A stretch of 64,000 bases of DNA from Alphaproteobacteria bacterium. Lineage in GTDB: Bacteria; Pseudomonadota; Alphaproteobacteria; MPNO01. The notes below the pieces were generated by a model, which worked only from the letters and a program-made list of their open reading frames with translations, searched no databases and was not told the origin of the DNA. The stretch is taken from assembly GCA_964291675.2 (NCBI GenBank), contig OZ219866.1:1920001-1984000 (forward strand), written 5' to 3'. A program made the translations under genes and the position numbers. Shown here piece by piece: positions 1 to 64,000 of this stretch; the first letter of the stretch is position 1, and the number at the start of each line of letters is the position of its first letter.

Positions 1-309
1 GGCGTGCCGCTGCTGGTGGTCGAGGGCAAGACCGCGTTCTGGCTGCTGGCGCTGCCGCTCGGCATCTTCATGGGGCCGGTGCAGGCGGCGAGCCGGTCGC
101 TGATGGCCCATCTCGCCCCGACCGAGCTGAGGACCGAGATGTTCGGGCTCTACGCGCTGTCCGGCAAGGTGACATCCTTCGCCGGACCCGCGGTGCTCGC
201 CTGGGCCACGGTCGCCTTCGAGTCGCAGCGCGCCGGGATGGCCACCATCATCGCCTTCTTCGTCGTCGGCTTCGTGCTGATCGCCCTGGTCGCGCCGCCG
301 AGGCGGTAG
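1..309 (+). CDS. MFS transporter, C-terminal part (UMF1/ATG22-like), truncated by the window edge
   Basis: Hydrophobic helices and MFS motif GPVQAASRSLMA...EMFGLYALSGK. Confidence 0.8.
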   Translation, partial: GVPLLVVEGKTAFWLLALPLGIFMGPVQAASRSLMAHLAPTELRTEMFGLYALSGKVTSFAGPAVLAWATVAFESQRAGMATIIAFFVVGFVLIALVAPPRR

Positions 310-313
310 CCCC

Positions 314-840
314 GTCGTTTCGACCGGGCGCAGCGAGCGGAGATATCGCGCGCCCACCGCCCCACCCCGTCATGGCCGGACTCGTTCCGGCCATCCACGC
401 CGCCCGCAAGGGGCGCGGCCCCCGCTCCTCCCCCACCCCGTCATGCCCCGGCCCCCGGATCAAGTCCGGGGGTGATCCGGGCACCCATGGCCGGACTTGA
501 TCCGGCCACCCACCGGCGCCACCCCTCCCCACGGGCCGTTGTGCGCGCCGAGAGGCTGCATGGGTGCCCGGATCAAGTCCGGGCATGACGAGGGGGGGTG
601 AACGGGCGGGGGGTGCATGACGGGGTGGGGCAGCATGGCGAGCGTTCCGACGTTCGGGCGCGACGCCGGGGATCGTCGGCGGGCGCGACGCAGGTTCCAC
701 CGCGCCGCCCCCCGTGACGCCCGGCCCCCGCTCCTTCTCCCCGCTATTCCACCGACTCCCCCCCCCCGTCATGCCCCGGCCCCCGGATCGAGTCCGGGCA
801 CGACATAAGGGGGCGAGGGACGGGCGTATCGAAGGATGCG
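314..840. repeat. Mosaic of alphaproteobacterial palindromic REP elements
   Basis: Multiple GTCATG(G/C)CCGGACTTGATCCGG / CCGGATCAAGTCCGGGCATGAC halves; a ~160-bp inner block recurs at ~17420-17598 and inverted at ~22605-22780. Confidence 0.85.
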
Positions 841-846
841 CCGGGG

Positions 847-2427
847 TCAGTGGCGGAAATGCCGCCGTCCAGTGAACACCATCGCGATGCCGCGCTCGTC
901 GGCGGCGGCGATCACCTCGTCGTCGCGGATCGACCCGCCGGGCTGGATCACCGCCGTGGCGCCCGCCTCGGCGGCGGCGATCAGCCCGTCGGCGAAGGGG
1001 AAGAACGCGTCCGAGGCGGCGACCGAACCCCGCGTCGCGGGCTCGCCGGCGCCCGCCTTCCGCGCCGCGTCCTCCGCCTTGGCGGCGGCGATGCGGGTGG
1101 AATCGACCCGGCTCATCTGGCCCGCGCCGATGCCCGCCGTGGCCTCGCCGCGGGCGAACACGATGGCGTTCGACTTGACGTGCTTGGCGACGGTGAAAGC
1201 GAACAGGAGGTCGCGAAGCTCCGCCTCCGTCGGCGCCCGCCTGGTCGCCACGCGGAAATCGTCCCCGCCGCTGCGCGCCGCGTCGCGGTCCTGCACCAGC
1301 AGCCCGCCGGCGACCGTGCGCACGGCAAGCCCGGGCGCGCCGGGATCGGGCATCGCGCCCGTAGCCAGCACGCGGATATTGGGCTTTTCGGCGAATATCG
1401 CGCGCGCCGCCTCGTCGATCGCCGGCGCGATCACCACCTCGACGAAGATCGCGGCGATCGCCCTTGCCGCCGCCTCGTCGATCGTCCGGTTGGCGGCGAC
1501 CACCCCGCCGAAGGCGCTGACGGGATCGCAGGCGAGCGCCTTCGCCCAGGCCTCGGCGAGGCTTGCGCCGAGCGCCGCGCCGCAGGGGTTGGCGTGCTTG
1601 ACGATGGCGATGGCCGGGCGGTCGAGCTCGGCGGCGAGCTCGAAGGCGGCATCGGCGTCGCCGAGATTGTTGTAGCTGAGCGCCTTGCCCTGCAGCAGGC
1701 GGGCGCAAGCCGCGCCCGGGCGGGCGGGAAAGCCGCGATAGAGCGCGGCCTCCTGGTGCGGGTTCTCGCCATAGCGCAGGATCCCGGCGCGCGTGCCGCC
1801 GAAGGCGATGTGGCGGGGGAACGGGATGTCGACCTCGCGCGCGAACCACTGCGAGATCGCCGCGTCGTAGGCCGCGGTCCGCGCATAGGCCGCGGCGGCG
1901 AGGCATCGGCGGAAGTCGAGCCCGGTCCCGCCGTCGTTCTCCGCGAGCTCGCGCAGGATTTCCGGGTAATCCGCCGGGTCGGTGGCGACGGCGACGAACT
2001 CGTGGTTCTTCGCCGCGGCGCGGATCAGCGCCGGCCCGCCGATGTCGATCTGCTCCACCGCCTCGTCGCGATCCGCCCCGCCGGCGACGGTCTCCTCGAA
2101 CGGGTACAGGTTGACGACGACGAGGTCGATGGCGGCGATGTCGTTGGCCTCCATCGCCTCGCGGTGGGCGGCGATGTCGCGCCTCGCCAGGATGCCGCCA
2201 TGGATCGCCGGGTGCAGGGTCTTCACCCGCCCGTCCATCATCTCGGGATAGGAGGTGAGGGACGCCACGTCGGCCGCCTCCAGCCCGGCCTCGGCGAGCG
2301 CCCGCCCGGTGCCGCCGCTCGCCACCAGGGCCACGCCGCGTTCCGCCAGCGCGGCGGCGAACGCCACCAGCCCGGTCTTGTCGGAGACCGAGAACAGCGC
2401 GCGCGAGACCGGAACCCGGTCGTTCAT
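847..2427 (-). CDS. purH: Bifunctional AICAR transformylase / IMP cyclohydrolase
   Basis: [41 protein letters not shown] and C-terminal RHFRH motifs. Confidence 0.98.
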
Positions 2428-2933
2428 GCCCCCTCCCCACCCGAATCGCAGCCGTCGAGCAGCCACTCGGCGAATTCGCGCACCGCGCCCGACCCGCCGG
2501 CGCGCTCCGTGGTGTAGCCGGCGACGGCGTGCACCGCCGGCACCGCGTTGGGCACCGTCGCCGGCAGCCCGACGGCTTCGAGCACCGGCAGGTCGTTGAG
2601 GTCGTCCCCCATATGGGCCACCGCGTCGAAGCCGATCCCGAGACGGGCGCAGAGATCGGCGAGCGCCTGCCTCTTGTCGCCGACGCCCACCAGGCAGTGC
2701 TTCACGCCCAGCACCTCGGCCCGGCGTTCGATGGCCGCGGTCCGGCTCGCGGTAACGAACGCAACCTCCAGCCCGGCCTCGATCAGCATGCGGATGCCCA
2801 CCCCGTCATGCACGTGGAAGGCGCGCCACTGCCGCCCGTCCTCGCCATAGAACAGCGTCCCGTCGGTCATCACCCCGTCGCAGTCGAGGCTGACCAGGCG
2901 GATGCGCGCGCGCATCGCCGCCGCGCCGGTCAT
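2424..2933 (-). CDS. kdsC: KDO 8-phosphate phosphatase (HAD family)
   Basis: [35 protein letters not shown] at 2933 overlaps the kdsB stop. Confidence 0.92.
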
Positions 2934-3679
2934 GCCGCGCCCGCCCGGGCGAGCGCCGCCTCGACCAGGGCCACGTCCTCCGGCCGGTCGACCCCGATGG
3001 AGCCCGGCGGCACCGGCGCGCAGGCGATGCGCTCGCCGTGCTCGATGACGCGCAGCAGCTCGACGCTCTCGGCGCGCTCGACCGGCCCGCGCTCCCACGC
3101 CCGGAAGCGCGCCAGCGCGGCGGCGGTGAAGGCGAACATGCCGACATGGATCTTGCGCGCCGCGTCCTCGGCGAAATCGAGCGGCACGGGGAGCCGGCTG
3201 AATGTCATCACGCAGCCGTCGAGCCCGGGCTCCAGGTGGACCACCGACTCGTCGGCGCATTGCTCCGGCGTCGCGCCGTCGAGATAGCCGGTCGAGACCT
3301 CGATCCCGCGCCCGCGCGCAGCGCGGAGCGCGGCGACCACGATGTCGATGGCGGCCGGGTCGATCAGCGGCTCGTCGCCCTGCACGTTGACGTAGATCTC
3401 CGCCGTCCTGCGGCTCGCGACCTCGGCGAGCCGGTCGGTCCCGGTGGCGTGCGCCGGCGATGTCATCTCGCAGTCGATGCCGTGCTCGCGGCACAGCGCG
3501 GCGATGCGCTCGTCGTCGGTCGCCACCACGGCGCGGTCGACGCTCCCGGCCGCGCTCGCGCGCCGCCACACCCGGACCACCATCGGCACGCCGGCGATCA
3601 TGGCCAGCGGCTTGCCGGGGAAGCGGGTCGAGGCGTAGCGCGCCGGGATGACGGCGAGGACGGAGAGGCTGCCGGCCAT
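2930..3679 (-). CDS. kdsB: CMP-KDO synthetase
   Basis: VIPARYASTRFPGKPL, TGTDR, VNVQGDEP motifs. Confidence 0.95.
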   Translation of the reverse strand: MAGSLSVLAVIPARYASTRFPGKPLAMIAGVPMVVRVWRRASAAGSVDRAVVATDDERIAALCREHGIDCEMTSPAHATGTDRLAEVASRRTAEIYVNVQGDEPLIDPAAIDIVVAALRAARGRGIEVSTGYLDGATPEQCADESVVHLEPGLDGCVMTFSRLPVPLDFAEDAARKIHVGMFAFTAAALARFRAWERGPVERAESVELLRVIEHGERIACAPVPPGSIGVDRPEDVALVEAALARAGAA

Positions 3680-3752
3680 GGGGTCCTTGCGGGATCGGTC
3701 GCGGGCGAGAATAGTCGCGCCGAACCGGAAGCGCGAGGGTGGCGAACGGCCC

Positions 3753-4415
3753 ATGACCGAGACCGTTGTCTTCGACCTCGACGGCACGCTCGTCGACACC
3801 CTGCCCGACATTGCGGCGGCGGCCAACCGGGTGCTGGCGGCGGAAGGCCGCCGCGCGCTGAGCCGCGAGGAGGTGTGCCGGCTGATCGGCAGCGGCGGCC
3901 GCGTGTTGATGGCGAACGCCTTCCGGGCGACCGGCGAGCCGGTTTCGGAGGCGCGCATCGATGCCGCTTTCGCCGCCTATATCGCGGCCCACGAGGCCGA
4001 CCCGGTCGTGGGCAGCGCGCCCTTCCCCGGGGTGCACGCGGCGCTGGAGGCGCTCGTCGAACGCGGCACCCGGCTCGCGGTCTGCACCAACAAGCCGGGC
4101 CGCCTCGCCGGGATCGTGCTGGACACCTTCGAGCTGACAAAGTTCTTCGCCGGGGTGGTCGCGGGCGACACGCTGCCGACCCGCAAGCCGAGCCCGGAGC
4201 CGCTCGTCGAGGCGGTCGCGCGCGCCGGCGGGGCGGGGCGCAAGGCGGCGATGGTGGGCGACAGCCCGATCGACGCCGAGGCGGCGCGCGCCGCCGCCAT
4301 CCCCTTCGTCGCGGTGAGCTTCGGCTACAGCCCGGTGCCGGCCACGCAGCTCGGCGCCGACGCGGTGATCGACGGCTTCGACGCGCTGGCCGGGGCGATC
4401 GACGGGCTGCGGTAA
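3753..4415 (+). CDS. gph: Phosphoglycolate phosphatase (HAD family)
   Basis: FDLDGTLVDT, CTNK, RKP.P, MVGDS motifs. Confidence 0.88.
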   Translation: MTETVVFDLDGTLVDTLPDIAAAANRVLAAEGRRALSREEVCRLIGSGGRVLMANAFRATGEPVSEARIDAAFAAYIAAHEADPVVGSAPFPGVHAALEALVERGTRLAVCTNKPGRLAGIVLDTFELTKFFAGVVAGDTLPTRKPSPEPLVEAVARAGGAGRKAAMVGDSPIDAEAARAAAIPFVAVSFGYSPVPATQLGADAVIDGFDALAGAIDGLR

Positions 4416-5038
4416 GGGGCGTCCTTCGATACGCGCCCTGCGGGCGCTACTCAGGATGAGGGTGGGCGATAGGCGGCTTTGCCGCCACTCGGGATGAGGC
4501 TGGGGCGAGGGGCGTCCTTCGATACGCGCCCTGCGGGCGCTACTCAGGATGAGGGTGGGCGATAGGCGGCTTTGCCGCCACTCGGGATGAGGCTGGGGCG
4601 AGGGGCGTCCTTCGATACGCGCCCTGCGGGCGCTACTCAGGATGAGGGTGGGCGATAGGCGGCTTTGCCGCTACTCGGGATGAGGGTGTGGTGAGGGGCG
4701 TCCTTCGATACGCGCCCTGCGGGCGCTACTCAGGATGAGGGTGGGCGATAGGCGGCTTTGCCGCCACTCGGGATGAGGCTGGGGCGAGGGGCGTCCTTCG
4801 ATACGCGCCCTGCGGACGCTACTCAGGATGAGGGTGGGCGATAGGCGGCTTTGCCGCCACTCGGGATGAGGCTGGGGCGAGGGGCGTCCTTCGATACGCG
4901 CCCTGCGGGCGCTACTCAGGATGAGGGTGGGCGATAGGCGGCTTTGCCGCCACTCGGGATGAGGCTGGGGCGAGGGGCGTCCCCGATAACTCTCCCTCAT
5001 CCTGAGTAGCCCGCCGCAGGCGGGCGTATCGAAGGACG
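4416..5038. repeat. Six tandem 93-bp REP-derived units closed by one inverted REP half
   Basis: Units start at 4416, 4509, 4602, 4695, 4788 and 4881; inverted half CCTCATCCTGAGTAGC...TATCGAAGGACG at ~4996-5038. Confidence 0.95.
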
Positions 5039-5100
5039 GCTTGGTCCGCGCCCGCCGCGACCCTATCTTCAGTGAGCCCGGTCCCGAGGGAGAGGACGAC

Positions 5101-6711
5101 ATGCCGGAGTTCGCCCACCACGCGCTGTTCCCGCTCGCCGACGACGCGACGCCCTGGCGCCCCCTGTCCGCGGACCATGTCGGCGTCGAGCGGTTCCGCG
5201 GCGCGGACATGCTGACCGTCGAGCCGCAGGCGCTCGGCCTGCTCGCGGAACAGGCTTTTTTCGACATCTCGCATTATCTGAGGCCGGGCCACCTCGCCCA
5301 GCTGCGCGCCATCCTCGACGACGCCGAGGCCTCGGACAACGACCGCTTCGTCGCCTACGACCTGCTCAAGAACGCCAATATCGCCGCCGGCGGGGTGCTG
5401 CCGATGTGCCAGGACACCGGCACCGCGATCGTCATGGGCAAGAAGGGCGAGCGCGTCTGGACCGGCGGCGGCGACGAGGCGGCGCTCGCCGGGGGCATCC
5501 ACAGGACCTATACCGAGCGCAACCTGCGCTATTCCAACCTCGCGCCGCTCTCGATGTACGAGGAGGTCAATACCGGCGACAACCTGCCGGCGCAGATCGA
5601 GATCTACGCGACCGAGGGCGACGAATACGGCTTCCTGTTCATCGCCAAGGGCGGCGGGTCGGCCAACAAGTCCTTCCTGTTCCAGGAGACGCCGGCCCGG
5701 CTCAACCCCGAGGCGATGCTGCGCTTCCTCGACGAGAAGATCCGCACCCTCGGCACCGCGGCCTGCCCGCCCTACCACCTCGCGATCTGCATCGGCGGCA
5801 TGTCGGCCGAGTTCAACCTGAAGACGGTCAAGCTCGCCAGCACGCGCTATCTCGACGGCCTGCCCACCGAGGGCTCGGAGCGCGCCCAGGCGTTCCGCGA
5901 TGTCGAGATGGAACGGCAGATCCTGGAGCTCACCCGCGGGATGGGAATCGGCGCCCAGTTCGGCGGCAAGTATTTCTGCCACGACGTGCGCGTCATCCGC
6001 CTGCCGCGCCACGGCGCCTCGCTGCCCATCGGGCTCGGGGTGTCGTGCTCGGCCGACCGCCAGGCGCTCGGCAAGATCACCCGCGAGGGCATCTTCCTGG
6101 AGCGGCTGGAGACCGACCCGGCGCGGTATCTGCCCGATGTCGAGGAGGCGAGCCTCGGCGGCGAGGCGGTGGCGGTCGACATCGACCGGCCGATGGCCGA
6201 GATCCGCGAAACGCTGGGCCGCTACCCGATCAAGACCCGGCTCTCGCTCACCGGCTCGATGGTGGTGGCGCGCGACGCGGCGCATGCGAAGATCAAGGCG
6301 CGGCTCGACGCGGGCGAGCCGATGCCGGCCTATATGCGCGACAACATGGTGTATTACGCCGGCCCCGCGAAGACGCCCGAGGGTTACGCGTCGGGCTCGT
6401 TCGGCCCGACCACGGCGGGGCGCATGGACTCCTACGTCGCCCGCTTCCAGGAGGCGGGCGGCAGCCACGTCATGCTCGCCAAGGGCAACCGCTCGCCCGA
6501 GGTAACCGCCGCCTGCAAGCAACATGGCGGCTTCTATCTCGGCTCGATCGGCGGCCCGGCGGCGCGGCTCGCGCAGGACTGCATCTCGAAGGTCGAGTGC
6601 ATCGAGTATCCCGAGCTCGGCATGGAGGCGGTGTGGCGCATCGAGGTGCGCGACTTCCCGGCCTTCATCGTGGTCGACGACAAGGGCAACGACTTCTTCC
6701 GTGCCCTCTGA
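5101..6711 (+). CDS. fumA: Class I Fe-S fumarate hydratase
   Basis: [33 protein letters not shown] motifs; AG-rich RBS upstream of ATG 5101. Confidence 0.95.
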
Positions 6712-7225
6712 GCTGCCGGTGCTGGCCGATGTCATCGAGCCCGGGGTGACGACGCTCCTGTGCGGCAGCGCGGCGGGCGCGGTCTCGGCGCGGCTGGGCC
6801 TGCCCTATGCCGGCCCCGGCAACAAGTTCTGGCCGATGCTCGCCGAAGCCGGGCTGACGCCGAGGCTTCTGGCGCCGGCCGAGTACCGCGAGTTGCCGCG
6901 CCACGGCCTCGGCCTGACCGACATCAACAAGACCGAGTCCGGCGCGGATTCCGACCTCACCGGGGCGGGCGACGACGCCGATGCGCTGCGCGCCAAGGTC
7001 GAGGCGTACCGCCCGGCGATCCTCGCCTTCACCGCCAAGCGCCCGGCGCTGGTGTTCCTCGGCGCCCTGTTCGGCGCCAGGCGGGTCGGTTACGGGGCGC
7101 AGGAGCAACGCCTGCGAGAGACCGAGATCCACGTCCTCCCCTCCCCCTCCGGCCTCGCCATCCGCTGGTGGGACCCGTCCCACTGGCACGCGCTGGGGGC
7201 GCGGCACCGCGCGCTGGTGGGATAA
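6701..7225 (+). CDS. mug: Mismatch-specific uracil/thymine DNA glycosylase (MUG family)
   Basis: [22 protein letters not shown] motifs; GTG start overlaps the fumarase end. Confidence 0.85.
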
Positions 7226-7240
7226 GCCCGGGAGCGCGCC

Positions 7241-7965
7241 CTTCGACAGGGGCTTACATGGATGGGTTGACGGGCGGTTGGCTGGCGCAGACTGCCGACG
7301 GGAACGCCGCCCCGCCTGCCCCCTCCCGTCATGCCGGGACTTGATCCACTGCTGTCCGGTTTAGATTTTCGACGCGGGCTCCGCGCCCGTGAGCATCTGC
7401 ATCTCCGCTCCCGCTGTTACCCCTACGTCATGGCCGGACTTGATCCGGCCATCCACGCGGCCTCTCCGCCCGCACGACGGTCCGACGAGAGGGGCGGCGG
7501 CGCCCATGGATGCCCGGATCAAGTCCACTGCTGTCCGGTTTAGCCTTCGACGCGCGTCGCGCCCGGCGTTTCCCGCCCCATCACCATGCCTCCCCCCATC
7601 GTCATGCCCGGCGCCCGGATCAAGTCCGGCCATGACGGGGTGGGGGTGGCGGTGGAGAAGCACGGGAGCCGGGTGCGGCCCGCCCCGCCCGTAGGTGCCC
7701 GGAACGAGGCCGGGGTGACAACGGAGGGGCAGGGACGGCAAGTGCGGGCGTGCGGCGATCCATGTCCCGATCCGGCGGATGCGTCGATATCCCGCCCGGA
7801 ACAAGGCTTTGCGCCCGGTCCAGCTCATATGAACCGGACAGCAGTGGACTTGATCCGGGCACCCACTGGCACCGCCGCCCCTCCCGGCCGAGCGCCGTGC
7901 GGGCGGAGGGGCTGCATGGGTGGCCGGATCACCCCCGGGCTTGATCCCGGGGCCCGCCATGACGG
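7241..7965. mobile_element. REP/MITE mosaic with terminal inverted repeats CCACTGCTGTCCGGTT ... AACCGGACAGCAGTGG
   Basis: Left-type ends at ~7346 and 7525, right end at 7832-7847, each abutting a REP core GGA(CTTGA/TCAAG)TCC; homologous blocks at 11890-12460 and 17613-18018. Confidence 0.8.
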
Positions 7966-8044
7966 GGGGAGGGGCGCCCGTCAGGCGGATAGAAACGTCC
8001 CAATCGGGGCACTACTCTCCCCCCCCCAACCGCCGGAGGGACCC

Positions 8045-8854
8045 ATGCTCACGCTCTACCACCAGGGAAGCTCGGTCTGCGCGGCCAAGGTGCGGGTCGC
8101 GCTGCACGAGAAGGGGCTCGACTGGCGGGGGGTCGTGGTCGACGTGCTCAGGGGCGAGCAGTTCCAGGACTGGTACCTCGCGCTCAACCCCAACGCGGTG
8201 GTGCCGACGCTGGTCGACGGCGGGCGGGTGGTGATCGAATCGACGGTGATCTGCGAATATCTCGACGAGACCCGGCCCGACCCGCCGCTCAGACCCGCCG
8301 ACGCCTACGATACGGCCCGGATGCGGGTCTGGACCAAGCGGATCGACGAGCGGCTGCACCCGATGACCAGCGCGCTCACCTATTCCGCCTCGCACCGCCA
8401 CGCGATCCTCGACAACAACACGCCCGAACAGGTCGAGGCGATCATCGCCGAGACCCGCGACCCGGTGAAGCGCGCGCGCAAGTGGGAATGGATCGAGCAG
8501 GGCATCAAGGCGCCGAGCGCGCGCGCCGCCGTCGCCGAGTTCGACGCCACCCTGGCCGACATGGAGGCCGCGCTGGCCGAATCGCCCTGGCTCGCGGGCG
8601 ACAAATACTCGCTCGCCGATATCGGCATGACGCCCTATGTCAACCGGCTGTCGATGCTCGGCATGGCGGGGTTCTGGGACGCGCGGCCCCGCGTCGCCGC
8701 CTGGTTCGCCCGCATCCGCGCCCGCGCGAGCTTCGCCCCGGCGCTGATCGACGCCGTGCCCGACGAGCTCGCGCGTTCGCTCGCCACAAACGGAGCGCGG
8801 AGCTGGCCCCTTGTGGCCGGGATGCTGGAGGCGGGGCGCAAGGGGGGCGGGTGA
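8045..8854 (+). CDS. Glutathione S-transferase family protein
   Basis: SVCAAKVR, LNPNAVVPTL, ESTVICEYLD, SLADI motifs. Confidence 0.93.
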   Translation: MLTLYHQGSSVCAAKVRVALHEKGLDWRGVVVDVLRGEQFQDWYLALNPNAVVPTLVDGGRVVIESTVICEYLDETRPDPPLRPADAYDTARMRVWTKRIDERLHPMTSALTYSASHRHAILDNNTPEQVEAIIAETRDPVKRARKWEWIEQGIKAPSARAAVAEFDATLADMEAALAESPWLAGDKYSLADIGMTPYVNRLSMLGMAGFWDARPRVAAWFARIRARASFAPALIDAVPDELARSLATNGARSWPLVAGMLEAGRKGGG

Positions 8855-9180
8855 GCGGGGGGGTGGCATAGCAGACGCAAGGGGGCGGTCCCGGCGGGGC
8901 CGCCCCGTTTGCCTGGCACGGCGAGAACGGTCGTCCCGTTCTGCGTGGATCGCCCGGGCCGCCCCACCGTCTATGGTTGTTTTCAACACAAGTAATGCTA
9001 GTCTAAATGGCGAAGGGGGCCCTCATGCAGGTTCTTCGCCCCACGCTCGCGGCGCCCATCGCCGCCGCAACACCCACCGCCACCGGCGCGCATGACAGCG
9101 AGACGCCTGCCCGGGACAGCCCGCCCGACCCCGGCGGCGGCCGGACCGCGCGCCGGGGGTTTCGATAGGGAAGAACGGCC

Positions 9181-11478
9181 ATGCACCCGCGTTTCTCGAT
9201 CGCCCCGGCCGCAATCCTGCTGCTCGCCGCCTGCGGCGGCGGCGGCTCCACCGTCCAGGCGCCGCCCGCTCGCCCGCCGCCGGCGACTCCCGACCCGGCG
9301 TATCACCTCGGCACGGCGCGCTTCACCACGCACCAGCCCGGCGTGCTGGAGCAGATCGGGGCGCACCACGCCTACGCGCGGGGCCTCTCGGGGCGCGGGG
9401 TGCGGATCGGCATCGAGGACAGCATCGTCGACTACACGCAGCGCGGCGAGTTCGGGAGCCGGGTCAGGCTGCGCGACGCCGACGGCGCGAGTCTGGCGTA
9501 TTCGCGCCCGTTGGGGGATTTTCCCGGCCACGAGATCCAATCCTGCGAAGACCGCCGCACATGCGCGATCTGGGAGGGAAACAGCGAGGACGACGACGAA
9601 GCGCTCAATCGCTGGGTAAGGCGAATCGTGCGGGAGGACGGCTGGCCCACCCGGGACGACAGCGTGTTCGTGCTCGACGAGTATTACCCGCAACGCGGCC
9701 CAGGGCTATTGTTCCGATGGTCGGAATTGCCGACGCCCTACGGTCGGGGGGCGCACGGCACGGTGGTCGCCGCGCTTGCGGCCGGAACCAATCTCGGTGT
9801 CGCGGCGCAAGCCACGATCGTCCCCTTGGCGATCAACCTCACCGACGATCGGCGCGAGGACGCCGTCGCGGGTCGGGTCTTTGAAACCGTCGTCGAGTCG
9901 CTCCGGACCGCGGACCGGCGGGACCTCGATGAGTCGATCGCCCGGGGGGTGCGGGAGGATTATGGGAAATTCGACATCATCAACCGGTCCCATGGAGCGC
10001 GCACCTCTCAGCTTACGATTGCGCAGACCGCTCGACAGGTCGCATGGCTCCAGACGTATCTGCCAAACAGTCTGCGTGCCGAATGGCAGATGGACAGACC
10101 CGATTCCGAGAAGACCGTTGTGGTCTGGGCGGCAGGGAATGACAGCGATCCGGTGCCCGGTCGGGGCGCGGCCCTGCCATACGTCATCCCGGAGCTGCGC
10201 GGACATACGCTCGCGGTCATCGCGACGAACCCGCGGACCGGCGGCATCGCAGGCTATTCCAACCGCTGCGGTTCGCTTCCGCAGGACTGGAGCACCGCCC
10301 GGTACGGGCGGCACTATTGCCTGGCCGCGCCCGGGACCGTGCGGGGCCTCGTGCCCAACCCGAACCGTCCCGGAAGGGGCGACGCGAGAAGCGGGCTGAA
10401 CGGAACCAGCTTCGCCGCGCCCCTCGTCTCCGGCTCGCTCGCGCTGCTGATGGAGCATTTCCGGGGAACGCGCGGAAACACGCAAATCGTCAAGCGCATG
10501 ATCGACACCGCCGACCGGAGCGGGCGGTACGCCGATCTTGAGACTTATGGCGCGGGCCATCTCGATCTCGAGGCGGCGCTGTCGCCGGTCGGCTCGCTCA
10601 GCGCGGGACAATCGGCGCACGCGCTTGGCCGCACGTCGCTCCAGACACCGGCCGCTTTCGGCTCCCTCGCCGACCGCGCCGGCTCCATCGAGCTCGCGAC
10701 GTTCGATGCGCAGGAGTTTCCGTTCTGGGTTCCGCTGTCCGCGCTGGTCTCGCAGGGTGCGGCCGGGCGGTCCCCGATCCCCCGGTTCGGGGAGGCGGAG
10801 GCGTCGCACTCGCCCGCCCCCGGCCTCGACGACCTCGCCCTGCACTGGATGAATGTGGGCGACGATGCAGGCGCGCGAGACCCGGACGGCCGGCAGTGGG
10901 CGATGGGGTTCGGCCGGGCATCGGCAAGCCTCGCGCGCCGGCCGGGCGACGGCGGCTGGGGGTACGGGCTGAGCGTCGACGACGGCGGGCATCTGGGAAC
11001 CGAGGCATCCGGCGCGTTCGGCACCGACCTGCGGTCCGGCACGATGTGGGCCTCGCGTGACGTTTCGCATGAATTGGCGGCCGGGTGGACGCTGAAGGCC
11101 ACCGGGACGGTGGCGCTCAGCCTGCCGCAATACGGCAAGGACGCGATGTTCCGGGCGACCCCCTCCATGCTGACCGCCATGTCGGCGCGAATCGGCACCC
11201 GGACCACGGGGATCGTCGTCGAGCAGCCGCTGCGCGCCGAGACCGGCACCGGCCGGTTCCGGGTCGAGAACGGGCGGATGGAGAACGGGAAACGGCTTGT
11301 TGACGCGTTTCGCGTTCCGCTGCGCCCCGATGGGCGCGAGCTGCGGATGACGCTGCGCCACGACCTGGAGGCGCTGGGCGGGACCGTCGCGATGGAGGCA
11401 GGCGGCGCGGTGCATGCCGGCCATGTCCCGGGCGAGCGCGAAGCGACCGTCGGCGTCGCCTGGCGCGCGACCTGGTGA
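9181..11478 (+). CDS. Subtilisin-like S8 serine protease, lipoprotein, with a beta-rich C-terminal domain
   Basis: LAAC lipobox; triad motifs IGIEDS, HGT and GTSFAAP; AAGN oxyanion motif; C-terminal Trp. Confidence 0.9.
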   Translation: MHPRFSIAPAAILLLAACGGGGSTVQAPPARPPPATPDPAYHLGTARFTTHQPGVLEQIGAHHAYARGLSGRGVRIGIEDSIVDYTQRGEFGSRVRLRDADGASLAYSRPLGDFPGHEIQSCEDRRTCAIWEGNSEDDDEALNRWVRRIVREDGWPTRDDSVFVLDEYYPQRGPGLLFRWSELPTPYGRGAHGTVVAALAAGTNLGVAAQATIVPLAINLTDDRREDAVAGRVFETVVESLRTADRRDLDESIARGVREDYGKFDIINRSHGARTSQLTIAQTARQVAWLQTYLPNSLRAEWQMDRPDSEKTVVVWAAGNDSDPVPGRGAALPYVIPELRGHTLAVIATNPRTGGIAGYSNRCGSLPQDWSTARYGRHYCLAAPGTVRGLVPNPNRPGRGDARSGLNGTSFAAPLVSGSLALLMEHFRGTRGNTQIVKRMIDTADRSGRYADLETYGAGHLDLEAALSPVGSLSAGQSAHALGRTSLQTPAAFGSLADRAGSIELATFDAQEFPFWVPLSALVSQGAAGRSPIPRFGEAEASHSPAPGLDDLALHWMNVGDDAGARDPDGRQWAMGFGRASASLARRPGDGGWGYGLSVDDGGHLGTEASGAFGTDLRSGTMWASRDVSHELAAGWTLKATGTVALSLPQYGKDAMFRATPSMLTAMSARIGTRTTGIVVEQPLRAETGTGRFRVENGRMENGKRLVDAFRVPLRPDGRELRMTLRHDLEALGGTVAMEAGGAVHAGHVPGEREATVGVAWRATW

Positions 11479-11482
11479 TCCG

Positions 11483-11779
11483 GTGACCGGGCTTCCCGGG
11501 CCGGCGCTCGGTTGCGCGGCTCTGCTCGCCGCTTCCTGCGTCGCCGCACCGGTCCCGGAACCGCGCCCCGCCGCGCCGGCGCCGGGCCCTCCGGTGGTCC
11601 GCGAGGGCATGGTCCATACCCCGGCGGGCATTGGCCCGCGGGGGTGCGTTCTCTACCGTGTGAGCGTTCCGGGCGGCAAGGCGCCGGCCGCGCTGGTGTA
11701 CCGGAGCACGGACGGCGCGTTCACCTATGACCGTCCGGCCCGATGTGTGAGAAGCGGCGCGTCGGGGGCCTCGCGATGA
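11483..11779 (+). CDS. Small putative lipoprotein
   Basis: GTG start 4 nt after the protease stop; LAASC lipobox-like motif; two further Cys. Confidence 0.5.
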   Translation: MTGLPGPALGCAALLAASCVAAPVPEPRPAAPAPGPPVVREGMVHTPAGIGPRGCVLYRVSVPGGKAPAALVYRSTDGAFTYDRPARCVRSGASGASR

Positions 11780-11889
11780 CGCCGCCGCGTGCAGCCGGCG
11801 CTCGGTTCTTCCGTGCCGGCCCGCTTTCCTGGAGACACTTGGAAAGGAGACCCACCGATGCCGCGTAACGCATCCTCAACTACACAAGT

Positions 11890-12462
11890 CCACTGCTGTC
11901 CGGTTTAGATGCGCTGGATCGGGCGCAAAGCCTTGTTCCGGGCGGGATATCGGCGCATCCGCCGGATCGGGACACGGATCGCCGCACGCCTGCACTTGCC
12001 GTCCCTGCCCCTCCGTTGTCACCCCGGCCTCGTTCCGGGCACCCACGGCCGGGGCGGGCCGCACCCGGCTCCCGTACTCCTCCACCGCCACCCCCACCCC
12101 GTCATGGCCGGACTTGATCCGGCCACCCATGCGCGGACTTGATCCGCGCAACCACTGGCGCCGCCGCCCCTCTCGTCGGACCGTCGTGCGGGCGGAGGGG
12201 CTGCGTGGATGGCCGGATCACCCCCGGACTTGATCCGGGGGCCGGCCATGACGTAGGGGTAACAGCGGGAGCGGAGATGCAGATGCTCACGGGCGCGGAG
12301 CCCGCGTCGAAAATCTAACGGCCGCGGGCCGGGCACCGGACAGCAGTGGATCGAGTCCGGGCATGACGGAAGGGGGCCGGGCATGACGGGGTGGGGCGGG
12401 GCGGCGTTCCCGTCGGCGGTCTCCGCCAGTCGACCGCCCGTCAACCCATCCATATAAGCCCC
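11890..12462. mobile_element. Inverted copy of the REP/MITE mosaic
   Basis: TIRs at 11890 and ending at 12349; sequence is the reverse complement of blocks within 7241-7847. Confidence 0.8.
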
Positions 12463-12491
12463 CAAATATATCCCGAATACGCATTTTTCGC

Positions 12492-12520
12492 TTGACATGG
12501 GACACGTTTTGGGGTAGATT
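12492..12520 (+). promoter_or_regulatory. Sigma70-type promoter
   Basis: TTGACA (12492) - 17 bp - TAGATT (12515), followed by hairpin GGGGCGCCG...CGGCGCCCC. Confidence 0.65.
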
Positions 12521-12608
12521 TGCCACAGTCGCGAAATGGGGCGCCGGAGGTTTCGGCGCCCCTTTCTCGTGCCCGCACCCCTCGCATCGCAGAACGGAGT
12601 ATTGCCCG

Positions 12609-13400
12609 ATGGAAAATCGGCCGATCGGACATCTCGATCCCGTCGACCCCGCGACCGTCTGGAACACCGAGCCGGGCGATTTCGTCCCCTGGCTGATACA
12701 GCCGGCCAATCTGCGCCGTCTCGGCGACGCGCTCGGGCTCGACCTGGAGCCCCTGGCGCGGGAAGCCCCGGTGGGGCGGTTCCGCGCCGACATCGTCTGC
12801 CGCGACCGCCGCAGCGGCGGGCTGGTGGTGATCGAGGCGCAGCTCGGACAGTCCGACCACAGCCATCTCGGCCAGCTCCTGGCCTACGCGGACGGGCTCG
12901 ACGCCGGTGTCGTGGTCTGGCTCGGCAAGGGCTTCTACGACGAGCACCGCGCGGTGCTCGGCCGGCTCAACCGGTCCCGCGACCTCGGCATCCGCTGCTT
13001 CGCCGTGGCGATCGATCTGTGGGAGCTCGGCGGTCCCCTGGCCGCGGCGCAGTTCACCGTGCTCGCCGCGCCCGGCGACTGGCGCGGCCCGGCGGCCGGA
13101 ACGCCCGGCCACCGCCCGGCCCCGGCGAAGGCCGACGCCGCCCGGGCGGGAGCGGCGGATCGCCCGCCGCTGGGCAACCACCCGATACGGATGCGCCGGC
13201 TGGGCCGGGGCCTGACCCTGAAGCAGCTCGCCAGGGCCGCCGGGCTCAGCCCGGCCTGCGTGGCGCATATCGAGACCGGCCGGAACAAGGGTATGCCGAA
13301 GACCCTGGCCGCCATCGAGAGGGCGCTGAACCTGCCGCCCGGCGAGCTCGGCAGATGCGCGCAGCCCGCAACCGGCAGGCGGAAGAAGCCCGCGGCGTGA
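12609..13400 (+). CDS. PD-(D/E)xK-like nuclease domain (as at the N-terminus of DUF4268 proteins) fused to a C-terminal XRE HTH
   Basis: W..E..DF.PWL, ADIVC..VVIEAQL...DH.HLGQLL.YA; C-terminal GLTLKQLARAAGLS...IAHIETG. Confidence 0.75.
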   Translation: MENRPIGHLDPVDPATVWNTEPGDFVPWLIQPANLRRLGDALGLDLEPLAREAPVGRFRADIVCRDRRSGGLVVIEAQLGQSDHSHLGQLLAYADGLDAGVVVWLGKGFYDEHRAVLGRLNRSRDLGIRCFAVAIDLWELGGPLAAAQFTVLAAPGDWRGPAAGTPGHRPAPAKADAARAGAADRPPLGNHPIRMRRLGRGLTLKQLARAAGLSPACVAHIETGRNKGMPKTLAAIERALNLPPGELGRCAQPATGRRKKPAA

Positions 13401-13917
13401 GCGTCGCCGCCGCGCCCCGGCCGCCCGTCGTCCCGCAGCGCGCACAGGATGCGGCAGTCGCCGACGCGGCAGCGCCGGTAGCGGCCGGGTTCGGACCCGT
13501 GCAGCGGGGCGCCGGCCCGGCGCGGATCGTCGAGCCGGGCCAGGCGGTCTCGCAGACAGGCGCGGATGCGCGCCGCGCCCGGAGCGCGCGGCGAGCGCCC
13601 GCAACCGGTCGCAGGTGGCGTCGGGCAGACGCGCGGCGGTCTGTTTCACGGCGTCCTCCTGCGGTTGACCTGCATGCCACGCGTGCCCGCCCGAGCGGGC
13701 CGCGCTGCGCTGCACGAAGCGGAGAACGCCGCCGGTCCCGGACCGGAAGCCGACGCCATGAGCCGGGCAAGGCCGTGCGGCTTGAAACGGCTGCCGCGCC
13801 CGCCCATGTCGTTCATGCCTCATCTCCTGGCGAGGCGCTCATGGATGACGGCTGCGAGACGGGCGGCACGGGCCGGGGCGGGCGACAGCGTCGTCGGCCA
13901 GTGCGATATTCCGCCCC

Positions 13918-14808
13918 ATGACGCGGCGTTACAGCAAGGCGATCCGGGTGCTGCGCTATCTGACCGCCGCCGTCGTCGGCTACGCGTTGCTGACCGGCGG
14001 ACTGTTTCTCGGCCAGCGCCGGTTGCTCTATTTCCCCGACCGGGCGCCGCCGGATCTGGCGCTCGCGGGTCTCGACGGCATGGCGCCGGCGGCGCTGGCC
14101 ACGGATGACGGCCTGTCGCTCCTAGCGTGGTACGCGCCGGCGCGCGGCACGGGCAAGGCGACGCTGGTCTACTTCCACGGAAACGCGGGACATATCGGCC
14201 ACCGCGCCGGCAAGGTGCGGCCCTATCTCGACGCCGGCCACGGGGTGCTGTTGGTGAGCTGGCGCGGCTACGGCGGCAACGACGGCAGTCCGACCGAGGA
14301 TGGGCTGTATCGCGACGGCCGCGCCGCCTTCGCCTTTCTCGACCGGGCGGGCGTGGTGCCGGAGACGACGATCGTCTACGGCGAGTCGCTCGGCAGCGGC
14401 GTGGCGGTCCAGATGGCGCGGGAACGCCGCGTCGGCGGGGTGGTGCTGGAATCGCCCTATACGTCGATCCCCGCGGTCGCCGCGCACCATTACTGGTACA
14501 TTCCGGCCGCTTCCCTTGTCCGCGACAAGTTCGACTCCCTGTCCAAGATCGGCGGGATCGGCGCCCCGTTGCTGGTCCTTCACGGCGAGCGCGACCGCGT
14601 CGTCCCGGTCGAGTTCGGGCGCGAGCTCTTTGCCGCCGCCAGGGAACCCAAGACGTGGCGCGGCTTCGCGCAAGCCGGTCACGACCTCTACGGGGCCGGC
14701 GCGGCCGACGCGGTGCTCGCCTTCCTGTCCGAGGCCATGGGCAGGCCCGCCGAACCGGACAGCGCGGCCGACAGCGCCCCCGGGCCGGATCCGGCAGCGC
14801 CCCGGTGA
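13918..14808 (+). CDS. Alpha/beta hydrolase with N-terminal membrane anchor
   Basis: YFHGNAG, GESLG nucleophile motif, HGERD, GH. Confidence 0.9.
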   Translation: MTRRYSKAIRVLRYLTAAVVGYALLTGGLFLGQRRLLYFPDRAPPDLALAGLDGMAPAALATDDGLSLLAWYAPARGTGKATLVYFHGNAGHIGHRAGKVRPYLDAGHGVLLVSWRGYGGNDGSPTEDGLYRDGRAAFAFLDRAGVVPETTIVYGESLGSGVAVQMARERRVGGVVLESPYTSIPAVAAHHYWYIPAASLVRDKFDSLSKIGGIGAPLLVLHGERDRVVPVEFGRELFAAAREPKTWRGFAQAGHDLYGAGAADAVLAFLSEAMGRPAEPDSAADSAPGPDPAAPR

Positions 14809-14933
14809 CCCGCGGGGGCGAAGGGAATGGCCGCGGAGCGCCCCTCAAGCCGCTTTGACAGCGGGAACGATGGCCGGTAACAGCGTCGGGGGAAGGCTCG
14901 GACAAGCCCCGTTCCAAGCCGGAGGCGGAGAAG

Positions 14934-15449
14934 GTGGAAAGGGCGATCTGGCTGTCCTACGACCTCGGGACGAGCGTCGCCTTCCTGAAGAGCTATGAGT
15001 TCGAGCGGAACTTCCTGGAGTCCCTGAAGGCCGATGTCGGCGACGCGGTCACGATGAAGCGGCGCTCGCGCATCTATGTCACGTACAGGGACGACGGCCG
15101 CATGAGAGGCAGTTTCCTGTTCGGAAGGCGCAAGGCCCCGCCCTGGACCGGCTTCGGCGATCGGGCCGAACGGGAATTCGATGAAGACCGACGATCGGAC
15201 CGGAGCGGGTACCGGTCGATTCCGGTTTTGTCTTCGCGCCGTTCAACGAGCGCGACCGGCATCACGCGTCCGCGGGCCGGCTGGCAGGATGGTTGGACCT
15301 GGCGCGGGCCGTCTGGCCATGTCGACGCCGTGCCCTGCAATGTCATCGAAGACGTGAACGCACCGGTGTCCGCAATATTGACGTTCAACGAGCGGGATTT
15401 TCTGGACGTCTGCTTGCAGCACGACATCGAGCTGCTTACCGCCGACTGA
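14934..15449 (+). pseudogene. Decayed two-gene module: small WLSYDLG protein plus PIN/VapC toxin fragments
   Basis: PIN N-terminus VDSGFVFAPFNERDRHH in one frame and C-terminus ILTFNERDF in another; the middle is missing. Confidence 0.6.
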
Positions 15450-15535
15450 GATCGCGCCGACCGCGTTCTCAGGGTTGCGGCGCGGATGTCCGTCTGCCTC
15501 CGGCTTGGCGTCGCGGGCGTCTTCTCCGGACGGGG

Positions 15536-15579
15536 TTGACCCCCTGGAGTTCTTACCATATGTTACTAAAAAGGTAACA
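15536..15579 (+). promoter_or_regulatory. higBA promoter with palindromic operator
   Basis: TTGACC at 15536; inverted repeat TGTTAC-N7-GTAACA at 15561-15579. Confidence 0.6.
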
Positions 15580-15616
15580 ACAAGCTCCTCCGGCAAGATT
15601 ACCCTTCAGGAAACTC

Positions 15617-15964
15617 ATGGAGATCTTCGCCAGGGACAGGAAGCTCGCCGCGGCCCTTGAGCATGAACACGTGTGCAAGCGGCGTTTCGGAGTAGCGATG
15701 TGCAACAAGCTCAGAGTTCGACTGGCAGCTCTCCGAGCGGCGGACTCCCTGGCGACGTTCTGGCCGCCGAACTCGAGACCCGAGCGTTGTCACGAGTTGA
15801 AGGGCGCTCGCGCGGGAACCTTTTCAATCGATCTACAGCAACCGTATCGGCTGTTGTTCAAGCCGATCGAAGAAGAACCGCCAAGAGACCGATCGAACGA
15901 GCAGGAACGCTGGTCGTCGATAACTGAACTGGAAATACTAGGGATTGAGGACACCCATGGCTAG
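15617..15964 (+). CDS. higB: HigB/RelE-like toxin
   Basis: RCHELKG.RAG.FSIDL.QPYRLLF motif; lies upstream of its antitoxin. Confidence 0.85.
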   Translation: MEIFARDRKLAAALEHEHVCKRRFGVAMCNKLRVRLAALRAADSLATFWPPNSRPERCHELKGARAGTFSIDLQQPYRLLFKPIEEEPPRDRSNEQERWSSITELEILGIEDTHG

Positions 15965-17081
15965 CAATGACCGTATTCCCATCGAACCGATGGCGACACC
16001 GCATCCTGGAGAGGTGATCGTCGAGTACCTTGCCTCCCATGGCTGGACCCAACGAGAGCTCGCCCGGCGTACCGGCCTTACACCCAAGACAATCAGCGTG
16101 ATCTGCCGCGCCAAGGCATCGGTCACTGCGACGACAGCCTTGTCGTTGGAGCGGGTCTTCCGGCGTCCGGCGCATTTGTGGCTAAACCTTCAAAGGCAAT
16201 TCGACGAGGCAGAGGCGCGGCAACGGGCGCTTGAAGACTCTGTTCGATGGAAGAATTGGGCGAGTACTTTTCCTCTCCGGGACATGAAAAGGCTCCGGTT
16301 CTCATTGCAGCCAGCCAGCTCCGATGTCGATACGCTGCTCAACTATCTGGGCGTCTCCTCCCCGGATAGTTGGGATGCGGTATGGCAAGACTGTGACATC
16401 GCCTACAGACAGACGCGGCACTTGACCGGGAGCATGGCGTCAATTTCTGCGTGGGTGCGCGAAACCGAGCTGTTGGCCGGGGAGATCCAGACGGAAAATT
16501 ACAACGAGACAGTTCTCCGCTCACTTGTCGAAGAGCTTCGACGGCTCACGACTGAGCGCGTGGACGAGGCTATGGGGGCGGTCCAGGAACTTTGTGCGAA
16601 AGCGGGCGTCGCCGTCGTCCGGGTGCCGCAATTGCCGAATTCGGGAATTAGCGGATGTGCCAGGTGGCTGAACGACACCAAGGCCCTTATCGGCCTTACG
16701 CATCGGTACGAAACCGACGACCAAATGTGGTTTTCCTTTTTCCACGAATTGGGGCACTTGCTGCTGCACAAGAGAATGCGTCCATTTGTTCTCGACAACG
16801 CCGTGGATGACCTGTTCGACAGAATTGTCGATCCAGAGATGGAGAAATTCGAAACGGAGGCCAACCAATTTGCCGCAGATACATTGATTCCTCCCGCAGC
16901 GCTGGACGAGTTCATAAGGCGGAAGACTTTTTCAAACGATGGCATTTGCGATTTTGCACGAACTATGGGTGTGTCTCCAGGAATTGTCGTAGGTCGACTT
17001 CAATATCTTGGACTGCTCGAAGCCTGCCAAGGCAATGCTCTCAAACAGAAACTTGCATGGCACATGGCTGAGGCCGAATGA
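15957..17081 (+). CDS. higA: HigA-type HTH antitoxin fused to an ImmA/IrrE Zn-metallopeptidase
   Basis: HPGE..., GWTQRELARR HTH, WLNLQ; FFHELGH and E.EAN.FA motifs. Confidence 0.9.
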   Translation: MASNDRIPIEPMATPHPGEVIVEYLASHGWTQRELARRTGLTPKTISVICRAKASVTATTALSLERVFRRPAHLWLNLQRQFDEAEARQRALEDSVRWKNWASTFPLRDMKRLRFSLQPASSDVDTLLNYLGVSSPDSWDAVWQDCDIAYRQTRHLTGSMASISAWVRETELLAGEIQTENYNETVLRSLVEELRRLTTERVDEAMGAVQELCAKAGVAVVRVPQLPNSGISGCARWLNDTKALIGLTHRYETDDQMWFSFFHELGHLLLHKRMRPFVLDNAVDDLFDRIVDPEMEKFETEANQFAADTLIPPAALDEFIRRKTFSNDGICDFARTMGVSPGIVVGRLQYLGLLEACQGNALKQKLAWHMAEAE

Positions 17082-17314
17082 GCACGACTCTTGACGGTCG
17101 CGCGCCGGCGGCCCGAACTGTCAGGTGATTACCGTCCCACTACATGCGAAGGATCGGTATCCGGGTCCCAACCCCGGCTTGGGGTCGTGTCCCCGGACGA
17201 GGTGCAGGCGTTCCGGGTTCGGTTGGCAGCCGTGGGCAAATGACCCGCCGCGGCGACCGTCGTGAATGTGGCGGCGAGGCGTTCCTGGATACGCCCCGGG
17301 CTCGATCCGGCGCC

Positions 17315-18018
17315 GTATCGAAGGGGGCTTATGCCGAATACTTGACGGGCGGGTGGCCAACGACACTTCTTCCGTCATGCCCGGCCCCCGGATCGAGTCC
17401 GGGGGTGACGAGGGGGGTACATGACGAGGTGGGGCAGCATGGAAGCATGGGGAGCGTTCGGGCGCTCGGGCACGACGCCGGGGTTCGCCGGCGGGCACGC
17501 CGCAGATCGCGCCGCGCGGCCGCGCCGCTCCCCGTGACGCCCGGCCCCCGCTCCTTCTCCCCGTTACTCCACCGACTCCCCCGCTACTCCCCCCGTCATG
17601 CCCGGACTTGATCCACTGCTGTCCGGTTTAGCCTTCGACGCGCGTCGCGCCCGGCGTTTCCCGTCCCATCACCATGCCTCCCCCCATCGTCATGCCCGGA
17701 CTTGATCCGGGCATCCACTGGCGCCGCCGCTCCTCCCGACGGGGCGTTGTACCGGTGGCGCCAGTTGTTGCGCGGATCAAGTCCGCGCATGGGTGGCCGG
17801 ATCAAGTCCGGCCATGACGGGGTGGGGGTCGCGGTGCAGGAGTACGGGAGCCGGGTGCGGCCCGCCCCGGCCGTGGGTGCCCGGAACGAGGCCGGGGTGA
17901 CAACGGAGGGGCAGAGACGGCAAGTGCGGGCGTGCGGCGATCCGTGTCCCGATCCGGCGGATGCGCCGATATCCCGCCCGGAACAAGGCTTTGTGCCCAG
18001 TCCAGCTCACATAAACCG
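17315..18018. repeat. REP/MITE mosaic whose MITE right end is interrupted by IS110
   Basis: TIR at 17613; body matches 7525-7835; the terminus continues at 19925-19937. Confidence 0.85.
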
Positions 18019-18360
18019 TCATGGTCTCGGCGGTGCTGAGCCACCCCGTGGCATGAAACTCGGGGCGTTCGGCTGAGGGTTTGCCGATCGTCGCGCGGGT
18101 CTGCCGTGGCAGGATGGGAATGGTGGAGGCGGCGACGCGTGAGCGTTCCGTTTATCGGTGATGTGGTTCCCGAGATATAAACTGCTTCCGGCGGTCGGCT
18201 CCGCACCCCGTACTGTGCCCGGCCCGCGGCCGTGGACGCGCGGCAAATCGAACCGCACCCGCTCGACGGGTGCGTGTCCTTCCGACCGCTGTCCCCGCCT
18301 CCACCGTGGCGATGCCACGGCGCGATCCTACGCCGCCGTGGCGAGAGCGCAACGAGGAGG
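18019..18360 (+). ncRNA. Candidate bridge RNA region (non-coding left end of IS110)
   Basis: ~350-bp hairpin-rich leader upstream of the recombinase, the position of bridge RNAs in IS110-group elements; RNA boundaries not determined. Confidence 0.55.
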
Positions 18361-18366
18361 ACAGCG

Positions 18367-19617
18367 ATGAAGACGGAAGGCTTGCACGTCGTGCGGCCGC
18401 GCGCGGCGGGTCTGGACGTGCACAAGATGGAGATCACCGCGACGGTTCGCCTGTGCGAGGGCGAGGGCGAGCCGGTGGTGGAGACGCGCTGCTTCAGCTC
18501 GCTTCCGAGCGGTCTGGCGGAGATGGTCGCCTGGCTGACCGGTCGCCGCGTCGAGGCCGCTGTCATGGAAGGGACCGGGATCTACTGGCAGGCGCCCTTC
18601 GCGGCGGTGGAGGCGGCGGGGATCGAAGCGATCCTGGTGCACGCGCGTCAGGTCAAGCAGTTGAAGGGGCGCAAGACCGATGTCGCCGACAGCGTGTGGC
18701 TGGCCTGCGTGTGCCAGTTCGGGCTCTGCACGCCTTCCCATGTTCCCCCCGAGCCGTTCCGGGAGCTGCGCTCGCTGAGCCGCCAGCGGCGTACCCTGGT
18801 CAGGCAGCGCTCGACCGTGCGCAACCGGGTGCAGAAGATCGTCGACCGCGCCGGCCTGCGCATCGGCGGCATCCTCTCCGACGTCTTCGGCGTCAACGGC
18901 CGCAAGATCCTCGACGGGCTGGCGCAAGCCACGCCGCGCGCGGTCATCCTCGCCTCGCTCACCGGCCACGTCGCCAACAAGCTGGAGGGGCTCGGCGAGG
19001 CGCTCTCCCTGAGCCTGGGCGACAACGACCGCTTCATGCTCGGCGATCTGCTGGACGAGCATGACGCGCTCGAGGCGCGCATCGCGTCCTACGGCGAGAA
19101 GATCGACCGGCAGATGACGCCGTGGCAGGAACAGCTCCGCCTGCTGACCACCATCCCCGGCATCGACCGCATCGCCGCCTCGACCATCCTGATCGAGATC
19201 GGCCCGGATATCGAGGCGTTCGCCTCCAAGCAGCACTTCGCCGCCTGGGCCGGGCTCTGCCCCGGCAACAACGAAAGCGGCGGAAAGCGCCGCAACGCGC
19301 GCACCCGAAGGGGCTCCAAGACGCTGCGCGCCAGCCTCGTCGAATGTGCCCACGGCGCGGCCCGAACCAAGGGGTGCCAGTTCGAGGCCCACCACCGCGC
19401 GCTCGCCGCCCGGCGCGGATACAAGCGCGCCATCGTGGCCAGCGCACACAAGATGCTGCGCATCGTTTATGTCGTGCTCAAGACCGGCAGGCCCTACTAC
19501 GACCGCACCGCCGACTACGACGCGCTGATGGTCAAGCGCAACGCCCCGCGCTGGATCCGAATGCTCCGCCGCTACGGCTACATCCAACCCCGGCGCGCCG
19601 AACCCAAGGCCACCTGA
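18367..19617 (+). CDS. IS110-family DEDD recombinase/transposase
   Basis: GLDVHK, MEGTG, KTDVADS, TIPGI, ESGG serine motif; RBS GAGGAGG. Confidence 0.97.
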   Translation: MKTEGLHVVRPRAAGLDVHKMEITATVRLCEGEGEPVVETRCFSSLPSGLAEMVAWLTGRRVEAAVMEGTGIYWQAPFAAVEAAGIEAILVHARQVKQLKGRKTDVADSVWLACVCQFGLCTPSHVPPEPFRELRSLSRQRRTLVRQRSTVRNRVQKIVDRAGLRIGGILSDVFGVNGRKILDGLAQATPRAVILASLTGHVANKLEGLGEALSLSLGDNDRFMLGDLLDEHDALEARIASYGEKIDRQMTPWQEQLRLLTTIPGIDRIAASTILIEIGPDIEAFASKQHFAAWAGLCPGNNESGGKRRNARTRRGSKTLRASLVECAHGAARTKGCQFEAHHRALAARRGYKRAIVASAHKMLRIVYVVLKTGRPYYDRTADYDALMVKRNAPRWIRMLRRYGYIQPRRAEPKAT

Positions 19618-19628
19618 CCGGCCCGCAT

Positions 19629-19924
19629 AACGCCGGACCGCCGCGCGGGACCGCTTCGGGCCACATCGGGGAAGTCCACCGCTCGTCTCGCCGCCCCCTT
19701 CCGGCGATCTCAGCCAACTCCCTCCCGGCGTTGGATGGGGCCCTCGCGCGCCCCCACCGAAACTGTTTCACGGCAACGCCGGACCGCCGCGCGGGACCGC
19801 TTCGGGCCACATCGGGGAAGTCCACCGCTCGTCTCCGCCGCCCCCTTCCGGCGATCTCAGCCAACTCCCTCCCGGCGTTGGATGGGGCCCTCGCGCGCCC
19901 CCACCGAAACTGTTTCACGGCAAC
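19629..19924 (+). repeat. Tandem duplication of the IS110 right end (~146 bp, two copies)
   Basis: Copies start at 19629 and 19775 and differ by one C. Confidence 0.95.
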
Positions 19925-19998
19925 CGGACAGCAGTGGATCGAGTCCGGCCATGACGAGTGGGGGTGCCGGCGGTGAGTTCGCGGCGGCCCGCGCGCCC

Positions 19999-21174
19999 CT
20001 ACAGCAGCGCGTTGTTCGGCGCGAGCCCGGCGGCGATGCGGCCGAACTCGGCGCCGTTGATGTCCCAGGAGAGGTGGATCTGGTGCGCCGCGGCGTGGAT
20101 GTCGCGGTGCTGGCGCTGGAGGTCGCTGGCGAGATAGTTGGCCCTGGCCCCGCAGGCGCCGTGGATCAGGTCGACCGCCTGGACGCAGCAGCGCGCGGCC
20201 CAGGCGCCGTTGCGCCGCCAGCGCGCGCGGTCGATCAGCGGCAGCCGCTCGCGCCCGGCGATCAGCGCCTCGGCCTCCAGGCAGTCCTCGCGCACCAGCA
20301 GGCGCGCGATTTCGACGAGCTGCGCCGCCTCGGCGAGCTTGAGCTGGATCGTCACGTGCTCGGCGACGCGCGAGCGGTTGTAGGTCGAGACCTGCTCCCT
20401 GAGATGGGCGGCGTAGTCGTCATACGCGGCCCGGGCGGCGCCGATCATCGGGGCGGCGACCAGATGCGGGATCAGCGGCAGCAGCGGCAGGCGGTAGGCG
20501 TCGCTCATCCCCTCGGTCTCGGGCGGGTAGCCCTCCCGCGACGGCGCCATGTCGAGCACCATGTGGGCCGGCAGGAACAGATCCTCGCAGGCCACGTCCT
20601 TCGAGCCGGTGCCGACCAGGCCGGAGACCTGCCAGGTGTCGATGATCTCGATGTCGGCGGCGCGCACCAGCACGATGCGCGGGCCGGGCGCGTCGTCCTC
20701 CGGGCCCTGGCCGATCGCGCCCAGCATCATCCAGTCGCTCGAATCCACCCCGCTCGCATAGGGCCAGCGCCCGGTCAGCCGATACCCGCCCTCCGCCGGG
20801 GCGAGCCTGCCGGCGGGGAACACCAGGGTCGAGCCGATCAGCGCGTCGGGGTCCTCGCCCCAGATGTCCTCGGCCGCCCCGGCCGGCCAGTAGGGCAGCA
20901 TCCAGTTATGCGCGACCAGGTTGATATAGACCCAGGAGGTGGCGGCGCAGCCGCGCCCGAGCTCGATGGTCACGTCGATCATCAGCCGGTAATCGGTCTC
21001 CACCCCGCCATAGCGCGCGGGCTTCAAGATGTTCCACAGCCCGGCCGCGCGCAAATCCGCGATCGTCTCGTCGGGGATGCGGCGGATGCGCTCGGCCTCG
21101 GGCGCGCGCTCGCGCAGCACCGGGATCAGGCCGCGCGCGGCGTCGAGGATTTGCTCGCGGGTGGGGTGTGTCAT
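19999..21174 (-). CDS. Flavin-dependent monooxygenase, acyl-CoA dehydrogenase fold (HsaA/HpaB-like)
   Basis: GRW.YASG.D, W...GL.GTGS.D, LQRQHRD.H motifs. Confidence 0.88.
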   Translation of the reverse strand: MTHPTREQILDAARGLIPVLRERAPEAERIRRIPDETIADLRAAGLWNILKPARYGGVETDYRLMIDVTIELGRGCAATSWVYINLVAHNWMLPYWPAGAAEDIWGEDPDALIGSTLVFPAGRLAPAEGGYRLTGRWPYASGVDSSDWMMLGAIGQGPEDDAPGPRIVLVRAADIEIIDTWQVSGLVGTGSKDVACEDLFLPAHMVLDMAPSREGYPPETEGMSDAYRLPLLPLIPHLVAAPMIGAARAAYDDYAAHLREQVSTYNRSRVAEHVTIQLKLAEAAQLVEIARLLVREDCLEAEALIAGRERLPLIDRARWRRNGAWAARCCVQAVDLIHGACGARANYLASDLQRQHRDIHAAAHQIHLSWDINGAEFGRIAAGLAPNNALL

Positions 21175-21254
21175 CGGGCCGGAGTTTAGGAACTCGCCCC
21201 TATGGGGTCCATCGCGGCGATCTCTTATGATGGCGGGGAGACCGGGAGGGACCA

Positions 21255-22250
21255 TTGGCGAACGAGCTGAGGCTGACGCTGGCGTCCGGCGATTACGAGA
21301 GCGTCCGCGCCCTCAAGGAAGGCACGGTGGCGCCCGACGGGGTGGCGCTCAACGTGCTCACCGACATGGACTCCTCCACCCGGCACTGGCGCATGCTGCG
21401 CAACCGCGACTTCGACGTGTGCGAGCTCTCGCTCTCCTCCTATCTGGTGGCCCGGGACCAGGACTATCCGCTGGAGGCCATCCCGGTGTTCCTGCACCGG
21501 CGCTTCCGCCACGGCTTCATCTTCGTCAACACCGAAGCCGGGATCGCCGAGCCCAAGGACCTGATCGGCAGGCGGATCGGCGTAAAGACCTTCCAGACCA
21601 CGGCGATCCTCTGGCTGCGCGGCATGCTGGAGCACGAATACGGCGTGCCGCATACCGAGGTGCACTGGGTCTCCGAGCTGATCGAGGACGTCGAGTTCAC
21701 GCCGAGGCCCGGGCTCAGGCTGGAGCGCGCGCCGGCGGGCCGGCGGGTCGAGGACATGCTGGCCGAGGGCGAGATCGACGCCTGCCTGCACGCCGACGTG
21801 ATCGACCCCATCGTCGACGGCGACCCGCGCGTCGGGCGGCTGTTCGAGAACTATGCCGAGATCGAGCGCGCGTATTTCAGGCGCACCGGCATCTTCCCGA
21901 TCATGCACGTGACGGCGATCCGCCGGGAGCTGGTCGACGCCCATCCCTGGCTGGCGCAGAACCTGATCGACGCCTTCGAAGCATCGAAGGCCGCGTCCTA
22001 TGCCAGGCTCAGGAACCCGCGCATCGTCCCGCTCGCCTGGTACAACAGCTACCGCGACGAGGAGGCCGCGTTCTTCGGCGGCGCGGACCCCTGGCAGTAC
22101 GGGCTCGGCGAGGCCAACCGGCGCAACCTCGAGACCGCCATCGGCTACTCCCACGATTGCGGGCTGATCCGCCGCCGGCTCGCGGTCGACGACATCTTCG
22201 TCGAGCCGGCGAGCGATGCCGGACGGGCGCGGGCGAAGCGGGTACAATGA
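21255..22250 (+). CDS. 4,5-dihydroxyphthalate decarboxylase-like / periplasmic-binding-fold protein
   Basis: FDVCELSLSSY, AIPVFLHRRFRHG, GIFPIMH, DPW.YG motifs; TTG start. Confidence 0.8.
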   Translation: MANELRLTLASGDYESVRALKEGTVAPDGVALNVLTDMDSSTRHWRMLRNRDFDVCELSLSSYLVARDQDYPLEAIPVFLHRRFRHGFIFVNTEAGIAEPKDLIGRRIGVKTFQTTAILWLRGMLEHEYGVPHTEVHWVSELIEDVEFTPRPGLRLERAPAGRRVEDMLAEGEIDACLHADVIDPIVDGDPRVGRLFENYAEIERAYFRRTGIFPIMHVTAIRRELVDAHPWLAQNLIDAFEASKAASYARLRNPRIVPLAWYNSYRDEEAAFFGGADPWQYGLGEANRRNLETAIGYSHDCGLIRRRLAVDDIFVEPASDAGRARAKRVQ

Positions 22251-22278
22251 GCCGCGCGCAACGCAGCGGAGGGCGCCG

Positions 22279-22440
22279 GTGACCGACACCTGGCGCATCA
22301 GGCAGGCGGTAAGGATGCATCTCGCGCGGCCCGACGGCCGGGTCGGGCGGCCGATCCCGCTGCGGACGGCGGCGATCTGGTGGTGCGCGCTGATGGCGAT
22401 CTGCCTGCCGGGCGCGCTCTACTTTCTGGGCTGGCTGTAG
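22279..22440 (+). CDS. Small membrane protein (53 aa)
   Basis: GGAGG RBS then GTG; C-terminal hydrophobic helix. Confidence 0.5.
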   Translation: MTDTWRIRQAVRMHLARPDGRVGRPIPLRTAAIWWCALMAICLPGALYFLGWL

Positions 22441-22477
22441 GCGGCGCTGCGCGCCTCGGCCGCGGCGCCCCTTCACC

Positions 22478-22850
22478 CGTCATGCCCGGACTTGATCCGG
22501 GCACCCATGCGGCCTCTCGGCGCGCACAACGGCCCGTGAGGGGGGGTGGCGCCGGTGGGTGGCCGGATCAAGTCCGGCCATGGGTGCCCGGATCAAGTCC
22601 GGGCATGACGGGGTGGGGAGTAGCGGGGGAGTCGGTGGAGTAACGGGGAGAAGGAGCGGGGGGCGGACGTCACGGGGGGCGGCGCGGCGGCGCGGTGGAA
22701 CCTGCGTCGCGCCCGCCGGCGATCCCCGGCGTCGCGCCCGAACGTCGGAACGCTCGCCATGCTTCCCCACCTCGTCATGCACCCGCCGTCATGCCTCCCC
22801 CCTCGTCATGCCCGGCCCCCGGATCGAGTCCGGGGGTGATCCGGGCACCC
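22478..22850. repeat. REP mosaic, inverted relative to 440-810
   Basis: Same REP halves and inner block. Confidence 0.85.
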
Positions 22851-22864
22851 GCTGGCGCCGGGCG

Positions 22865-23704
22865 TCAGGCTGCGCTCCGCCCCTCGGCGGAAGCGAAGAA
22901 CGCCGCGAGCTCGCGGTTGAAGGCGTCGGGCTCCTCGAGATTGACCGCATGCCCGGTGTCGGGCGCGATCCAGAGGCCGCAATCCCGGATCGTGCGCTTG
23001 AGGAAGATGCCGGTCTCCAGGCAGTCGCCGTCGGTGTCGCCGGAGACCACGAGCACCGGCATCGGCAGCGCGGCGAGCCCGGCGGCGAAGTCCCAGAGCG
23101 AGGGGCGGGCGCCCTGCACGTGGCGCATGTGCATCGCCGCCCCGAGCGCCGAGTGGCCGGCGAACTGCGCGAGATACTCCTCGAACCCGCGCCGGTCCTT
23201 GCGCTTGAGCGTGAGCCTCGCCTCGGTGTCGCTGTACTCGGCGGCGAAGGCCGGCATGCCGATGCGCTCGATGCGCTCGGCATTGGCGCGCGCGGCGGCC
23301 GCGAACCCGGCGTGGCTGTCGGGCGGCGCGCCGTAGCCGCAGCCGGCGACCGTCAGCGTGCGGGCGCGGGCGGCGTGGCGCAGCCCGAAATGGAGCGCGG
23401 CGAAGCCGCCCATCGAGAGGCCGACGATATGGGCGCGCGCGATCGCGAAACGGTCGAGCACGGCGGCGATGTCGTCGGCTGCCCTCGCCTGGCCGTAGGC
23501 CGACGGATCGTCCGGCACGTCGGAGGGCGCATAGCCGCGCGCGTTGAAGGCGATGCAGCGATAGCGCCGGGCGAAATGGCGGAGCTGCGGCTCCCAGCTC
23601 GCCACGTCGCCGGCGAACTCGTGGACGAACACGACCGGGTAGCCGGTGCCGGCCTCCTCGCAGTAGAGCCGGACGCCGCCGGCCTCGGCGAAGCTGCCGC
23701 TCAC
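22865..23704 (-). CDS. Alpha/beta hydrolase
   Basis: HEFAGD, GLSMGG, GH motifs. Confidence 0.9.
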   Translation of the reverse strand: MSGSFAEAGGVRLYCEEAGTGYPVVFVHEFAGDVASWEPQLRHFARRYRCIAFNARGYAPSDVPDDPSAYGQARAADDIAAVLDRFAIARAHIVGLSMGGFAALHFGLRHAARARTLTVAGCGYGAPPDSHAGFAAAARANAERIERIGMPAFAAEYSDTEARLTLKRKDRRGFEEYLAQFAGHSALGAAMHMRHVQGARPSLWDFAAGLAALPMPVLVVSGDTDGDCLETGIFLKRTIRDCGLWIAPDTGHAVNLEEPDAFNRELAAFFASAEGRSAA

Positions 23705-24444
23705 GAGCCCGCCGCCGGGCAGTGCGCCGCACCCAGGATCGGCCCCGCCGCGCCGGCCTGGACGATCACCGCGCAGCCCCGCTTCGCGTCATTCGCGACC
23801 GAGGCCACGTCGATAATCCGGTCCTTGCCGTTCCACTCGCCGATGCGGCGCATCTCGGTCACGATATTGTGGTTGACCAGCAGCTTGCCGTGGTTCTCGC
23901 CGCGCAGCACCCGGGTGGCCTCGCGGCGCAGGAACGACACCAGCCAGACGCCGCCGGCGCGGTCCGGCCCGCGCTTCAGCGAAACCTTGAGCCCGCCGCC
24001 CTCGGCCACCGCGGCGACCGCGACGCGCGAGCCTGCGCGGGCCCGCGCGTCCTCGATCGCCATCTCGACCGCCCCCTCGCGGCTGCCCACCGCCTCCAAC
24101 CTGCCGTCCACGACCATCTGCGGGGTATAGACCCCCGTTCGCCCGCGGATCTGCACGTTGTAATCCCGCTGACGCGCCGTGAAGGCGGGGCTTGAGTAGG
24201 GGTCCTTCCACTTGCCCGCCGACCCATAGGTCAGATTGTCCCAATAATCGACGTGGAATTCGAGGGCGAGGACTCCGTCGCGATCGGCGAGCTCGCCGAG
24301 GAAGCGCTCGGCCGGCGGGCAGGAATAGCAGCCCTGCGAGGTGAACAGCTCGACGACGGTGGGGCCGTCGGCGCGGGCGGTCCCGGCGCCCGCCGCGAGG
24401 GCGGCGAACAGCGGCGCGAGGGCGAGCAGGCGGCGCATGGACAT
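23701..24444 (-). CDS. DUF1223 family secreted thioredoxin-like protein
   Basis: Signal peptide; VVELFTSQGCYSCPPA, HVDYWD, YTPQ. Confidence 0.92.
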   Translation of the reverse strand: MSMRRLLALAPLFAALAAGAGTARADGPTVVELFTSQGCYSCPPAERFLGELADRDGVLALEFHVDYWDNLTYGSAGKWKDPYSSPAFTARQRDYNVQIRGRTGVYTPQMVVDGRLEAVGSREGAVEMAIEDARARAGSRVAVAAVAEGGGLKVSLKRGPDRAGGVWLVSFLRREATRVLRGENHGKLLVNHNIVTEMRRIGEWNGKDRIIDVASVANDAKRGCAVIVQAGAAGPILGAAHCPAAGS

Positions 24445-24568
24445 GGGGTCTCTCCTCCATCGGCGGCGATGCGACTCCATATCGGTCGGGCGCCGCGCGT
24501 TGGCAAGCCCCCGGGTGGCGGCAGTAGAATGGCGGGCGCGCGCAAGGCCGCATCGGAGGAGCATCGCG

Positions 24569-25531
24569 ATGAAGCTGCTGACCCTGGACACCGGCGGGAA
24601 GGGCCATCCCGGCGTCTTGCTCGACGAAGACACGGTGCTCGATCTCGCGCTCGCCGCCGACCGCCTGCCCGAGGCCCGCCTGGTGCCCGGCAGCGTGCGC
24701 CGGATCTTCGCCGCCGGCGAGGACGGGCTGGAGGCGGTGCGCCGCGCGGCGGGCGCCGTCGCCTCGCTGGCCGGCGCCGAGCGCGACCGGCTGCGCGAGA
24801 CCGGCGCGCTCCGGGGCTTCGCCGATGCGCCGCTGCTCGCCCCGGTCCCCGACCCCTCGCTGATCCTCTCCGAGGGGCTCAACTACCGCCGCCATCTGGA
24901 GGAGATGTCGGGCACGCCGACTCCGCCCAACCCGACCGCCTTCATCAAGGCGGCGTGCTCGCTGACCGGCTCCGGCAAGCCGATCCCGGTGCCGCCGCAA
25001 TGCCCCGACATGATCGACTACGAGGGCGAGTTCACCTTCGTGGTGGGGCGGCGCTGCCACCGTGTGTCCGTAGACGAGGCGCTGGAATGCATCGGCGGCT
25101 ACACGATCTGCAACGACGTGTCGGCGCGCGACTGGGTGGGCGAGGTGTTCGAGGCCGAGCAAAAGTTCGGCATCATCCAGGCCTGGGAACGCAACATCAT
25201 GGGCAAGCAGCTTCCCGGCTTCACCCCCTGCGGCCCGGTGGCGGTCACCGCCGACGAGATCGCCGACCCGCACGACCTCCAGCTCACCACCACGCTGAAC
25301 GGCGAGATCGTGCAGTCGACCGGGACCGACGATTTGATCTACGGCGTCGGCGAGATCCTCTCCTATTTCTCGCGCTGGTACCGGTTCGAGCCCGGCGACC
25401 TGGTGACCACCGGCTCGCCCGCCGGCGTCGGCTTCGGCCGCGAGCCCAAGCTGTTCATGCAGTCGGGCGACCGCATCGAGGTCGAGATCGAGGGCATCGG
25501 CCGGCTGAGCAACGTGCTCGCGTCCGGCTAA
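24569..25531 (+). CDS. Fumarylacetoacetate hydrolase family protein
   Basis: GLNY..H, DYEGE, NDVSARD, TGSPAGVG motifs. Confidence 0.93.
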   Translation: MKLLTLDTGGKGHPGVLLDEDTVLDLALAADRLPEARLVPGSVRRIFAAGEDGLEAVRRAAGAVASLAGAERDRLRETGALRGFADAPLLAPVPDPSLILSEGLNYRRHLEEMSGTPTPPNPTAFIKAACSLTGSGKPIPVPPQCPDMIDYEGEFTFVVGRRCHRVSVDEALECIGGYTICNDVSARDWVGEVFEAEQKFGIIQAWERNIMGKQLPGFTPCGPVAVTADEIADPHDLQLTTTLNGEIVQSTGTDDLIYGVGEILSYFSRWYRFEPGDLVTTGSPAGVGFGREPKLFMQSGDRIEVEIEGIGRLSNVLASG

Positions 25532-25554
25532 CGCGGCCGGCCCTCCCCGGTCCC

Positions 25555-26424
25555 GTGGCGGGGCGCGCTCCCTCGGCGCTCGGCGGCGTCGCGTGGATGA
25601 CGCTGGCGGCGTTCTTCTTCGCGATGCTGATCGTCGCCGGGCGCCGGCTGAGCCACCTGCCGCCGGTCGAGATCGCCTTCTTCCAGACCGGCGGGGCGGT
25701 GGCCTGTCTGCTGCCCTGGCTGGTGGCCAGGGGACCGGGCGGGCTGAGGACCGCCAACCTCGCCATGCACCTGGTCCGGGGGCTCGCCGCCTTCGCCGGC
25801 ATGTCGGCCCTGTTCTACGCCGCCCGCTTCACACCGGCGGCCGACATCACGGCGCTGCTCTTCCTCTCGGTCCTGTGCACCGTCCTGCTCGCCGCGGCGT
25901 TCCTCGGGGAGCGGGTGGGGCTCGGGCGCTTCATCGCCATCCTGGTCGGCTTCGCCGGCGCGCTGATCGTCATCCGGCCCGGCTTCGAGGCCGCCTCCTG
26001 GCCGGCGCTGATCATGCTGTTCGTCGCGCTCGCCTTCGGCGCGGTCAACACCGCGACCCGCTTTCTCGCCGGCACCGAAGACCCCAACGCGATCGTCTTC
26101 TACATGTACGGGCTGATGTGCCTCTATGCGCTGGTGCCGACGATGCTGCTCTGGCAGACCCCGTACTGGGCGGACGTGCCGTGGCTCGCCGCGACCGGGG
26201 TGTTTTCGGCCATCGCCCAGCAGGGCATCACCCGCTCGCTGTCGATGGCGCCCACGGCGGTCGCCATGCCGGCCTACTACCTGCAGCTCCCCTTCGCCGC
26301 GATCGCCGGGTATGTCCTGTTCGGCGAGGCGCCCGATGCGTGGATCTGGCTCGGCGCGGCGGTAATCTGCGGGGCGACCTACTACGTCATCCGCACCGCC
26401 CCGCCGGAGCGGCGCCGGGGCTAG
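25555..26424 (+). CDS. DMT/EamA transporter (start uncertain)
   Basis: About 10 TM helices; FLGE, IRPG, FGE.P motifs. Confidence 0.88.
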   Translation: MAGRAPSALGGVAWMTLAAFFFAMLIVAGRRLSHLPPVEIAFFQTGGAVACLLPWLVARGPGGLRTANLAMHLVRGLAAFAGMSALFYAARFTPAADITALLFLSVLCTVLLAAAFLGERVGLGRFIAILVGFAGALIVIRPGFEAASWPALIMLFVALAFGAVNTATRFLAGTEDPNAIVFYMYGLMCLYALVPTMLLWQTPYWADVPWLAATGVFSAIAQQGITRSLSMAPTAVAMPAYYLQLPFAAIAGYVLFGEAPDAWIWLGAAVICGATYYVIRTAPPERRRG

Positions 26425-26891
26425 TTGGCGGCGGGCTCCGATATCCTCATGAGCAGGATGTCGAGCTTGCCGTCGATCTGGTCAAGCCTGGCGTCCATCT
26501 GGTCCAGCCTGGCGTCCATCCGGTCCAGCCTCGCGTGCATCTGGTCCAGCCTGGCGTCCATCCGCTCCAGCTTCTCGTCCATCCGGTCGAGCCTGTCGTC
26601 CACCCGGTCGAGCCTGTCGTCCACCCGGTTGAACCTGGTATCGACCTGCCTGAACAGCTCAAGGGCGGTGTCCGCCCGGCTGTCGAGCCGGGCGACCTCG
26701 GACCCGGTCTGCTTCTCGACGCGATCTATGGCGGATTCGGCGACCGCGGACACCTTCTCCATCTCGGCTCTTTGCCGGGCGTCCTGCGCGTTGAGCGCCC
26801 AGACGCCCAGCCCGCCCACCGTGCCGAGCAGGGCGAGAATGAAGAGGCCGAAGCTCCAGTAGCCGCTCTGCTTCTTGAGCCATTCGCGCAT
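26421..26891 (-). CDS. Single-TM protein with a heptad-repeat coiled coil
   Basis: TM helix then RLD(R/Q)(M/V)D(A/D) repeats encoded by 21-bp tandem repeats. Confidence 0.75.
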   Translation of the reverse strand: MREWLKKQSGYWSFGLFILALLGTVGGLGVWALNAQDARQRAEMEKVSAVAESAIDRVEKQTGSEVARLDSRADTALELFRQVDTRFNRVDDRLDRVDDRLDRMDEKLERMDARLDQMHARLDRMDARLDQMDARLDQIDGKLDILLMRISEPAAN

Positions 26892-27023
26892 GGGTTGAGT
26901 ATGTGTCCGGCATGGCTGAGCGTCAAGGGAATCCCGCCCGGGCGGCCCGACTTCCTGCCGCCCCGATTGGTCCCCGCGCCGCCGCCGGGTACAGTCCCGC
27001 CGGCCACAGCGGTCGGAGGGACG

Positions 27024-27428
27024 ATGACGGACGAAGAGGTCGCCGCCGTGTTCGAGCGCCTGCCCGCGCTGGTCAACGGCGACATCGCGCTGGTCAGGCG
27101 GGGCAGGCATCTGACGACGCGCTTTCTCCTCGGCGCCGGGGCGCTGCCGGTGCTGGTCGCCCTGCGGGAAGGCGCGGTCGCCGATGTCGCGGTCTCGCCG
27201 CCGCCTATGCAGTCGTGGCGCTTCGCAATCCGCGCCGGCGCCGATGCCTGGCGCCGGTTCTGGCAGGCGGAGCCCGAGCCCGGCTATCACGACCTGCTGG
27301 CGATGACCCGCTTCGGCACCGCCCGCATCGAGGGCGATCTGCATCCGCTGATGGCCAACCTGCGCTACGTCAAGGAGGTGCTGGAGGCGCCGCGCCGCGC
27401 GGGGCTCGGAGGCGGCGATGGCGCTTGA
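27024..27428 (+). CDS. Hypothetical protein, possibly SCP2-like fold
   Basis: GGAGG RBS; IEGDL.PLMANL motif; overlaps the downstream hydrolase. Confidence 0.7.
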   Translation: MTDEEVAAVFERLPALVNGDIALVRRGRHLTTRFLLGAGALPVLVALREGAVADVAVSPPPMQSWRFAIRAGADAWRRFWQAEPEPGYHDLLAMTRFGTARIEGDLHPLMANLRYVKEVLEAPRRAGLGGGDGA

Positions 27429-28266
27429 GTTCGAACCGATCGCCGGGCGCTACGCGACGCTCGAGCTCGACGGCCGCCCCTGCCGGCTCTACTTCGAGGA
27501 GGCGGGGCGGGGGATCCCGCTCTTGTGCCTGCACACCGCCGGCGCCGACACCCGGCAGTACCGCCACCTGATGACGGACGAGGCGGTCACCGAACACTAC
27601 CGCGTGATCGCCTTCGACATGCCGTGGCACGGCAAGTCGTTCCCGCCGCCGGGCTACCAGGACGAGGAGTACAGGCTCACGACCGACTCCTATACCGGCG
27701 CGATCCTCGCCGTCGCCGACGCGCTGGAGCTCGACCGCCCGGTGCTGCTGGGCTGCTCGATCGGCGGGCGGATCGTGCTCGACATCGCCGCCCGCCACGC
27801 CGGGCGGTTCCGCGCGCTGATCGGACTCCAGGCCGCCGACCACCAGACCCCGTGGTACGACGCCCAGTGGCTGCACCGCCCCGACGTGCATGGCGGGGAG
27901 GTCTCGGCGGCGCTGGTCTCCGGCCTCGTCGCGCCCCAGGCACCGGAAATCCACCGCTGGGAGACGCTCTGGGCCTATCTGCAAAGCGGGCCGGGCGTGT
28001 TCCGCGGCGACCTCCATTTCTACCGCGAGGACTCCGACTTCCGCGACCGCACCCATTCGATCGACACCGCGCGCTGCCCGCTCTATCTGCTGACCGGCGC
28101 CTACGACTACTCCTGCACGCCGGAGGACACGCTCCGCACCGCCGCGGCGATCCCCGGTGCGCGCGTCGAGATCATGCCGGCGCTCGGCCACTTCCCGATG
28201 AGCGAGAACCCCGAACGCTTCCGCCAGCACATCCTGCCGGTGCTCGACGAGATCCGGGGGGCCTGA
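27418..28266 (+). CDS. Alpha/beta hydrolase
   Basis: LHTAGAD, GCSIGG, GHFPMSE motifs. Confidence 0.9.
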   Translation: MALEFEPIAGRYATLELDGRPCRLYFEEAGRGIPLLCLHTAGADTRQYRHLMTDEAVTEHYRVIAFDMPWHGKSFPPPGYQDEEYRLTTDSYTGAILAVADALELDRPVLLGCSIGGRIVLDIAARHAGRFRALIGLQAADHQTPWYDAQWLHRPDVHGGEVSAALVSGLVAPQAPEIHRWETLWAYLQSGPGVFRGDLHFYREDSDFRDRTHSIDTARCPLYLLTGAYDYSCTPEDTLRTAAAIPGARVEIMPALGHFPMSENPERFRQHILPVLDEIRGA

Positions 28267-28345
28267 CGCGCCTTCGTCGTATCGACGGGAGCCGGGACGT
28301 CGCGCCGTCCGATTGCCGGCGGGGATCCTGGTCAATCGGTCAGGG

Positions 28346-28531
28346 TCATTCTTCCGCGGTGGGGGGCAATCCGAACCGGCCACGAAACTCGCCGCGGAGC
28401 TCGGACAGCTCCCGCGCCAGGTCGTCGATTCGGCCATCCATTGCGCGCATGTCCCGATGCAGGCCCCAGAGGAAAGCGAGAACGGCGAGGACGCCGGCCA
28501 GATTCACATATCCCAAGGTCTCGGGACTCAT
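28346..28531 (-). CDS. Small TM plus coiled-coil protein (61 aa)
   Basis: Hydrophobic helix followed by RIDDLARELSELRGE. Confidence 0.6.
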   Translation of the reverse strand: MSPETLGYVNLAGVLAVLAFLWGLHRDMRAMDGRIDDLARELSELRGEFRGRFGLPPTAEE

Positions 28532-28714
28532 TGTCACGCTCCCGCTTTCGCTACCCCGAACATGCACTCCGAAGAGATGGAATTCAATCTATGGGGGCAA
28601 GGCGGCCCTGTCCATGCAACCAACTCTCGGGCGTCGTCGGTCTGCCCGACCGTGAGCGATCGAGTGAGAGCGTCGCGGACTTCCCGGGGTGAGACAACGA
28701 CTGTGACATCGGCT

Positions 28715-28993
28715 TCAGAGTGAAAGCGTCCGTGTGCGAGCATTGCCCATCGTGTAGCTGACACGGAGCGCGCCGGGCGAGCCGATTCGGATCAGATGCA
28801 GGTGTCCCTTCGGAGCGGCTTCAATTGCCGCTTGCATGGCGTCTTCCGGCCACCGGCCGCGATATGCCTCGCCTGTCTTCACGTCGATCACGACGTGATG
28901 ATTGTGGAATTTCCGCTCGAATTCCCTGCGGTATTTCTCGTCGTAAATCCTCTCCGCCGCCGTCGCGATCTCCGCCGGCGTCATTTGCGACAT
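28715..28993 (-). CDS. Small DUF5678-like protein
   Basis: IY..KYR..FE......VVIDV.TGE.Y...D...A.....P...HLIRIG pattern; GGAGG RBS. Confidence 0.65.
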   Translation of the reverse strand: MSQMTPAEIATAAERIYDEKYRREFERKFHNHHVVIDVKTGEAYRGRWPEDAMQAAIEAAPKGHLHLIRIGSPGALRVSYTMGNARTRTLSL

Positions 28994-29162
28994 GGCTGGA
29001 TCCTCCCTTTCCTGGCGCCGAGAGCGGTGAGGTGAAGGCCACTGGACGAATATAGGACGAAAAATGGAAAACCGGCGCAAAACCCTGTGAACAGGGGGGC
29101 GTTCCCGAAGCGGCGCCAGGCCGAGTCGAGGGCCGGCCCCGAGCGCTTCGAAGGACGCCCCC

Positions 29163-29981
29163 CTACTCGGCGAAAAAATCCGCCACCAGGCGGCAGAAGC
29201 GCTCGTTCCGCTCGATCTGGGTCCAGTGGCCGCATTGCCCGAACACGTGGAGCTGCGAGCGCGGGATCAGGCGGTGGAGCGCGATCGAGGACTCCAGCGG
29301 GACGATCCGGTCGTCGCGGCCGTGCACGATCAGGGTCTCGTGCTGGAGGCCGCGCAGGGTCTCCTCGCTCTGCGCCATCGCCTCGACATGGCGCTGGCGC
29401 GGCGCCGGGAACATGGACGCATACGATTCCTGGTAGCCCGGCCGGATGCTCGCCTCGTAGCGCAGCCGGACCAGCTCGTCGGTCGCGATCGAGGAGTCCC
29501 AGGCGAACAGCCCGACCAGCTCGCGCATCCGCTCGGGCGAGGGCTCGTAGCCCCACACCGCATCCAGCCCGGGCGTGATCTCGAACGCGTAGCCGGCCGA
29601 GCCCATCAGCACCAGCCGGCCGACCCGCTCCGGGCGGGCCGCCGCCATCGCCAGCGCGAGCCCGCCGCCGAAGGAGTTGCCGACGATGGAGCAGGTCCCG
29701 ATCCCGAGCGCATCGAGCACCGCGAAGGCGTGGTCGCGCCAGTACGGCATCGCATAGACCGCGCCCGCCGGGCGCTCGGTATAGCCAAAGCCCACGATAT
29801 CCGGCGCGATTACGCGGAAGCGGTCCTCCAGCCGGGGCAGCACCGTGCGCCAGTTGGCCCAGGCGGTCACCCCCGGCCCGGAGCCGTGCAGCAGCAGCAC
29901 CGGCGCACCCGCGCCCCGGTCGTGCAGATTGGTCGCGATGCCCCCGGCATCGACGGTGCGGCCGATCTCGGGGTCGGTCAT
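29163..29981 (-). CDS. Meta-cleavage product hydrolase (2-hydroxymuconate semialdehyde hydrolase-like)
   Basis: HGSGPGVTAWANW, GNSFGG, HGRDD, CGHWTQIE motifs. Confidence 0.92.
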   Translation of the reverse strand: MTDPEIGRTVDAGGIATNLHDRGAGAPVLLLHGSGPGVTAWANWRTVLPRLEDRFRVIAPDIVGFGYTERPAGAVYAMPYWRDHAFAVLDALGIGTCSIVGNSFGGGLALAMAAARPERVGRLVLMGSAGYAFEITPGLDAVWGYEPSPERMRELVGLFAWDSSIATDELVRLRYEASIRPGYQESYASMFPAPRQRHVEAMAQSEETLRGLQHETLIVHGRDDRIVPLESSIALHRLIPRSQLHVFGQCGHWTQIERNERFCRLVADFFAE

Positions 29982-29987
29982 GCGCTG

Positions 29988-30458
29988 CTACTTGCGCGAT
30001 TCGTAGAAGTTGACCAGCTTGACCACGTCGGCGGCGTCGACCCGCCCCAGCGGGCCGTCGCTGTAGGACGACATCGCCACCTTGTTGTCCGCGTCCAGCA
30101 GGAACTCGGACGGCTGGACGATCCCGCGCCGGTCCTCCCACCACGCGCCCAGCGCATCGGCGGTCGCGCGGCTCACCCCGAAGCCGACCGGGAAGCCCAC
30201 CTCGTCGGCCACCTCCTCGGCCTTCTCCAGCGGGTCCGTGCTGGCCGCGACCAGCTTCACGCCCATCCCCTCAAGCGTCTCCCGCTCCTTCTCGAAGCCG
30301 ACCAACTGCCGGCGGCAGAACGGTCACCAGTGGCCCCGGTAGAACAGGACGATCTTGTACTTCGCATCCAGCCCGTCGGGCAGGGAAAGACTCCCCCCGC
30401 CGACCAGATCGAGTCGAAGCCCGGGGAACGCATCCCCGATGCCAAGCTTTTCAGCCAT
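29988..30458 (-). CDS. Peroxiredoxin-like (AhpC/TSA) selenoprotein with UxxC
   Basis: GGAGG RBS and ATG at 30458; reads FYRGHW-TGA-PFCRRQL with TGA at 30326-30324 and continues in frame into the 29988..30305 ORF. Confidence 0.88.
30297..30323 (-). promoter_or_regulatory. Candidate bacterial SECIS hairpin
   Basis: GCCGGC-AGUUG-GUCGGC stem-loop whose loop begins 17 nt after the UGA. Confidence 0.6.
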
Positions 30459-30639
30459 GCGACCGCGCTTCCTCCTGTGGCGACCCGGCGGGATGCCGGC
30501 GACCCGGTTTTGTCAGAACCGCGCGGGCGTGGCAATCCCGCGCCGCCACCCTACGTCATATCGACCGGGGTCGTGCGAAGCGCGTCCGAGCGGAGATGTC
30601 TGGACATCATACGGAAAACTAGCCAAGTCCCGTTTACTC

Positions 30640-30806
30640 CACACGAGTCCGAAGCACCCGCCCCGCCCCGCTACGTTGCAGAATTCGCAGGGCGACACAA
30701 TATCGATGATATGAATGCCGCGGATCAGATGTTTCGTCTGGCACAGGACATGGCGGGGAAACGGCTGATTTGCCGGGAACTGGTTGCGCGAAGTACCGAG
30801 ACTTGA
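30640..30806 (+). pseudogene. IS1595 transposase C-terminal remnant
   Basis: SPKH..RYVAEFAGRHN....DQM......GKRL..RELVA. Confidence 0.8.
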
Positions 30807-30899
30807 CGGGAATCTCTAGGAATACCGGGGAGAATCGGCTAGCGCTGTCGCCGCGTCTGCAGGGGGCAGTCGAGCGGGACTCTGCTTGACTGAGACGAT

Positions 30900-31409
30900 A
30901 TGGGATATTCGGCAAAGGCTATCGCCAACTTCTTCATCGACCACTACAAGAAGCAAAAATTCACTCCCCTCAAGCTCCAGAAGCTCATCTATATCGCTCA
31001 CGGCTGGCACTTGGCCATGTACGACGAGGATCTGGTGAACGATGAGTACGCCGAGGCGTGGCAGTTCGGTCCAGTGTTCCCCTCGGTCTACCATGAATTC
31101 AAGGACCTGGGGTCGCAGCCCGTTCGTCGCCGCGCGACAGACTTGGATCTCGATGAGGATGGGAACGTCACATTCGCGGCCCCGCTGGTCAAACCCAATG
31201 ACGAGCGCACGACGGCACTGCTTCGTCGGGTTTGGGACGTGTACGGGAAATTCACTGCGGCCCAACTAATCGAACTTACCCATGCTCCGGGATCTCCTTG
31301 GGACAAGGCCCAGAGAAAGGATGGTGGCCTTAGGAGAAATCCTCACATAGAGCGCGAGGACATCGAGAGCCACTACAAGGCTCTATACGAGAAGAATGTC
31401 CGATCTTAG
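30900..31409 (+). CDS. Panacea-domain (SocA/DUF4065) antitoxin
   Basis: KLQKLIY..HG, EAWQFGPV.P.VY, L..LTH..GSPW motifs. Confidence 0.93.
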   Translation: MGYSAKAIANFFIDHYKKQKFTPLKLQKLIYIAHGWHLAMYDEDLVNDEYAEAWQFGPVFPSVYHEFKDLGSQPVRRRATDLDLDEDGNVTFAAPLVKPNDERTTALLRRVWDVYGKFTAAQLIELTHAPGSPWDKAQRKDGGLRRNPHIEREDIESHYKALYEKNVRS

Positions 31410-31803
31410 CGCAATCGACGAACAGCCGACCGCCAATGGCGAGCCTTCTGGAGAAGGCGAGCTTCCCGAAGGAGATCGGCAGCGCCTGCTGAACCTATTG
31501 AGGCAATCGAGCGGCGGCCCCGATGCTCGGCAAAGGCGGTCCCTCCGCTGGTTCGCTATCGCGTTCTCGGTCGTTCTTGTTCTGGCGCTCTGCTGGTTGG
31601 AGTACTACATCCTCTGGTGCCTGATACACACGCCCCTCGGTTCCAACGATCTTTTCGTGGTGCTCTGCGTCGCGCCCATCGTCGCGGTGACGACTATCGT
31701 TGTGTTCATGCTTATCGGGGTATTCAGAGGGTTTCGTGAAAGCGATCTGGATTCCTCCCCGCTAAGAACAGCGCTGCAAGCTGCGATGGGAGGTCCCGAA
31801 TAG
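31396..31803 (+). CDS. Two-TM protein, putative cognate toxin
   Basis: Overlaps the Panacea gene by 14 nt; two hydrophobic helices. Confidence 0.7.
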   Translation: MSDLSAIDEQPTANGEPSGEGELPEGDRQRLLNLLRQSSGGPDARQRRSLRWFAIAFSVVLVLALCWLEYYILWCLIHTPLGSNDLFVVLCVAPIVAVTTIVVFMLIGVFRGFRESDLDSSPLRTALQAAMGGPE

Positions 31804-32057
31804 TCATGACCGAGAAGACCGCCAGGCCGACCGCCAAAGCCGACTCCCAAGGTCGCAGCTACGCCAGAGGAAGCCGCGCGCGCTATCTTCTCTGCTGTCC
31901 GGCCACCCGACCCTTTCCCGCAAGCGCCCAAGAGGCGGTCCGGTCGGGAGGCCGTGGCTAGTCAAGCACAAGGATCCCAGATATCTCCCTCCCACGGTGC
32001 GAGATTTCTCCGCTTTCGCCGGCGGCGATTTAGCCGAAATGGCGATACGGGCGTTCC

Positions 32058-32780
32058 CTACATCGTCTGGCCCATCGGGTTGACGACGACCAGCTCGGGG
32101 CAGGCGTTGGGTGCGGCGCCGGTCGCCTGGACCACCGCGCGGGCGACGTCGGCGGGCTGGAGCGGCGGGTGGTTGCGCGAAGCGTAGGCGGCCAGCACCT
32201 CGGGGTGGTCGACCTCGTCCAACAGGCCGGTCTCGACCAGGCCGGGCGCGATCTCGGTGACCTTGATGCCGTGCCCGGCAAGCTCCAGCCGGAGCCCGCG
32301 CGAGATGCCGCGCAGCGCGTGCTTGGCCGCGGCGTAGGCGAGCGTGTAGCGGTAGACCCGGTCGCCCAAAATCGAGCCGAGATTGACGATCTGGCCGGTG
32401 CCGCGCGCCGCCATGTCGCGCGCCACCAGCCGGGTCAGCACCAGCGGCGCATGCACGTTGATGCGCCACGACTTCTCCCAGTCCGCCGGGTCGCTTTCGA
32501 GAAACGGCGCGTGCCGCACCCATCCGACGCTGTTGACCAGCACGTCGACCGGCCGGGCGGCGTCGGCGAGGGCGGCGGCGAAGGCCTCGTCGGCGAGGTC
32601 GCCGGCCAGCGTCTCCACGGTCCCCGGCGCGTCGCGGCAATCCGCGGCGAGGGCGGCGAGCCGGTCGGCGTTGCGGCCCGTCGCGACGACCGCCTCGCTC
32701 TCGGCCGCGAATGCCCGGGCGATGGCGCCGCCGATCCCGCCGCTCGCTCCGGTGACCAGGACGCGCTTCGCTTCCGCCAT
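32058..32780 (-). CDS. SDR oxidoreductase
   Basis: TGASGGIG and YAAAK motifs. Confidence 0.93.
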   Translation of the reverse strand: MAEAKRVLVTGASGGIGGAIARAFAAESEAVVATGRNADRLAALAADCRDAPGTVETLAGDLADEAFAAALADAARPVDVLVNSVGWVRHAPFLESDPADWEKSWRINVHAPLVLTRLVARDMAARGTGQIVNLGSILGDRVYRYTLAYAAAKHALRGISRGLRLELAGHGIKVTEIAPGLVETGLLDEVDHPEVLAAYASRNHPPLQPADVARAVVQATGAAPNACPELVVVNPMGQTM

Positions 32781-32798
32781 GTGCCGACTCCCGATGGT

Positions 32799-32871
32799 TC
32801 CCTACATATTGTATGTCGAGCGACCGCATCGCCCATATATCGTTGACAGGGGGTTCTCCGGCTGGCATACA
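32799..32871 (+). promoter_or_regulatory. Tandem NrdR-like boxes overlapping a sigma70 promoter
   Basis: CTACATATTG (32802) and CCATATATCG (32833), 31 bp apart; TTGACA (32843) - 17 bp - CATACA (32866). Confidence 0.55.
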
Positions 32872-32876
32872 GCACC

Positions 32877-33215
32877 CGCCAAGTGCAAGGACGCGGGTTC
32901 GAAATGTCCTGACGGGAAGGCCCGGCGCGGCGACGCGACGGGCCTTTTCCCTGCGCGGGAGACCGGATTTGCAGGAGTGCGGGGGCCCGAAAAGGGTGGA
33001 GACGCCAGGTGCCTGGACGCGGGGTCCTGCAACGCGCTCCGAGGAACGCTCCTGACGCCTCCCGAACCCGTCCGTTCCGGGGCTTCCCCGCCTCGCGCTC
33101 GGCTGACCCGAAGGCCCTCTTCGCACGCGACCGTTCCGCCTCAGCCCTTCCGGGCTCTCGTGGCCCTCGGACCCGAAGGCCCGTTTCCACACCGATACGG
33201 TAGCCCCCCCTGGCT
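32877..33215 (+). ncRNA. Candidate structured non-coding RNA
   Basis: Downstream of the promoter with no credible ORF; stems at 32888-32910, 32914-32951 (GCGA loop) and 32969-33032. Confidence 0.4.
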
Positions 33216-33224
33216 CCGCGTGAC

Positions 33225-33327
33225 AAACGAAAAATCGCCCAAAAAATTTTTTTCTGGGGATTTTTCCGTGGATAAATGGTTGAATTAAAAAGAGTTTTGG
33301 ATAAGTCGGTGGATAACCGGTGGACAG
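33225..33327. promoter_or_regulatory. AT-rich tract with four co-oriented DnaA-box-like 9-mers
   Basis: CGTGGATAA 33267, TTTGGATAA 33296, GGTGGATAA 33308, GGTGGACAG 33319 versus consensus TGTGGATAA. Confidence 0.6.
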
Positions 33328-33335
33328 TTGGCCGG

Positions 33336-34928
33336 TCAATCGTCGGCGAGGTCGCGGCGGCGTCCGGCGAGCTTTTCCCCGGTCTCGAAATAGCGCCCGG
33401 TCACCGCGAGCTCGGCCTCCCCGGCGTTCTCCGCCGTCCAGCCGTCGAGCGGGTAGCCGTGCCACGGCGCCCGCAACTCCAGCGGCGGCAGGCCGAGCGC
33501 CCGCCAGCGCGCGAGCGCCGCGGCCATGAAATCCTCGCGCGGCAGCGACACCGGCAGATAGGGGTGTTCGCGGCAGGCGTTGATCAGGATCGACGACGCC
33601 CCCGCGCCGTCGGGATAGGCGAACTGGCGCGCATCGTCCGAGGGCGCGATCGAGGGGTCGAGCCGGGGCACCTTGCCGCGGATCACCTCGGTGTCGCGGT
33701 GCGGCTGCATCGAGTAGGAGAGCGCCCACAGCACCGCGTCCATCGAATCGGGATCGACGTCCGAATCGACGGCGATGAAGATCTTGCCGAGCGAGGGGTC
33801 GAAGGCCGCCGCCGCGCGCAGCGCCTGCCAGGGCTGGCCGAGCTCCGGCCGGTCGAGCTGGATGACGAACAGCATGTTGCAGCTCGCCATCTCGTGGCAG
33901 GCGACCTTGCTCACCGAGGGGATGTTGCACGCCCCCCTGAGGTGGTTGAGATAGATCGCGTCGAACGCCGCCTTGCGGATCACCGTGCTCTCGCTCGGCG
34001 GGAACTCGCTGATGATCCCCTGGTAGACCGGGTTCGCACGGTGGGCGATCGCGGTGACCTCCAGCACCTTTTCCATCTTGCGCGGGCCGAGATAGCCCGA
34101 CGCCTCGCCGAACGGCGCCTCGGGCTCCAGGAAATCGGTGCGGATGCGCCCCTCGATGACGATCTCCGCCGCCGCGGGCACCCGGACGTCCACGGTCTCG
34201 GCCCGGACGGTCTCGATCGGGGCGCCGTTGAGCGCGCCGGCGATGCCGTACTCGTCGACCCCGTAGGGCACCTTGCTGGCGGCGGCGAACAGCAGCGTCG
34301 GCGGGCCGCCGATGAACACCGCCACCTCCAGGTGCCGGCCGAGGCGCCGCGCCTTCTCCCACTGGATCGCGAGATGCTGGGTCGACACGTCGGTTGCGCA
34401 GCCCACCCGGTCCGGCGCCTTGATCATGCCCCGGTAGATGCCGAGATTGTAGGCCCCGGTCTCGGGGTCGCGCGTCGCCCAGACGCCGGCGGTGATGAAC
34501 GGCGCCGGATCGAACCCCGGCGTCGAGATCAGATGCGGGAAGAGGTCCACCCCGTCGCCGAGCCCGGGCGCCCGGATCACAATCTCCTTGACCGGCGCCG
34601 CCTCGACCTCGACCGGGGGAAGGTGGTTGCCCTCGACGGCGGCCCATCTGGCGGCGATCCCGTCGGCGTCCGTCCCCAGCGCCGCGCCGTAGATCTCGCG
34701 CGAGCTGCCGAGCGTCCCCAGCACCACCGAGCCGGGATAGCGCCGCCCGCGCGGATCGGTCACGCTGCGGAACCAGAACGCCCTGCGCGCCGCCTCCGGC
34801 AGGCCGCGGAACTGGAGGCGGACCAGCGGCACCAGCTCGGTGTCCTTGCAGACCGGCTCGTCGACCGTGTGGAGCAGCCCGCGCTCCTCAAGAGCCGAGA
34901 TGTAGTCCCGGAGGTCCCTGTACGGCAT
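33336..34928 (-). CDS. UbiD-family (prFMN) decarboxylase
   Basis: YRDLRDYI..LE..G.L, NLGIYR, EIVIEG, EAPFGE..GY motifs. Confidence 0.93.
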   Translation of the reverse strand: MPYRDLRDYISALEERGLLHTVDEPVCKDTELVPLVRLQFRGLPEAARRAFWFRSVTDPRGRRYPGSVVLGTLGSSREIYGAALGTDADGIAARWAAVEGNHLPPVEVEAAPVKEIVIRAPGLGDGVDLFPHLISTPGFDPAPFITAGVWATRDPETGAYNLGIYRGMIKAPDRVGCATDVSTQHLAIQWEKARRLGRHLEVAVFIGGPPTLLFAAASKVPYGVDEYGIAGALNGAPIETVRAETVDVRVPAAAEIVIEGRIRTDFLEPEAPFGEASGYLGPRKMEKVLEVTAIAHRANPVYQGIISEFPPSESTVIRKAAFDAIYLNHLRGACNIPSVSKVACHEMASCNMLFVIQLDRPELGQPWQALRAAAAFDPSLGKIFIAVDSDVDPDSMDAVLWALSYSMQPHRDTEVIRGKVPRLDPSIAPSDDARQFAYPDGAGASSILINACREHPYLPVSLPREDFMAAALARWRALGLPPLELRAPWHGYPLDGWTAENAGEAELAVTGRYFETGEKLAGRRRDLADD

Positions 34929-35053
34929 GGTTCCGCCCCGTTGCTGCCGGCGAGAATTGGATCGCCGCATTATGGTCCGATCCGCCGGCAAGCGGCAGGG
35001 CGGGGCGGTCTCTCGATACGGCCGTCCGCATCTCCCCCCGCCCGCTCCCTCCT

Positions 35054-35320
35054 TCGTCATGGCCGGACTCGATCCGGCCGCCCATGCGGCCCCTCCGCAC
35101 GCAGGACGGTCCGACGGGCGGGCGGCGGCGCCGATGGATGGGGGCTTATACCGAATACGTGACGGGCGGGACGCCAACGACACTTCTTCCGTCATGCCCG
35201 GACTTGATCCGGCCACCCACCGGCGCCGCCACGCCTCCGCACGGCCCGCCGTGCGCGCCGATAGGCCGCATGGGTGCCCGGATCAAGTCCGGGCATGACG
35301 AGGGGGATGCATGACGGGGG
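35054..35320. repeat. REP cluster
   Basis: GTCATGCCCGGACTTGATCCGG / CCGGATCAAGTCCGGGCATGAC halves. Confidence 0.85.
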
Positions 35321-35418
35321 AAAGAGCATGGGACGCGTGGGGTGCGGTTGCGCATGACGAGAGGGGAGACATCGACGAGGAAAAGGCGCGCCAGCGCCGT
35401 AGCGAAGGCCGCGCCGCG

Positions 35419-36285
35419 CTACCCGGCGCACTCCACCAGTCCGAGCATCGCCCGCCCCAGCGGCGTGTCCGGCCGCGCCATGTCCCCCATGATCGAGAAG
35501 TGGTCGTGCCCCTCGGCGGCGAGCAGGGCGACGTCGCAGCCCGCCGCCTCCAGCGCCGCCGCGTAATCCTCCGACTGGCGCCGGAACTCCGCCGACTCCT
35601 TCGCGCCCCAGGCGACCACCACGGGAAGCGGCGCCGCCGGGGGCGGGAGCAGGGCCGGCGAGTTGCGCGCCGCCGTGGCCTCGTCCATAGCGAGGCTCTC
35701 CCGGTGGCTGGTGATCCGCATCGGCGCGAGATCGAACAGCCCGCTCATCGGACACGCGCCCTTCACCAGGTCTTCGGGCACCCCGTACTCCGCGTGCCAG
35801 CCGGGCGCCAGCGCCATCCCGGTCAGATGCCCCCCCGCCGAGCTCCCCGCGACATGGATGCGGTCGGCGTCGATCCCGTAATCCGCCGCGTTCCGATGGA
35901 TCCAGGCGAGCGCGCCGCGCATGTCGGCGACGATTTCGTCCATCCCGCAGCCCGGCGCGAGCCGGTAGTTGATCGCCGCCCAGGCGATCCCCGCGCCGTT
36001 GTAGACCGGGGCCGGGAAGCGGCGGCCGATCTTGTCCCCGCCCACCCAGTAGCCGCCATGGATGTAGACCATGACCGGCGCCGGCCCCGGACCCTCCGCC
36101 GGGAACAGGTCGAGCCGCTGCAGCGGGTCGCGCCCGTAGGCGAGGTCGAGCCGGCCGCGCCCCGCGGCGGTCACCGCGTCGGATGCCTCGCGGTAGCCCT
36201 GCTGGATCGCGTCCACGTCGTCGACGCCGATGGTGGGGTCGTATTGCCTTTCCAGCTCTTCGGCGCTGTAGTGGGGACCGGCCAT
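35419..36285 (-). CDS. Alpha/beta hydrolase (arylformamidase-like)
   Basis: IHGGYW, GSSAGGHL, DHF motifs. Confidence 0.9.
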   Translation of the reverse strand: MAGPHYSAEELERQYDPTIGVDDVDAIQQGYREASDAVTAAGRGRLDLAYGRDPLQRLDLFPAEGPGPAPVMVYIHGGYWVGGDKIGRRFPAPVYNGAGIAWAAINYRLAPGCGMDEIVADMRGALAWIHRNAADYGIDADRIHVAGSSAGGHLTGMALAPGWHAEYGVPEDLVKGACPMSGLFDLAPMRITSHRESLAMDEATAARNSPALLPPPAAPLPVVVAWGAKESAEFRRQSEDYAAALEAAGCDVALLAAEGHDHFSIMGDMARPDTPLGRAMLGLVECAG

Positions 36286-36321
36286 CCGGCGATGCTATCC
36301 GAGCCTGGGAGGGAACGCCAA

Positions 36322-36903
36322 GTGTCCGCGGGTTTCGTCTACCGGCCGCATGTCGCGACCGCCGAAGGGGTGTTCACACCCGATATCGTGCTCGACCGCC
36401 TGGAGGTCGCCGCCGGCAACCGCCGTTTCCCGGTGTCGGTGGAGCGGCTCGTCTGCGGCGACGCGATCGAGGTGGTGGGCGAGGACACGCGGGCTCGCGG
36501 GGCGGTCGCGCTGATCGCCGCCAGCGGCGGCGCGCTGCTCGGCATCGGCTCCGATCACGTCGACGGCGCGCTGGCCCACGACCCCGGGCGGGCCACGCAG
36601 ATCTGCGCCAAGCCGCTGGCGCGCGGCGTCTGGCGCTTCGCCGAAGTAGCCGGCCACCTGGCGGAGATCGTGCTCAGGACCGAAGCGGTCGACGCCGCCG
36701 GGCGGTCGCGCGAGACCGAGACCGCGCTGTCGGCGATCGCCGCCCTGCCCGGGGACGGCGCGGTGCGGCGGGCGACGGCGATCCTCGCCCATCCGGGCGA
36801 CGATGCGGACGCGCTGCCCGGGCCGGCGAGGGTGACCGTCACCCTGGAAGACCGCCGCCTCGCCCGCCGCCTCGCCCACCGCTACGCGGTGCGCGTGCTC
36901 TAG
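36322..36903 (+). CDS. DUF2848-like (FAH-fold) protein, divergent
   Basis: GSDH.D, KPL...VW.F.EV..H and terminal H.Y.V motifs; GGGAGG RBS then GTG. Confidence 0.65.
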   Translation: MSAGFVYRPHVATAEGVFTPDIVLDRLEVAAGNRRFPVSVERLVCGDAIEVVGEDTRARGAVALIAASGGALLGIGSDHVDGALAHDPGRATQICAKPLARGVWRFAEVAGHLAEIVLRTEAVDAAGRSRETETALSAIAALPGDGAVRRATAILAHPGDDADALPGPARVTVTLEDRRLARRLAHRYAVRVL

Positions 36904-38528
36904 CCCGCCTCCGCCCGGGGCAAGGGAGGGCGGCCGCGGATCATGTCGGCGGCCTTCTCGGCCATCATCAGCACGCAGGCGTTGATGTTGCCCGAGACCA
37001 GATCGGGCATCGCCGAGGCGTCGACCACGCGCAGCCCTTCCGCGCCGCGGACGCGGAGCTCGGGATCGAGCACCGCGCCCTCGTCGATCCCCATCCGGCA
37101 GGTGCAGGACGGGTGGTGGGCGGTGATCGCGGTCGCGCGGATCCAGGCGTCGATCTCGGCATCGGTCCTGACCGCCGGGCCCGGCTCGGTCTCCGCCTTG
37201 TGGAAGCGAGCGAGGGCGGGCTGCGCGAACACCTCGCGGGCGGCCCTGACGCCCGCCCGCAGCGTGTCGAGATCCGCCCGGCGCGCGAGAAAGCCGGGCC
37301 GGATGCGGATCGGCGCCGCCGGGTCGGCGGCGCGCAGCCTGACCTCCCCCGTGCTCTCGGGGTGGAGAACCACCGGGCGCATGCCGTACTGGTCGGGCGG
37401 CGCCGGGCGGATGCCCGGCAGCCAGGGGCGCGCGTCGAGCCCGGCGCCGCGGGTGAGGAACTGGATGTCGGGCACGGCGAGCTCCGGCCGCGTCCTGACG
37501 AAGCCGTGCATGCCGTTGGGCAGCCATGTCGCCGGCCCGCTGCCGAAGGCCCAGGCGCGCGCCAGGTTGACCGCCAGCCGGTCGAGGCGGAGCTCGCCGC
37601 GGAAATGCCCGTTGCCGTTTCGCGCGTTCATCAGCTGGACCGCGAGATGGTCCTGCAGGTTGCGCCCGACTCCCGCGAGGTCGAGCGCGACCTCGATCCC
37701 CATCTCGCGCAGATGGCCGGCCGGGCCGATGCCGGACAGCATCAGGAGCTGGGGCGAGTTGAACGCCCCGCCCGACAGCAGAATTTCTCGCTCGGCATAG
37801 GCGATGCGTTGGCGCCCGCCCTGGAGCCAGGCGACGCCGCGCGCCCGCACCCCCTCGAGCGCCACGCGGGTGGCGAGCGCCCCGGTCCTGACGGTGAGGT
37901 TGGGGCGCCGCATCGCCGGCCTGAGCCAGGCCACCGCCGCCGAGCACCGCCGCCCGTCGCGGATCGTCCACTGGCTGCGGCCGAACCCTTCCTGGCGCTC
38001 GCCGTTATAGTCCGGGGTGACGCCGAACCCGGACTCCTCGCCGGCCTCCATCCAGGCGTCGAACAGCGGGTCGCGCGACTTCGAGCGCACCACGCCGAGC
38101 GGGCCTTCCGCGCCGCGCCAGCGGTCGCCGCCCTCCTCCCAGCTCTCGCAGCGCTTGAAATAGGGCAGCACGTCGGCATAGGACCAGCCGGCGCAGCCCT
38201 TCTGCGCCCAGCGGTCGTAGTCGCCCCGGTGGCCGCGCACATAGGCCATGACGTTGATCGAGGACGAGCCGCCGATCACCTTGCCGCGCAGCGCCTCCAT
38301 TTCGCGCCCGTCGAGCCCCGCCTCGGGCTCGCTGTCATAGCCCCAGTCGTGCAGGCGCTCGGCGTGCATCTTGCCGATGCCGATCGGGATGGAGATCAGC
38401 GGGTCGCGGTCGCTCGGCCCCGCCTCCAGCAGCAGCACCCTGACATCTTCGTCCTCGCTCAGCCGGCCGGCGAGCACGCAGCCCGCCGAGCCGGCGCCGA
38501 CGACGATGTAGTCGTAGCTTTCCGCCAT
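36900..38528 (-). CDS. GMC oxidoreductase (choline dehydrogenase-like)
   Basis: GAGSAG, GGSSSIN, GRNLQDH, LRVVDAS motifs. Confidence 0.95.
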   Translation of the reverse strand: MAESYDYIVVGAGSAGCVLAGRLSEDEDVRVLLLEAGPSDRDPLISIPIGIGKMHAERLHDWGYDSEPEAGLDGREMEALRGKVIGGSSSINVMAYVRGHRGDYDRWAQKGCAGWSYADVLPYFKRCESWEEGGDRWRGAEGPLGVVRSKSRDPLFDAWMEAGEESGFGVTPDYNGERQEGFGRSQWTIRDGRRCSAAVAWLRPAMRRPNLTVRTGALATRVALEGVRARGVAWLQGGRQRIAYAEREILLSGGAFNSPQLLMLSGIGPAGHLREMGIEVALDLAGVGRNLQDHLAVQLMNARNGNGHFRGELRLDRLAVNLARAWAFGSGPATWLPNGMHGFVRTRPELAVPDIQFLTRGAGLDARPWLPGIRPAPPDQYGMRPVVLHPESTGEVRLRAADPAAPIRIRPGFLARRADLDTLRAGVRAAREVFAQPALARFHKAETEPGPAVRTDAEIDAWIRATAITAHHPSCTCRMGIDEGAVLDPELRVRGAEGLRVVDASAMPDLVSGNINACVLMMAEKAADMIRGRPPLPRAEAG

Positions 38529-38551
38529 GGCCCTTGTCCCGTTGCCTGCAC

Positions 38552-38580
38552 AAAGAAGGGCCGCCCCGTGGGACGGCCCT
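38552..38580 (-). terminator. Intrinsic terminator
   Basis: AGGGCCG-TCCCACGGGG-CGGCCCT followed by TCTTT on the minus strand. Confidence 0.7.
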
Positions 38581-38727
38581 TCCATTGTCTAACCGCGGCC
38601 GCGTGCTGGCCGCGAGCGTCGCGCTAGGCGACCCAGGACCCCCGAGAGGCGGAGACCCAGGCCACGCACGTCCGCGGTTGGCGACAATGAGACACTGGAT
38701 CACCTCCTTTCCGTTGTTGAAATGGCA
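38552..38727 (-). ncRNA. ~175-nt structured sRNA, possibly encoding a 23-aa peptide (38695-38624)
   Basis: Promoter TTGTCG - 17 bp - CATAAC (38760-38732); AAAGGAGGTGATCC SD then GTG; long hairpin CATTGTC..AACCGCGG / CCGCGGTT..GACAATG; terminator. Confidence 0.7.
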
Positions 38728-38841
38728 CCCTGTTATGCCGGTTTTCGCTTTCGCCGACAAGTAGACTTTTGCGCGAAGACTTGCCCCGGAGCGCGGGCGA
38801 AAGACATCGCGATCCGGCGCGGCACCGGCCATGCCCTGGCC

Positions 38842-39867
38842 CTACTCCGCCGCCGGGCGCGCCGCCTCGGCGAAATGGGGCATCACCTCGGCGGCGAAGA
38901 GGTCGAGCGAGCGCGCCGATTCCTCGAATGTCAGGTCGCCATAGGCGAAGCGCGACACGAAATAGGTGCAGCCGCTCTCGGCCTGCTGCGCCGCGATCTC
39001 GCCGCGCAGGGTCTCGGGCGAGCCGACGGCGATCACCCCGGTCCGGCGCGCCTCGTCGAAGCTGTCGGGATAGCGCACCGGGTTGGCGCCGAAGGCGCGC
39101 CACAGCCTGGAGAAGCTCGCGAACCAGGACTCGAAGGCCGGCCGGCCGCGCCTCTCCGCCTCGGCGTCGGTCTCGGCGACATAGGTCTGGCGGGTGATTC
39201 CCATCAGCGGCGGCGGCGCCGCGCCGTGGGTCTCCGCCCAGGTCTCGCGGAACGCGTCGATCAGCGGCCGGGCGGCCCCGGCCGGGGCGTTGATGACGAT
39301 GTTCGCCTTCATCCGCGCCGACCACTCGGCCGATTCCCGCGTGCCGGGCCCGTACCACAGCGGCGGGTGCGGCTTCTGGTAGGGGCCGAGCTCCATCGGG
39401 AAGCCGGTATAGCGGAAGCGCCTGCCCGCATGGTCGAGGGTGCGGTTGGCCAGCGCGGCCAGGATCACCTCCAGCGATTCCTCGTAGATCTCGCGCACCT
39501 CGGGGTGGGAGATGCCGAAATGGCCGAGCTCGAGGAACGAGATGCCGCGGCCGATGCCGAGCTGGAACCGGCCCCGCCCGAGATGGTCGAGCATGCAGAT
39601 CTCTTCCGCCAGCCGGACCGGGTCGTAGAGCGGCAGGATGTAGACCAGCGGGCCGAACAGCATGGTCCGGGTGCGCTGGGCGACGGCGGCGAGGAAGATG
39701 CCGGGCGCGGGCGCCATGCCGAGCGGCGTCGCATGGTGCTCCGCCACGTGGTAGCAGTGCAGCCCCGCCGCCTCGTAGCGCTCCACCAACCGGAGGCGGT
39801 CGTCGTAGAGTTCCGACAGCGGGATCTCACGCCCCCGGTCGACGTGGTCGAAGATGCCGAACTTCAT
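38842..39867 (-). CDS. LLM-class flavin-dependent oxidoreductase
   Basis: AEHH, P.RLAEEI..LD, PYQKPHPPLW motifs. Confidence 0.93.
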   Translation of the reverse strand: MKFGIFDHVDRGREIPLSELYDDRLRLVERYEAAGLHCYHVAEHHATPLGMAPAPGIFLAAVAQRTRTMLFGPLVYILPLYDPVRLAEEICMLDHLGRGRFQLGIGRGISFLELGHFGISHPEVREIYEESLEVILAALANRTLDHAGRRFRYTGFPMELGPYQKPHPPLWYGPGTRESAEWSARMKANIVINAPAGAARPLIDAFRETWAETHGAAPPPLMGITRQTYVAETDAEAERRGRPAFESWFASFSRLWRAFGANPVRYPDSFDEARRTGVIAVGSPETLRGEIAAQQAESGCTYFVSRFAYGDLTFEESARSLDLFAAEVMPHFAEAARPAAE

Positions 39868-39973
39868 GGGCGCGCCCCGCCCCCCTGTCCCCGGGCGAAG
39901 CCCGACATCGCCCGATCAGCCGGCGCAGCGTGCCCCCGCCGCCCGCGCCTGGCAACCGGCAGCGCCGCAGCGG

Positions 39974-42900
39974 TCAGTCTTCCCCGCGCCCCTCGACGAA
40001 CATCACCAGCGCGGGCAGCACGAACAGGGTGAAGGCGCCGGCCGCGATCAGCCCGCCCAGCATGCTGACGACGAACGGCACGAGGAAGAGCAGCTCGTCG
40101 CTCCGCTCATACAGCAGGGGTGAGAGCCCGAGCACGGTGGTGAGCGTGGTGAGGAACACCGCGCGGAAGCGGTCGCGGGTCGCCGCCGAGGCGGCGGCGA
40201 TCGCCGGCAGGGCGGCGTTCTCCCGCCTTATCCTGTTGTACCGGTCGAGCAGCACCAGCGCGTCGTTGACGATGACGCCGGCCACCCCGACCATGCCGAA
40301 CAGCGATATGGCGGTCAGATCCCAGCCCAGCGCCCAATGGCCGAACACCGCGCCGGCGAAGGAGATCGGCACCCCGATCACCGCCACCAGCGGCTTCCAG
40401 TAGCTGCGCAGGAAGGCCGCCATCAGGCCGTACATCAGGATCAGCACGATCGGGACCAGCACCCCCATGGTCTGGAGCAGGGCCTGTTCGTCCCGGGCGC
40501 CGGCATCGCGCGCCACCGAGAGGCCGGGATACTTGGCGAGCAGGCCCGGAAGGAAGCCTTCCGCGACCGCCCGCCTCGCCTGGATCGCGGTGATCCGGCC
40601 GAAGTCGACATGCGCGTTCACCAGGGCCGCGCGCTTTCCGTCGATGCGGGTGAGCGTCGAGAGCGCGCGCTGCTCCACGACGCGGGCGACGGTGGACAGC
40701 GGGATCTCGTGGCCGCCCGGCAGCGCGATGCGCTCGCTGGCGAGCTCGCGCAGGCTGCGCCGCCGTTCGACCGGATAGCGGACCACGACCGCGATCTCGT
40801 CCCGGCCGCGCTGGATCCGCTGCACCGCCAGCCCGTGGAAATTGGCCCGTAGCTGCTTGCCGATCATCGCCGGCGTCAGCCCCGCCGCCTCCCCCGCCGG
40901 GGTCAGGCGAATCTCGAAATGGCGCTTGCCTGGCGCCAGGCTGTCCGATTGCGCGTAGAGGCCCGGAACCGCGCGCAGATGGGAGCCGAGCTCCCGCGCG
41001 GCGCGCCGCAGGGTTTCGGGGTCGTCATGGAGCAGCGCGTAGGCGACGCCCGGCCTGAAGCGGATTCGCGTGGTCTGAATGGAGAGCTTCTCGAGCTGCG
41101 ATACGTCGCCGACGTTCTCGCGCCACAGGCGTCCGATGACTTCGGGAGATGCCTGGCGAAGCGGCCGCTTGTGGAGGTGAATTCGCACCGATGCGAGATG
41201 GCTCCGGTTGGCGTCGTCCTGGCCGGTGCGCGACCCCGCGGCCCCGCCCAGATTGCCGACGATCAGGCTTACCGATTCGATGGATTCCCCACCGAGCTGC
41301 TCGTTGATCGCGCGCGCCGCCCGCACGAAGCGCTGTCCGACGGCGACGCTCGACTCGAACGGCGCGCCGACCGGCAGTTCGAGATCGGCCTGGATGGTGT
41401 TGCCGAAATTGGCGGTGCTGTCGAGCACGATGACCCGGACGATTTCCGCCCGCAGCAGCCAGAGGGCGGCAAGCACGAACACGACGCCGAAGAGGAATGT
41501 CAGATAGATGTGGCGTACCGACCACGACACCACCGGCACGACGATGGCGTCGCGCAAGTCTTCGATCCAGCCGCGCACCCGGTCCTGGATGTCGCGCAGG
41601 GGCGAGAGGCTCCAGCGCCCCTCATAGGACAGATGCGACGGCAGAACGCAGAACGCCTCGACGAGGGAGACCAGGAGGACGAAGAACGCGACATAGGGAA
41701 ACACCTGCACGATCTGGTAGGCGCCGGTCGTCACGAACAGCAGCGGCACGAAGGCCAGCACCGTCGTCAGCACGCCCACCGTGATCGGCCCGACCACGGC
41801 TCTCGCCCCTGAAACCGCCGCATCCAGCGCGCTCTTCCCCCTTTCCCTCTCCGTGGCGATGCTCTCGCCGACCACCACGGCGTCGTCGACGACGATCCCG
41901 ATCAGCAGGAAGAAGGCGAACAGCGTCCCCATGTTCAGGGTCAGGTCGGAGATGCCGAAGAACATCAGCGAGCCGATGAAGGAGATCGGAATCCCGAGCG
42001 CAATCCAGAACGCCACACGAAGGTCGAACACCAGCACCAGGCAGACGAAGACCAGGATGGTGCCGATCACGGCGTTTTGCAGGATCCCGCCGAACCGGTC
42101 GAGAATCCCCTCCACCCTGTCGCTCCAGACTTCGACCTCGACGCCCGCCGGCGGCGTGTATGTCGCCAGCCAGTCCCTGATGGCGTTGGAGATCCCGAAG
42201 ACCGAGTGTTCCTCGCCGGCTTCGACCCGGACGAAAACCGCCGGCTTGCCGTCGACCTCGGACAGGATGTCCTCGTCGACGAACCCGTCGCGGATGCGCG
42301 CCACGTCGCCGAGCTTGACCACCGACCCGTCGGGCCGGGCGATCAGCGGGATGTTCTTGAATTCCTCGCCGCGCGTCCGCTTGCCCACGACGTGAAGCAC
42401 CACCCCGCCGGCGCCGGTGCGCAGCTCGCCGAAAGTGAGGTTGACCGAGGATCGCCGCACCTCGCGCGCCACCTGCGCGATGGAGAGCCCGTTGCGGCGC
42501 AGCTCCTCCTCGTTCATCTCGATCGAGATTTCGCGGTCGCGCGTGCCCCTGAGGCGGACCAGCGACACCGAGGGCAGCGCCAGGAGATCGTCGCGCAGGG
42601 ACTCCGCCGCCATCCGCAAGCCGTCCTCCGACAGCGTCGAGGAGGCGACCGAGATCGTCAGCACCTCGATGGTCAGCTTCTTGAGCCCGATCTTCGGAGG
42701 CTTGGCGCTGAGCGGCGGAAAACCCTCGATGCTGTCGATCGTGTTCTTGACGTCGGCCAGAACCGCGTCGGCGTCGGCGAAGGTCTCGAGCTCCAGCTCG
42801 ATGCGGGCCAGGCCTTCCGAGGCGACGCTCACCACCCGGTCGACGCCCTCCAGCCCGACGACGCTTTCCTCGATCCGGCGATTGATGTCTTCCTCGATCT

Positions 42901-43078
42901 CCCGCGGCGACGAGCCGGGCGAAGCCAGGGTGACGACGATCGTGCGGAAATCCAGGTCCGGAACCTGCCGGACATGGATGTTGAGCCCCGCCAGCACGCC
43001 GCCCAGGATCAGGAAGAGCATCAGCAGCTTGGCGGCGACGGGATTGCCGACGAAATATGCGATCAGTCCGTTCTTCAC
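39974..43078 (-). CDS. RND efflux permease
   Basis: 1034 aa; GIVVDDAVVVGE and R.R.V.LT.LTT motifs. Confidence 0.95.
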   Translation of the reverse strand: MKNGLIAYFVGNPVAAKLLMLFLILGGVLAGLNIHVRQVPDLDFRTIVVTLASPGSSPREIEEDINRRIEESVVGLEGVDRVVSVASEGLARIELELETFADADAVLADVKNTIDSIEGFPPLSAKPPKIGLKKLTIEVLTISVASSTLSEDGLRMAAESLRDDLLALPSVSLVRLRGTRDREISIEMNEEELRRNGLSIAQVAREVRRSSVNLTFGELRTGAGGVVLHVVGKRTRGEEFKNIPLIARPDGSVVKLGDVARIRDGFVDEDILSEVDGKPAVFVRVEAGEEHSVFGISNAIRDWLATYTPPAGVEVEVWSDRVEGILDRFGGILQNAVIGTILVFVCLVLVFDLRVAFWIALGIPISFIGSLMFFGISDLTLNMGTLFAFFLLIGIVVDDAVVVGESIATERERGKSALDAAVSGARAVVGPITVGVLTTVLAFVPLLFVTTGAYQIVQVFPYVAFFVLLVSLVEAFCVLPSHLSYEGRWSLSPLRDIQDRVRGWIEDLRDAIVVPVVSWSVRHIYLTFLFGVVFVLAALWLLRAEIVRVIVLDSTANFGNTIQADLELPVGAPFESSVAVGQRFVRAARAINEQLGGESIESVSLIVGNLGGAAGSRTGQDDANRSHLASVRIHLHKRPLRQASPEVIGRLWRENVGDVSQLEKLSIQTTRIRFRPGVAYALLHDDPETLRRAARELGSHLRAVPGLYAQSDSLAPGKRHFEIRLTPAGEAAGLTPAMIGKQLRANFHGLAVQRIQRGRDEIAVVVRYPVERRRSLRELASERIALPGGHEIPLSTVARVVEQRALSTLTRIDGKRAALVNAHVDFGRITAIQARRAVAEGFLPGLLAKYPGLSVARDAGARDEQALLQTMGVLVPIVLILMYGLMAAFLRSYWKPLVAVIGVPISFAGAVFGHWALGWDLTAISLFGMVGVAGVIVNDALVLLDRYNRIRRENAALPAIAAASAATRDRFRAVFLTTLTTVLGLSPLLYERSDELLFLVPFVVSMLGGLIAAGAFTLFVLPALVMFVEGRGED

Positions 43079-43135
43079 GACAGCCCCCGGCTATGGCGTG
43101 TGCTGGTTGTCCGCGGTCTCGATCCGGGGACCGGC

Positions 43136-44245
43136 CTATTGCTTCGGCGACGCTTGCGCGATGTCCACCTCGACCCCTTCGGCGGCGTCCGGCAGGCTGC
43201 CCACCACCACCCCGTCGCCCGCGTCGAACGCCTCGACGATCCAGCCCGCGGCGCTGCGCCCGAGAGTGCCGGGCTTCAGCGAGTCCAGGGCGCCGTCCCT
43301 GACCAGCCAGAGCCTGTCGCCTTCCCGGGCCGCGGATTCGGGGAGCACGTAGACATTGCCGCGCTCGGGCCCGGTCACCTCGACCCGCGCGAAGCTGCCC
43401 GGGAGGGGGAGGGTCTCAGGCGGCGTATCGTCCGCGAATTCGAGGAACAGCGTCGCCAGCCGCGTGCGCGGGGCGATCACCGCCGACACCCGGGCGACGC
43501 TGGCCCGGTAGCTGCCCATGGCGGTCCTCACCAGGGCGGAGCGGCCGATGGCGGGGGCGATCGCGGCGAGGTCGCCCTGCCCGATGGGCACGCGGACCTG
43601 CAACGCGCCCGTCCGGTAGACCACCCCCAGCCGGGATTCGCGTCCCACGTCGTCGGCCGGCCCCACCAGATCGCCGATTTCGAGATCCGAAGACACCACC
43701 CGGCTCGCAAAGGGCAGCGAGATCTCGGTCCGCGCCAGCCGCAGCTCCGCCAGCGCCAGCGCGGCCCGCGCCCCGCCCAGCCGGGCTTCAGCGAGCACGC
43801 CCTCCGCGGTGTCCGGTTTTTCGATCCGCAGGGCCGCCTCCGCTTCCGCGACGGCCATGTCCGCCGCCTTGACCTCGAGCTGGTATTCGGTCGGATCGAT
43901 CCTGACGAAGACCTCGTTCGCCGGGATCGAGCCGCCGTTGCTGAATTTGGGCGACACCCAGACCACCCGGCCGACCACCTCGGCGACCACCCTGGTCTTT
44001 CTCTCCAGGGTGACCGTTCCGGTCAGCGCCAGGGTGAGGGTGTGCGCGGTCGCCGCCGGCTTGACCACGCTCACCACCGGCTTGGCCTGGGCGGGACCGG
44101 CGATCGTGCCGCGGTCCACGCGGCTCGGGGCGCGGGCGAAGTAGAGCGCGACGACGATGGCGAGCACGATCAGCGCCAGCTGGGCGAAGCCGAACCATCG
44201 CGGCCTTTCGGAAGGGCTGGCGGGGCTCGTTGAATCCTGTGGCAT
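43136..44245 (-). CDS. RND membrane-fusion protein
   Basis: N-terminal TM, lipoyl-type and hairpin segments, RTEISLPF. Confidence 0.9.
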   Translation of the reverse strand: MPQDSTSPASPSERPRWFGFAQLALIVLAIVVALYFARAPSRVDRGTIAGPAQAKPVVSVVKPAATAHTLTLALTGTVTLERKTRVVAEVVGRVVWVSPKFSNGGSIPANEVFVRIDPTEYQLEVKAADMAVAEAEAALRIEKPDTAEGVLAEARLGGARAALALAELRLARTEISLPFASRVVSSDLEIGDLVGPADDVGRESRLGVVYRTGALQVRVPIGQGDLAAIAPAIGRSALVRTAMGSYRASVARVSAVIAPRTRLATLFLEFADDTPPETLPLPGSFARVEVTGPERGNVYVLPESAAREGDRLWLVRDGALDSLKPGTLGRSAAGWIVEAFDAGDGVVVGSLPDAAEGVEVDIAQASPKQ

Positions 44246-44456
44246 CAGCTTTCCCGTCTTTGTGTTGCTGCGGCGGGACGCACGACCGGCTCGCCACGCG
44301 GCGACGGCAGAACCGGACCCCTAGACTGCCTCAAATACAACGAAATTCATACGTCTCTATTGTCTCCATGGGTCGAATATTACTGACGCAAAGAACCATG
44401 CACTGTATTCGACGGCGAATCCCACGCAGCACTTGTGGAGTCCGGTTCGACCGCCG

Positions 44457-47400
44457 TCATCCGGCCGCTTGGGCCGGGCCCGGCGCGCGCCGCCGGAAGA
44501 TGCGGCGGATGTCCTCGTCGATGGCCAGAAGCGCCGGGGTGAGGACCAGCACGATCAGGGTCGCGACCGCGAGCCCGAACACGATGGTGATCGCCATCGG
44601 GATCAGGAACTGGGCCTGGAGGCTGGTCTCGAACAGGAGCGGAACCAGACCGCCGATGGTGGTCAGCGAGGTCAGCAGCACCGGGCGCAGGCGTTCCCGG
44701 CATCCCAGGACGATGGCCTCGTGCAGCGGCGTCTCGTCGTCGATATGCAGGTCGACGGTGCGGACCAGGATGATGGAGTTGTTGACCAGGATCCCGGACA
44801 GGCCGAGCAGCCCGATCATGCTGAGTATCGTCACGTCGAAGCCGAGCGCCAGGTGGCCCAGCACGGTGCCGACGAAGCCGAACGGGATGATCGCCATGAC
44901 GATCAGCGGCCGGGTGAAATTGGCGAACACCCAGGCGAGCACGATGTAAATGGCGATCAGCCCGGTGATCGCGCCGGCGCCCATGTCGCGGGCCGACTCG
45001 GCCTGTTCCTCGGCCTTGCCCTTGAACCGGTAGCTGAGGCCGTAGCGCTGCGCGATGTCGGCGAGCCCGCCCTCGGCGATCGCCGGCAGCAGGGCGCCGA
45101 GGCTGGTGACCGTCTCGTCGATCTCCCCGGTGATCGCCACCTCGCGGGCACCGTCCTCGCGGCGGAGGCGCGAGAAGCCGCGCTCCTGGCTGAGCGTCAC
45201 GACCTCGCTCAGGGGGACCTCGGCGCCGTCCGGCGCGCGCAGGAACAGGTCGAGGAACGCCGCGCTGTCGGCGCTCGCGCGCGGGTAGCGGACCTTGATC
45301 GTCACCTCCTCGTCGCCGCGCGCGAAGCGCTGGGCGATCGCGCCCTGGAACGCGTTTCTTACTTGCAGCCCGGCGCTCTGGGTGGTGAAGCCGAGCGCCT
45401 GGCCGCGCGGCGTGACCTCCAGGATCAGCTCCTGCTTGCCGTAGGGAAGGTCGTCGTCGATCGTGCTGACGCCCGGGAAGCGACTGAGCAGGCGCTTGAC
45501 CTCGGTCGCCGCCGCCTTGAGGTCGTCGGCGGAGCCGCCGCGCAGGCGGATGTCGATTTCCCGCCCCGGCGGGCCGCCCGCGCGCGCGTTGAGGTTGACC
45601 TGTTCCACGTTCGGCAGCCGGCGGATCTCGCTGCGCCATGCCTCGATGAAGTCCTCCGTGCGCAGCTTGCGCTCGTCCGACGGGACCAGCTCCACGGTCA
45701 GCCCGCCATATTGATCGCCGACGATGCGCGAGAACTGCCGGCCGCCGCTGCGCCCGACGCTGCCGAAGCTCATGGCCACCAGGTCTTCGGTGTCGGCCCC
45801 GAACCGGGCCACCGCCCGGTCCACGGCGTCCGACAGCTCCTGGACCATCGCACCGGTGTCGCGGCGCGGCGTGCCGGGCGCCATCACCACGTTGCCGACC
45901 ACCACGTCCGCCTCCGGCGAGGGGAAGAAGTGGAACCCCACCCGGCCGCCAAGCATCAGCCCGGCGGACACCAGGAAGACCGCGATCGCCATCGCCGCCG
46001 TGGCGTAGCGCCAGCGCACGCAGAGCCGGATGATCCGCTGGAACGGGCCGGCGCGGAACCAGTCGAAGCCGGCGTCGAAGCGCCGCATCGCGAAGTTGCG
46101 CCTTCCCCCGTGCTTCTTGAGCGACTCCCGCAGATGGCCGGGCAGCACCAGGAAGCACTCGACCAGGCTGGCGAGTATGACCGCGACCACGACCAGCGGG
46201 ATGGCGCCCACGATCTGGCCGATGATGCCGCCCATGGCGACCAGCGGCAGGAACGCGGCGATCGTGGTCAGCGAGGCGGCCATCACCGGCGCCAGCATGC
46301 GCAGCGCGCCCGCCTCCGCCGCCTGACGCGGGCCGAGCCCGGCCTCGCGCCGCGCCGCCGCGTGCTCGCCGACGACGATGGTGTCGTCGACGATGAGCCC
46401 GAGCGTCATGATCAGCGCGAACAGGGTGACCATGTTGATGCTCTCGCCGAGCGCCAGCATGGTCGCCAGCGCCGCCATGAACGCGGTCGGGATGCCGGCC
46501 GCCACCCAGAACGCGGTGCGGCCGTTGAGAAACACCAGCAGCACCGCGAGCACGAGGACCAACCCCGAGGCGCCGTTGTTCAGCAGAACCTGGACCCGCT
46601 GCTCGATCAGCCCCGCCTGCTCGTCGTAGCGCTCGATCTTGAGCTGCGGCGGATAGTTGCCGCGCGCCTCGACGAGGAAGCGGTCGACGATCCCGCCGAC
46701 CTTGAGGGCGTCGGCGGTCGGCGAGCGCTGCACGTGCAGCTCGATCGCCGGCCGGCCGTCGCGCAGCCCGATGGGCGCCTTGTCGTCGAACGCCTCGGAG
46801 ACGTTCGCGATGTCGCGCAGATAGATCTTCTGCCCGTCGCCGAGCGACCGGATCTCGATGCTGCCGATATCGCCCGATGTGGTGTGCAGCCCGACGCTGC
46901 GAAGCTGCTTCTCCACCGAACCTTCCAGGCTGCCCGACGGTATGTCCCGGTTGGTGGCTTCGATGCGGGCGGCCACCGCCGCCGGCGTCAGGTCGAGCTG
47001 GCGCAGCACCCGCGGCTCGATCTCGACGCGGATCTCCTCGTCGCGCGCGCCGAAGAACGTCACCCGGTCGATGCCGGCGGCCAGCAGCTGGTCGCGCATC
47101 CGCTTGGCCTGGCGTTTCAGGACGGCCTCGGAATACGGACCCGACAGGACGAGGCGGACGATCGTGTCGTAACGGATGATGCGGCGGACCACCGGCCGCT
47201 CGCTGTCCTCCGGCAGGATGGTTATCTGCTGCAGCGCCGCCTCCGCCTCCGACACCGCCGACTGCATGTCGGTGCCGGCCTGGTACTCGACGACCACCCG
47301 CCCCACGCCCTCCGTCGCATAGGAGGTCACCTTCTCGACATGGTCCAGGAACCGGATCTCGGGCTCGATCGCCGCGACGATATTGGCTTCCACGTCGCCG

Positions 47401-47576
47401 GTGCTCGCGCCCGGCCAGACCACCCGGATCGAGACGATGTCGAGGCCGAAATCGGGAAAGAACTGGGTGTTCAGCTTGGACAGCGAGTAGATGCCGGCGA
47501 CGAAGATCAGGGCCATCAACAGATTGGCGGCGTTGCGGTGCCGCACGAACAGCCGGATCAGGTTCTTTCCGAACAT
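44457..47576 (-). CDS. RND efflux permease
   Basis: 1039 aa; GLIVDDTIVVGE and RLRPVLLTSLTT motifs. Confidence 0.95.
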   Translation of the reverse strand: MFGKNLIRLFVRHRNAANLLMALIFVAGIYSLSKLNTQFFPDFGLDIVSIRVVWPGASTGDVEANIVAAIEPEIRFLDHVEKVTSYATEGVGRVVVEYQAGTDMQSAVSEAEAALQQITILPEDSERPVVRRIIRYDTIVRLVLSGPYSEAVLKRQAKRMRDQLLAAGIDRVTFFGARDEEIRVEIEPRVLRQLDLTPAAVAARIEATNRDIPSGSLEGSVEKQLRSVGLHTTSGDIGSIEIRSLGDGQKIYLRDIANVSEAFDDKAPIGLRDGRPAIELHVQRSPTADALKVGGIVDRFLVEARGNYPPQLKIERYDEQAGLIEQRVQVLLNNGASGLVLVLAVLLVFLNGRTAFWVAAGIPTAFMAALATMLALGESINMVTLFALIMTLGLIVDDTIVVGEHAAARREAGLGPRQAAEAGALRMLAPVMAASLTTIAAFLPLVAMGGIIGQIVGAIPLVVVAVILASLVECFLVLPGHLRESLKKHGGRRNFAMRRFDAGFDWFRAGPFQRIIRLCVRWRYATAAMAIAVFLVSAGLMLGGRVGFHFFPSPEADVVVGNVVMAPGTPRRDTGAMVQELSDAVDRAVARFGADTEDLVAMSFGSVGRSGGRQFSRIVGDQYGGLTVELVPSDERKLRTEDFIEAWRSEIRRLPNVEQVNLNARAGGPPGREIDIRLRGGSADDLKAAATEVKRLLSRFPGVSTIDDDLPYGKQELILEVTPRGQALGFTTQSAGLQVRNAFQGAIAQRFARGDEEVTIKVRYPRASADSAAFLDLFLRAPDGAEVPLSEVVTLSQERGFSRLRREDGAREVAITGEIDETVTSLGALLPAIAEGGLADIAQRYGLSYRFKGKAEEQAESARDMGAGAITGLIAIYIVLAWVFANFTRPLIVMAIIPFGFVGTVLGHLALGFDVTILSMIGLLGLSGILVNNSIILVRTVDLHIDDETPLHEAIVLGCRERLRPVLLTSLTTIGGLVPLLFETSLQAQFLIPMAITIVFGLAVATLIVLVLTPALLAIDEDIRRIFRRRAPGPAQAAG

Positions 47577-47597
47577 CGGTCCCGCGCGCCCTTGCGC

Positions 47598-48839
47598 CTA
47601 GCGGAGCTCGACCCTGAGGCCGGGCGCGATCGCCACCGACTGGGTGGTCACCAGGCGGTCGCCTTCCGACAGCTCGCCGCGCAGCAGGACGTCGTTGCCG
47701 ACCCGGGCGACGATCTCCGCCCGGCGCTGCACCAGCCGGCCGTCCTCGATGCCGTAGACGACATTCCCCGGGTGGAGGACGGTCTCCGGAACCCGCGCGA
47801 CGCCGGCATAGGTCCGGTCGGGAATGCGAACCTCGACGAAGGCGCCCGGGCGCAGCGACGAGGCCGCCTCGCGGTCCTCGATCCCGGCGAACAGCTCCAC
47901 GCCGCCGCTCGCCGTGTCGATCTGCGCGCCGACCCGCGCGACCGCCGCCTCCAGGACGAGCTCGCGCTGTCCGACCCGCCAGATCACCCGCGCGGTCCGG
48001 CCGATCACGCCCCGGCCGGTGCCGGTAAGGCGTCCGTATTGCGCGTCCGAGATGTGGAAGCGCGCCTCCAGGCTGCCCGTGTCGATCAGCTGGCCCACGC
48101 TGTCGAGCACGCCGAGACGCTGGCCCACCTGCGCGGTGACGCTCTGGAACACCCCGTCGAACGGCGCGCGCAGGCGGGTGCGCCCGAGGTCGTAGCGCGC
48201 CCGCTGCACCGCCACGTCGAGGCGCTCGATGCCCGCCTTCTCCTGCGCCAGCCGCGCCGACTCGGCGTCGATCCCGTTCTGGCGCAGCGCGATCGCGCGT
48301 TGCTGGCGGCTCAGCTCCAGCCGCTTCTTGTCCAGCGCCTGGATGGAAATATTGCCCCTGGCGCTGAGCTGTTTGGCGCGCTTCAGGTCGCGCTCCAGCA
48401 CGGCGAGGATCTCCCGGTCGCTCTTGAGCGCCTTGGTCTCGGCGCTCCGTCTCGCCTCGCGCTCGACGATGCGCGCCCTCGACTCCGCCAGCCGGGCCTC
48501 GCTCTCCTTGAGCGCGGAGCGGTATTCGAACTCGTCGATGGCGAGGATCACCTCGCCGTGGCGGACCAGCCCGCCCTCCACCAGGTTGGGATGCAGCTCG
48601 ACCACCTGACCGGTCACCAGGGCGCGCAGCTGGATCTGGCGGGCCGCGAAGATCTTCCCGAAGAGCTGGATTTCCGGCTGCACGTCGGTCAGGCGCACCG
48701 GCACCGAGTCGACCGTCCACACCCGTTCCACGGGCGGCGAGGGAGCGACCTGCGGCCTGGTCCTGATCAGGTAGGACGCCGCGACCACGCCCGCGGCCAG
48801 CAGCGCGATCGGCACCACGACCAGAAACAGCTTTCTCAT
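47598..48839 (-). CDS. RND membrane-fusion protein
   Basis: N-terminal TM, long coiled coil, LRAPFDG. Confidence 0.92.
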   Translation of the reverse strand: MRKLFLVVVPIALLAAGVVAASYLIRTRPQVAPSPPVERVWTVDSVPVRLTDVQPEIQLFGKIFAARQIQLRALVTGQVVELHPNLVEGGLVRHGEVILAIDEFEYRSALKESEARLAESRARIVEREARRSAETKALKSDREILAVLERDLKRAKQLSARGNISIQALDKKRLELSRQQRAIALRQNGIDAESARLAQEKAGIERLDVAVQRARYDLGRTRLRAPFDGVFQSVTAQVGQRLGVLDSVGQLIDTGSLEARFHISDAQYGRLTGTGRGVIGRTARVIWRVGQRELVLEAAVARVGAQIDTASGGVELFAGIEDREAASSLRPGAFVEVRIPDRTYAGVARVPETVLHPGNVVYGIEDGRLVQRRAEIVARVGNDVLLRGELSEGDRLVTTQSVAIAPGLRVELR

Positions 48840-48910
48840 GGATCGCCCTTAGCGTCCGGACGCCAAAACCCTAGAGCATGTGCGCTTTGGATGGAACCGA
48901 TGCGGCGCTG

Positions 48911-49020
48911 CGTCCCTCGATACGGCGCTTCGCGCCTACTCGGGATGAGGAGAATATTCTTGAGGCCTACCAACCTCTCCTCATCCTGAGTAGCCCCCGA
49001 AGGGGGCGTATCGAAGGACG
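48911..49020. repeat. 110-bp palindromic REP doublet
   Basis: CGTCCCTCGATACG...CTACTCGGGATGAG / CTCATCCTGAGTAG...CGTATCGAAGGACG. Confidence 0.9.
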
Positions 49021-49046
49021 GCCTCGGCCCCGCTCCCAACCGCCGG

Positions 49047-50210
49047 TCAGTACGACCTGGGCAGGCCGAGCGCGCGCTCGGCGATGTAGCTGAGCGCGAG
49101 GTGCTGGCTGACCGGGGCGAGAAGGAGCATGACGATCTCGCGCATCAGGCGCTCGACATGGAACTCGCGCGCATAGCCCATGCCGCCATGCGTCGCCACC
49201 GCCTGCTTGCAGGCCTCGAACCCCGCCTCGACGGCGAGGAACTTGGCCGCGTTGGCCTCGATGCCGCAGGGCTCGCCCCGGTCGTACAGCCAGGCCGCCT
49301 TCATGGTGGCGAGGTGGGCCGCCTCCAGCGCCGACCAGGAGGCGGCGAGCGGGTGCTGGATCCCCTGGTTGGCGCCGATCGGCCGGCCGAACACGACGCG
49401 CTCGCCGGCATAGCGCGCGGCCCTCGCGAGCGCGTCGCGGCCGATCCCGACGGCCTCGGCGGCGACCAGGATGCGCTCCGGGTTGAGGCTCTGGAGGATG
49501 TAGCGGAACCCCTCGCCCTCGGCGCCGATCAGATCGCCTTCCGGGACCCGCATGCCGTCGAAGCGGATCTCGTTGGAATCGACGGCCTTGCGGCCCATCT
49601 TGTCGATCTCGCGTATCTCCGCCGTCGCGCGGTCGAGATCGGCGAAGAACAGGCTGAGCCCGGCGGCGGGCGCCTCGTCGCGCCGCGGCGCGGTGCGCGC
49701 GAGCAGCATGATCTTGTCCGCCACCCGGGCGGTCGAGGTCCAGATCTTGCGCCCGCGCACGACATAGCCCGCGCCGTCGCGCTCGGCCTTCGTGGCGATC
49801 CTCGTGGTGTCGAGCCCGGCATCGGGCTCGGTGACCGCGAAGCACATTTTCGACCGCCCCTCGATCAGCGGCGGCAGCCAGCGGCGCTTCTGGGCCTCGC
49901 TGCCGTGGGCGACGATCGCGTGCGGACCGAAGACGTTCATGTGGATGCTGGAGGCCGCCGCCATGGCGCCGCCCGAGGCGGCGACGCGCGTCATCATGAG
50001 CGCCGCCTCGGTCACCCCGAGCCCGGCGCCGCCATGCGCCTCGGGCAGCGCGATGCCGAGCCAGCCGCCCGCCGCCATCGCGTCGTAGAAGGCGTGCGGG
50101 AACGCCCCGTCGCGGTCGCGTTCCAGCCAGTAGGCGTCGTCGAAGACAGCGACCGTGCGGCCGACGCCGTCGACGATCGCCCGCTGGTCGTCGCTCAGCC
50201 CGAAATTCAT
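49047..50210 (-). CDS. Acyl-CoA dehydrogenase
   Basis: FAVTEPDAG, GRKIWTS, HGGMGY motifs. Confidence 0.95.
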   Translation of the reverse strand: MNFGLSDDQRAIVDGVGRTVAVFDDAYWLERDRDGAFPHAFYDAMAAGGWLGIALPEAHGGAGLGVTEAALMMTRVAASGGAMAAASSIHMNVFGPHAIVAHGSEAQKRRWLPPLIEGRSKMCFAVTEPDAGLDTTRIATKAERDGAGYVVRGRKIWTSTARVADKIMLLARTAPRRDEAPAAGLSLFFADLDRATAEIREIDKMGRKAVDSNEIRFDGMRVPEGDLIGAEGEGFRYILQSLNPERILVAAEAVGIGRDALARAARYAGERVVFGRPIGANQGIQHPLAASWSALEAAHLATMKAAWLYDRGEPCGIEANAAKFLAVEAGFEACKQAVATHGGMGYAREFHVERLMREIVMLLLAPVSQHLALSYIAERALGLPRSY

Positions 50211-50328
50211 CCCCGGTATCCCGTCAGCGGCGCCGCCATCGTGCCCCGCCCCCGGTGCCGGGGGAAGGCCCGGCGGGGGTTTCGCCGCCCGGGCGGCGAA
50301 AATAGAGTGCCCTTGCGGGGGGCAGTCC

Positions 50329-51306
50329 ATGACCAAATGCATCCGATTCCACGAGACCGGCGGGCCCGAGGTGCTGCGCCTGGAAGACATCGACCTGGGC
50401 CCGCCCGGCCCCGGCGAGGTGCTGATCCGCCAGACCGCGATCGGGGTGAACTACCGCGACATCTACCGCCGGGAGGGAAGGCACGCGGTCGAGGGCTTCC
50501 CGGCCGCGCTCGGCGTCGAGGGGGCGGGAATCGTCGAGGCCCTGGGCGAGGGCGTCGACCGGCTCGCGGTCGGACAGCCGGTCGTCGCCCAGGGCGGCGG
50601 CGACGGCGCCTATGCCGAGGCGCGCATCGTTCCGGCATGGCGCTGCCTGGCGCTGCCCGGCGGGATCTCCGGGCGGACCGCCGCGGCGATGATGGTCAAG
50701 GGCATGACGGCGAGCTACCTGCTGCGCCGGACCTGCGAAGTCGGGGCGGGCGACACCGTGCTGGTGCACGCCGCCGCCGGCGGGGTCGGGCTGATCCTCT
50801 GCCAGTGGGCCAGGCATCTCGGCGCCCGGGTGATCGGCACCGTCGGCACCGACGCCAAGGCGGCGCTCGCCGCCGCCAATGGCTGCGACCATCCGATCGT
50901 CTACACCAGGGAGGACTTCGCCGCCCGGGTGCGCGAGATCACCGGCGGCGAGGGCGCAAGGGCGGTCTACGATTCGGTCGGCGCGGCGACCTTCGAGGGC
51001 TCGCTCGCGTGCCTTGCGACGCGCGGGGTGCTGGCGCAGTTCGGCGAGGCGTCCGGCGATCCCCCGCCGGTCGACCCGCGCCGGCTCGGACCGCTGGGAT
51101 CGGTGTTCCTCACCCATCCCAGCCTCGGCCACTACTCCCGCACCCGCGAGGAGTTTTTGGACCTCGCCGGCTCGCTGATCGACGTCGTCCAGTCGGGGGC
51201 GGTGAAGATCACGATCGGCCATGTCTACCCGCTCGAGGCCGCCGCGGAGGCGCATCGCGCCATGGCGGCCAGGGAGACTGCCGGCTCGGCGATCCTGGTG
51301 CCTTAG
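50329..51306 (+). CDS. qor: NADPH:quinone oxidoreductase (MDR family)
   Basis: GGPEVL, HAAAGGVG, VYDSVG motifs. Confidence 0.9.
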   Translation: MTKCIRFHETGGPEVLRLEDIDLGPPGPGEVLIRQTAIGVNYRDIYRREGRHAVEGFPAALGVEGAGIVEALGEGVDRLAVGQPVVAQGGGDGAYAEARIVPAWRCLALPGGISGRTAAAMMVKGMTASYLLRRTCEVGAGDTVLVHAAAGGVGLILCQWARHLGARVIGTVGTDAKAALAAANGCDHPIVYTREDFAARVREITGGEGARAVYDSVGAATFEGSLACLATRGVLAQFGEASGDPPPVDPRRLGPLGSVFLTHPSLGHYSRTREEFLDLAGSLIDVVQSGAVKITIGHVYPLEAAAEAHRAMAARETAGSAILVP

Positions 51307-51580
51307 CCCCGCCCGAAGGGTCGTGCGCAGGCCCCGGACTTAGATCGGGGCAGGCGCCCGCCCGCTACGTCGCGGGCCTTGACTGCACCCTCGCCGCAAC
51401 CCTTTCCGACCGCCTATACACCACACGGCACGTACCCACGGGGCGGAGAAGAGCCGACGAGAGGTGACGGACCGCGGCCTGACCGCCACTTGTCGCAACC
51501 GCTCCTACAACTGGACCGACCCCCGGTATCTTCCTAGTTTCAACGGGGCTCCCATGACCACACGCGACGGAGCGGCCACC

Positions 51581-51847
51581 ATGGAACCGCCACCCAAACA
51601 ACGCCTGCACCAACTGATCGACGAACTGCCTGACGAGCAGATTCAAGCAGCCGAACGCTACCTCCACACACTATGCCGTGACGTACACCCCGTCGTGCGC
51701 GCCATGCGCTCCGCACCGATCGACGACGAGCCCCTCACGGACGAAGACCGCGAAGCGATCCTGGAAGGCCGACGTGAAATCGCGGCCGGTCACGGCATCC
51801 CCAATGAGCGGATTCGCCGCAAGCTCGGACTATGGAATGGCGACTGA
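51581..51847 (+). CDS. Type II antitoxin
   Basis: LHQLIDELPD...AP.DDEPLT.ED; overlaps the relE-like gene. Confidence 0.8.
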   Translation: MEPPPKQRLHQLIDELPDEQIQAAERYLHTLCRDVHPVVRAMRSAPIDDEPLTDEDREAILEGRREIAAGHGIPNERIRRKLGLWNGD

Positions 51848-52086
51848 TCTGGACCTCGCGCGCGGAAAGAGACCTCGACGCCCTCGACCCCATCGCCGCG
51901 CGCCGCATCCAGCGCGTGCTTGAACGCTTCTCCGAAAGCGGCCACGCGGACCTCCGCCGCCTCAACAACATCACCCCTGAACAATGGCGCATCCGCGTCG
52001 GGCATTATCGCGTCATCCTCGAATTGCTGGAGGACAAAGAGCAAGCTCACATCATCCGCATCCGCCGGCGCGACGCGGCCTACTGA
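51832..52086 (+). CDS. RelE/ParE-family toxin
   Basis: AERDL..LD, WRIRVG.YRVI, RRDAAY motifs. Confidence 0.9.
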   Translation: MEWRLIWTSRAERDLDALDPIAARRIQRVLERFSESGHADLRRLNNITPEQWRIRVGHYRVILELLEDKEQAHIIRIRRRDAAY

Positions 52087-52235
52087 CCGCGCCCCGTCGC
52101 CTTGCTCGACAAGGCCATGGCGCCGCGCATTGCCACCCCCAAGCCCGACGCGATCTCCCAACCTCCATTCGCCTGCACGCCGCTTTTCCCTCAACTCCTC
52201 GCGACTTCCCACACCGACCGACCCCTTGGGCACGG

Positions 52236-53495
52236 CTAGCCCGCCATGTGTTCGGCGATCGGCCCCGGGGCGGTGAGTGCCGCCCGGACCAGCTCGGCCG
52301 CGACGACGGCGCCCAGGCGGAGCTCCGCCGCGCTCACCCGCCCGGCCGTGTCGGCCTCGGTCAGCAGGTAGCGCGCGCCGGCGTCCGGGTCGCCGAACCC
52401 GGCGATCAGGCGCAGCGCCGGGATGCCGCGCTCGGCGAAGTTGAAATGATCGGAGTTCCGCAGCAGCTCCTGCCACGTCGCGATGTCGAGCCCGCGCGCG
52501 GCCGCGACCGAGGCGACGAACGCATCCAGCGCAGCGAACCCGCTGGTGAGGCAGGTGAAGTCGGGGCTACCGCCGAGCGTGTCGAGATTGACGACGACGG
52601 CGATCGCGCGGCGCTCCGCCTCGCTGAGCGAGTCGACATAGAGCCTGGAGCCGAGCAGCCCGGTCTCCTCGGCGGTGAACAGGATCACCCGCAGCCCGCG
52701 CGGCGTCGCTGCGACATGGGGCGCGAAGCGGCGCAGGATCTCCAGCGCGGCGGCGACCCCGGTCGCGTTGTCGAGCGCGCTGTCGGCCAGGTCGTGGCCG
52801 TCGTAATGGGCCGACAGCACGACCCATTCCGGGGTCAGGCCGGGGATCTCGGCGATCAGGTTGCGGCCGACATCCGCCTCGCGCCGGTTGTCGACCGCGA
52901 GGCGGATCCGGGCGCCCGCGATCGCCTGCGCCGTCGCATGGTCGACGCCGACCGCGGGCATGTTGGGCCCGGTCTCCTGCCAGACGCCGCCGGTCACCAG
53001 CCCGGCCTCCGGCATCGGGTTGGCGACGACGAACCCCGCCGCGCCGGCCTCCAGCGCGTGGCCGAACTTGATCCGCCGGTGGATGGTGTCGCGCGAGAAC
53101 GGGTATTCGTGGCGCACCAGGGCGAAGTTGCCCCGCACCCGGTCGCCGAGGCGGCGGAAATCCTCCTCCGCGCCGCGGCCGAGATCGACCGCCTCGCCTT
53201 CGACGCCGGGTGTTTCGTCCGAGCCGACCAGCGGGTGGCAGCGGAGCTCCCGGACCGGTCCGGGAGAAATCCGGGCCAGGGCGTAGCCGAGATTGGTCCA
53301 GCGCGCATAGCCGAATTCATGCGCCGAGACGGCGGCGCCGGGGATTGCGGCCAGACGGGCCTCCAGCAGCCGCGCCGCCGCCTTCTCGCCGTCCGAGCCG
53401 ACGAGGCGCCCGCCGCAGGCGGTGAGCGCCGCGAAGTCCTCCACGATCGCGTCCGAGCGGCGGATTTCGTCGATGATCGTTTCGCGGAATTCCAT
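52236..53495 (-). CDS. M28-family peptidase with PA domain
   Basis: SAHYDGH, DNATG, AEETGLLGS, NLD, SDH motifs. Confidence 0.9.
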   Translation of the reverse strand: MEFRETIIDEIRRSDAIVEDFAALTACGGRLVGSDGEKAAARLLEARLAAIPGAAVSAHEFGYARWTNLGYALARISPGPVRELRCHPLVGSDETPGVEGEAVDLGRGAEEDFRRLGDRVRGNFALVRHEYPFSRDTIHRRIKFGHALEAGAAGFVVANPMPEAGLVTGGVWQETGPNMPAVGVDHATAQAIAGARIRLAVDNRREADVGRNLIAEIPGLTPEWVVLSAHYDGHDLADSALDNATGVAAALEILRRFAPHVAATPRGLRVILFTAEETGLLGSRLYVDSLSEAERRAIAVVVNLDTLGGSPDFTCLTSGFAALDAFVASVAAARGLDIATWQELLRNSDHFNFAERGIPALRLIAGFGDPDAGARYLLTEADTAGRVSAAELRLGAVVAAELVRAALTAPGPIAEHMAG

Positions 53496-53500
53496 CGAAC

Positions 53501-54517
53501 CTACCGCGGCACGCCGAGCTGGACCACGCGCTCGCCGGTGGTCACTGTGGGCAGGGTCGCGATGCGCACCACCGGGCCGCCGCGCCGGGCGACGATGTCC
53601 TCGACCGGCTCGTCGAACGGGTCGGTGATTGTGGCCACGTGCTGGCCCGGCGCGACCTCGTCGTTGAGCCCGACATGCAGCGTCAGCACGCCGGCCCGGC
53701 GCGCCCGGATCACGTCCATGGTGCGGATCACCAGATTGCGCCCGGACTGCTCGACCGCACCCTCCAGCATGCCCAGCTTGCGCAGCACGTTGGCGATGCC
53801 GCGCACCCCGAGCGCGACCTCTTCGCCGTCGATGCGCCCGCCCTCGCCGATCTCGACGCCGAAGGCCGGGATGCCGCGTTCGCCCATCACGACATGCGGG
53901 TTCCGGTCGCCGACATACATGCCCCTGTCGTTGGCGAGGATGTAGTCGGCGCCGAAGGCACGCGCCAGCGCCTCGGCCTCGCCCACCGCCGCGCCGCAGC
54001 GCGTCGGCGGCAGGAAGGCGAACGGCGCGTAGCGCCCGCCGGTGGTCGGCGTGTGCACGTCGATCATGAAATCCGCATGCCGCATCAGCCGCTCGTAGAT
54101 CCCGTGCGCCATCGCCGAGGCGGTGTTGCCGTCGGCGTCGCCCGGGAAGGCGGCCCAGGGGTCGGCCGGGTTCTGGTCCATCGGCGATTTCAGCATGTGG
54201 CCGACGAAGAAGCGGTGCTGGACCTGGAAGGCAAGCGGGTTCTGCACCGGCACCGCGATGACCGTGCCGCGCAGCTTCGCCGGGTCGAGCCCGCGCGCGG
54301 CACGGCCGACGATCTGCGTGCCGGCGATCTCGTCGCCGTGGAAGGCGGCGCCGAGGTAGAACACCGGGCCCGGCGCGGCGCCGCGGACGACCAACGCCCG
54401 GATCTCGACCCAGCTCCCGTCGGCGAGCTCGACGGTGCGGAACCGGGTGTGCGAAGTCGTGCCGCGTTCGAGCGCGAGCCCCTCGATCGCGAGGTCACGG
54501 TCGCCCGCGCCCGCCAT
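53501..54517 (-). CDS. Succinylglutamate desuccinylase / aspartoacylase family protein
   Basis: HGDE, IDVH, EIG motifs. Confidence 0.9.
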   Translation of the reverse strand: MAGAGDRDLAIEGLALERGTTSHTRFRTVELADGSWVEIRALVVRGAAPGPVFYLGAAFHGDEIAGTQIVGRAARGLDPAKLRGTVIAVPVQNPLAFQVQHRFFVGHMLKSPMDQNPADPWAAFPGDADGNTASAMAHGIYERLMRHADFMIDVHTPTTGGRYAPFAFLPPTRCGAAVGEAEALARAFGADYILANDRGMYVGDRNPHVVMGERGIPAFGVEIGEGGRIDGEEVALGVRGIANVLRKLGMLEGAVEQSGRNLVIRTMDVIRARRAGVLTLHVGLNDEVAPGQHVATITDPFDEPVEDIVARRGGPVVRIATLPTVTTGERVVQLGVPR

Positions 54518-54518
54518 G

Positions 54519-55601
54519 TCAGCGCGCGAGCCGGTCGTGGGCGTCGGCGAACAGCCGGCGCATGCGGACGATGCCGAGATCCGACTGGGCCAGGAACTCG
54601 CCGTCGAGCGCGGCGCGGTTGCGCTGCGAGGCGAGCGCCGCCTCGTCCCCGTCGAGCACGTCGTACATCTTGCGGCGCAGCCGGAGGTGCCACAGCGTCC
54701 ACCAGATCCACCACTTCCAGCCGGTGATCCGGCGCTTGCGCACCATGTAGATCTGGGTCGCCCCGGCGTCGATCGGGGTGACGAAGACCAGCACCCGCAT
54801 CGCCCCGCCCGGCCCCGCCGACCAGGGATAGGGCACGTCGACCTCGCACCAGTTGGGGAAGTGATAGGTGCTGTAGTCGAAGCTCACCAGCTCCTGGCCC
54901 TCGCGCTTGACGAACAGCCCGTCGGGCCGGTCCTCGACCGCGATGACGTCCTGCAGCGCGCCATGCCCCATGGTGTAGGTGCCGGCGTGCAGGAACGGCG
55001 CGTGGATCGGGTCGACCAGGTTTTCGAGCACGCGGAACCAGCCGACGCCGTGCCATTCGTGCGGCACGATGAAGCCGCTCCAGTCCGGGCTTTCGAGCTC
55101 CGCCGGGTTGGGGCAGGCGCGCTCGGGCCCCCGCCCGTCGTCGTCGAACCAGGCGAACACCAGCCCGCCATGCTGCTCCACCGGGTAGGCCCGCACGCTC
55201 GCCTCCCGCGCGAGTTCGCAGGCGCCGCCCTCGGACGGGATCGCGACGCACTGGCCGGTGCCGTCATAGGCCCAGCCGTGGTAGCGGCAGCACAGCCGGT
55301 CCCCCACCACCGCGCCCAGCGACAGCCTGGCGCCGCGATGCGCGCAGCGGTCGGCGAACAGATGAAGCCCGCCTTGCGCGTCGCGCCACAATGCGAGGTC
55401 CTCGCCCATGCGGCGCAGCGCCAACGGGTTGGCGCCGTCCAGCGCGCTCGCCGGCGCCACCGCATACCAGTGGTTCCGGAGCCCGGACTCGAATTCCGCC
55501 TCGACCGCGCGCCAGCGCCCGCGCTCCGAATCCCGCCGGCGCTTCTCGCGGATGCGCTCGACATCTTCGGCCTCGACCGGTTGCGTCTCTGGTTGCGACA
55601 T
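54519..55601 (-). CDS. Rieske non-heme iron oxygenase alpha subunit (VanA-like)
   Basis: C.H...C..H Rieske motif; EN..D..H..F.H iron site. Confidence 0.93.
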   Translation of the reverse strand: MSQPETQPVEAEDVERIREKRRRDSERGRWRAVEAEFESGLRNHWYAVAPASALDGANPLALRRMGEDLALWRDAQGGLHLFADRCAHRGARLSLGAVVGDRLCCRYHGWAYDGTGQCVAIPSEGGACELAREASVRAYPVEQHGGLVFAWFDDDGRGPERACPNPAELESPDWSGFIVPHEWHGVGWFRVLENLVDPIHAPFLHAGTYTMGHGALQDVIAVEDRPDGLFVKREGQELVSFDYSTYHFPNWCEVDVPYPWSAGPGGAMRVLVFVTPIDAGATQIYMVRKRRITGWKWWIWWTLWHLRLRRKMYDVLDGDEAALASQRNRAALDGEFLAQSDLGIVRMRRLFADAHDRLAR

Positions 55602-55737
55602 GGCGCGTCGATGGTGCCGCGTTTCGCCCCGGCGCACAACGCGGCTCGTCGCCGCCCACCCGCGTTGTGTACCGCCGGCGCAGAATGACTATAATCACGG
55701 CGGACAAGCATCCACACGACACGGGGAGGTACACAGC

Positions 55738-56802
55738 ATGATCCGTTTCCGGCATCTGACGGCCACCGTCGGGATGGCCGCGCTCGCCTTGGGTGTGGCG
55801 GCAGGCGCCGCGCAGGCCCAGAAATACGAGCTGAAGATGACGTCCTACGTCTCCGCCAAGGGCGGTTTCTGGACCAACTACCAGCAGAAGTTCATCGATG
55901 CCGTCGACCTGATGACCAACGGCGAAGTCAAGATCAAGGGCTTCAGCGTCGGCGTGATCGCCGGCGCCTTCGACGGGCTGAAGGCGGTGCAGAAGGGGAC
56001 GGCGGACATCTCCTACAACTACCCCGGCTACCAGGTGAACGACGACCCGGCGAACGGCATCTTCGGCGGCATGGTCGGCGGCATGCCGATGGAGCAGTTC
56101 ATGCACTGGTATGTCGGAGCCGACGGCACCAAGCTGCTGGAGGAGTTCCGCCACAAGGAGATGGGGCTCCACCCGGTGCTCTCCGGCATGGGGTCGACCG
56201 AGTTCCTGCTGCATTCGCACAAGCCGGTCAGGACCATCGCCGACTTCAAGGGCATGAAGATCCGCACCGCCGGGCCATGGGCGGAAATCCTCCCGTCTCT
56301 CGGGGCTTCGGCCACGGTGCTCCCCGGCGGCGAGATCTACACCGCGCTGGAGCGCCGGGTGATCGACGCCAACGAGTTCGTCACCCCGGCGACCAACATC
56401 AAGATGGGTTTCCACAAGGTCGCCAAGTACATCATCATGCCGGGGCTCCACAGCCCCTCGCACATGAACGAGGCCACCTTCAAGCTGGAGACCTGGAACA
56501 AGATGCCCAAGCGCATCCGGGACCAGATCAGTGCCGCGGGCCAGCTCTCGGCGTTCCAGACGGCCATGGCCATAGGCATCCAGGATCTCGATGCGGTGGA
56601 AAAGCTGATGGCCGGCAAGAACACCTGGATCACGCTCGACGCCGCGGCCCAGGCCAAGATCGAGGAGCTCGGCCGCGCCTGGTCGGCGGAGCAGGCCAAG
56701 AAGCGGAAGGCCAAGGGCAGCGACTGGATGGAGCGGGTCTCCAATTCCTATTGGGGCTTCTACGACCGCTACAAGAAGTTCGGCGTCTACCGGCATAACT
56801 AG
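55738..56802 (+). CDS. dctP: TRAP substrate-binding protein
   Basis: Signal peptide; D.KG.KIR, EIY.ALE..VID motifs. Confidence 0.92.
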   Translation: MIRFRHLTATVGMAALALGVAAGAAQAQKYELKMTSYVSAKGGFWTNYQQKFIDAVDLMTNGEVKIKGFSVGVIAGAFDGLKAVQKGTADISYNYPGYQVNDDPANGIFGGMVGGMPMEQFMHWYVGADGTKLLEEFRHKEMGLHPVLSGMGSTEFLLHSHKPVRTIADFKGMKIRTAGPWAEILPSLGASATVLPGGEIYTALERRVIDANEFVTPATNIKMGFHKVAKYIIMPGLHSPSHMNEATFKLETWNKMPKRIRDQISAAGQLSAFQTAMAIGIQDLDAVEKLMAGKNTWITLDAAAQAKIEELGRAWSAEQAKKRKAKGSDWMERVSNSYWGFYDRYKKFGVYRHN

Positions 56803-56868
56803 GCCGACGGACGCGGCAAGCGCGCGGGGCGGGTCGCCGCCCCGCGCGTCTTCCGTCGCGGGTTTCCC

Positions 56869-57405
56869 ATGACCTCGTTCGTGCGCGCGGTCGACCGCGT
56901 CAACGATCTCCTCGCCGCCATCGCGATGGCGTTCCTGTTCGTGATGATCGCCGACATGCTCTACGAGGTCATCTCGCGCCGCGTGTTCGGGGCGCCGACG
57001 CTGTGGGCCTATGACATCGCCTACATGATGAACGGCATCGGCTTCCTGTTCGCCGCCGGCTACACGCTGCGCCGCAACGGCCATATCCGCATCGACTTCC
57101 TGTCGACCCGGCTGCCGCGCAGGAACCAGGACCTGATCAACCTGTTCGTCTACCTGTTCCTGGTGTTCCCGGCGCTCGGCTGCCTGATCTGGGGCTCCTA
57201 TACCGGGTGGCTGGAGGCGTTTCTGACCGGAGAGATCGAGCCGGTCAGCCCGTGGAAGCCGCTGATCTGGCCGCTCTATGGCGGCATCCTGGTCGGCTTC
57301 GTCTCGCTGCTGTTCCAGGCCATCGCCGAATTCATCCGCCACTGGCGCGCCGTCCGGGGGCTCGACCCCTCGCCGCTCGAGCACGCCGACGATATCGCGG
57401 CGTAG
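56869..57405 (+). CDS. dctQ: TRAP small permease
   Basis: 4 TM; PT.WA and HIRID motifs. Confidence 0.92.
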   Translation: MTSFVRAVDRVNDLLAAIAMAFLFVMIADMLYEVISRRVFGAPTLWAYDIAYMMNGIGFLFAAGYTLRRNGHIRIDFLSTRLPRRNQDLINLFVYLFLVFPALGCLIWGSYTGWLEAFLTGEIEPVSPWKPLIWPLYGGILVGFVSLLFQAIAEFIRHWRAVRGLDPSPLEHADDIAA

Positions 57406-57409
57406 GCGC

Positions 57410-58729
57410 ATGGACATTTCGCTCGCCGTCTTCATGTTCCCGGCCCTGTTCGTCCTGGTGTTCCTCGGGATACCGGTGGCGTTCAGCCTGATCGCGACGG
57501 CATTCTTCTTCGGCATCTTCGCCTACGGGATGAACCTGCCGATCCAGTTTCACAGCCGGATGTACGACGTCACGTCGAACTTCATCCTGGCGGCGATCCC
57601 GCTGTTTGTGTTCATGGGCGCGATGCTGGAGCGCTCCGGCATCGCAGCCAAGCTGTTCGACGCGATCAAGGTCTGGTTCGGACCGTTCCGCGGCGGGCTC
57701 GCGATCACCACCATCGTCATGTGCGGCATCTTCGCGGCGTCTTCCGGCGTGGTCGGCGCGGTCGAGATCGTGGTCGGGCTGATGGCCGTGCCGGCGATGA
57801 TGTCGACCGGCTACCGCAAGGATCTCGCCGCCGGCACGGTGTGCGCCGGCGGCTCGCTCGGCACCACGATCCCGCCCTCGGTGGTGATCATCGTCTACGC
57901 CTCGATCGTCGAGATGTCGGTCGGCGATTTGTTCGCGGGGATCATGATCCCGGCCGGGGTCATGGTGGCGCTGTTCCTGCTCTACATCGTCGGGCGCTGC
58001 GCGATCCAGCGCGACGCCGGCCCCGGGCTCGACCCCGCCGAGATCGACGCCACCTTAGGCGAGAAGCTCTGGCTTCTGCTGACCGCGCTGGTCCCGGCGG
58101 CGCTCCTGATCCTCTGCGTATTGGGGAGCATCTTCGCCGGCATCGCGGCGCCGACCGAGGCGGCCGCGGTGGGGGCGACGGGCTCGGTGCTGCTCAGCAT
58201 CGCCTACAAGCAGTTTTCCTTCGACGTGCTCAAGGCGGCGCTGGCGCAGACCATCAAGATCACCTCGATGGTCATGCTGATAGTCGTCGGCGGCGTGCTG
58301 TTCGCCAGCATCTTCATCATCCATGGCGGCGACGAGCTGGTCGCCGAGATCATCGAGGGCCACCAGCTCGGCCAGCTCGAGATCATCCTCCTGTTCCTGC
58401 TGGTGGTCTTCATCCTCGGCTTCGTGCTCGACTGGATCTCGGTGCTGATCATTGTGCTGCCGATCTCCGACCCGATCGTGCGCGCCTCCGACATCGACCC
58501 GCTGTGGTTCGGGGTGATGGTCTGCATCGTGCTGCAGACCTCCTATCTCACCCCGCCGATGGCGCCCTCGATCTTCTACCTGCGATCGATCGCGCCGCGC
58601 GAGATAACCTATGGCGACATGTACAAGGGGGTGGCGCCGTTCGTGGCGGCGCAGCTGCTGACGCTGGCCATGGTGGCCTTTTACCCGGCCACGGCGACCT
58701 GGCTGCCCGAAGTGCTGTTCGGATTCTGA
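57410..58729 (+). CDS. dctM: TRAP large permease
   Basis: AIPLF..MG, IPPS, PTEAAA, LTPP motifs. Confidence 0.95.
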   Translation: MDISLAVFMFPALFVLVFLGIPVAFSLIATAFFFGIFAYGMNLPIQFHSRMYDVTSNFILAAIPLFVFMGAMLERSGIAAKLFDAIKVWFGPFRGGLAITTIVMCGIFAASSGVVGAVEIVVGLMAVPAMMSTGYRKDLAAGTVCAGGSLGTTIPPSVVIIVYASIVEMSVGDLFAGIMIPAGVMVALFLLYIVGRCAIQRDAGPGLDPAEIDATLGEKLWLLLTALVPAALLILCVLGSIFAGIAAPTEAAAVGATGSVLLSIAYKQFSFDVLKAALAQTIKITSMVMLIVVGGVLFASIFIIHGGDELVAEIIEGHQLGQLEIILLFLLVVFILGFVLDWISVLIIVLPISDPIVRASDIDPLWFGVMVCIVLQTSYLTPPMAPSIFYLRSIAPREITYGDMYKGVAPFVAAQLLTLAMVAFYPATATWLPEVLFGF

Positions 58730-58808
58730 TCGCGCTCGCCAAGCATTGGACAGAGCCCGCGGCCGGGTGCAGTCTTCCAGCCCGACAGGGGGAGGGAGGC
58801 AGCGAGCC

Positions 58809-60008
58809 ATGGATGCGCAACCGGACCGCTCGTTCGCGGGGCTGAGGCAAGCGGCGATCGACCTGCTGCCGGCGATCGAGGCCGATGCCGACGAGGCCGA
58901 GCGGCTCTACCACCAGACCGACCGGGTGGCCGACGCGATGCGGGCGACGGGGCTCTACTCCTTCCTGATCCCGAAAGAGGCGGGCGGGGCGGAGCTCCCC
59001 TTCGTCGAGGCGATGGAGATCGTCGAGCTGGTCTCCCGGGTCGAGGGCTCGGCCGGCTGGTGCCTGATGGTCAACGGCGTGATGGGCGCATCCGCCGGCC
59101 CGTTCCTGCCCGACGAGGGGGTGGAGATCGTCTATCCCGGCGGCCGCAACTCGACGATGGCCGGGCAGGGGGTGCCGCGCGGCTATGCGCGCGAGGCCGA
59201 TGGCGGCTACGTGATCTGGGGCAATTGGGGCTATGCCAGCGGCATCCAGCACGCCGACTGGGTGCATTCGGGCTGCTTCCTCACGGACGGCGGCGAGATG
59301 CGCATCGACGAGCACGGCCATCCCGACATCGTGCTGTGCCATCACCCGAAGGACACGATCGAGCTCACCGGCAACTGGGACGTGCACGGGCTGCGGGGCA
59401 CCGGCAGCTTCGACTACACGCTGAAGGAGGACGAGCTCTTCGTGCCGGCGGCGTGCTGCTACAAGTTCGACAACCCGACGCAGCGGCGCGGCGGGCCGCA
59501 ATACGGCGCCGGGCTGGTGGCCTCGACCACCTGGGGCCACACGAGCTGGGCGCTCGGCGTCGGCAGGCGCGCGCTCGACGAGATCGCGGCGCTGGCGCGC
59601 AGCCGCGTCGACGCCTTCGGCCGCATGCAGGACGGGGCGCGCTTCCAGCAGAGCTATGGCGAGGCCGAGGCGAAGTACCGCGCCGCCCGCGCCCTGGTCT
59701 ACCAGGCCTGGGAGGATCTGTCGGAGACCTTCGCCCGCAACCGCCAGGGCAGCCTCGAGCAGATCGCCCTGATCCGCCTTGCCATGCGCCATATCCACGA
59801 TGTGATCTCCGACCTCTCGACCTTCGCCCACCGCGCCTCGCGCGGGGTGTCGCTCAGGCGGAGCGACTTGCAGCGCTGCTACCGCGACATCCACTCGGGC
59901 ACCCAGCACATCCTGCTCGCCGACGAGATCGCCCAGGCCTGCGGCAAGGTGCTGATGGGCGCCGCCGGCGCGGACGCGCAGTGGAACGTGCTCGGTCTCG
60001 GCGAGTGA
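58809..60008 (+). CDS. Flavin-dependent monooxygenase, acyl-CoA dehydrogenase fold
   Basis: G.W.YASG, WDV.GL.GTGS.D, LQRCYRD.H..TQH motifs. Confidence 0.88.
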   Translation: MDAQPDRSFAGLRQAAIDLLPAIEADADEAERLYHQTDRVADAMRATGLYSFLIPKEAGGAELPFVEAMEIVELVSRVEGSAGWCLMVNGVMGASAGPFLPDEGVEIVYPGGRNSTMAGQGVPRGYAREADGGYVIWGNWGYASGIQHADWVHSGCFLTDGGEMRIDEHGHPDIVLCHHPKDTIELTGNWDVHGLRGTGSFDYTLKEDELFVPAACCYKFDNPTQRRGGPQYGAGLVASTTWGHTSWALGVGRRALDEIAALARSRVDAFGRMQDGARFQQSYGEAEAKYRAARALVYQAWEDLSETFARNRQGSLEQIALIRLAMRHIHDVISDLSTFAHRASRGVSLRRSDLQRCYRDIHSGTQHILLADEIAQACGKVLMGAAGADAQWNVLGLGE

Positions 60009-60550
60009 GCCGGCGCAACGAAATCGTCGGGCGTATCGTCGCCAAGGCGTGGTCGGACCCCGTCTTCGCCGACCGGCTGATCGCCGATGCGACGGCGATG
60101 CTGGGCTCGCTCGGCATCGCCTTGCCGGCCGGAAAGACCGTCGCCGCGGTCCAGAACACCGATACCGTCACCCACCTCGTGCTGCCGTCGCCGCGCTACA
60201 CCGAGCCAGCCTCCGCCTATGCCGACATCAAGGCGTTCGGCGAGACCTATCGCGATCCGCGCTACGCCCCGCTCGACTGGATCTCGCGCGACCCGGTGTT
60301 CATGGCGCGGTTCGAGGCCGATCCGGTGCCGATGCTGCGAAGCTGGGGGATCGCCGTGGCGGACGGCATGACGGTCTCCACGGTGCGCAACACGTCCACG
60401 CGGGTCTGGCTGGCCCTGCCCGTCCCGCCCGATGCCGGCGAGATGACCGACGACCTGCTCGACGAGATCGCCGCCGGGCGGTTGCCGCCGGCGATCCGCT
60501 ACGCCTCCATCGAGGGGACGTTGCGGCTCGACCGGTTCGCGCGGCGATGA
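60005..60550 (+). CDS. Protein with two tandem nitrile-hydratase-like leader (NHLP) domains
   Basis: IVAKAWSDPVF..RL.AD...NT..VTHLVLP, repeated as DPVF.ARF.ADP...NT...WLALP..P..EMTDDLLDEIAAG; GTGA/ATGA coupling on both sides. Confidence 0.8.
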   Translation: MSRRNEIVGRIVAKAWSDPVFADRLIADATAMLGSLGIALPAGKTVAAVQNTDTVTHLVLPSPRYTEPASAYADIKAFGETYRDPRYAPLDWISRDPVFMARFEADPVPMLRSWGIAVADGMTVSTVRNTSTRVWLALPVPPDAGEMTDDLLDEIAAGRLPPAIRYASIEGTLRLDRFARR

Positions 60551-61305
60551 CTGAACAGGCAATGGAAACCGTCGTCTACGGCTACGTCCACGGCGCATCG
60601 CTGCTCGCCGACATCGCCCGGCCCGAGGAGGCGGGCGGCAGGCTGCCCGTGGCGCTCTCGATCCATGGCGGGCGCTGGTATTTCGGGACGCGGCGCGACA
60701 CCGGCGCCATCGACGTCCGGCAATGGGCCGGGTTCGGGTTCTTCGCGATGAGCATCGACTACCGGCTGGTCACCTGCTCGCCGGCGCCGGCGGCCTATCA
60801 GGACGTGCTCTGCGCGATCCGCTGGGTCCACGCCAATGCCGACAGGTACGGCCTCGACCCGGAAAAAATCTTCCTCATCGGCATGTCGTCCGGCGGGCAT
60901 CTCGCCTCGCTCGCGGCGACGCTCGGCGAGGGACGCTTCCCGAAGACCGGCGGCTGGGACGACTACCCCGCGCGTTTCCGCGCCGCGGTCTCGGTGTCGG
61001 GCGCCTACGACATCGTGAGCCTCGACTGGGGCGCCGGCTGGGCGCCGCCCGGCGAGCCCTTTCCCGACGCGCGCGAATACGCATCCCCCATCCGCCATGT
61101 CGCGCCCGACAACGCGCCGCAGCTCATCCTCCATTCGGACGACGACCCGTCGATCCCGATCGAGCAGGTGCTGCGCATGGCCGATGCGCTGGAGGCGGCC
61201 GGCGCGTCCTACCGCTTGCGCCGCTACGCCGACCGCGGCCACATGTTCATCACCGACGAGGTGATCGCCGAGGCGCGCGCCTTCATCGCCGAGCACTCCG
61301 GCTGA
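60547..61305 (+). CDS. Alpha/beta hydrolase (esterase-like)
   Basis: IHGGRW, GMSSGGHL, D and GH motifs. Confidence 0.9.
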   Translation: MTEQAMETVVYGYVHGASLLADIARPEEAGGRLPVALSIHGGRWYFGTRRDTGAIDVRQWAGFGFFAMSIDYRLVTCSPAPAAYQDVLCAIRWVHANADRYGLDPEKIFLIGMSSGGHLASLAATLGEGRFPKTGGWDDYPARFRAAVSVSGAYDIVSLDWGAGWAPPGEPFPDAREYASPIRHVAPDNAPQLILHSDDDPSIPIEQVLRMADALEAAGASYRLRRYADRGHMFITDEVIAEARAFIAEHSG

Positions 61306-61310
61306 GCGCG

Positions 61311-61577
61311 AGCCCGCATTTCCCGCCAGGGTCATGGTCTGCGTCGCGCGCAGGCGTTCGATCCGCCAGGAGCGGGCCGAAAAGCGTAGCGGCACTACGG
61401 TTGAGGCCCGCGACGCCGCGGGCGGGCGCCTGCGCGCGACCCTTCGGGCGGCGCTGTCCGGCCGACAGGGTGCGTCGAGGCGCTTGCCCGATGTCCCCGC
61501 ATCGCGCCGCGCGCCTCTCCTGCCCTGTCGGCCGGACAGCGCCGCGCAGACCATGACCCTGGCGGGAAATGCGGGCT
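61311..61577. mobile_element. 267-bp MITE-like element
   Basis: Perfect 33-bp TIRs AGCCCGCATTTCCCGCCAGGGTCATGGTCTGCG; no ORF. Confidence 0.8.
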
Positions 61578-61643
61578 AACCGCCGGTGGACAGCGCGCCG
61601 CCCGCCGATCACAGTGTGGCCGCACCCCCGACGCGGAGGATCC

Positions 61644-62045
61644 ATGCCCCAGACCATCCGCAAGTCCGTCATGGCGCTGGTCGCCGAGGCCGACGCCCAG
61701 GTCGACAAGCTGGAAGTCGCGGACGCGCTCGCGCTGCACGGAAAGGACGACGTGGTGTTCGTCGACCTCCGCGACATAAGGGAACTCGCGAAGACCGGCC
61801 GCATCGCCGGCGCGCGGCATGTCCCGCGCGGCATGCTCGAATTCTGGATCGACCCCGAGAGCCCCTATCACAAGCCGTTCTTCGCCGAGGACAGGACCTT
61901 CGTGTTCTACTGCGCCGGCGCCTGGCGGTCGGCGCTGGCGGCCAAGACGGCAGACGACATGGGGCTCGCCCCGGTCGCCCATCTGGCGGGCGGCATCCAG
62001 GCCTGGATCGACGCCGGCGGCCCCATCGACCCGCCGAAGAGCTGA
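61644..62045 (+). CDS. Rhodanese-like protein
   Basis: VDLRD..E, RGMLEFW.DP.SPYH, YCA...RS, GG..AW motifs. Confidence 0.93.
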   Translation: MPQTIRKSVMALVAEADAQVDKLEVADALALHGKDDVVFVDLRDIRELAKTGRIAGARHVPRGMLEFWIDPESPYHKPFFAEDRTFVFYCAGAWRSALAAKTADDMGLAPVAHLAGGIQAWIDAGGPIDPPKS

Positions 62046-62053
62046 CGCGGTCC

Positions 62054-63130
62054 ATGGAATTCGGCATCTTCTCCAACGGCATCCGGCCGCATACCAGCGC
62101 CGCCCGGACCTATGACGAGGACATCCGCGAGATCGTGCTCGCCGACAGGCTCGGCTTCGGCGTCGCCTATATCAGCGAGCATCACGGCGAGCCGCCCTAT
62201 ATCGACCGCATCGACACCATCCCCGCGCCCGACCTGATGATGTGCAAGGCGGCCGGGCTCACCAGCCGCATCCGCATGGGCGCGGCGGTGAAGCTGATCC
62301 ACCTGCACCACCCGGTCGACGTGGCGATCCAGGCGGCGGTGACCGACCACCTGACCGGCGGGCGCTACATCTTCGGCTTCGGCTCCGGCTTCCCGCTGCC
62401 GCTGTTCTCGGAAGAGCGCGGGCTGAGCTTCGAGGACCGCCACGAGCGGCTCAACGAGGCCCTCGACTTCGTCCTGAGATGCTGGGCGGACGACGAGCCC
62501 TTCGACTGGGACGGCAGGCACTGGCGGGGGAGGGGCGTGGTCGCGCTGCCCAAGCCCTTCGCCGGAAGGCGCATGCCGATGGCGACGGCAACCGATTCGG
62601 AGGACATGCTCGGCATCGCCGGCGCGCGCGGCTACACGCTGATCTCGGCCTTTCTCGAATCGGCGGAGCGGCTGAAGCCGAAGGCCGACCTCTACGCGCA
62701 GGCGGCGCATGCGGCGGGTCTGAGCGACCCGCGGCGCAACATCGCCGCATCGCGCATCGTCTACATCGCCGACAGCGAGCGCCAGGCGATCGAGGATCTG
62801 CGCCCCGCCGTCACCCACGAGATCGGCTTCCAGGCCGAGCGCGGCTTCCTCAGGATGCTGGACAAGGTCTACGGCCTCCACGTTCCCAACAACGAGCACG
62901 GCATCGAGGCGCTGGTCGAGGCCGGGTTCTACTTCCTGGGCGACGCCGATTCGGTGGCCGAGAAGATCGCGCGGTTCCACGACGAGTCGGGCGGCTTCGG
63001 CACCTTCCTGATCGTCACCGGCAAGGACTGGGCGACCCGCGCGCATCGCGAGCGCTCGATGCGGCTGTTCATGGAGCGGGTCGCGCCCCAGCTCCGCCAC
63101 ATGGCGCCCGCCGAGCCCGCGCCGGCCTGA
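62054..63130 (+). CDS. LLM-class flavin-dependent oxidoreductase
   Basis: AD.LGF...ISEHH, HHP...A, SMRLF.E.V.P motifs. Confidence 0.92.
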   Translation: MEFGIFSNGIRPHTSAARTYDEDIREIVLADRLGFGVAYISEHHGEPPYIDRIDTIPAPDLMMCKAAGLTSRIRMGAAVKLIHLHHPVDVAIQAAVTDHLTGGRYIFGFGSGFPLPLFSEERGLSFEDRHERLNEALDFVLRCWADDEPFDWDGRHWRGRGVVALPKPFAGRRMPMATATDSEDMLGIAGARGYTLISAFLESAERLKPKADLYAQAAHAAGLSDPRRNIAASRIVYIADSERQAIEDLRPAVTHEIGFQAERGFLRMLDKVYGLHVPNNEHGIEALVEAGFYFLGDADSVAEKIARFHDESGGFGTFLIVTGKDWATRAHRERSMRLFMERVAPQLRHMAPAEPAPA

Positions 63131-63144
63131 CGTTGGGCCAAGGC

Positions 63145-64000
63145 GTGTCCCGAAATGGTGCAGCGGCTGCCGCGGCGCCCCGTCCCTCGATACGGCCCTT
63201 CGGGCCTACTCGGGATGAGGGGAAGGACTTGGACCGCCCACCACCCGCCCTCATCCTGAGTAGCGGCGAAGCCGCGTATCGAAGGACGCGCCTGATCGGC
63301 GAATCGGTCCCGCGCAGGGAGGACCGGCGGCTGCTGACCGGCGGCGGCCGTTTCAGCGACGATATCAACGCCCCCGGCCAGGCCCATGCGGCGTTCCTGC
63401 GCTCGCCCCACGCCCATGCCGAAATCCGGCGGATCGATTGCGTCCAGGCCGCCTCCCTGCCCGGCGTGCTCGCGGTGCTGACGGGGCGGGACTACGCGGC
63501 GGACGGGCTCTTGCCGCTGCTCCAGCTCCACACCCCGGTCGATCACCTCGACCCCACCCGGCCCGGGCTGACGGAGGAGCAGCTTTCGCCGCTGCCCGGG
63601 CCGCCGCCGATCGCCGCCGGCCGGGTGCGCCATGTCGGCGAGATCGTGGCCGTCGCGGTGGCCGAGGCAAGCGATGCCGCGCTCGATGCGCTGGAGCGGA
63701 TCGCCGTCGACTACGAGCCCCTGCCGGCGGTGACCGACGCGCTCGCCGCCGCTGCGCCAGACGCGCCCCGGCTGTGGGATGGCGGCAATGTCTGCCTCCG
63801 CGCCGAGGCGGGCGACGCCCGGGCGTGCGAGACGGCATTCGCCGCGGCTCACCGCACGGTCCGGCTCGCGCTCCACAACCACCGGATCTATGGCTGCCCG
63901 ATGGAGCCCAAATCCGCGCTCGGCGAGTTCGATCCCGGGTCGGGGCGCTATACGCTGCACGCGCCGAGCCAGGGCGTGCACCGCTTCCAGCGCTCGATCG
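63145..64000 (+). CDS. Xanthine dehydrogenase / CoxL-family molybdopterin subunit, 5' part (start uncertain)
   Basis: IGESVPRREDRRLLTGGG.F.DD, RSPHAHA, PMEP motifs; frame open to the window end. Confidence 0.9.
   Translation, partial: MSRNGAAAAAAPRPSIRPFGPTRDEGKDLDRPPPALILSSGEAAYRRTRLIGESVPRREDRRLLTGGGRFSDDINAPGQAHAAFLRSPHAHAEIRRIDCVQAASLPGVLAVLTGRDYAADGLLPLLQLHTPVDHLDPTRPGLTEEQLSPLPGPPPIAAGRVRHVGEIVAVAVAEASDAALDALERIAVDYEPLPAVTDALAAAAPDAPRLWDGGNVCLRAEAGDARACETAFAAAHRTVRLALHNHRIYGCPMEPKSALGEFDPGSGRYTLHAPSQGVHRFQRSI
63181..63288. repeat. 108-bp palindromic REP doublet inside the CoxL-like reading frame
   Basis: Same family as 48911-49020. Confidence 0.9.

What the first reader, a model, noticed from the sequence alone, without database searches (positions are those of the whole stretch)
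12311..12349. IS110 target site carries a 16-nt insert copied from the IS110 non-coding (bridge RNA) end
Seen: the intact MITE end reads AAAATCTAAACCGGACAG (reverse complement of ~7352-7370). Here it reads AAAATCTAA[CGGCCGCGGGCCGGGC]ACCGGACAG, with the insert at 12319-12334. With its flanking A and AC, the 19-mer 12318-12336 is the exact reverse complement of 18215-18233 in the IS110 left end. The insert lies within the same AACCG core where the full IS110 is inserted at 18014-18018. Known: IS110 recombinases use a bridge RNA and normally excise without a scar. Inference: a footprint of aberrant bridge recombination, such as capture of a guide-RNA or donor fragment at the cut site through 1-2 nt microhomology, or collapse of an inverted insertion. 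I do not know of a description of such templated scars.
Basis: partly seen in the sequence, partly recalled or inferred. Interest (0 to 1): 0.85.

Follow-up and report, generated by a model that had tools for sequence, protein, structure and literature searches.

The report
IS110-derived scar at its target site
Sixteen bases from a mobile element's guide-RNA gene have been copied, in reverse, into the spot on a nearby repeat where that element normally inserts, which looks like the scar of a failed insertion attempt.

Summary
One MITE end (window 12310-12343) carries 16 extra bases (12319-12334). With its flanking A and AC, this is the exact reverse complement of 18215-18233 in the left end of an IS110-family element. 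In the 4.8-Mb genome the 16-mer occurs 9 times: once in each of 8 IS copies and once here. A 16-mer of this genome matches the IS by chance at about 2.5e-5 to 5.6e-5. Among about 90 comparable target sites, the only interruptions at this point are the 8 IS copies and this insert.

Comparing 16 related IS lineages places the source between the target guide (LTG, 18175-18182) and the donor guide (LDG, 18241-18247) of the bridge RNA. It lies in a sequence-invariant hairpin 3 nt upstream of the LDG. The insert lies inside the A-run where crossover occurs. Its polarity fits extension of the free 3'-OH of the nicked target top strand on a template of bridge-RNA sense.

My best reading is a scar of an abortive IS110 attack followed by short templated synthesis. 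Whether the template was RNA or DNA is open. This is a single event, unconfirmed by reads, and I found no counterpart in four related IS-bearing genomes. My literature searches found no description of such scars.

The parts
12200..12460 (+). Composite MITE copy that carries the insert. It is built of modules that recur through the genus.
   Evidence: 42 matches in G000 and matches in 11 of 11 other genomes of the genus; flanks identical to other copies.
12310..12318 (+). Left target half, AAAATCTAA. It ends with the first two A of the AAA crossover run and matches the IS target guide at 7 of 8 positions (ATCTAAAC against AUAUAAAC).
   Evidence: One of the 8 IS copies (C1:829228) sits in the same ATCTAAACCG type of site.
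12319..12334 (+). The 16-nt insert CGGCCGCGGGCCGGGC, the reverse complement of IS positions 18217-18232. With the flanking A (12318) and AC (12335-12336) the match is 19 nt.
12335..12349 (+). Right target half, ACCGGACAGCAGTGG: the third A of the run plus the conserved repeat end.
7250..7437 (-). Uninterrupted copy of the same MITE. Its end at 7352-7369 reads AAAATCTAAACCGGACAG on the minus strand.
18016..19923 (+). Nearest IS110-family copy, 5.9 kb from the insert and in the opposite orientation to it. The boundaries are ambiguous within the A-runs 18013-18015 and 19922-19923.
   Evidence: 8 copies, 99-100% identical. (PF01548 + PF02371).
18125..18302 (+). Predicted bridge RNA. Outer stem S1 is 18125-18136 / 18291-18302. 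Stem S2 is 18190-18198 / 18282-18290. The distal stem-loop is 18254-18274.
   Evidence: 88.9% of cells paired against 37-48% when slid, and 7 pairs with compensatory changes over 16 lineages.
18175..18182 (+). Left target guide (LTG), AUAUAAAC. It has the same sequence as the top strand of the left target flank.
   Evidence: 59 of 64 variable positions match the left flank in 16 lineages, with contiguous matches of 6-8 nt.
18215..18237 (+). Hairpin H3, GUGCC-CGGCC-CGC-GGCCG-U-GGAC, the source of the copy (19-mer 18215-18233, 16-mer 18217-18232). The stem is invariant and the loop variable across lineages.
   Evidence: 7 of 8 stem pairs never vary.
18241..18247 (+). Left donor guide (LDG), CGGCAAA. 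It has the same sequence as the last bases of the IS right end.
   Evidence: the G/A position agrees with the right end (CACGGCAA, CGCAGCAA, CACAGCAA) in 16 of 16 lineages.
18288..18294 (+). Candidate right target guide, GCUGUCC, complementary to GGACAGC of the right target half. It is not supported by covariation.
   Evidence: The motif is unchanged in lineages whose right flanks differ.
18367..19617 (+). Recombinase ORF, 416 aa.
19629..19924 (+). Two tandem units of about 146 bp in the right end of this copy only.
   Evidence: the other 7 copies have one full unit. One of them (C1:1047953) has a short repeat of the last about 14 bases.

Best explanation
The insert is the scar of an abortive attack by the resident IS110-family recombinase and bridge RNA on one of its natural target sites.

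Shown:
- The site is a bona fide target.
- The insert sits inside the crossover A-run.
- The insert is an exact copy of 16-19 nt of the bridge-RNA gene.
- The copied top strand is complementary to the bridge RNA.

Inferred:
1. The recombinase cut the target top strand, leaving a 3'-OH on the left half (...TCTAA(A)) and a protein-linked 5' end on the right half.
2. Strand exchange with a donor failed.
3. A host polymerase extended the free 3' end for 16-17 nt on a template of bridge-RNA sense. The template was either the bridge RNA in the complex, whose donor-binding domain normally receives this very 3' end, or the displaced coding strand of the IS DNA. Synthesis started at the bulged U18233, 8 nt upstream of the donor guide.
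4. The extended end was rejoined to the right half at A|CCGG or AC|CGG.
5. Replication fixed the 16-nt loop.

The insertion separates the two halves of the target and so destroys it.
For: (1) Source. The match is an exact 19-mer, found only in the 8 IS copies and here. The chance rate is 2.5e-5 to 5.6e-5 per 16-mer.

(2) Site. Among the target-like repeat ends the only interruptions are the 8 IS copies and this insert. None other was found in 12 genomes of the genus. The left flank matches the LTG at 7 of 8 positions, like one occupied site.

(3) Crossover in the A-run. Junctions of G008 copy L047, the G078 copies and the tandem IS-IS junctions fit only a model in which the IS starts after the A-run.

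(4) Polarity. In IS621 the top strand is cut first, leaving a 3'-OH on the core and a 5'-phosphoserine. Cleaved intermediates accumulate when exchange is inefficient. After exchange the target 3' end pairs within the donor-binding loop (passages of PMC11208158, and PMC13626964). The copied strand here is the top strand and is complementary to the bridge RNA, as that predicts.

(5) The source hairpin lies in the domain that holds the donor guide, 3 nt upstream of it.

(6) The copy is 100% identical to the IS and the MITE flanks are unchanged, so the event is recent.

(7) No Ku or LigD primase-polymerase was found. This argues against end-joining capture of a free fragment. Seven intact reverse-transcriptase ORFs are present.
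Against: - This is a single event.
- No orphan copy of the hairpin was found in four related IS-bearing genomes. In G078 all 48 of 48 IS-type hits lie in IS context. G079, G080 and G081 also have none.
- Microhomology is minimal: 1 nt on the left and 2 nt on the right. The bases behind the primer end do not pair with the template.
- If the cut lies after the third A, as the IS621 geometry suggests, one base must be trimmed before priming.
- The template is a stable G+C hairpin.
- An RNA template needs a reverse-transcribing activity that has not been shown to act here.
- Proximity to an IS copy is only weakly informative: 9 of 90 empty target-like sites lie within 6 kb of one.
- The right target guide and right donor guide of this family were not identified, so the geometry is borrowed from IS621.
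- The insert is not confirmed by reads.
Confidence: 0.5

Rival explanations
1. Template switching during replication or repair, without the recombinase. A nascent strand stalled in the structured MITE jumped to the IS copy 5.9 kb away, copied 16-19 nt of the quasi-palindromic hairpin, and returned.
For: The nearest IS copy is only 5.9 kb away and in the opposite orientation, as an inter-strand switch requires. The source is a hairpin-forming quasi-palindrome. The junctions have 1-2 nt of homology.
Against: It does not explain why the switch happened inside the 3-nt crossover run of an IS110 target, nor why the template was the guide-RNA gene of the very element that targets that site. Proximity is weak evidence (9 of 90 sites within 6 kb). 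Local templates match at most 10 nt.
Confidence: 0.18
2. A product of the recombinase alone. Two successive half-match or pseudo-site reactions moved a mini-segment of the IS bottom strand into the target. Alternatively, a circle integrated through a pseudo-donor site in the hairpin and was then excised imprecisely.
For: Half-match recombination, partial sub-element circles and direct top-strand transfer are reported for IS110 elements (sections read of 10.64898/2026.08.31.748434; passages of 10.64898/2026.08.14.744561; section of 10.1101/2025.10.25.684509). On the IS bottom strand the left flank of the segment reads TCCACGGC, close to the right-end terminus TTCACGGC.
Against: Neither boundary of the segment has the AA(A) core or a full arm match. 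The LDG needs CGGCAAA, and the segment has CGGCCGC. Two rare events would be required. The neighbouring IS copy is intact, 100% identical over 402 nt to other copies, so a reciprocal exchange with it did not persist. Sixteen nt is far too short for a circle.
Confidence: 0.12
3. An assembly or consensus artefact, or a minority allele of the sampled population.
For: No read support could be obtained. The genome scores 93.7% complete and 6.7% contaminated, which suggests an assembly from a mixed sample.
Against: The insert lies deep inside a 3.66-Mb contig, between flanks that are colinear with other MITE copies. An assembler or polisher has no known way to place 16 exact bases of a distant repeat at a single point.
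Confidence: 0.07
4. Coincidence. An unrelated G+C-only 16-nt insertion happens to match the IS.
For: G+C-only 16-mers recur by chance. This one occurs 11 times in 9 of the other genomes of the order, and the reversed control is as frequent. Other 19-nt chance matches to the IS exist in this genome.
Against: The per-site probability is 2.5e-5 to 5.6e-5 for the 16 nt, before counting the three further matching flank bases and the position in the crossover run of that IS's own target.
Confidence: 0.03

Closest known systems
IS621 / IS110 bridge-RNA-guided recombination, including half-match off-target events and direct top-strand transfer
   Same: The recombinase domains are the same. The guide RNA lies in the left end, with a target guide and a donor guide that covary with their DNA partners. 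Insertion is into a repeat end. Tandem IS copies and tandem right-end units match those reported (passages).
   Different: The products described so far are whole or partial elements joined at donor-like boundaries. Here an internal 16-19 nt of the guide-RNA gene, in reverse orientation and without donor boundaries, sits at the target. In this family the donor-guide domain is nested inside the stem that closes the target loop, unlike the side-by-side loops described for IS621. The contrast rests on passages seen.
Templated insertions at DNA breaks (polymerase-theta end joining, synthesis-dependent microhomology-mediated end joining, replication template switching)
   Same: A short insert identical to a sequence elsewhere, with 1-2 nt junctional homology and an inverted template.
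   Different: Those processes are known mainly from eukaryotes and use templates within tens of bases of the break (listing and abstracts only; otherwise recalled). Here the template is 5.9 kb away or is an RNA, the break would be made by an RNA-guided recombinase, and the genome shows no Ku or LigD.
Prime editing and RNA-templated break repair; template switching by group II intron reverse transcriptases (recalled, not read here)
   Same: A nicked DNA 3' end extended on the guide RNA of the enzyme that made the nick. Very short priming homology.
   Different: No reverse transcriptase is part of the IS110 system. Whether RNA was the template is unproven. The seven reverse-transcriptase ORFs in the genome are only circumstantial.
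Classical transposon excision footprints (recalled)
   Same: A few extra bases are left at a site visited by a mobile element.
   Different: Footprints consist of terminal bases of the element or of the target duplication. This insert comes from about 200 nt inside the left end. IS110 elements are described as excising without a scar (passage of PMC11208160).

Membership tests
IS110 family, IS110 group (the element that supplied the sequence) | [quoted passage not shown] | tested here: met
   PF01548 E 2.3e-22 and PF02371 E 3.6e-23, both above the curated cut-offs.
IS110 family, IS110 group (the element that supplied the sequence) | Left non-coding end longer than the right end, encoding a structured RNA with guides for target and donor | tested here: met
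   The left end is 18016-18366 (about 350 nt). The right end is about 160 nt in single-unit copies. LTG matches 59 of 64 variable positions. LDG is concordant in 16 of 16 lineages. The structure is supported.
IS110 family, IS110 group (the element that supplied the sequence) | Right target guide and right donor guide pairing with the top strands | tested here: inconclusive
   A 7-nt candidate, GCUGUCC, complements the right target half but does not covary. The G078 copies have unrelated right flanks. No right donor guide was found.
IS110 family, IS110 group (the element that supplied the sequence) | Sequence-specific insertion at a short core, with no terminal inverted repeats | tested here: met
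   All 8 of 8 copies lie in the same repeat end...TAAA|CCGGACAG. A 7-bp subterminal inverted repeat (ATGAAAC in the left end, GTTTCA in the right end) does exist and covaries. This is closer to the long repeats described for the IS1111 group (passage).
IS110 family, IS110 group (the element that supplied the sequence) | Circular intermediate and expression of the RNA | not testable with these tools
   No RNA run holds the locus. Tandem IS-IS junctions in G078 give the expected donor junction only indirectly.
Templated insertion at a break | Insert identical to a template elsewhere, with junctional microhomology | tested here: met
   19 of 19 nt match, including 1 nt of shared homology on the left and 2 nt on the right.
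Templated insertion at a break | Template close to the break | tested here: inconclusive
   The nearest copy is 5.9 kb away. 9 of 90 empty target-like sites are as close. The best local match is 10 nt.
Transposon excision footprint | Residual bases derive from the element termini or from a target duplication | tested here: not met
   The source is internal, about 200-217 nt from the left end, and is inverted.
Common genomic repeat or MITE subfamily feature | The 16-mer recurs in MITE ends or independently in the genome and in relatives | tested here: not met

The most novel reading that the evidence does not exclude
The bridge RNA itself was the template. The 3'-OH of the target top strand, made by the recombinase and delivered into the donor-binding domain of the RNA, was extended by a cellular reverse-transcribing polymerase for 16-17 nt and resealed. 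This would be a natural, prime-editing-like side reaction of bridge recombinases that writes guide-RNA sequence into the target.
Probability: 0.25. Interest if true: 0.85.

Novelty: new variant of a known kind. Interest (0 to 1): 0.62.

Why it matters
Bridge recombinases are being developed as genome editors, on the premise that they rearrange DNA without breaks or scars. A natural target site carrying a copy of the guide-RNA gene suggests that stalled reactions can be resolved by templated synthesis, leaving a specific and predictable lesion. If that is general, three things follow:
- It gives a signature to look for at on-target and off-target sites.
- It gives a way to detect past failed attacks in genomes.
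- It gives a handle on which nucleic acids sit next to the cleaved target end in the complex.

The comparative work here also defines the guide layout of a little-studied branch of the family. In that branch the donor-guide domain is nested inside the target loop, and an invariant hairpin lies next to the donor guide.

Tried and rejected
- Rfam search of 17600-20100: no relevant family.
- Single-sequence folds of the left end: z-scores of -1.2 and -0.7, uninformative. I used comparative analysis instead.
- Reads. One search for runs and one laying. X22 and X23 hold only related repeat pieces, X24 laid nothing, and X1 held only repeat pieces. No contig spans the insert, so there is no verdict.
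- Metagenome contig scan for the junction: 0 matches.
- Right target and right donor guides. I compared several candidate stretches with the flanks of 16 lineages and found no consistent covariation. They are left unassigned.
- A 'core = CG' model (dinucleotide after AAAC). Rejected because the right junctions of L047 and the G078 copies lack it.
- Inverted IS insertion followed by two deletions, and a double inversion with the neighbouring IS. Rejected as unparsimonious, and because the neighbouring IS is intact.
- End-joining capture of a free fragment. Disfavoured because no Ku or LigD was found. The genome is 93.7% complete, so their absence is not proven.
- Orphan hairpin copies in G078-G081: none. 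That search would only have found fragments containing CCCGGCC-NNN-GGCCGT.
- Supplementary files of the papers were not consulted. Supplementary tables of Durrant 2024, Xie 2026 and the IS621 human-cell paper may list aberrant products that bear on 'not described'.
- Literature searches behind 'not described' are. Passages were read, and sections.

Full report
**The observation**

The plus strand at 12310-12343 reads AAAATCTAA, then CGGCCGCGGGCCGGGC, then ACCGGACAG. The same MITE end at 7352-7369 (minus strand) lacks the 16 bases. Positions 18215-18233 read GTGCCCGGCCCGCGGCCGT, the exact reverse complement of 12318-12336. The window is C2:1920001-1984000 of a two-contig, 4.8-Mb genome with 69% G+C.

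In that genome the 16-mer and the 19-mer each occur nine times: eight in copies of one IS, and once here. The 48 bases upstream and the bases downstream of the insert are identical to other copies of the repeat.

**Chance**

Of 4,793,561 genomic 16-mers outside the IS copies, 120 match the 1.9-kb IS on either strand (2.5e-5). Of 17,996 G+C-only 16-mers, 1 does (5.6e-5). The IS holds only 8 G+C-only 16-mers among 3,552 distinct ones.

Two points limit how much the match alone can carry:
- Four other 19-nt matches between the IS and unrelated DNA exist in this genome.
- The 16-mer itself turns up 11 times in 9 of the other genomes of the order, always in unrelated contexts and about as often as a reversed control.

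A match somewhere would therefore mean little. A match at this site does not fit chance.

**The site**

Many repeat families in this genome end in ...TAAACCGGACAGCAGTGGA. Eight IS copies, 99-100% identical, all sit at that point in one 318-bp repeat type. The left junction reads ...TAAACCG|TCATGG and the right junction reads ...CACGGCA(A)ACCGGACAG.

Of 109 sites with the right half (1 mismatch allowed), 14 lack the usual left context:
- 3 IS right junctions
- this insert
- 4 single-base variants
- 6 unrelated non-repeat sites

Of 7 sites with the left half GTCGAAAATCTAA, only this one is interrupted. A gapped-pattern search of the 12 genomes of the genus found no other interrupted core.

**The element and its RNA**

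The ORF 18367-19617 carries PF01548 and PF02371, the pair that defines IS110 recombinases (passage of PMC11208160). Seventy-nine related loci at 59-99% protein identity were fetched. Their boundaries were found by comparing copies.

I aligned the left ends of 16 lineages. The alignment shows:
- The eight bases at 18175-18182 (AUAUAAAC) track the left flank. 59 of 64 variable positions match, with contiguous matches of 6-8 nt. This is the left target guide.
- CGGCAAA at 18241-18247 tracks the last bases of the right end. The G/A position agrees in 16 of 16 lineages. This is the left donor guide.
- A structure with an outer stem (18125-18136 / 18291-18302), a second stem (18190-18198 / 18282-18290) and a distal stem-loop (18254-18274) pairs in 88.9% of cells, against 37-48% when slid. 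It has 7 pairs with compensatory changes.

The donor-guide domain is thus nested within the stem that closes the target loop.

The copied 19-mer is most of a hairpin at 18215-18237 that lies 3 nt upstream of the donor guide. Its stem is invariant in all 16 lineages (7 of 8 pairs never vary) while its loop varies. I could not identify the two right-hand guides.

**Where the crossover lies**

The bases CCG after the AAA run belong to the IS, not to the target. Three observations show this:
- A G008 copy (L047) has the left junction ...CTAAACCG|TCATGG but the right junction CACGGCAAA|GGAGAAC.
- The many G078 copies have a constant left junction and unrelated right flanks after CACGGCAA(A).
- IS-IS junctions in tandem arrays read CACGGCAAA(A)CAGTCATGG.

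Crossover is therefore within the A-run. The insert splits that run as TAA^A.

In IS621 the top strand is cut after the two-base core, leaving a 3'-OH on the core and a 5'-phosphoserine. The bottom strand is cut four bases to the left (passages of PMC11208158). With that geometry the insert lies inside the exchange region.

**Mechanism**

The top strand of the insert is complementary to the bridge RNA. That is the polarity expected if the free 3'-OH of the left target half was extended on a template of RNA sense.

In IS621, cleaved intermediates accumulate when strand exchange is inefficient. The target 3' end normally moves into the donor-binding loop. The copy here starts 8 nt upstream of the donor guide.

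One reading reproduces the sequence exactly:
1. The end ...TCTAA pairs its last A with U18233.
2. Seventeen bases are copied, from 18232 down to 18216.
3. The product is joined to CCGG at the canonical cut.

This reading needs one base to be trimmed first if the cut is after the third A.

The template could be the bridge RNA, or the coding strand of IS DNA displaced during transcription. The sequence cannot tell them apart.

The genome shows no Ku or LigD primase-polymerase (completeness 93.7%). It has seven intact reverse-transcriptase ORFs. These are circumstantial.

**Rivals**

- A recombinase-independent template switch to the IS copy 5.9 kb away fits the inverted orientation. It leaves both the site and the identity of the template unexplained. 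Proximity itself is weak evidence: 9 of 90 empty sites lie within 6 kb of an IS.
- Two pseudo-site reactions by the recombinase are conceivable, given half-match recombination, partial circles and direct strand transfer. But the segment's boundaries lack the A-run core, and the neighbouring IS is intact.
- An artefact cannot be excluded without reads, but no assembly process would produce it.
- Local templates explain at most 10 of the bases.

**Limits**

The case is single. No orphan copy of the hairpin was found in four related genomes, including one with 48 IS-type copies.

Searches of the paper library found no description of scars at IS110 targets templated by the bridge RNA or the IS (passages).

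**Verdict**

The insert is a recent copy of the bridge-RNA gene placed in the crossover run of one of that element's own targets. It is most likely the scar of a failed insertion attempt resolved by short templated synthesis. The nature of the template is open.

Noticed in passing
window 19629-19924: The right end of this IS copy carries two tandem units of about 146 bp. The other 7 copies have one full unit, and one of them (C1:1047953) has a short repeat of the last about 14 bases. Tandem non-coding repeat units beside IS110 recombinase genes are reported in a 2026 preprint (passages).
   Followed up: partly
G078 (genome of L052), e.g. C11:48318-55407 and C16:27382-30933: Whole IS copies stand in head-to-tail arrays spaced 1768-1769 bp apart, with up to five in a row. 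The genome has 48 IS-type hairpin hits. The IS-IS junction gives the donor junction CACGGCAAA(A)CAGTCATGG.
   Followed up: partly
window 18053-18059 and 19912-19918: ATGAAAC in the left end is complementary to GTTTCA(C) near the tip of the right end. The C/U and G/A positions change together in all 16 lineages. This may be a subterminal inverted repeat or an extra pairing. It is closer to the repeats described for the IS1111 group, although the guide RNA here is in the left end.
   Followed up: partly
L052-L124 (G078 copies): In this lineage the left flank is constant ((A)CAAAAC) but the right flanks are unrelated. Targeting seems to rest on the left guide alone, as in the half-match recombination described for IS621.
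   Followed up: partly
G000 C2:3605209, C2:2113092, C1:316826: Three other repeat ends have single-base changes right at the crossover: TAAAC-GGACAG (one C missing), GAACCGGGACAG (one extra G) and TAAACTGGACAG (C to T). I did not test whether small lesions are enriched at this point.
   Followed up: no
G000 C1:829228, C1:545567 and window 18016-19923: Three of the 8 IS copies have two A instead of three at the right junction (CACGGCAA|CCGG). This points to variable register within the A-run, or to targets with a shorter run.
   Followed up: no
G000, seven places (e.g. C1:916937-917635, C2:2337221-2337889): Seven intact ORFs with a reverse-transcriptase domain fall into two size classes, 564 aa (3 copies) and 513 aa (4 copies). 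They are probably multi-copy retroelements. I did not examine them.
   Followed up: no
window 11901-12166 (minus strand): A copy of the 318-bp repeat type that hosts all the IS copies lies next to the scarred MITE, with an empty, intact target end. The locus is a cluster of such repeats.
   Followed up: no

Follow-up and report, generated by a model that had tools for sequence, protein, structure and literature searches.

As Partridge and Hall reportedly found in 2003, IS4321 and IS5075, members of the IS1111 group, each target a set position inside the terminal inverted repeats (TIRs) carried by Tn21-family transposons. The element described here, which lies in a 64,000-nt stretch of an alphaproteobacterial genome (the window), resembles them as a site-specific DEDD element located in the TIR of a different mobile element and equipped with subterminal inverted repeats, but its target is a MITE and theirs is a large Tn3-family transposon. 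Moreover, the non-coding region of IS1111-group elements is located downstream of the gene, according to a passage of PMC11187229, whereas that of the window element is located upstream.

Within the IS110 family a first point of reference is IS621 of E. coli. As far as passages of PMC11208160 and PMC11208158 describe it, IS621 and the window element have in common a DEDD plus Ser recombinase, an upstream non-coding RNA in the left end, two loops with target and donor guides of which the left guides are in top-strand sense, the inclusion of the core in the pairing, and a repeated extragenic target, which for IS621 is the REP. The two proteins are nevertheless distant (E 2e-14, in the C-terminal domain; 328 residues for the IS621 chain versus 416), and the core is CT in IS621 but an A-run in the window element. 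The strong left-target guide occupies the 5' side of the loop hairpin in IS621 and the 3' side here, and the loops form two successive stem-loops in IS621, whereas here a single long outer stem encloses them both. Unlike IS621, the window element also has a 6-nt subterminal inverted repeat and a MITE end as its target.

A second comparison is provided by ISEc21, for which an IS110-type seekRNA is described in passages of PMC11187229. Here too the non-coding guide-RNA region lies upstream and the target lies inside another mobile element, the natural target of ISEc21 being a conserved segment within IS3-family transposase genes; this is coding sequence of an autonomous IS, whereas the target of the window element is a MITE terminal repeat. 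The ISEc21 transposase has 358 aa and its guide segments follow the IS110-type order, which appears reversed in the window element. The same passages document natural retargeting by few base changes in ISMch6, a relative of ISEc21. Finally, ISPpu9 and ISPpu10 of Pseudomonas putida are, like the window element, IS110-family members present in several identical copies, which in their case reside in REPs (PMC12288879, in part). ISPpu9 forms several circular products, and its right-hand module, MITEPpu9, is separable, a modular behaviour that resembles the duplicated right-end module described below; the target and core dinucleotide (AG) of the ISPpu elements differ from those of the window element, and no ssr9-like small-RNA module of the kind described in that part of PMC12288879 was seen in the latter. 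RNA-guided IS110 targeting of repeats and of other mobile elements (for the latter, see the cited passages of PMC11187229) is already known, and a MITE end as target is a new example of it.

The insertion sequence and its recombinase

The element is intact, occupies positions 18016-19923 of the window (forward strand) and comprises a 350-nt non-coding left end, a transposase gene and a right end that carries a 147-bp tandem duplication. It is present in eight copies in the genome, which are 100% identical over 1.76 kb and do not differ in their junctions. The gene (18367-19617, forward strand) encodes a protein of 416 aa, and its assignment to IS110 in the initial annotation is borne out by the Pfam domains DEDD_Tnp_IS110 (PF01548, N-terminal and RuvC-like; 2.3e-22, 79.9 bits, residues 14-161) and Transposase_20 (PF02371, C-terminal; 3.6e-23, 82.2 bits, residues 258-342), as well as by a remote resemblance to the transposases of IS621 and ISCro4, whose structures are solved (E ~1e-14). 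The motifs GLDVHK, MEGTG, KTDVADS and NNESGGK are kept in the window protein and in six of seven aligned homologs; the homolog L067 has RT where the others have the ES of NNESGGK. By homology to the IS621 residues described in part of PMC11208158, these motifs would correspond to the C-terminal serine as well as to the catalytic D, E, D and D.

The sequence across the left junction is ...CTCACATAAAC|CGTCATGG, with ACATAAAC at 18009-18016, and that across the right junction is ...TTTCACGGCAAC|CGGACAGCAGTGG, with GGC at 19919-19921 and AA at 19922-19923. Judging from the homologs, the crossover core consists of the A-run (AA or AAA) only, the two junctions having nothing else in common, and the element boundaries are therefore placed to within +/-2 nt. 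The initial annotation had taken AACCG to be shared by both junctions. Its A-run part is indeed the core in homologs, but the CCG part is a coincidence, because the left end (C-CGT-CATGG) and the right half of the target (CCGGAC) start alike by chance; hence the true boundaries fall within 1-3 nt of those first proposed.

As is typical of IS110 elements, there are no terminal inverted repeats and no target duplication beyond the shared core, and all eight copies have one insertion site and one orientation relative to the MITE end. There is, however, a subterminal inverted repeat of the IS1111 kind, just 6-7 bp long and asymmetrically placed: TGAAAC at 18054-18059 (forward strand) with its partner GTTTCA at 19912-19917, the latter repeated at 19765-19770 within the duplicated unit. 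In all 25 distinct element ends compared, the variable position of this repeat (TGAAAN/N'TTTCA) retains complementarity, as C:G in 11, T:A in 11 and G:C in three. The other IS1111 trait, a guide-RNA region downstream of the transposase gene, is absent; both the structured RNA and its guides precede the gene, at 18119-18308, and the element is therefore not classed as IS1111-type.

The tandem duplication of the right end (19629-19922, forward strand; 2.0 copies, 99% identical according to Tandem Repeats Finder) is confined to the window copy, which exceeds each of the other seven by 147 bp; these match the query only to position 1760-1771. The junction inside the duplication reads CACGGC-AA-CGCCGGACC.

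A structured RNA in the left end

Comparative folding with RNAalifold of 33 sequences yields a structured non-coding RNA of ~190 nt (18119-18308, forward strand), a candidate bridge RNA. All six helices of the model lie on the same strand and are supported by covariation: an outer stem (18124-18133/18294-18303), helix P2 (18141-18145/18183-18187), the P3 hairpin (18156-18172), helix 4 (18189-18198/18282-18291), the helix 5 hairpin (18214-18238) and the helix 6 hairpin (18254-18274). Across its 46 pairs, 95.5% of cells are paired, versus 39-50% when the partners are slid, and compensatory changes occur at 23 of the 46 pairs, a level of support reached by 0 of 500 shuffles; the single-sequence fold of the left-end RNA has z = -3.5. 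An Rfam scan of 17500-20100 at E<=1 found no match to a bridge-RNA family, the only matches, Prion_pknot and H19_2, being at chance level. Scanning 17900-20000 for sigma-70-like promoters returned 0 sites, and inspection by eye revealed no convincing promoter across the RE-LE junction. In three metatranscriptome runs, the left end and the ORF have cover from contigs that are 85-95% alike to them and are assigned to 90-95% relatives. Their summed depth is higher over 18180-18319 in two runs, although such depth cannot rank the parts of a gene, and the contigs are not counted as evidence of expression since the libraries can contain DNA and the contigs are without transcript ends.

Proposed guides for the target and the donor

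The three motifs that figure in the tentative guide assignment of the initial annotation, ATATAAAC (18175-18182), CGGCAAA (18241-18247) and GTTTAT (18150-18155), were all located. The first, on the forward strand, forms the 3' strand of the target-binding loop and agrees in sense with the left flank and the adjoining core. Located in an internal loop supported by covariation, it follows the left flank through 19 different guide types, which upholds its reading as the left-target guide. The homologs concerned were drawn from loci whose proteins are 57-99% identical among all those fetched, and a metagenome scan for further homologs added 15 loci. Guide and flank are contiguously identical over 7-9 nt in 17 of the 19 types. 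At five variable guide positions, cognate pairs of guide and flank agree at 3.63 of 5 and non-cognate pairs at 1.30 of 5, with 0 of 20,000 permutations as good. The positions that vary, and covary with the flank, are the 4-5 located 5' of AAA (in locus L089, for instance, AATC is common to guide and flank). A sister element in another genome, 99% identical in protein, has the guide ATCTAAAC and is inserted in MITE ends that read ATCTAAAC; the guide of the window element thus reads ATAT where that of its sister reads ATCT.

The opposite strand of the loop, TTCCGTTTAT (18146-18155, forward strand), lies on the 5' side between P2 and P3 and is probably the right-target guide, with weaker support than the left guide has. 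Its reverse complement, ATAAACGGAA, differs from the MITE top strand, ATAAACCGGAC, by one bulged C, and in several families the right flank is matched over 5-6 nt by the reverse complement of the 18146-18155 segment. Cognate pairs again score above non-cognate ones, with 54 of 20,000 permutations as good; in a sister family with 33 mapped sites there is no right-flank preference at all. The TGCTT that follows the left guide, whose reverse complement resembles the target AGCAG, was considered as a right-target guide and rejected, since it forms the 3' side of P2, a helix with compensatory changes, and stays the same in homologs whose right flanks are unrelated.

In the second loop CGGCAAA (forward strand) matches the right end, ...CACGGCAA(A), in sense. 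Its proposed role as the left-donor guide is supported by the homologs, for it becomes CAGCAAA exactly where the right end becomes ...CAGCAAA, a co-occurrence seen in two families (L060/64/65 and L075/81). No consistent complementarity or covariation with the start of the left end (C-NN(N)-CATGG) or with its reverse complement, as expected of a right-donor guide, was found by eye among the single-stranded RNA segments of the homologs, which comprised J4/5 (CUCCGCACCCCGUAC), J6/4 (UGUCCUU) and the stretch that follows CGGCAAA. A handshake-type pairing of the IS621 kind, as described in part of PMC11208158, likewise found no support, the two bases after the 18146-18155 region (AT, AA or AC) being mismatched to the donor GC.

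The target is one end of a MITE in REP hairpins

The element interrupts a MITE of ~417 bp, a length given by pairs of the terminal motif that lie ~417 bp apart genome-wide. The left part of the interrupted copy spans 17613-18015 (forward strand); it begins with End A, the terminal inverted repeat CCACTGCTGTCCGGTTTAG (17613-17631), and closes with the left target, ...CTCACAT plus the A-run (18013-18015). The right part, at 19924-19937 (forward strand), consists of the final 14 nt of End B, CCGGACAGCAGTGG, and forms the right half of the target. This MITE is short, non-coding and multi-copy, and has terminal inverted repeats and a target-site duplication. Its 16-nt terminal motif occurs 105 times in the genome at <=2 mismatches; there are 24 complete units, of which 13 lie between direct GGA-N5-TCC repeats (identity >=10/11), and the targeted end is present in about 36 copies. 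The MITE is located in the loop of a REP hairpin, of which the genome holds 114 intact copies. The initial proposal that the target is the terminus of a genuine MITE residing in REPs thus stands, as do the three MITE-end variants that had been recognised in the window: ATATGAAC near 7827-7834 (forward strand), ATCTAAAC at 11889-11916 (reverse strand) and ACATAAAC at 18009-18016. As for an autonomous parent, two TIR-bounded stretches of 1.5-1.9 kb (L104 and L105) showed no transposase-like ORF on inspection by eye.

All eight copies of the IS110 element sit in End B at the same position (...CTCATATAAA|CCGGACAGCAGTGG), so that insertion of other copies at unrelated sites, which would have spoken against the proposal, is not what the genome contains. 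Together with the permutation result for guide and flank, this uniformity goes well past what chance would produce. End A (GGCTAAAC), despite a right half identical to that of End B, has zero insertions at 30 empty sites. Occupancy falls with the number of mismatches to ATATAAAC: among 115 sites, five of five are occupied at 0 mismatches, three of 28 at one and none of 82 at >=2 (eight of these 82 being the element's own right junctions), with Fisher tests giving 3.6e-7 and 0.015. In the sister genome, seven ends that match ATCTAAAC perfectly are empty, and a perfect left match therefore does not force occupancy. The claim that the element inserts at one MITE end and almost nowhere else, steered by its own guide RNA, largely holds.

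Alternative explanations

One would have to consider that a single original composite of MITE and IS spread into the eight MITE copies, either by homologous recombination or gene conversion with the MITE as homology arms or through mobilisation by the MITE's transposase, rather than the IS inserting repeatedly under RNA guidance. The flanks of the IS are long homologous repeats, and the five MITE ends reading ATATAAAC in this genome are all occupied with none empty, as if the variant travelled with the IS through co-conversion of the flank. Nevertheless, on the MITE tree the occupied copies are dispersed among empty ones, and they present three left-flank octamer variants, private flank SNPs and two right-junction A-run lengths. 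Furthermore, the rule that relates guide to flank holds for the 19 guide types of other genomes, where many insertions are at non-repeat sites, and one sister copy (L011) lies outside any MITE, at GGCTAAA|GGAGAAC. Such a spread is accordingly improbable.

It is less probable still that the element is a dead relic, with an RNA or a recombinase that has ceased to function and a pattern that reflects past activity only. The aberrant right-end duplication of the window copy would agree with decay, but its junctions look like recent recombinase products, the eight copies have not diverged, the transposase ORF of the window copy is intact and the catalytic motifs are retained. The least credible reading, that protein or DNA structure (such as AAAC beside the REP/MITE hairpin) selects the site and that ATATAAAC is half of a hairpin with GTTTAT, draws on the near-invariance of AAAC in all guides and flanks and on a single-sequence minimum-free-energy fold that pairs GUUUAU with AUAAAC, a pairing on account of which the initial annotation had called its guide assignment tentative; it is opposed by the facts that the comparative structure has both segments single-stranded as the two strands of one internal loop closed by the compensating P2, that the sister alters each of them (ATCT; CCTTTT) with loss of complementarity, and that the bases 5' of AAA covary with the flank.

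Mechanism and implications

We therefore regard it as highly probable that this is an active-looking IS110-family element whose insertion site is chosen by an RNA that the left end itself encodes, a reading based directly on family membership, site specificity, covariation within the RNA, covariation of guide and flank, and mismatch-dependent occupancy. By analogy with the mechanism published for IS621 and ISEc21 (PMC11208160, PMC11208158 and PMC11187229, each in part), we infer that the RNA is transcribed, is bound by the recombinase and guides strand exchange by way of a circular intermediate. The fold of the RNA would be nested, with guides in each of two loops. In the target loop, the strand opposite the left guide, TTCCGTTTAT, would probably form a weaker duplex with the top strand, spanning the core and the right half; in the donor loop, CGGCAAA would pair with the right end of the element itself after its excision as a circle, whose RE-LE junction would read ...CACGGCAA(A)CCGTCATGG. 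The DEDD/Ser recombinase would then swap strands inside the A-run. The architecture may combine the upstream RNA of the IS110 type with the segment order and subterminal inverted repeats of the IS1111 type, the likeness in order of the strand-matching segments being suggested by a passage of PMC11187229 on the 'reverse order'.

With End B as the cognate target and the MITE in turn residing in REP hairpin loops, there are three nested layers of repeats. One might suppose that these layers co-evolve, with MITEs escaping through mutation of the 3-4 bases read by the guide and the IS following by single-base guide changes. This scenario fits the fact that the three End-B positions directly 5' of AAAC are multi-allelic (entropy 0.9-1.0, 27 copies), whereas the equivalent End-A positions are invariant (21 copies), and it fits the ATAT and ATCT guides of the two sisters and the full occupancy of perfect-match ends in this genome; we consider it speculative and rather unlikely.

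The supplements to PMC11208160, with their covariation tables and ISfinder-wide bridge-RNA predictions, may already cover this branch and its guide order. The locus serves as a detailed example of selfish elements lodged one within another (REP, MITE and IS110) and leaves the known mechanism unchanged. It provides a natural case of bridge-RNA programming, in which a single-base guide difference between sister genomes matches the target variant that each element occupies, together with a within-genome dose-response of site occupancy to guide mismatches. It also documents the guide-RNA layout of a long-transposase (416 aa) branch of the IS110 family, where the main specificity resides in a left guide of 7-8 nt adjoining the A-run core and recognition of the right flank is weak or absent, a layout that could inform off-target rules for engineered bridge recombinases.

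The element and its target

The 416-aa protein of the ORF at 18367-19617 (+) in the window carries two IS110-family transposase domains (Pfam DEDD_Tnp_IS110, E 2.3e-22, and Transposase_20, E 3.6e-23) and is distantly similar to the solved transposases of ISCro4 (E 1e-14) and IS621 (E 2e-14). Present in it are GLDVHK, MEGTG, KTDVADS and NNESGGK, the catalytic D/E/D/D and Ser motifs of IS621, the residue roles being those given in the available text of PMC11208158. The gene is preceded by a non-coding stretch of ~350 nt and followed by ~300 nt in which 147 bp are duplicated in tandem (19629-19922; 2.0 copies, 99% identical). The element has a short subterminal inverted repeat, TGAAAN (18054-18059) and N'TTTCA (19912-19917), whose variable position is complementary in 25/25 distinct ends. 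The sequence CACCCCGT occurs twice, near the left terminus right before the subterminal repeat (CCACCCCGTGG, 18040-18050) and in the single-stranded J4/5 of the RNA described below (GCACCCCGTAC, 18205-18212), and CCCCG is kept at both places in all homologs.

Eight full copies at 100% identity are present in the window's genome (4.81 Mb, 2 contigs); the seven that lack the 147-bp duplication match the query only to position 1760-1771. All eight share the left flank ...GGTCCAGCTCA[T/C][A/C]TAAAC|CGTCATGG and the right flank TTTCACGGCAA(A)C|CGGACAGCAGTGGA, and the target and circle junction reconstructed in the initial annotation are therefore correct. That target was thought to be a MITE which itself inserts into REPs. 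A 16-nt motif, AACCGGACAGCAGTGG, is found 105 times in the genome at ≤2 mismatches (68 exact), typically in inverted pairs ~417 bp apart, and the interrupted unit (17613-19937) has an End A reading ...GAAGGCTAAACCGGACAGCAGTGG and an End B reading ...CAGCTCATNNAAACCGGACAGCAGTGG. Direct repeats of GGA-N5-TCC (at least 10/11 identity) flank 13 of the 24 complete units, and GGA-N5-TCC forms the middle of a palindromic REP, ATGSCCGGA-N5-TCCGGSCAT, with 114 intact copies. Thus the target is, as proposed, a MITE, one whose insertion sites are the loops of REP hairpins. An autonomous parent was looked for among the genome's longer TIR-bounded stretches and was not found.

MITE-related units also occur in head-to-tail arrays with 330-bp spacing (C1:545887-546962 and similar arrays; 7361-7847 in the window), and the same terminal repeat is found in at least one relative of smaller size (~333 bp, ending ...AAAATCTAAACCGG). 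Just upstream of the repeat cluster lies a 378-aa ORF (15945-17081, +) whose N-terminus resembles a helix-turn-helix regulator and which has a HELGH motif farther along, which suggests the fusion of an XRE-type regulator with a metallopeptidase-like domain.

A predicted guide RNA in the left end

In an alignment of 33 distinct left-end segments matching 18119-18308 of the window, RNAalifold predicted nested helices of 40 pairs, 20 of them with compensatory changes. Removing a 2-bp helix over the donor guide and adding hairpin 6 (18254-18274) gave a curated structure of 46 pairs. In this structure 95.5% of cells are paired, a share that falls to 39-50% if partners are shifted by 1-3 columns; both-side changes occur in 23 pairs, and on four of five measures the observed values were reached by none of 500 shuffles. 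For the window sequence by itself the fold has z = -3.5. The outer stem (18124-18133/18294-18303) encloses the whole RNA. A first loop, closed by helix P2 (18141-18145/18183-18187), comprises region A (TTCCGTTTAT, 18146-18155), hairpin P3 (18156-18172) and AGATATAAAC (18173-18182), and helix 4 (18189-18198/18282-18291) encloses hairpin 5 (18214-18238), the strand CGCGGCAAATCGAAC (18239-18253) and hairpin 6. In one truncated homologous copy (L048) the RNA's donor-loop half is still present, and unrelated sequence replaces the target-loop half and the left terminus. A scan around the element found no promoter-like site; the left end and ORF are covered by 85-95% alike contigs from three metatranscriptome runs, a cover that shows neither transcription nor transcript ends.

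In the IS621 model, as set out in the available text of PMC11208160, the left-target guide reads in the same sense as the left flank and core. The octamer ATATAAAC (18175-18182), already singled out as a tentative target guide, has this sense and tracks the flanks across 19 distinct guide types: in 17 of them the guide and its own left flank share an uninterrupted match of 7-9 nt, and in the remaining two the match is of 5 and 6 nt. At the five variable guide positions identity is 3.63/5 for cognate versus 1.30/5 for non-cognate flanks, and 0 of 20,000 permutations reached the observed guide-flank sum. A sister element in another genome (99% protein identity) has the guide ATCTAAAC, and two of its three copies lie in MITE ends reading ATCTAAAC; at L089 AATC replaces AAAC in guide and flank alike, and at L103 the match extends to 11 nt. 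The proposed donor match, CGGCAAA (18241-18247), likewise held as a left-donor guide: it fits the right end ...CACGGCAAA, and a CAGCAAA guide is found in families with a ...CAGCAAA right end. No right-donor guide was found in the RNA.

The guide assignment had been qualified by the possible pairing of ATAAAC with GTTTAT. The latter is indeed the other strand of the same loop (18150-18155, in region A), but a conserved pairing with the left guide is not seen: the sister element alters both segments (CCTTTT; ATCT) without restoring complementarity, and the comparative structure leaves both target-loop strands unpaired. Region A is instead a probable, if weak, right-target guide, judged by sequence matches. 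Its reverse complement matches the right flank as ATGCGG in the L075 family (6/8 sites), ACCTTC in L095, ACCGC in L090, AAAGG in L081/82 and AAAGGA in L011. With the right flank scored without the A-run, best runs average 3.38 nt for cognate versus 2.78 nt for non-cognate pairs, and 54 of 20,000 permutations were as good. [quoted passage not shown] For a sister family with guide GACAAAAC, 33 distinct mapped sites give a left logo of (G)ACAAAA and a right side without information.

Guide match and site occupancy

Sites in the window's genome were counted by the right half CGGACAGCAGTGG (≤1 mismatch) or the element's left end, and grouped by the preceding octamer. With 0 mismatches to ATATAAAC, five sites are occupied and none empty; with one mismatch, three are occupied and 25 empty (ACATAAAC 2/7, ATCTAAAC 1/16, others 0/5); with at least two, none is occupied and 82 are empty, these including 30 End-A sites (GGCTAAAC) and eight of the element's own right junctions (Fisher: perfect versus rest 3.6e-7; one versus at least two mismatches 0.015). 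The octamer occurs 16 times in the genome, as the eight guides themselves, at five occupied MITE ends and three times elsewhere.

In a tree built from 36 End-B copies the eight that are occupied lie dispersed among empty ones, and neither their flank SNPs nor the lengths of their right-junction A-run are uniform, which argues for independent insertions and against the copying of one composite. Co-conversion between IS-bearing copies could be partly behind the absence of empty ATATAAAC ends. In the sister genome seven ATCTAAAC ends, all perfect matches, are unoccupied, which means that occupancy takes more than a perfect left match.

The variable part of the left-target guide reads three bases of End B, at -20 to -18 counted from the MITE end (18010-18012 of the interrupted copy). 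Among 27 End-B copies these bases have several alleles (entropy 0.92-1.0), and in 21 copies of End A the corresponding positions do not vary. Such a difference might stem from escape from targeting, or the MITE may simply fall into subfamilies.

Junctions and the crossover core

Homologous elements were collected at 79 loci from genome contigs and 15 from metagenomes (57-99% protein identity). All have a left junction ...AAAC-NN(N)-CATGG and a right junction ...GCAA(A)-N..., and the A-run, of 2-4 A and differing in length among copies of one element, is alone common to both, which places the crossover core there. The shared AACCG of the initial annotation thus stands as to its A-run; its CCG is coincidental in this genome.

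In the window copy the duplication junction (19620-19924), CACGGC-AA-CGCCGGACC, links the right end with a site inside the element that naturally follows GCCCGCAT-AA (19620-19630); this pseudo-target, GCCCGCAT-AA-CGCCGGACC, resembles the real MITE target CACAT-AA-(A)CCGGAC. In another copy (C1:1046197-1047955, -) a 15-bp duplication (ACTGTTTCACGGCAA) joins GGCAA to an internal ...CCGAA|ACTGTTTC (...CGAA|ACTG). From their sequences, both duplications resemble products of the recombinase acting at pseudo-targets whose core is AA, and they recall the multiple circular forms reported for ISPpu9 in the available text of PMC12288879. A sister element with guide GACAAAAC is found in head-to-tail tandem (L028, L033 and L034, with partners L023, L029, L037 and L076, in one MAG with ~40 copies); a right end there directly abuts a left end (TTTCACGGCAAACAGTCATGG), so that the chromosome itself shows the donor, or circle-junction, sequence.

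Relation to known elements

A full-text search for IS110 and MITE in a limited collection of literature turned up no description of an IS110 element directed at the terminus of a MITE. IS4321/IS5075 reportedly target Tn21-family transposons at their terminal repeats. The available texts of PMC11208160, PMC11187229 and PMC12288879 establish that target choice by IS110/IS1111 elements is RNA-guided, give as natural targets REPs (IS621, ISPpu9/10, ISPa11), attC sites and, for ISEc21, IS3-family transposase genes, and document natural retargeting through few guide changes. In the target loop of the present element the top-strand-pairing segment lies on the 5' side and the bottom-strand-pairing segment on the 3' side, an order opposite to that of IS621 in the available text of PMC11208158; that of PMC11187229 has a reversed order between IS1111-type and IS110-type seekRNAs. 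RNA-guided targeting of repeats and mobile elements by the IS110 family is already in print, and the element therefore joins a known kind, with an anatomy somewhat unusual for an element whose RNA lies upstream of the gene.
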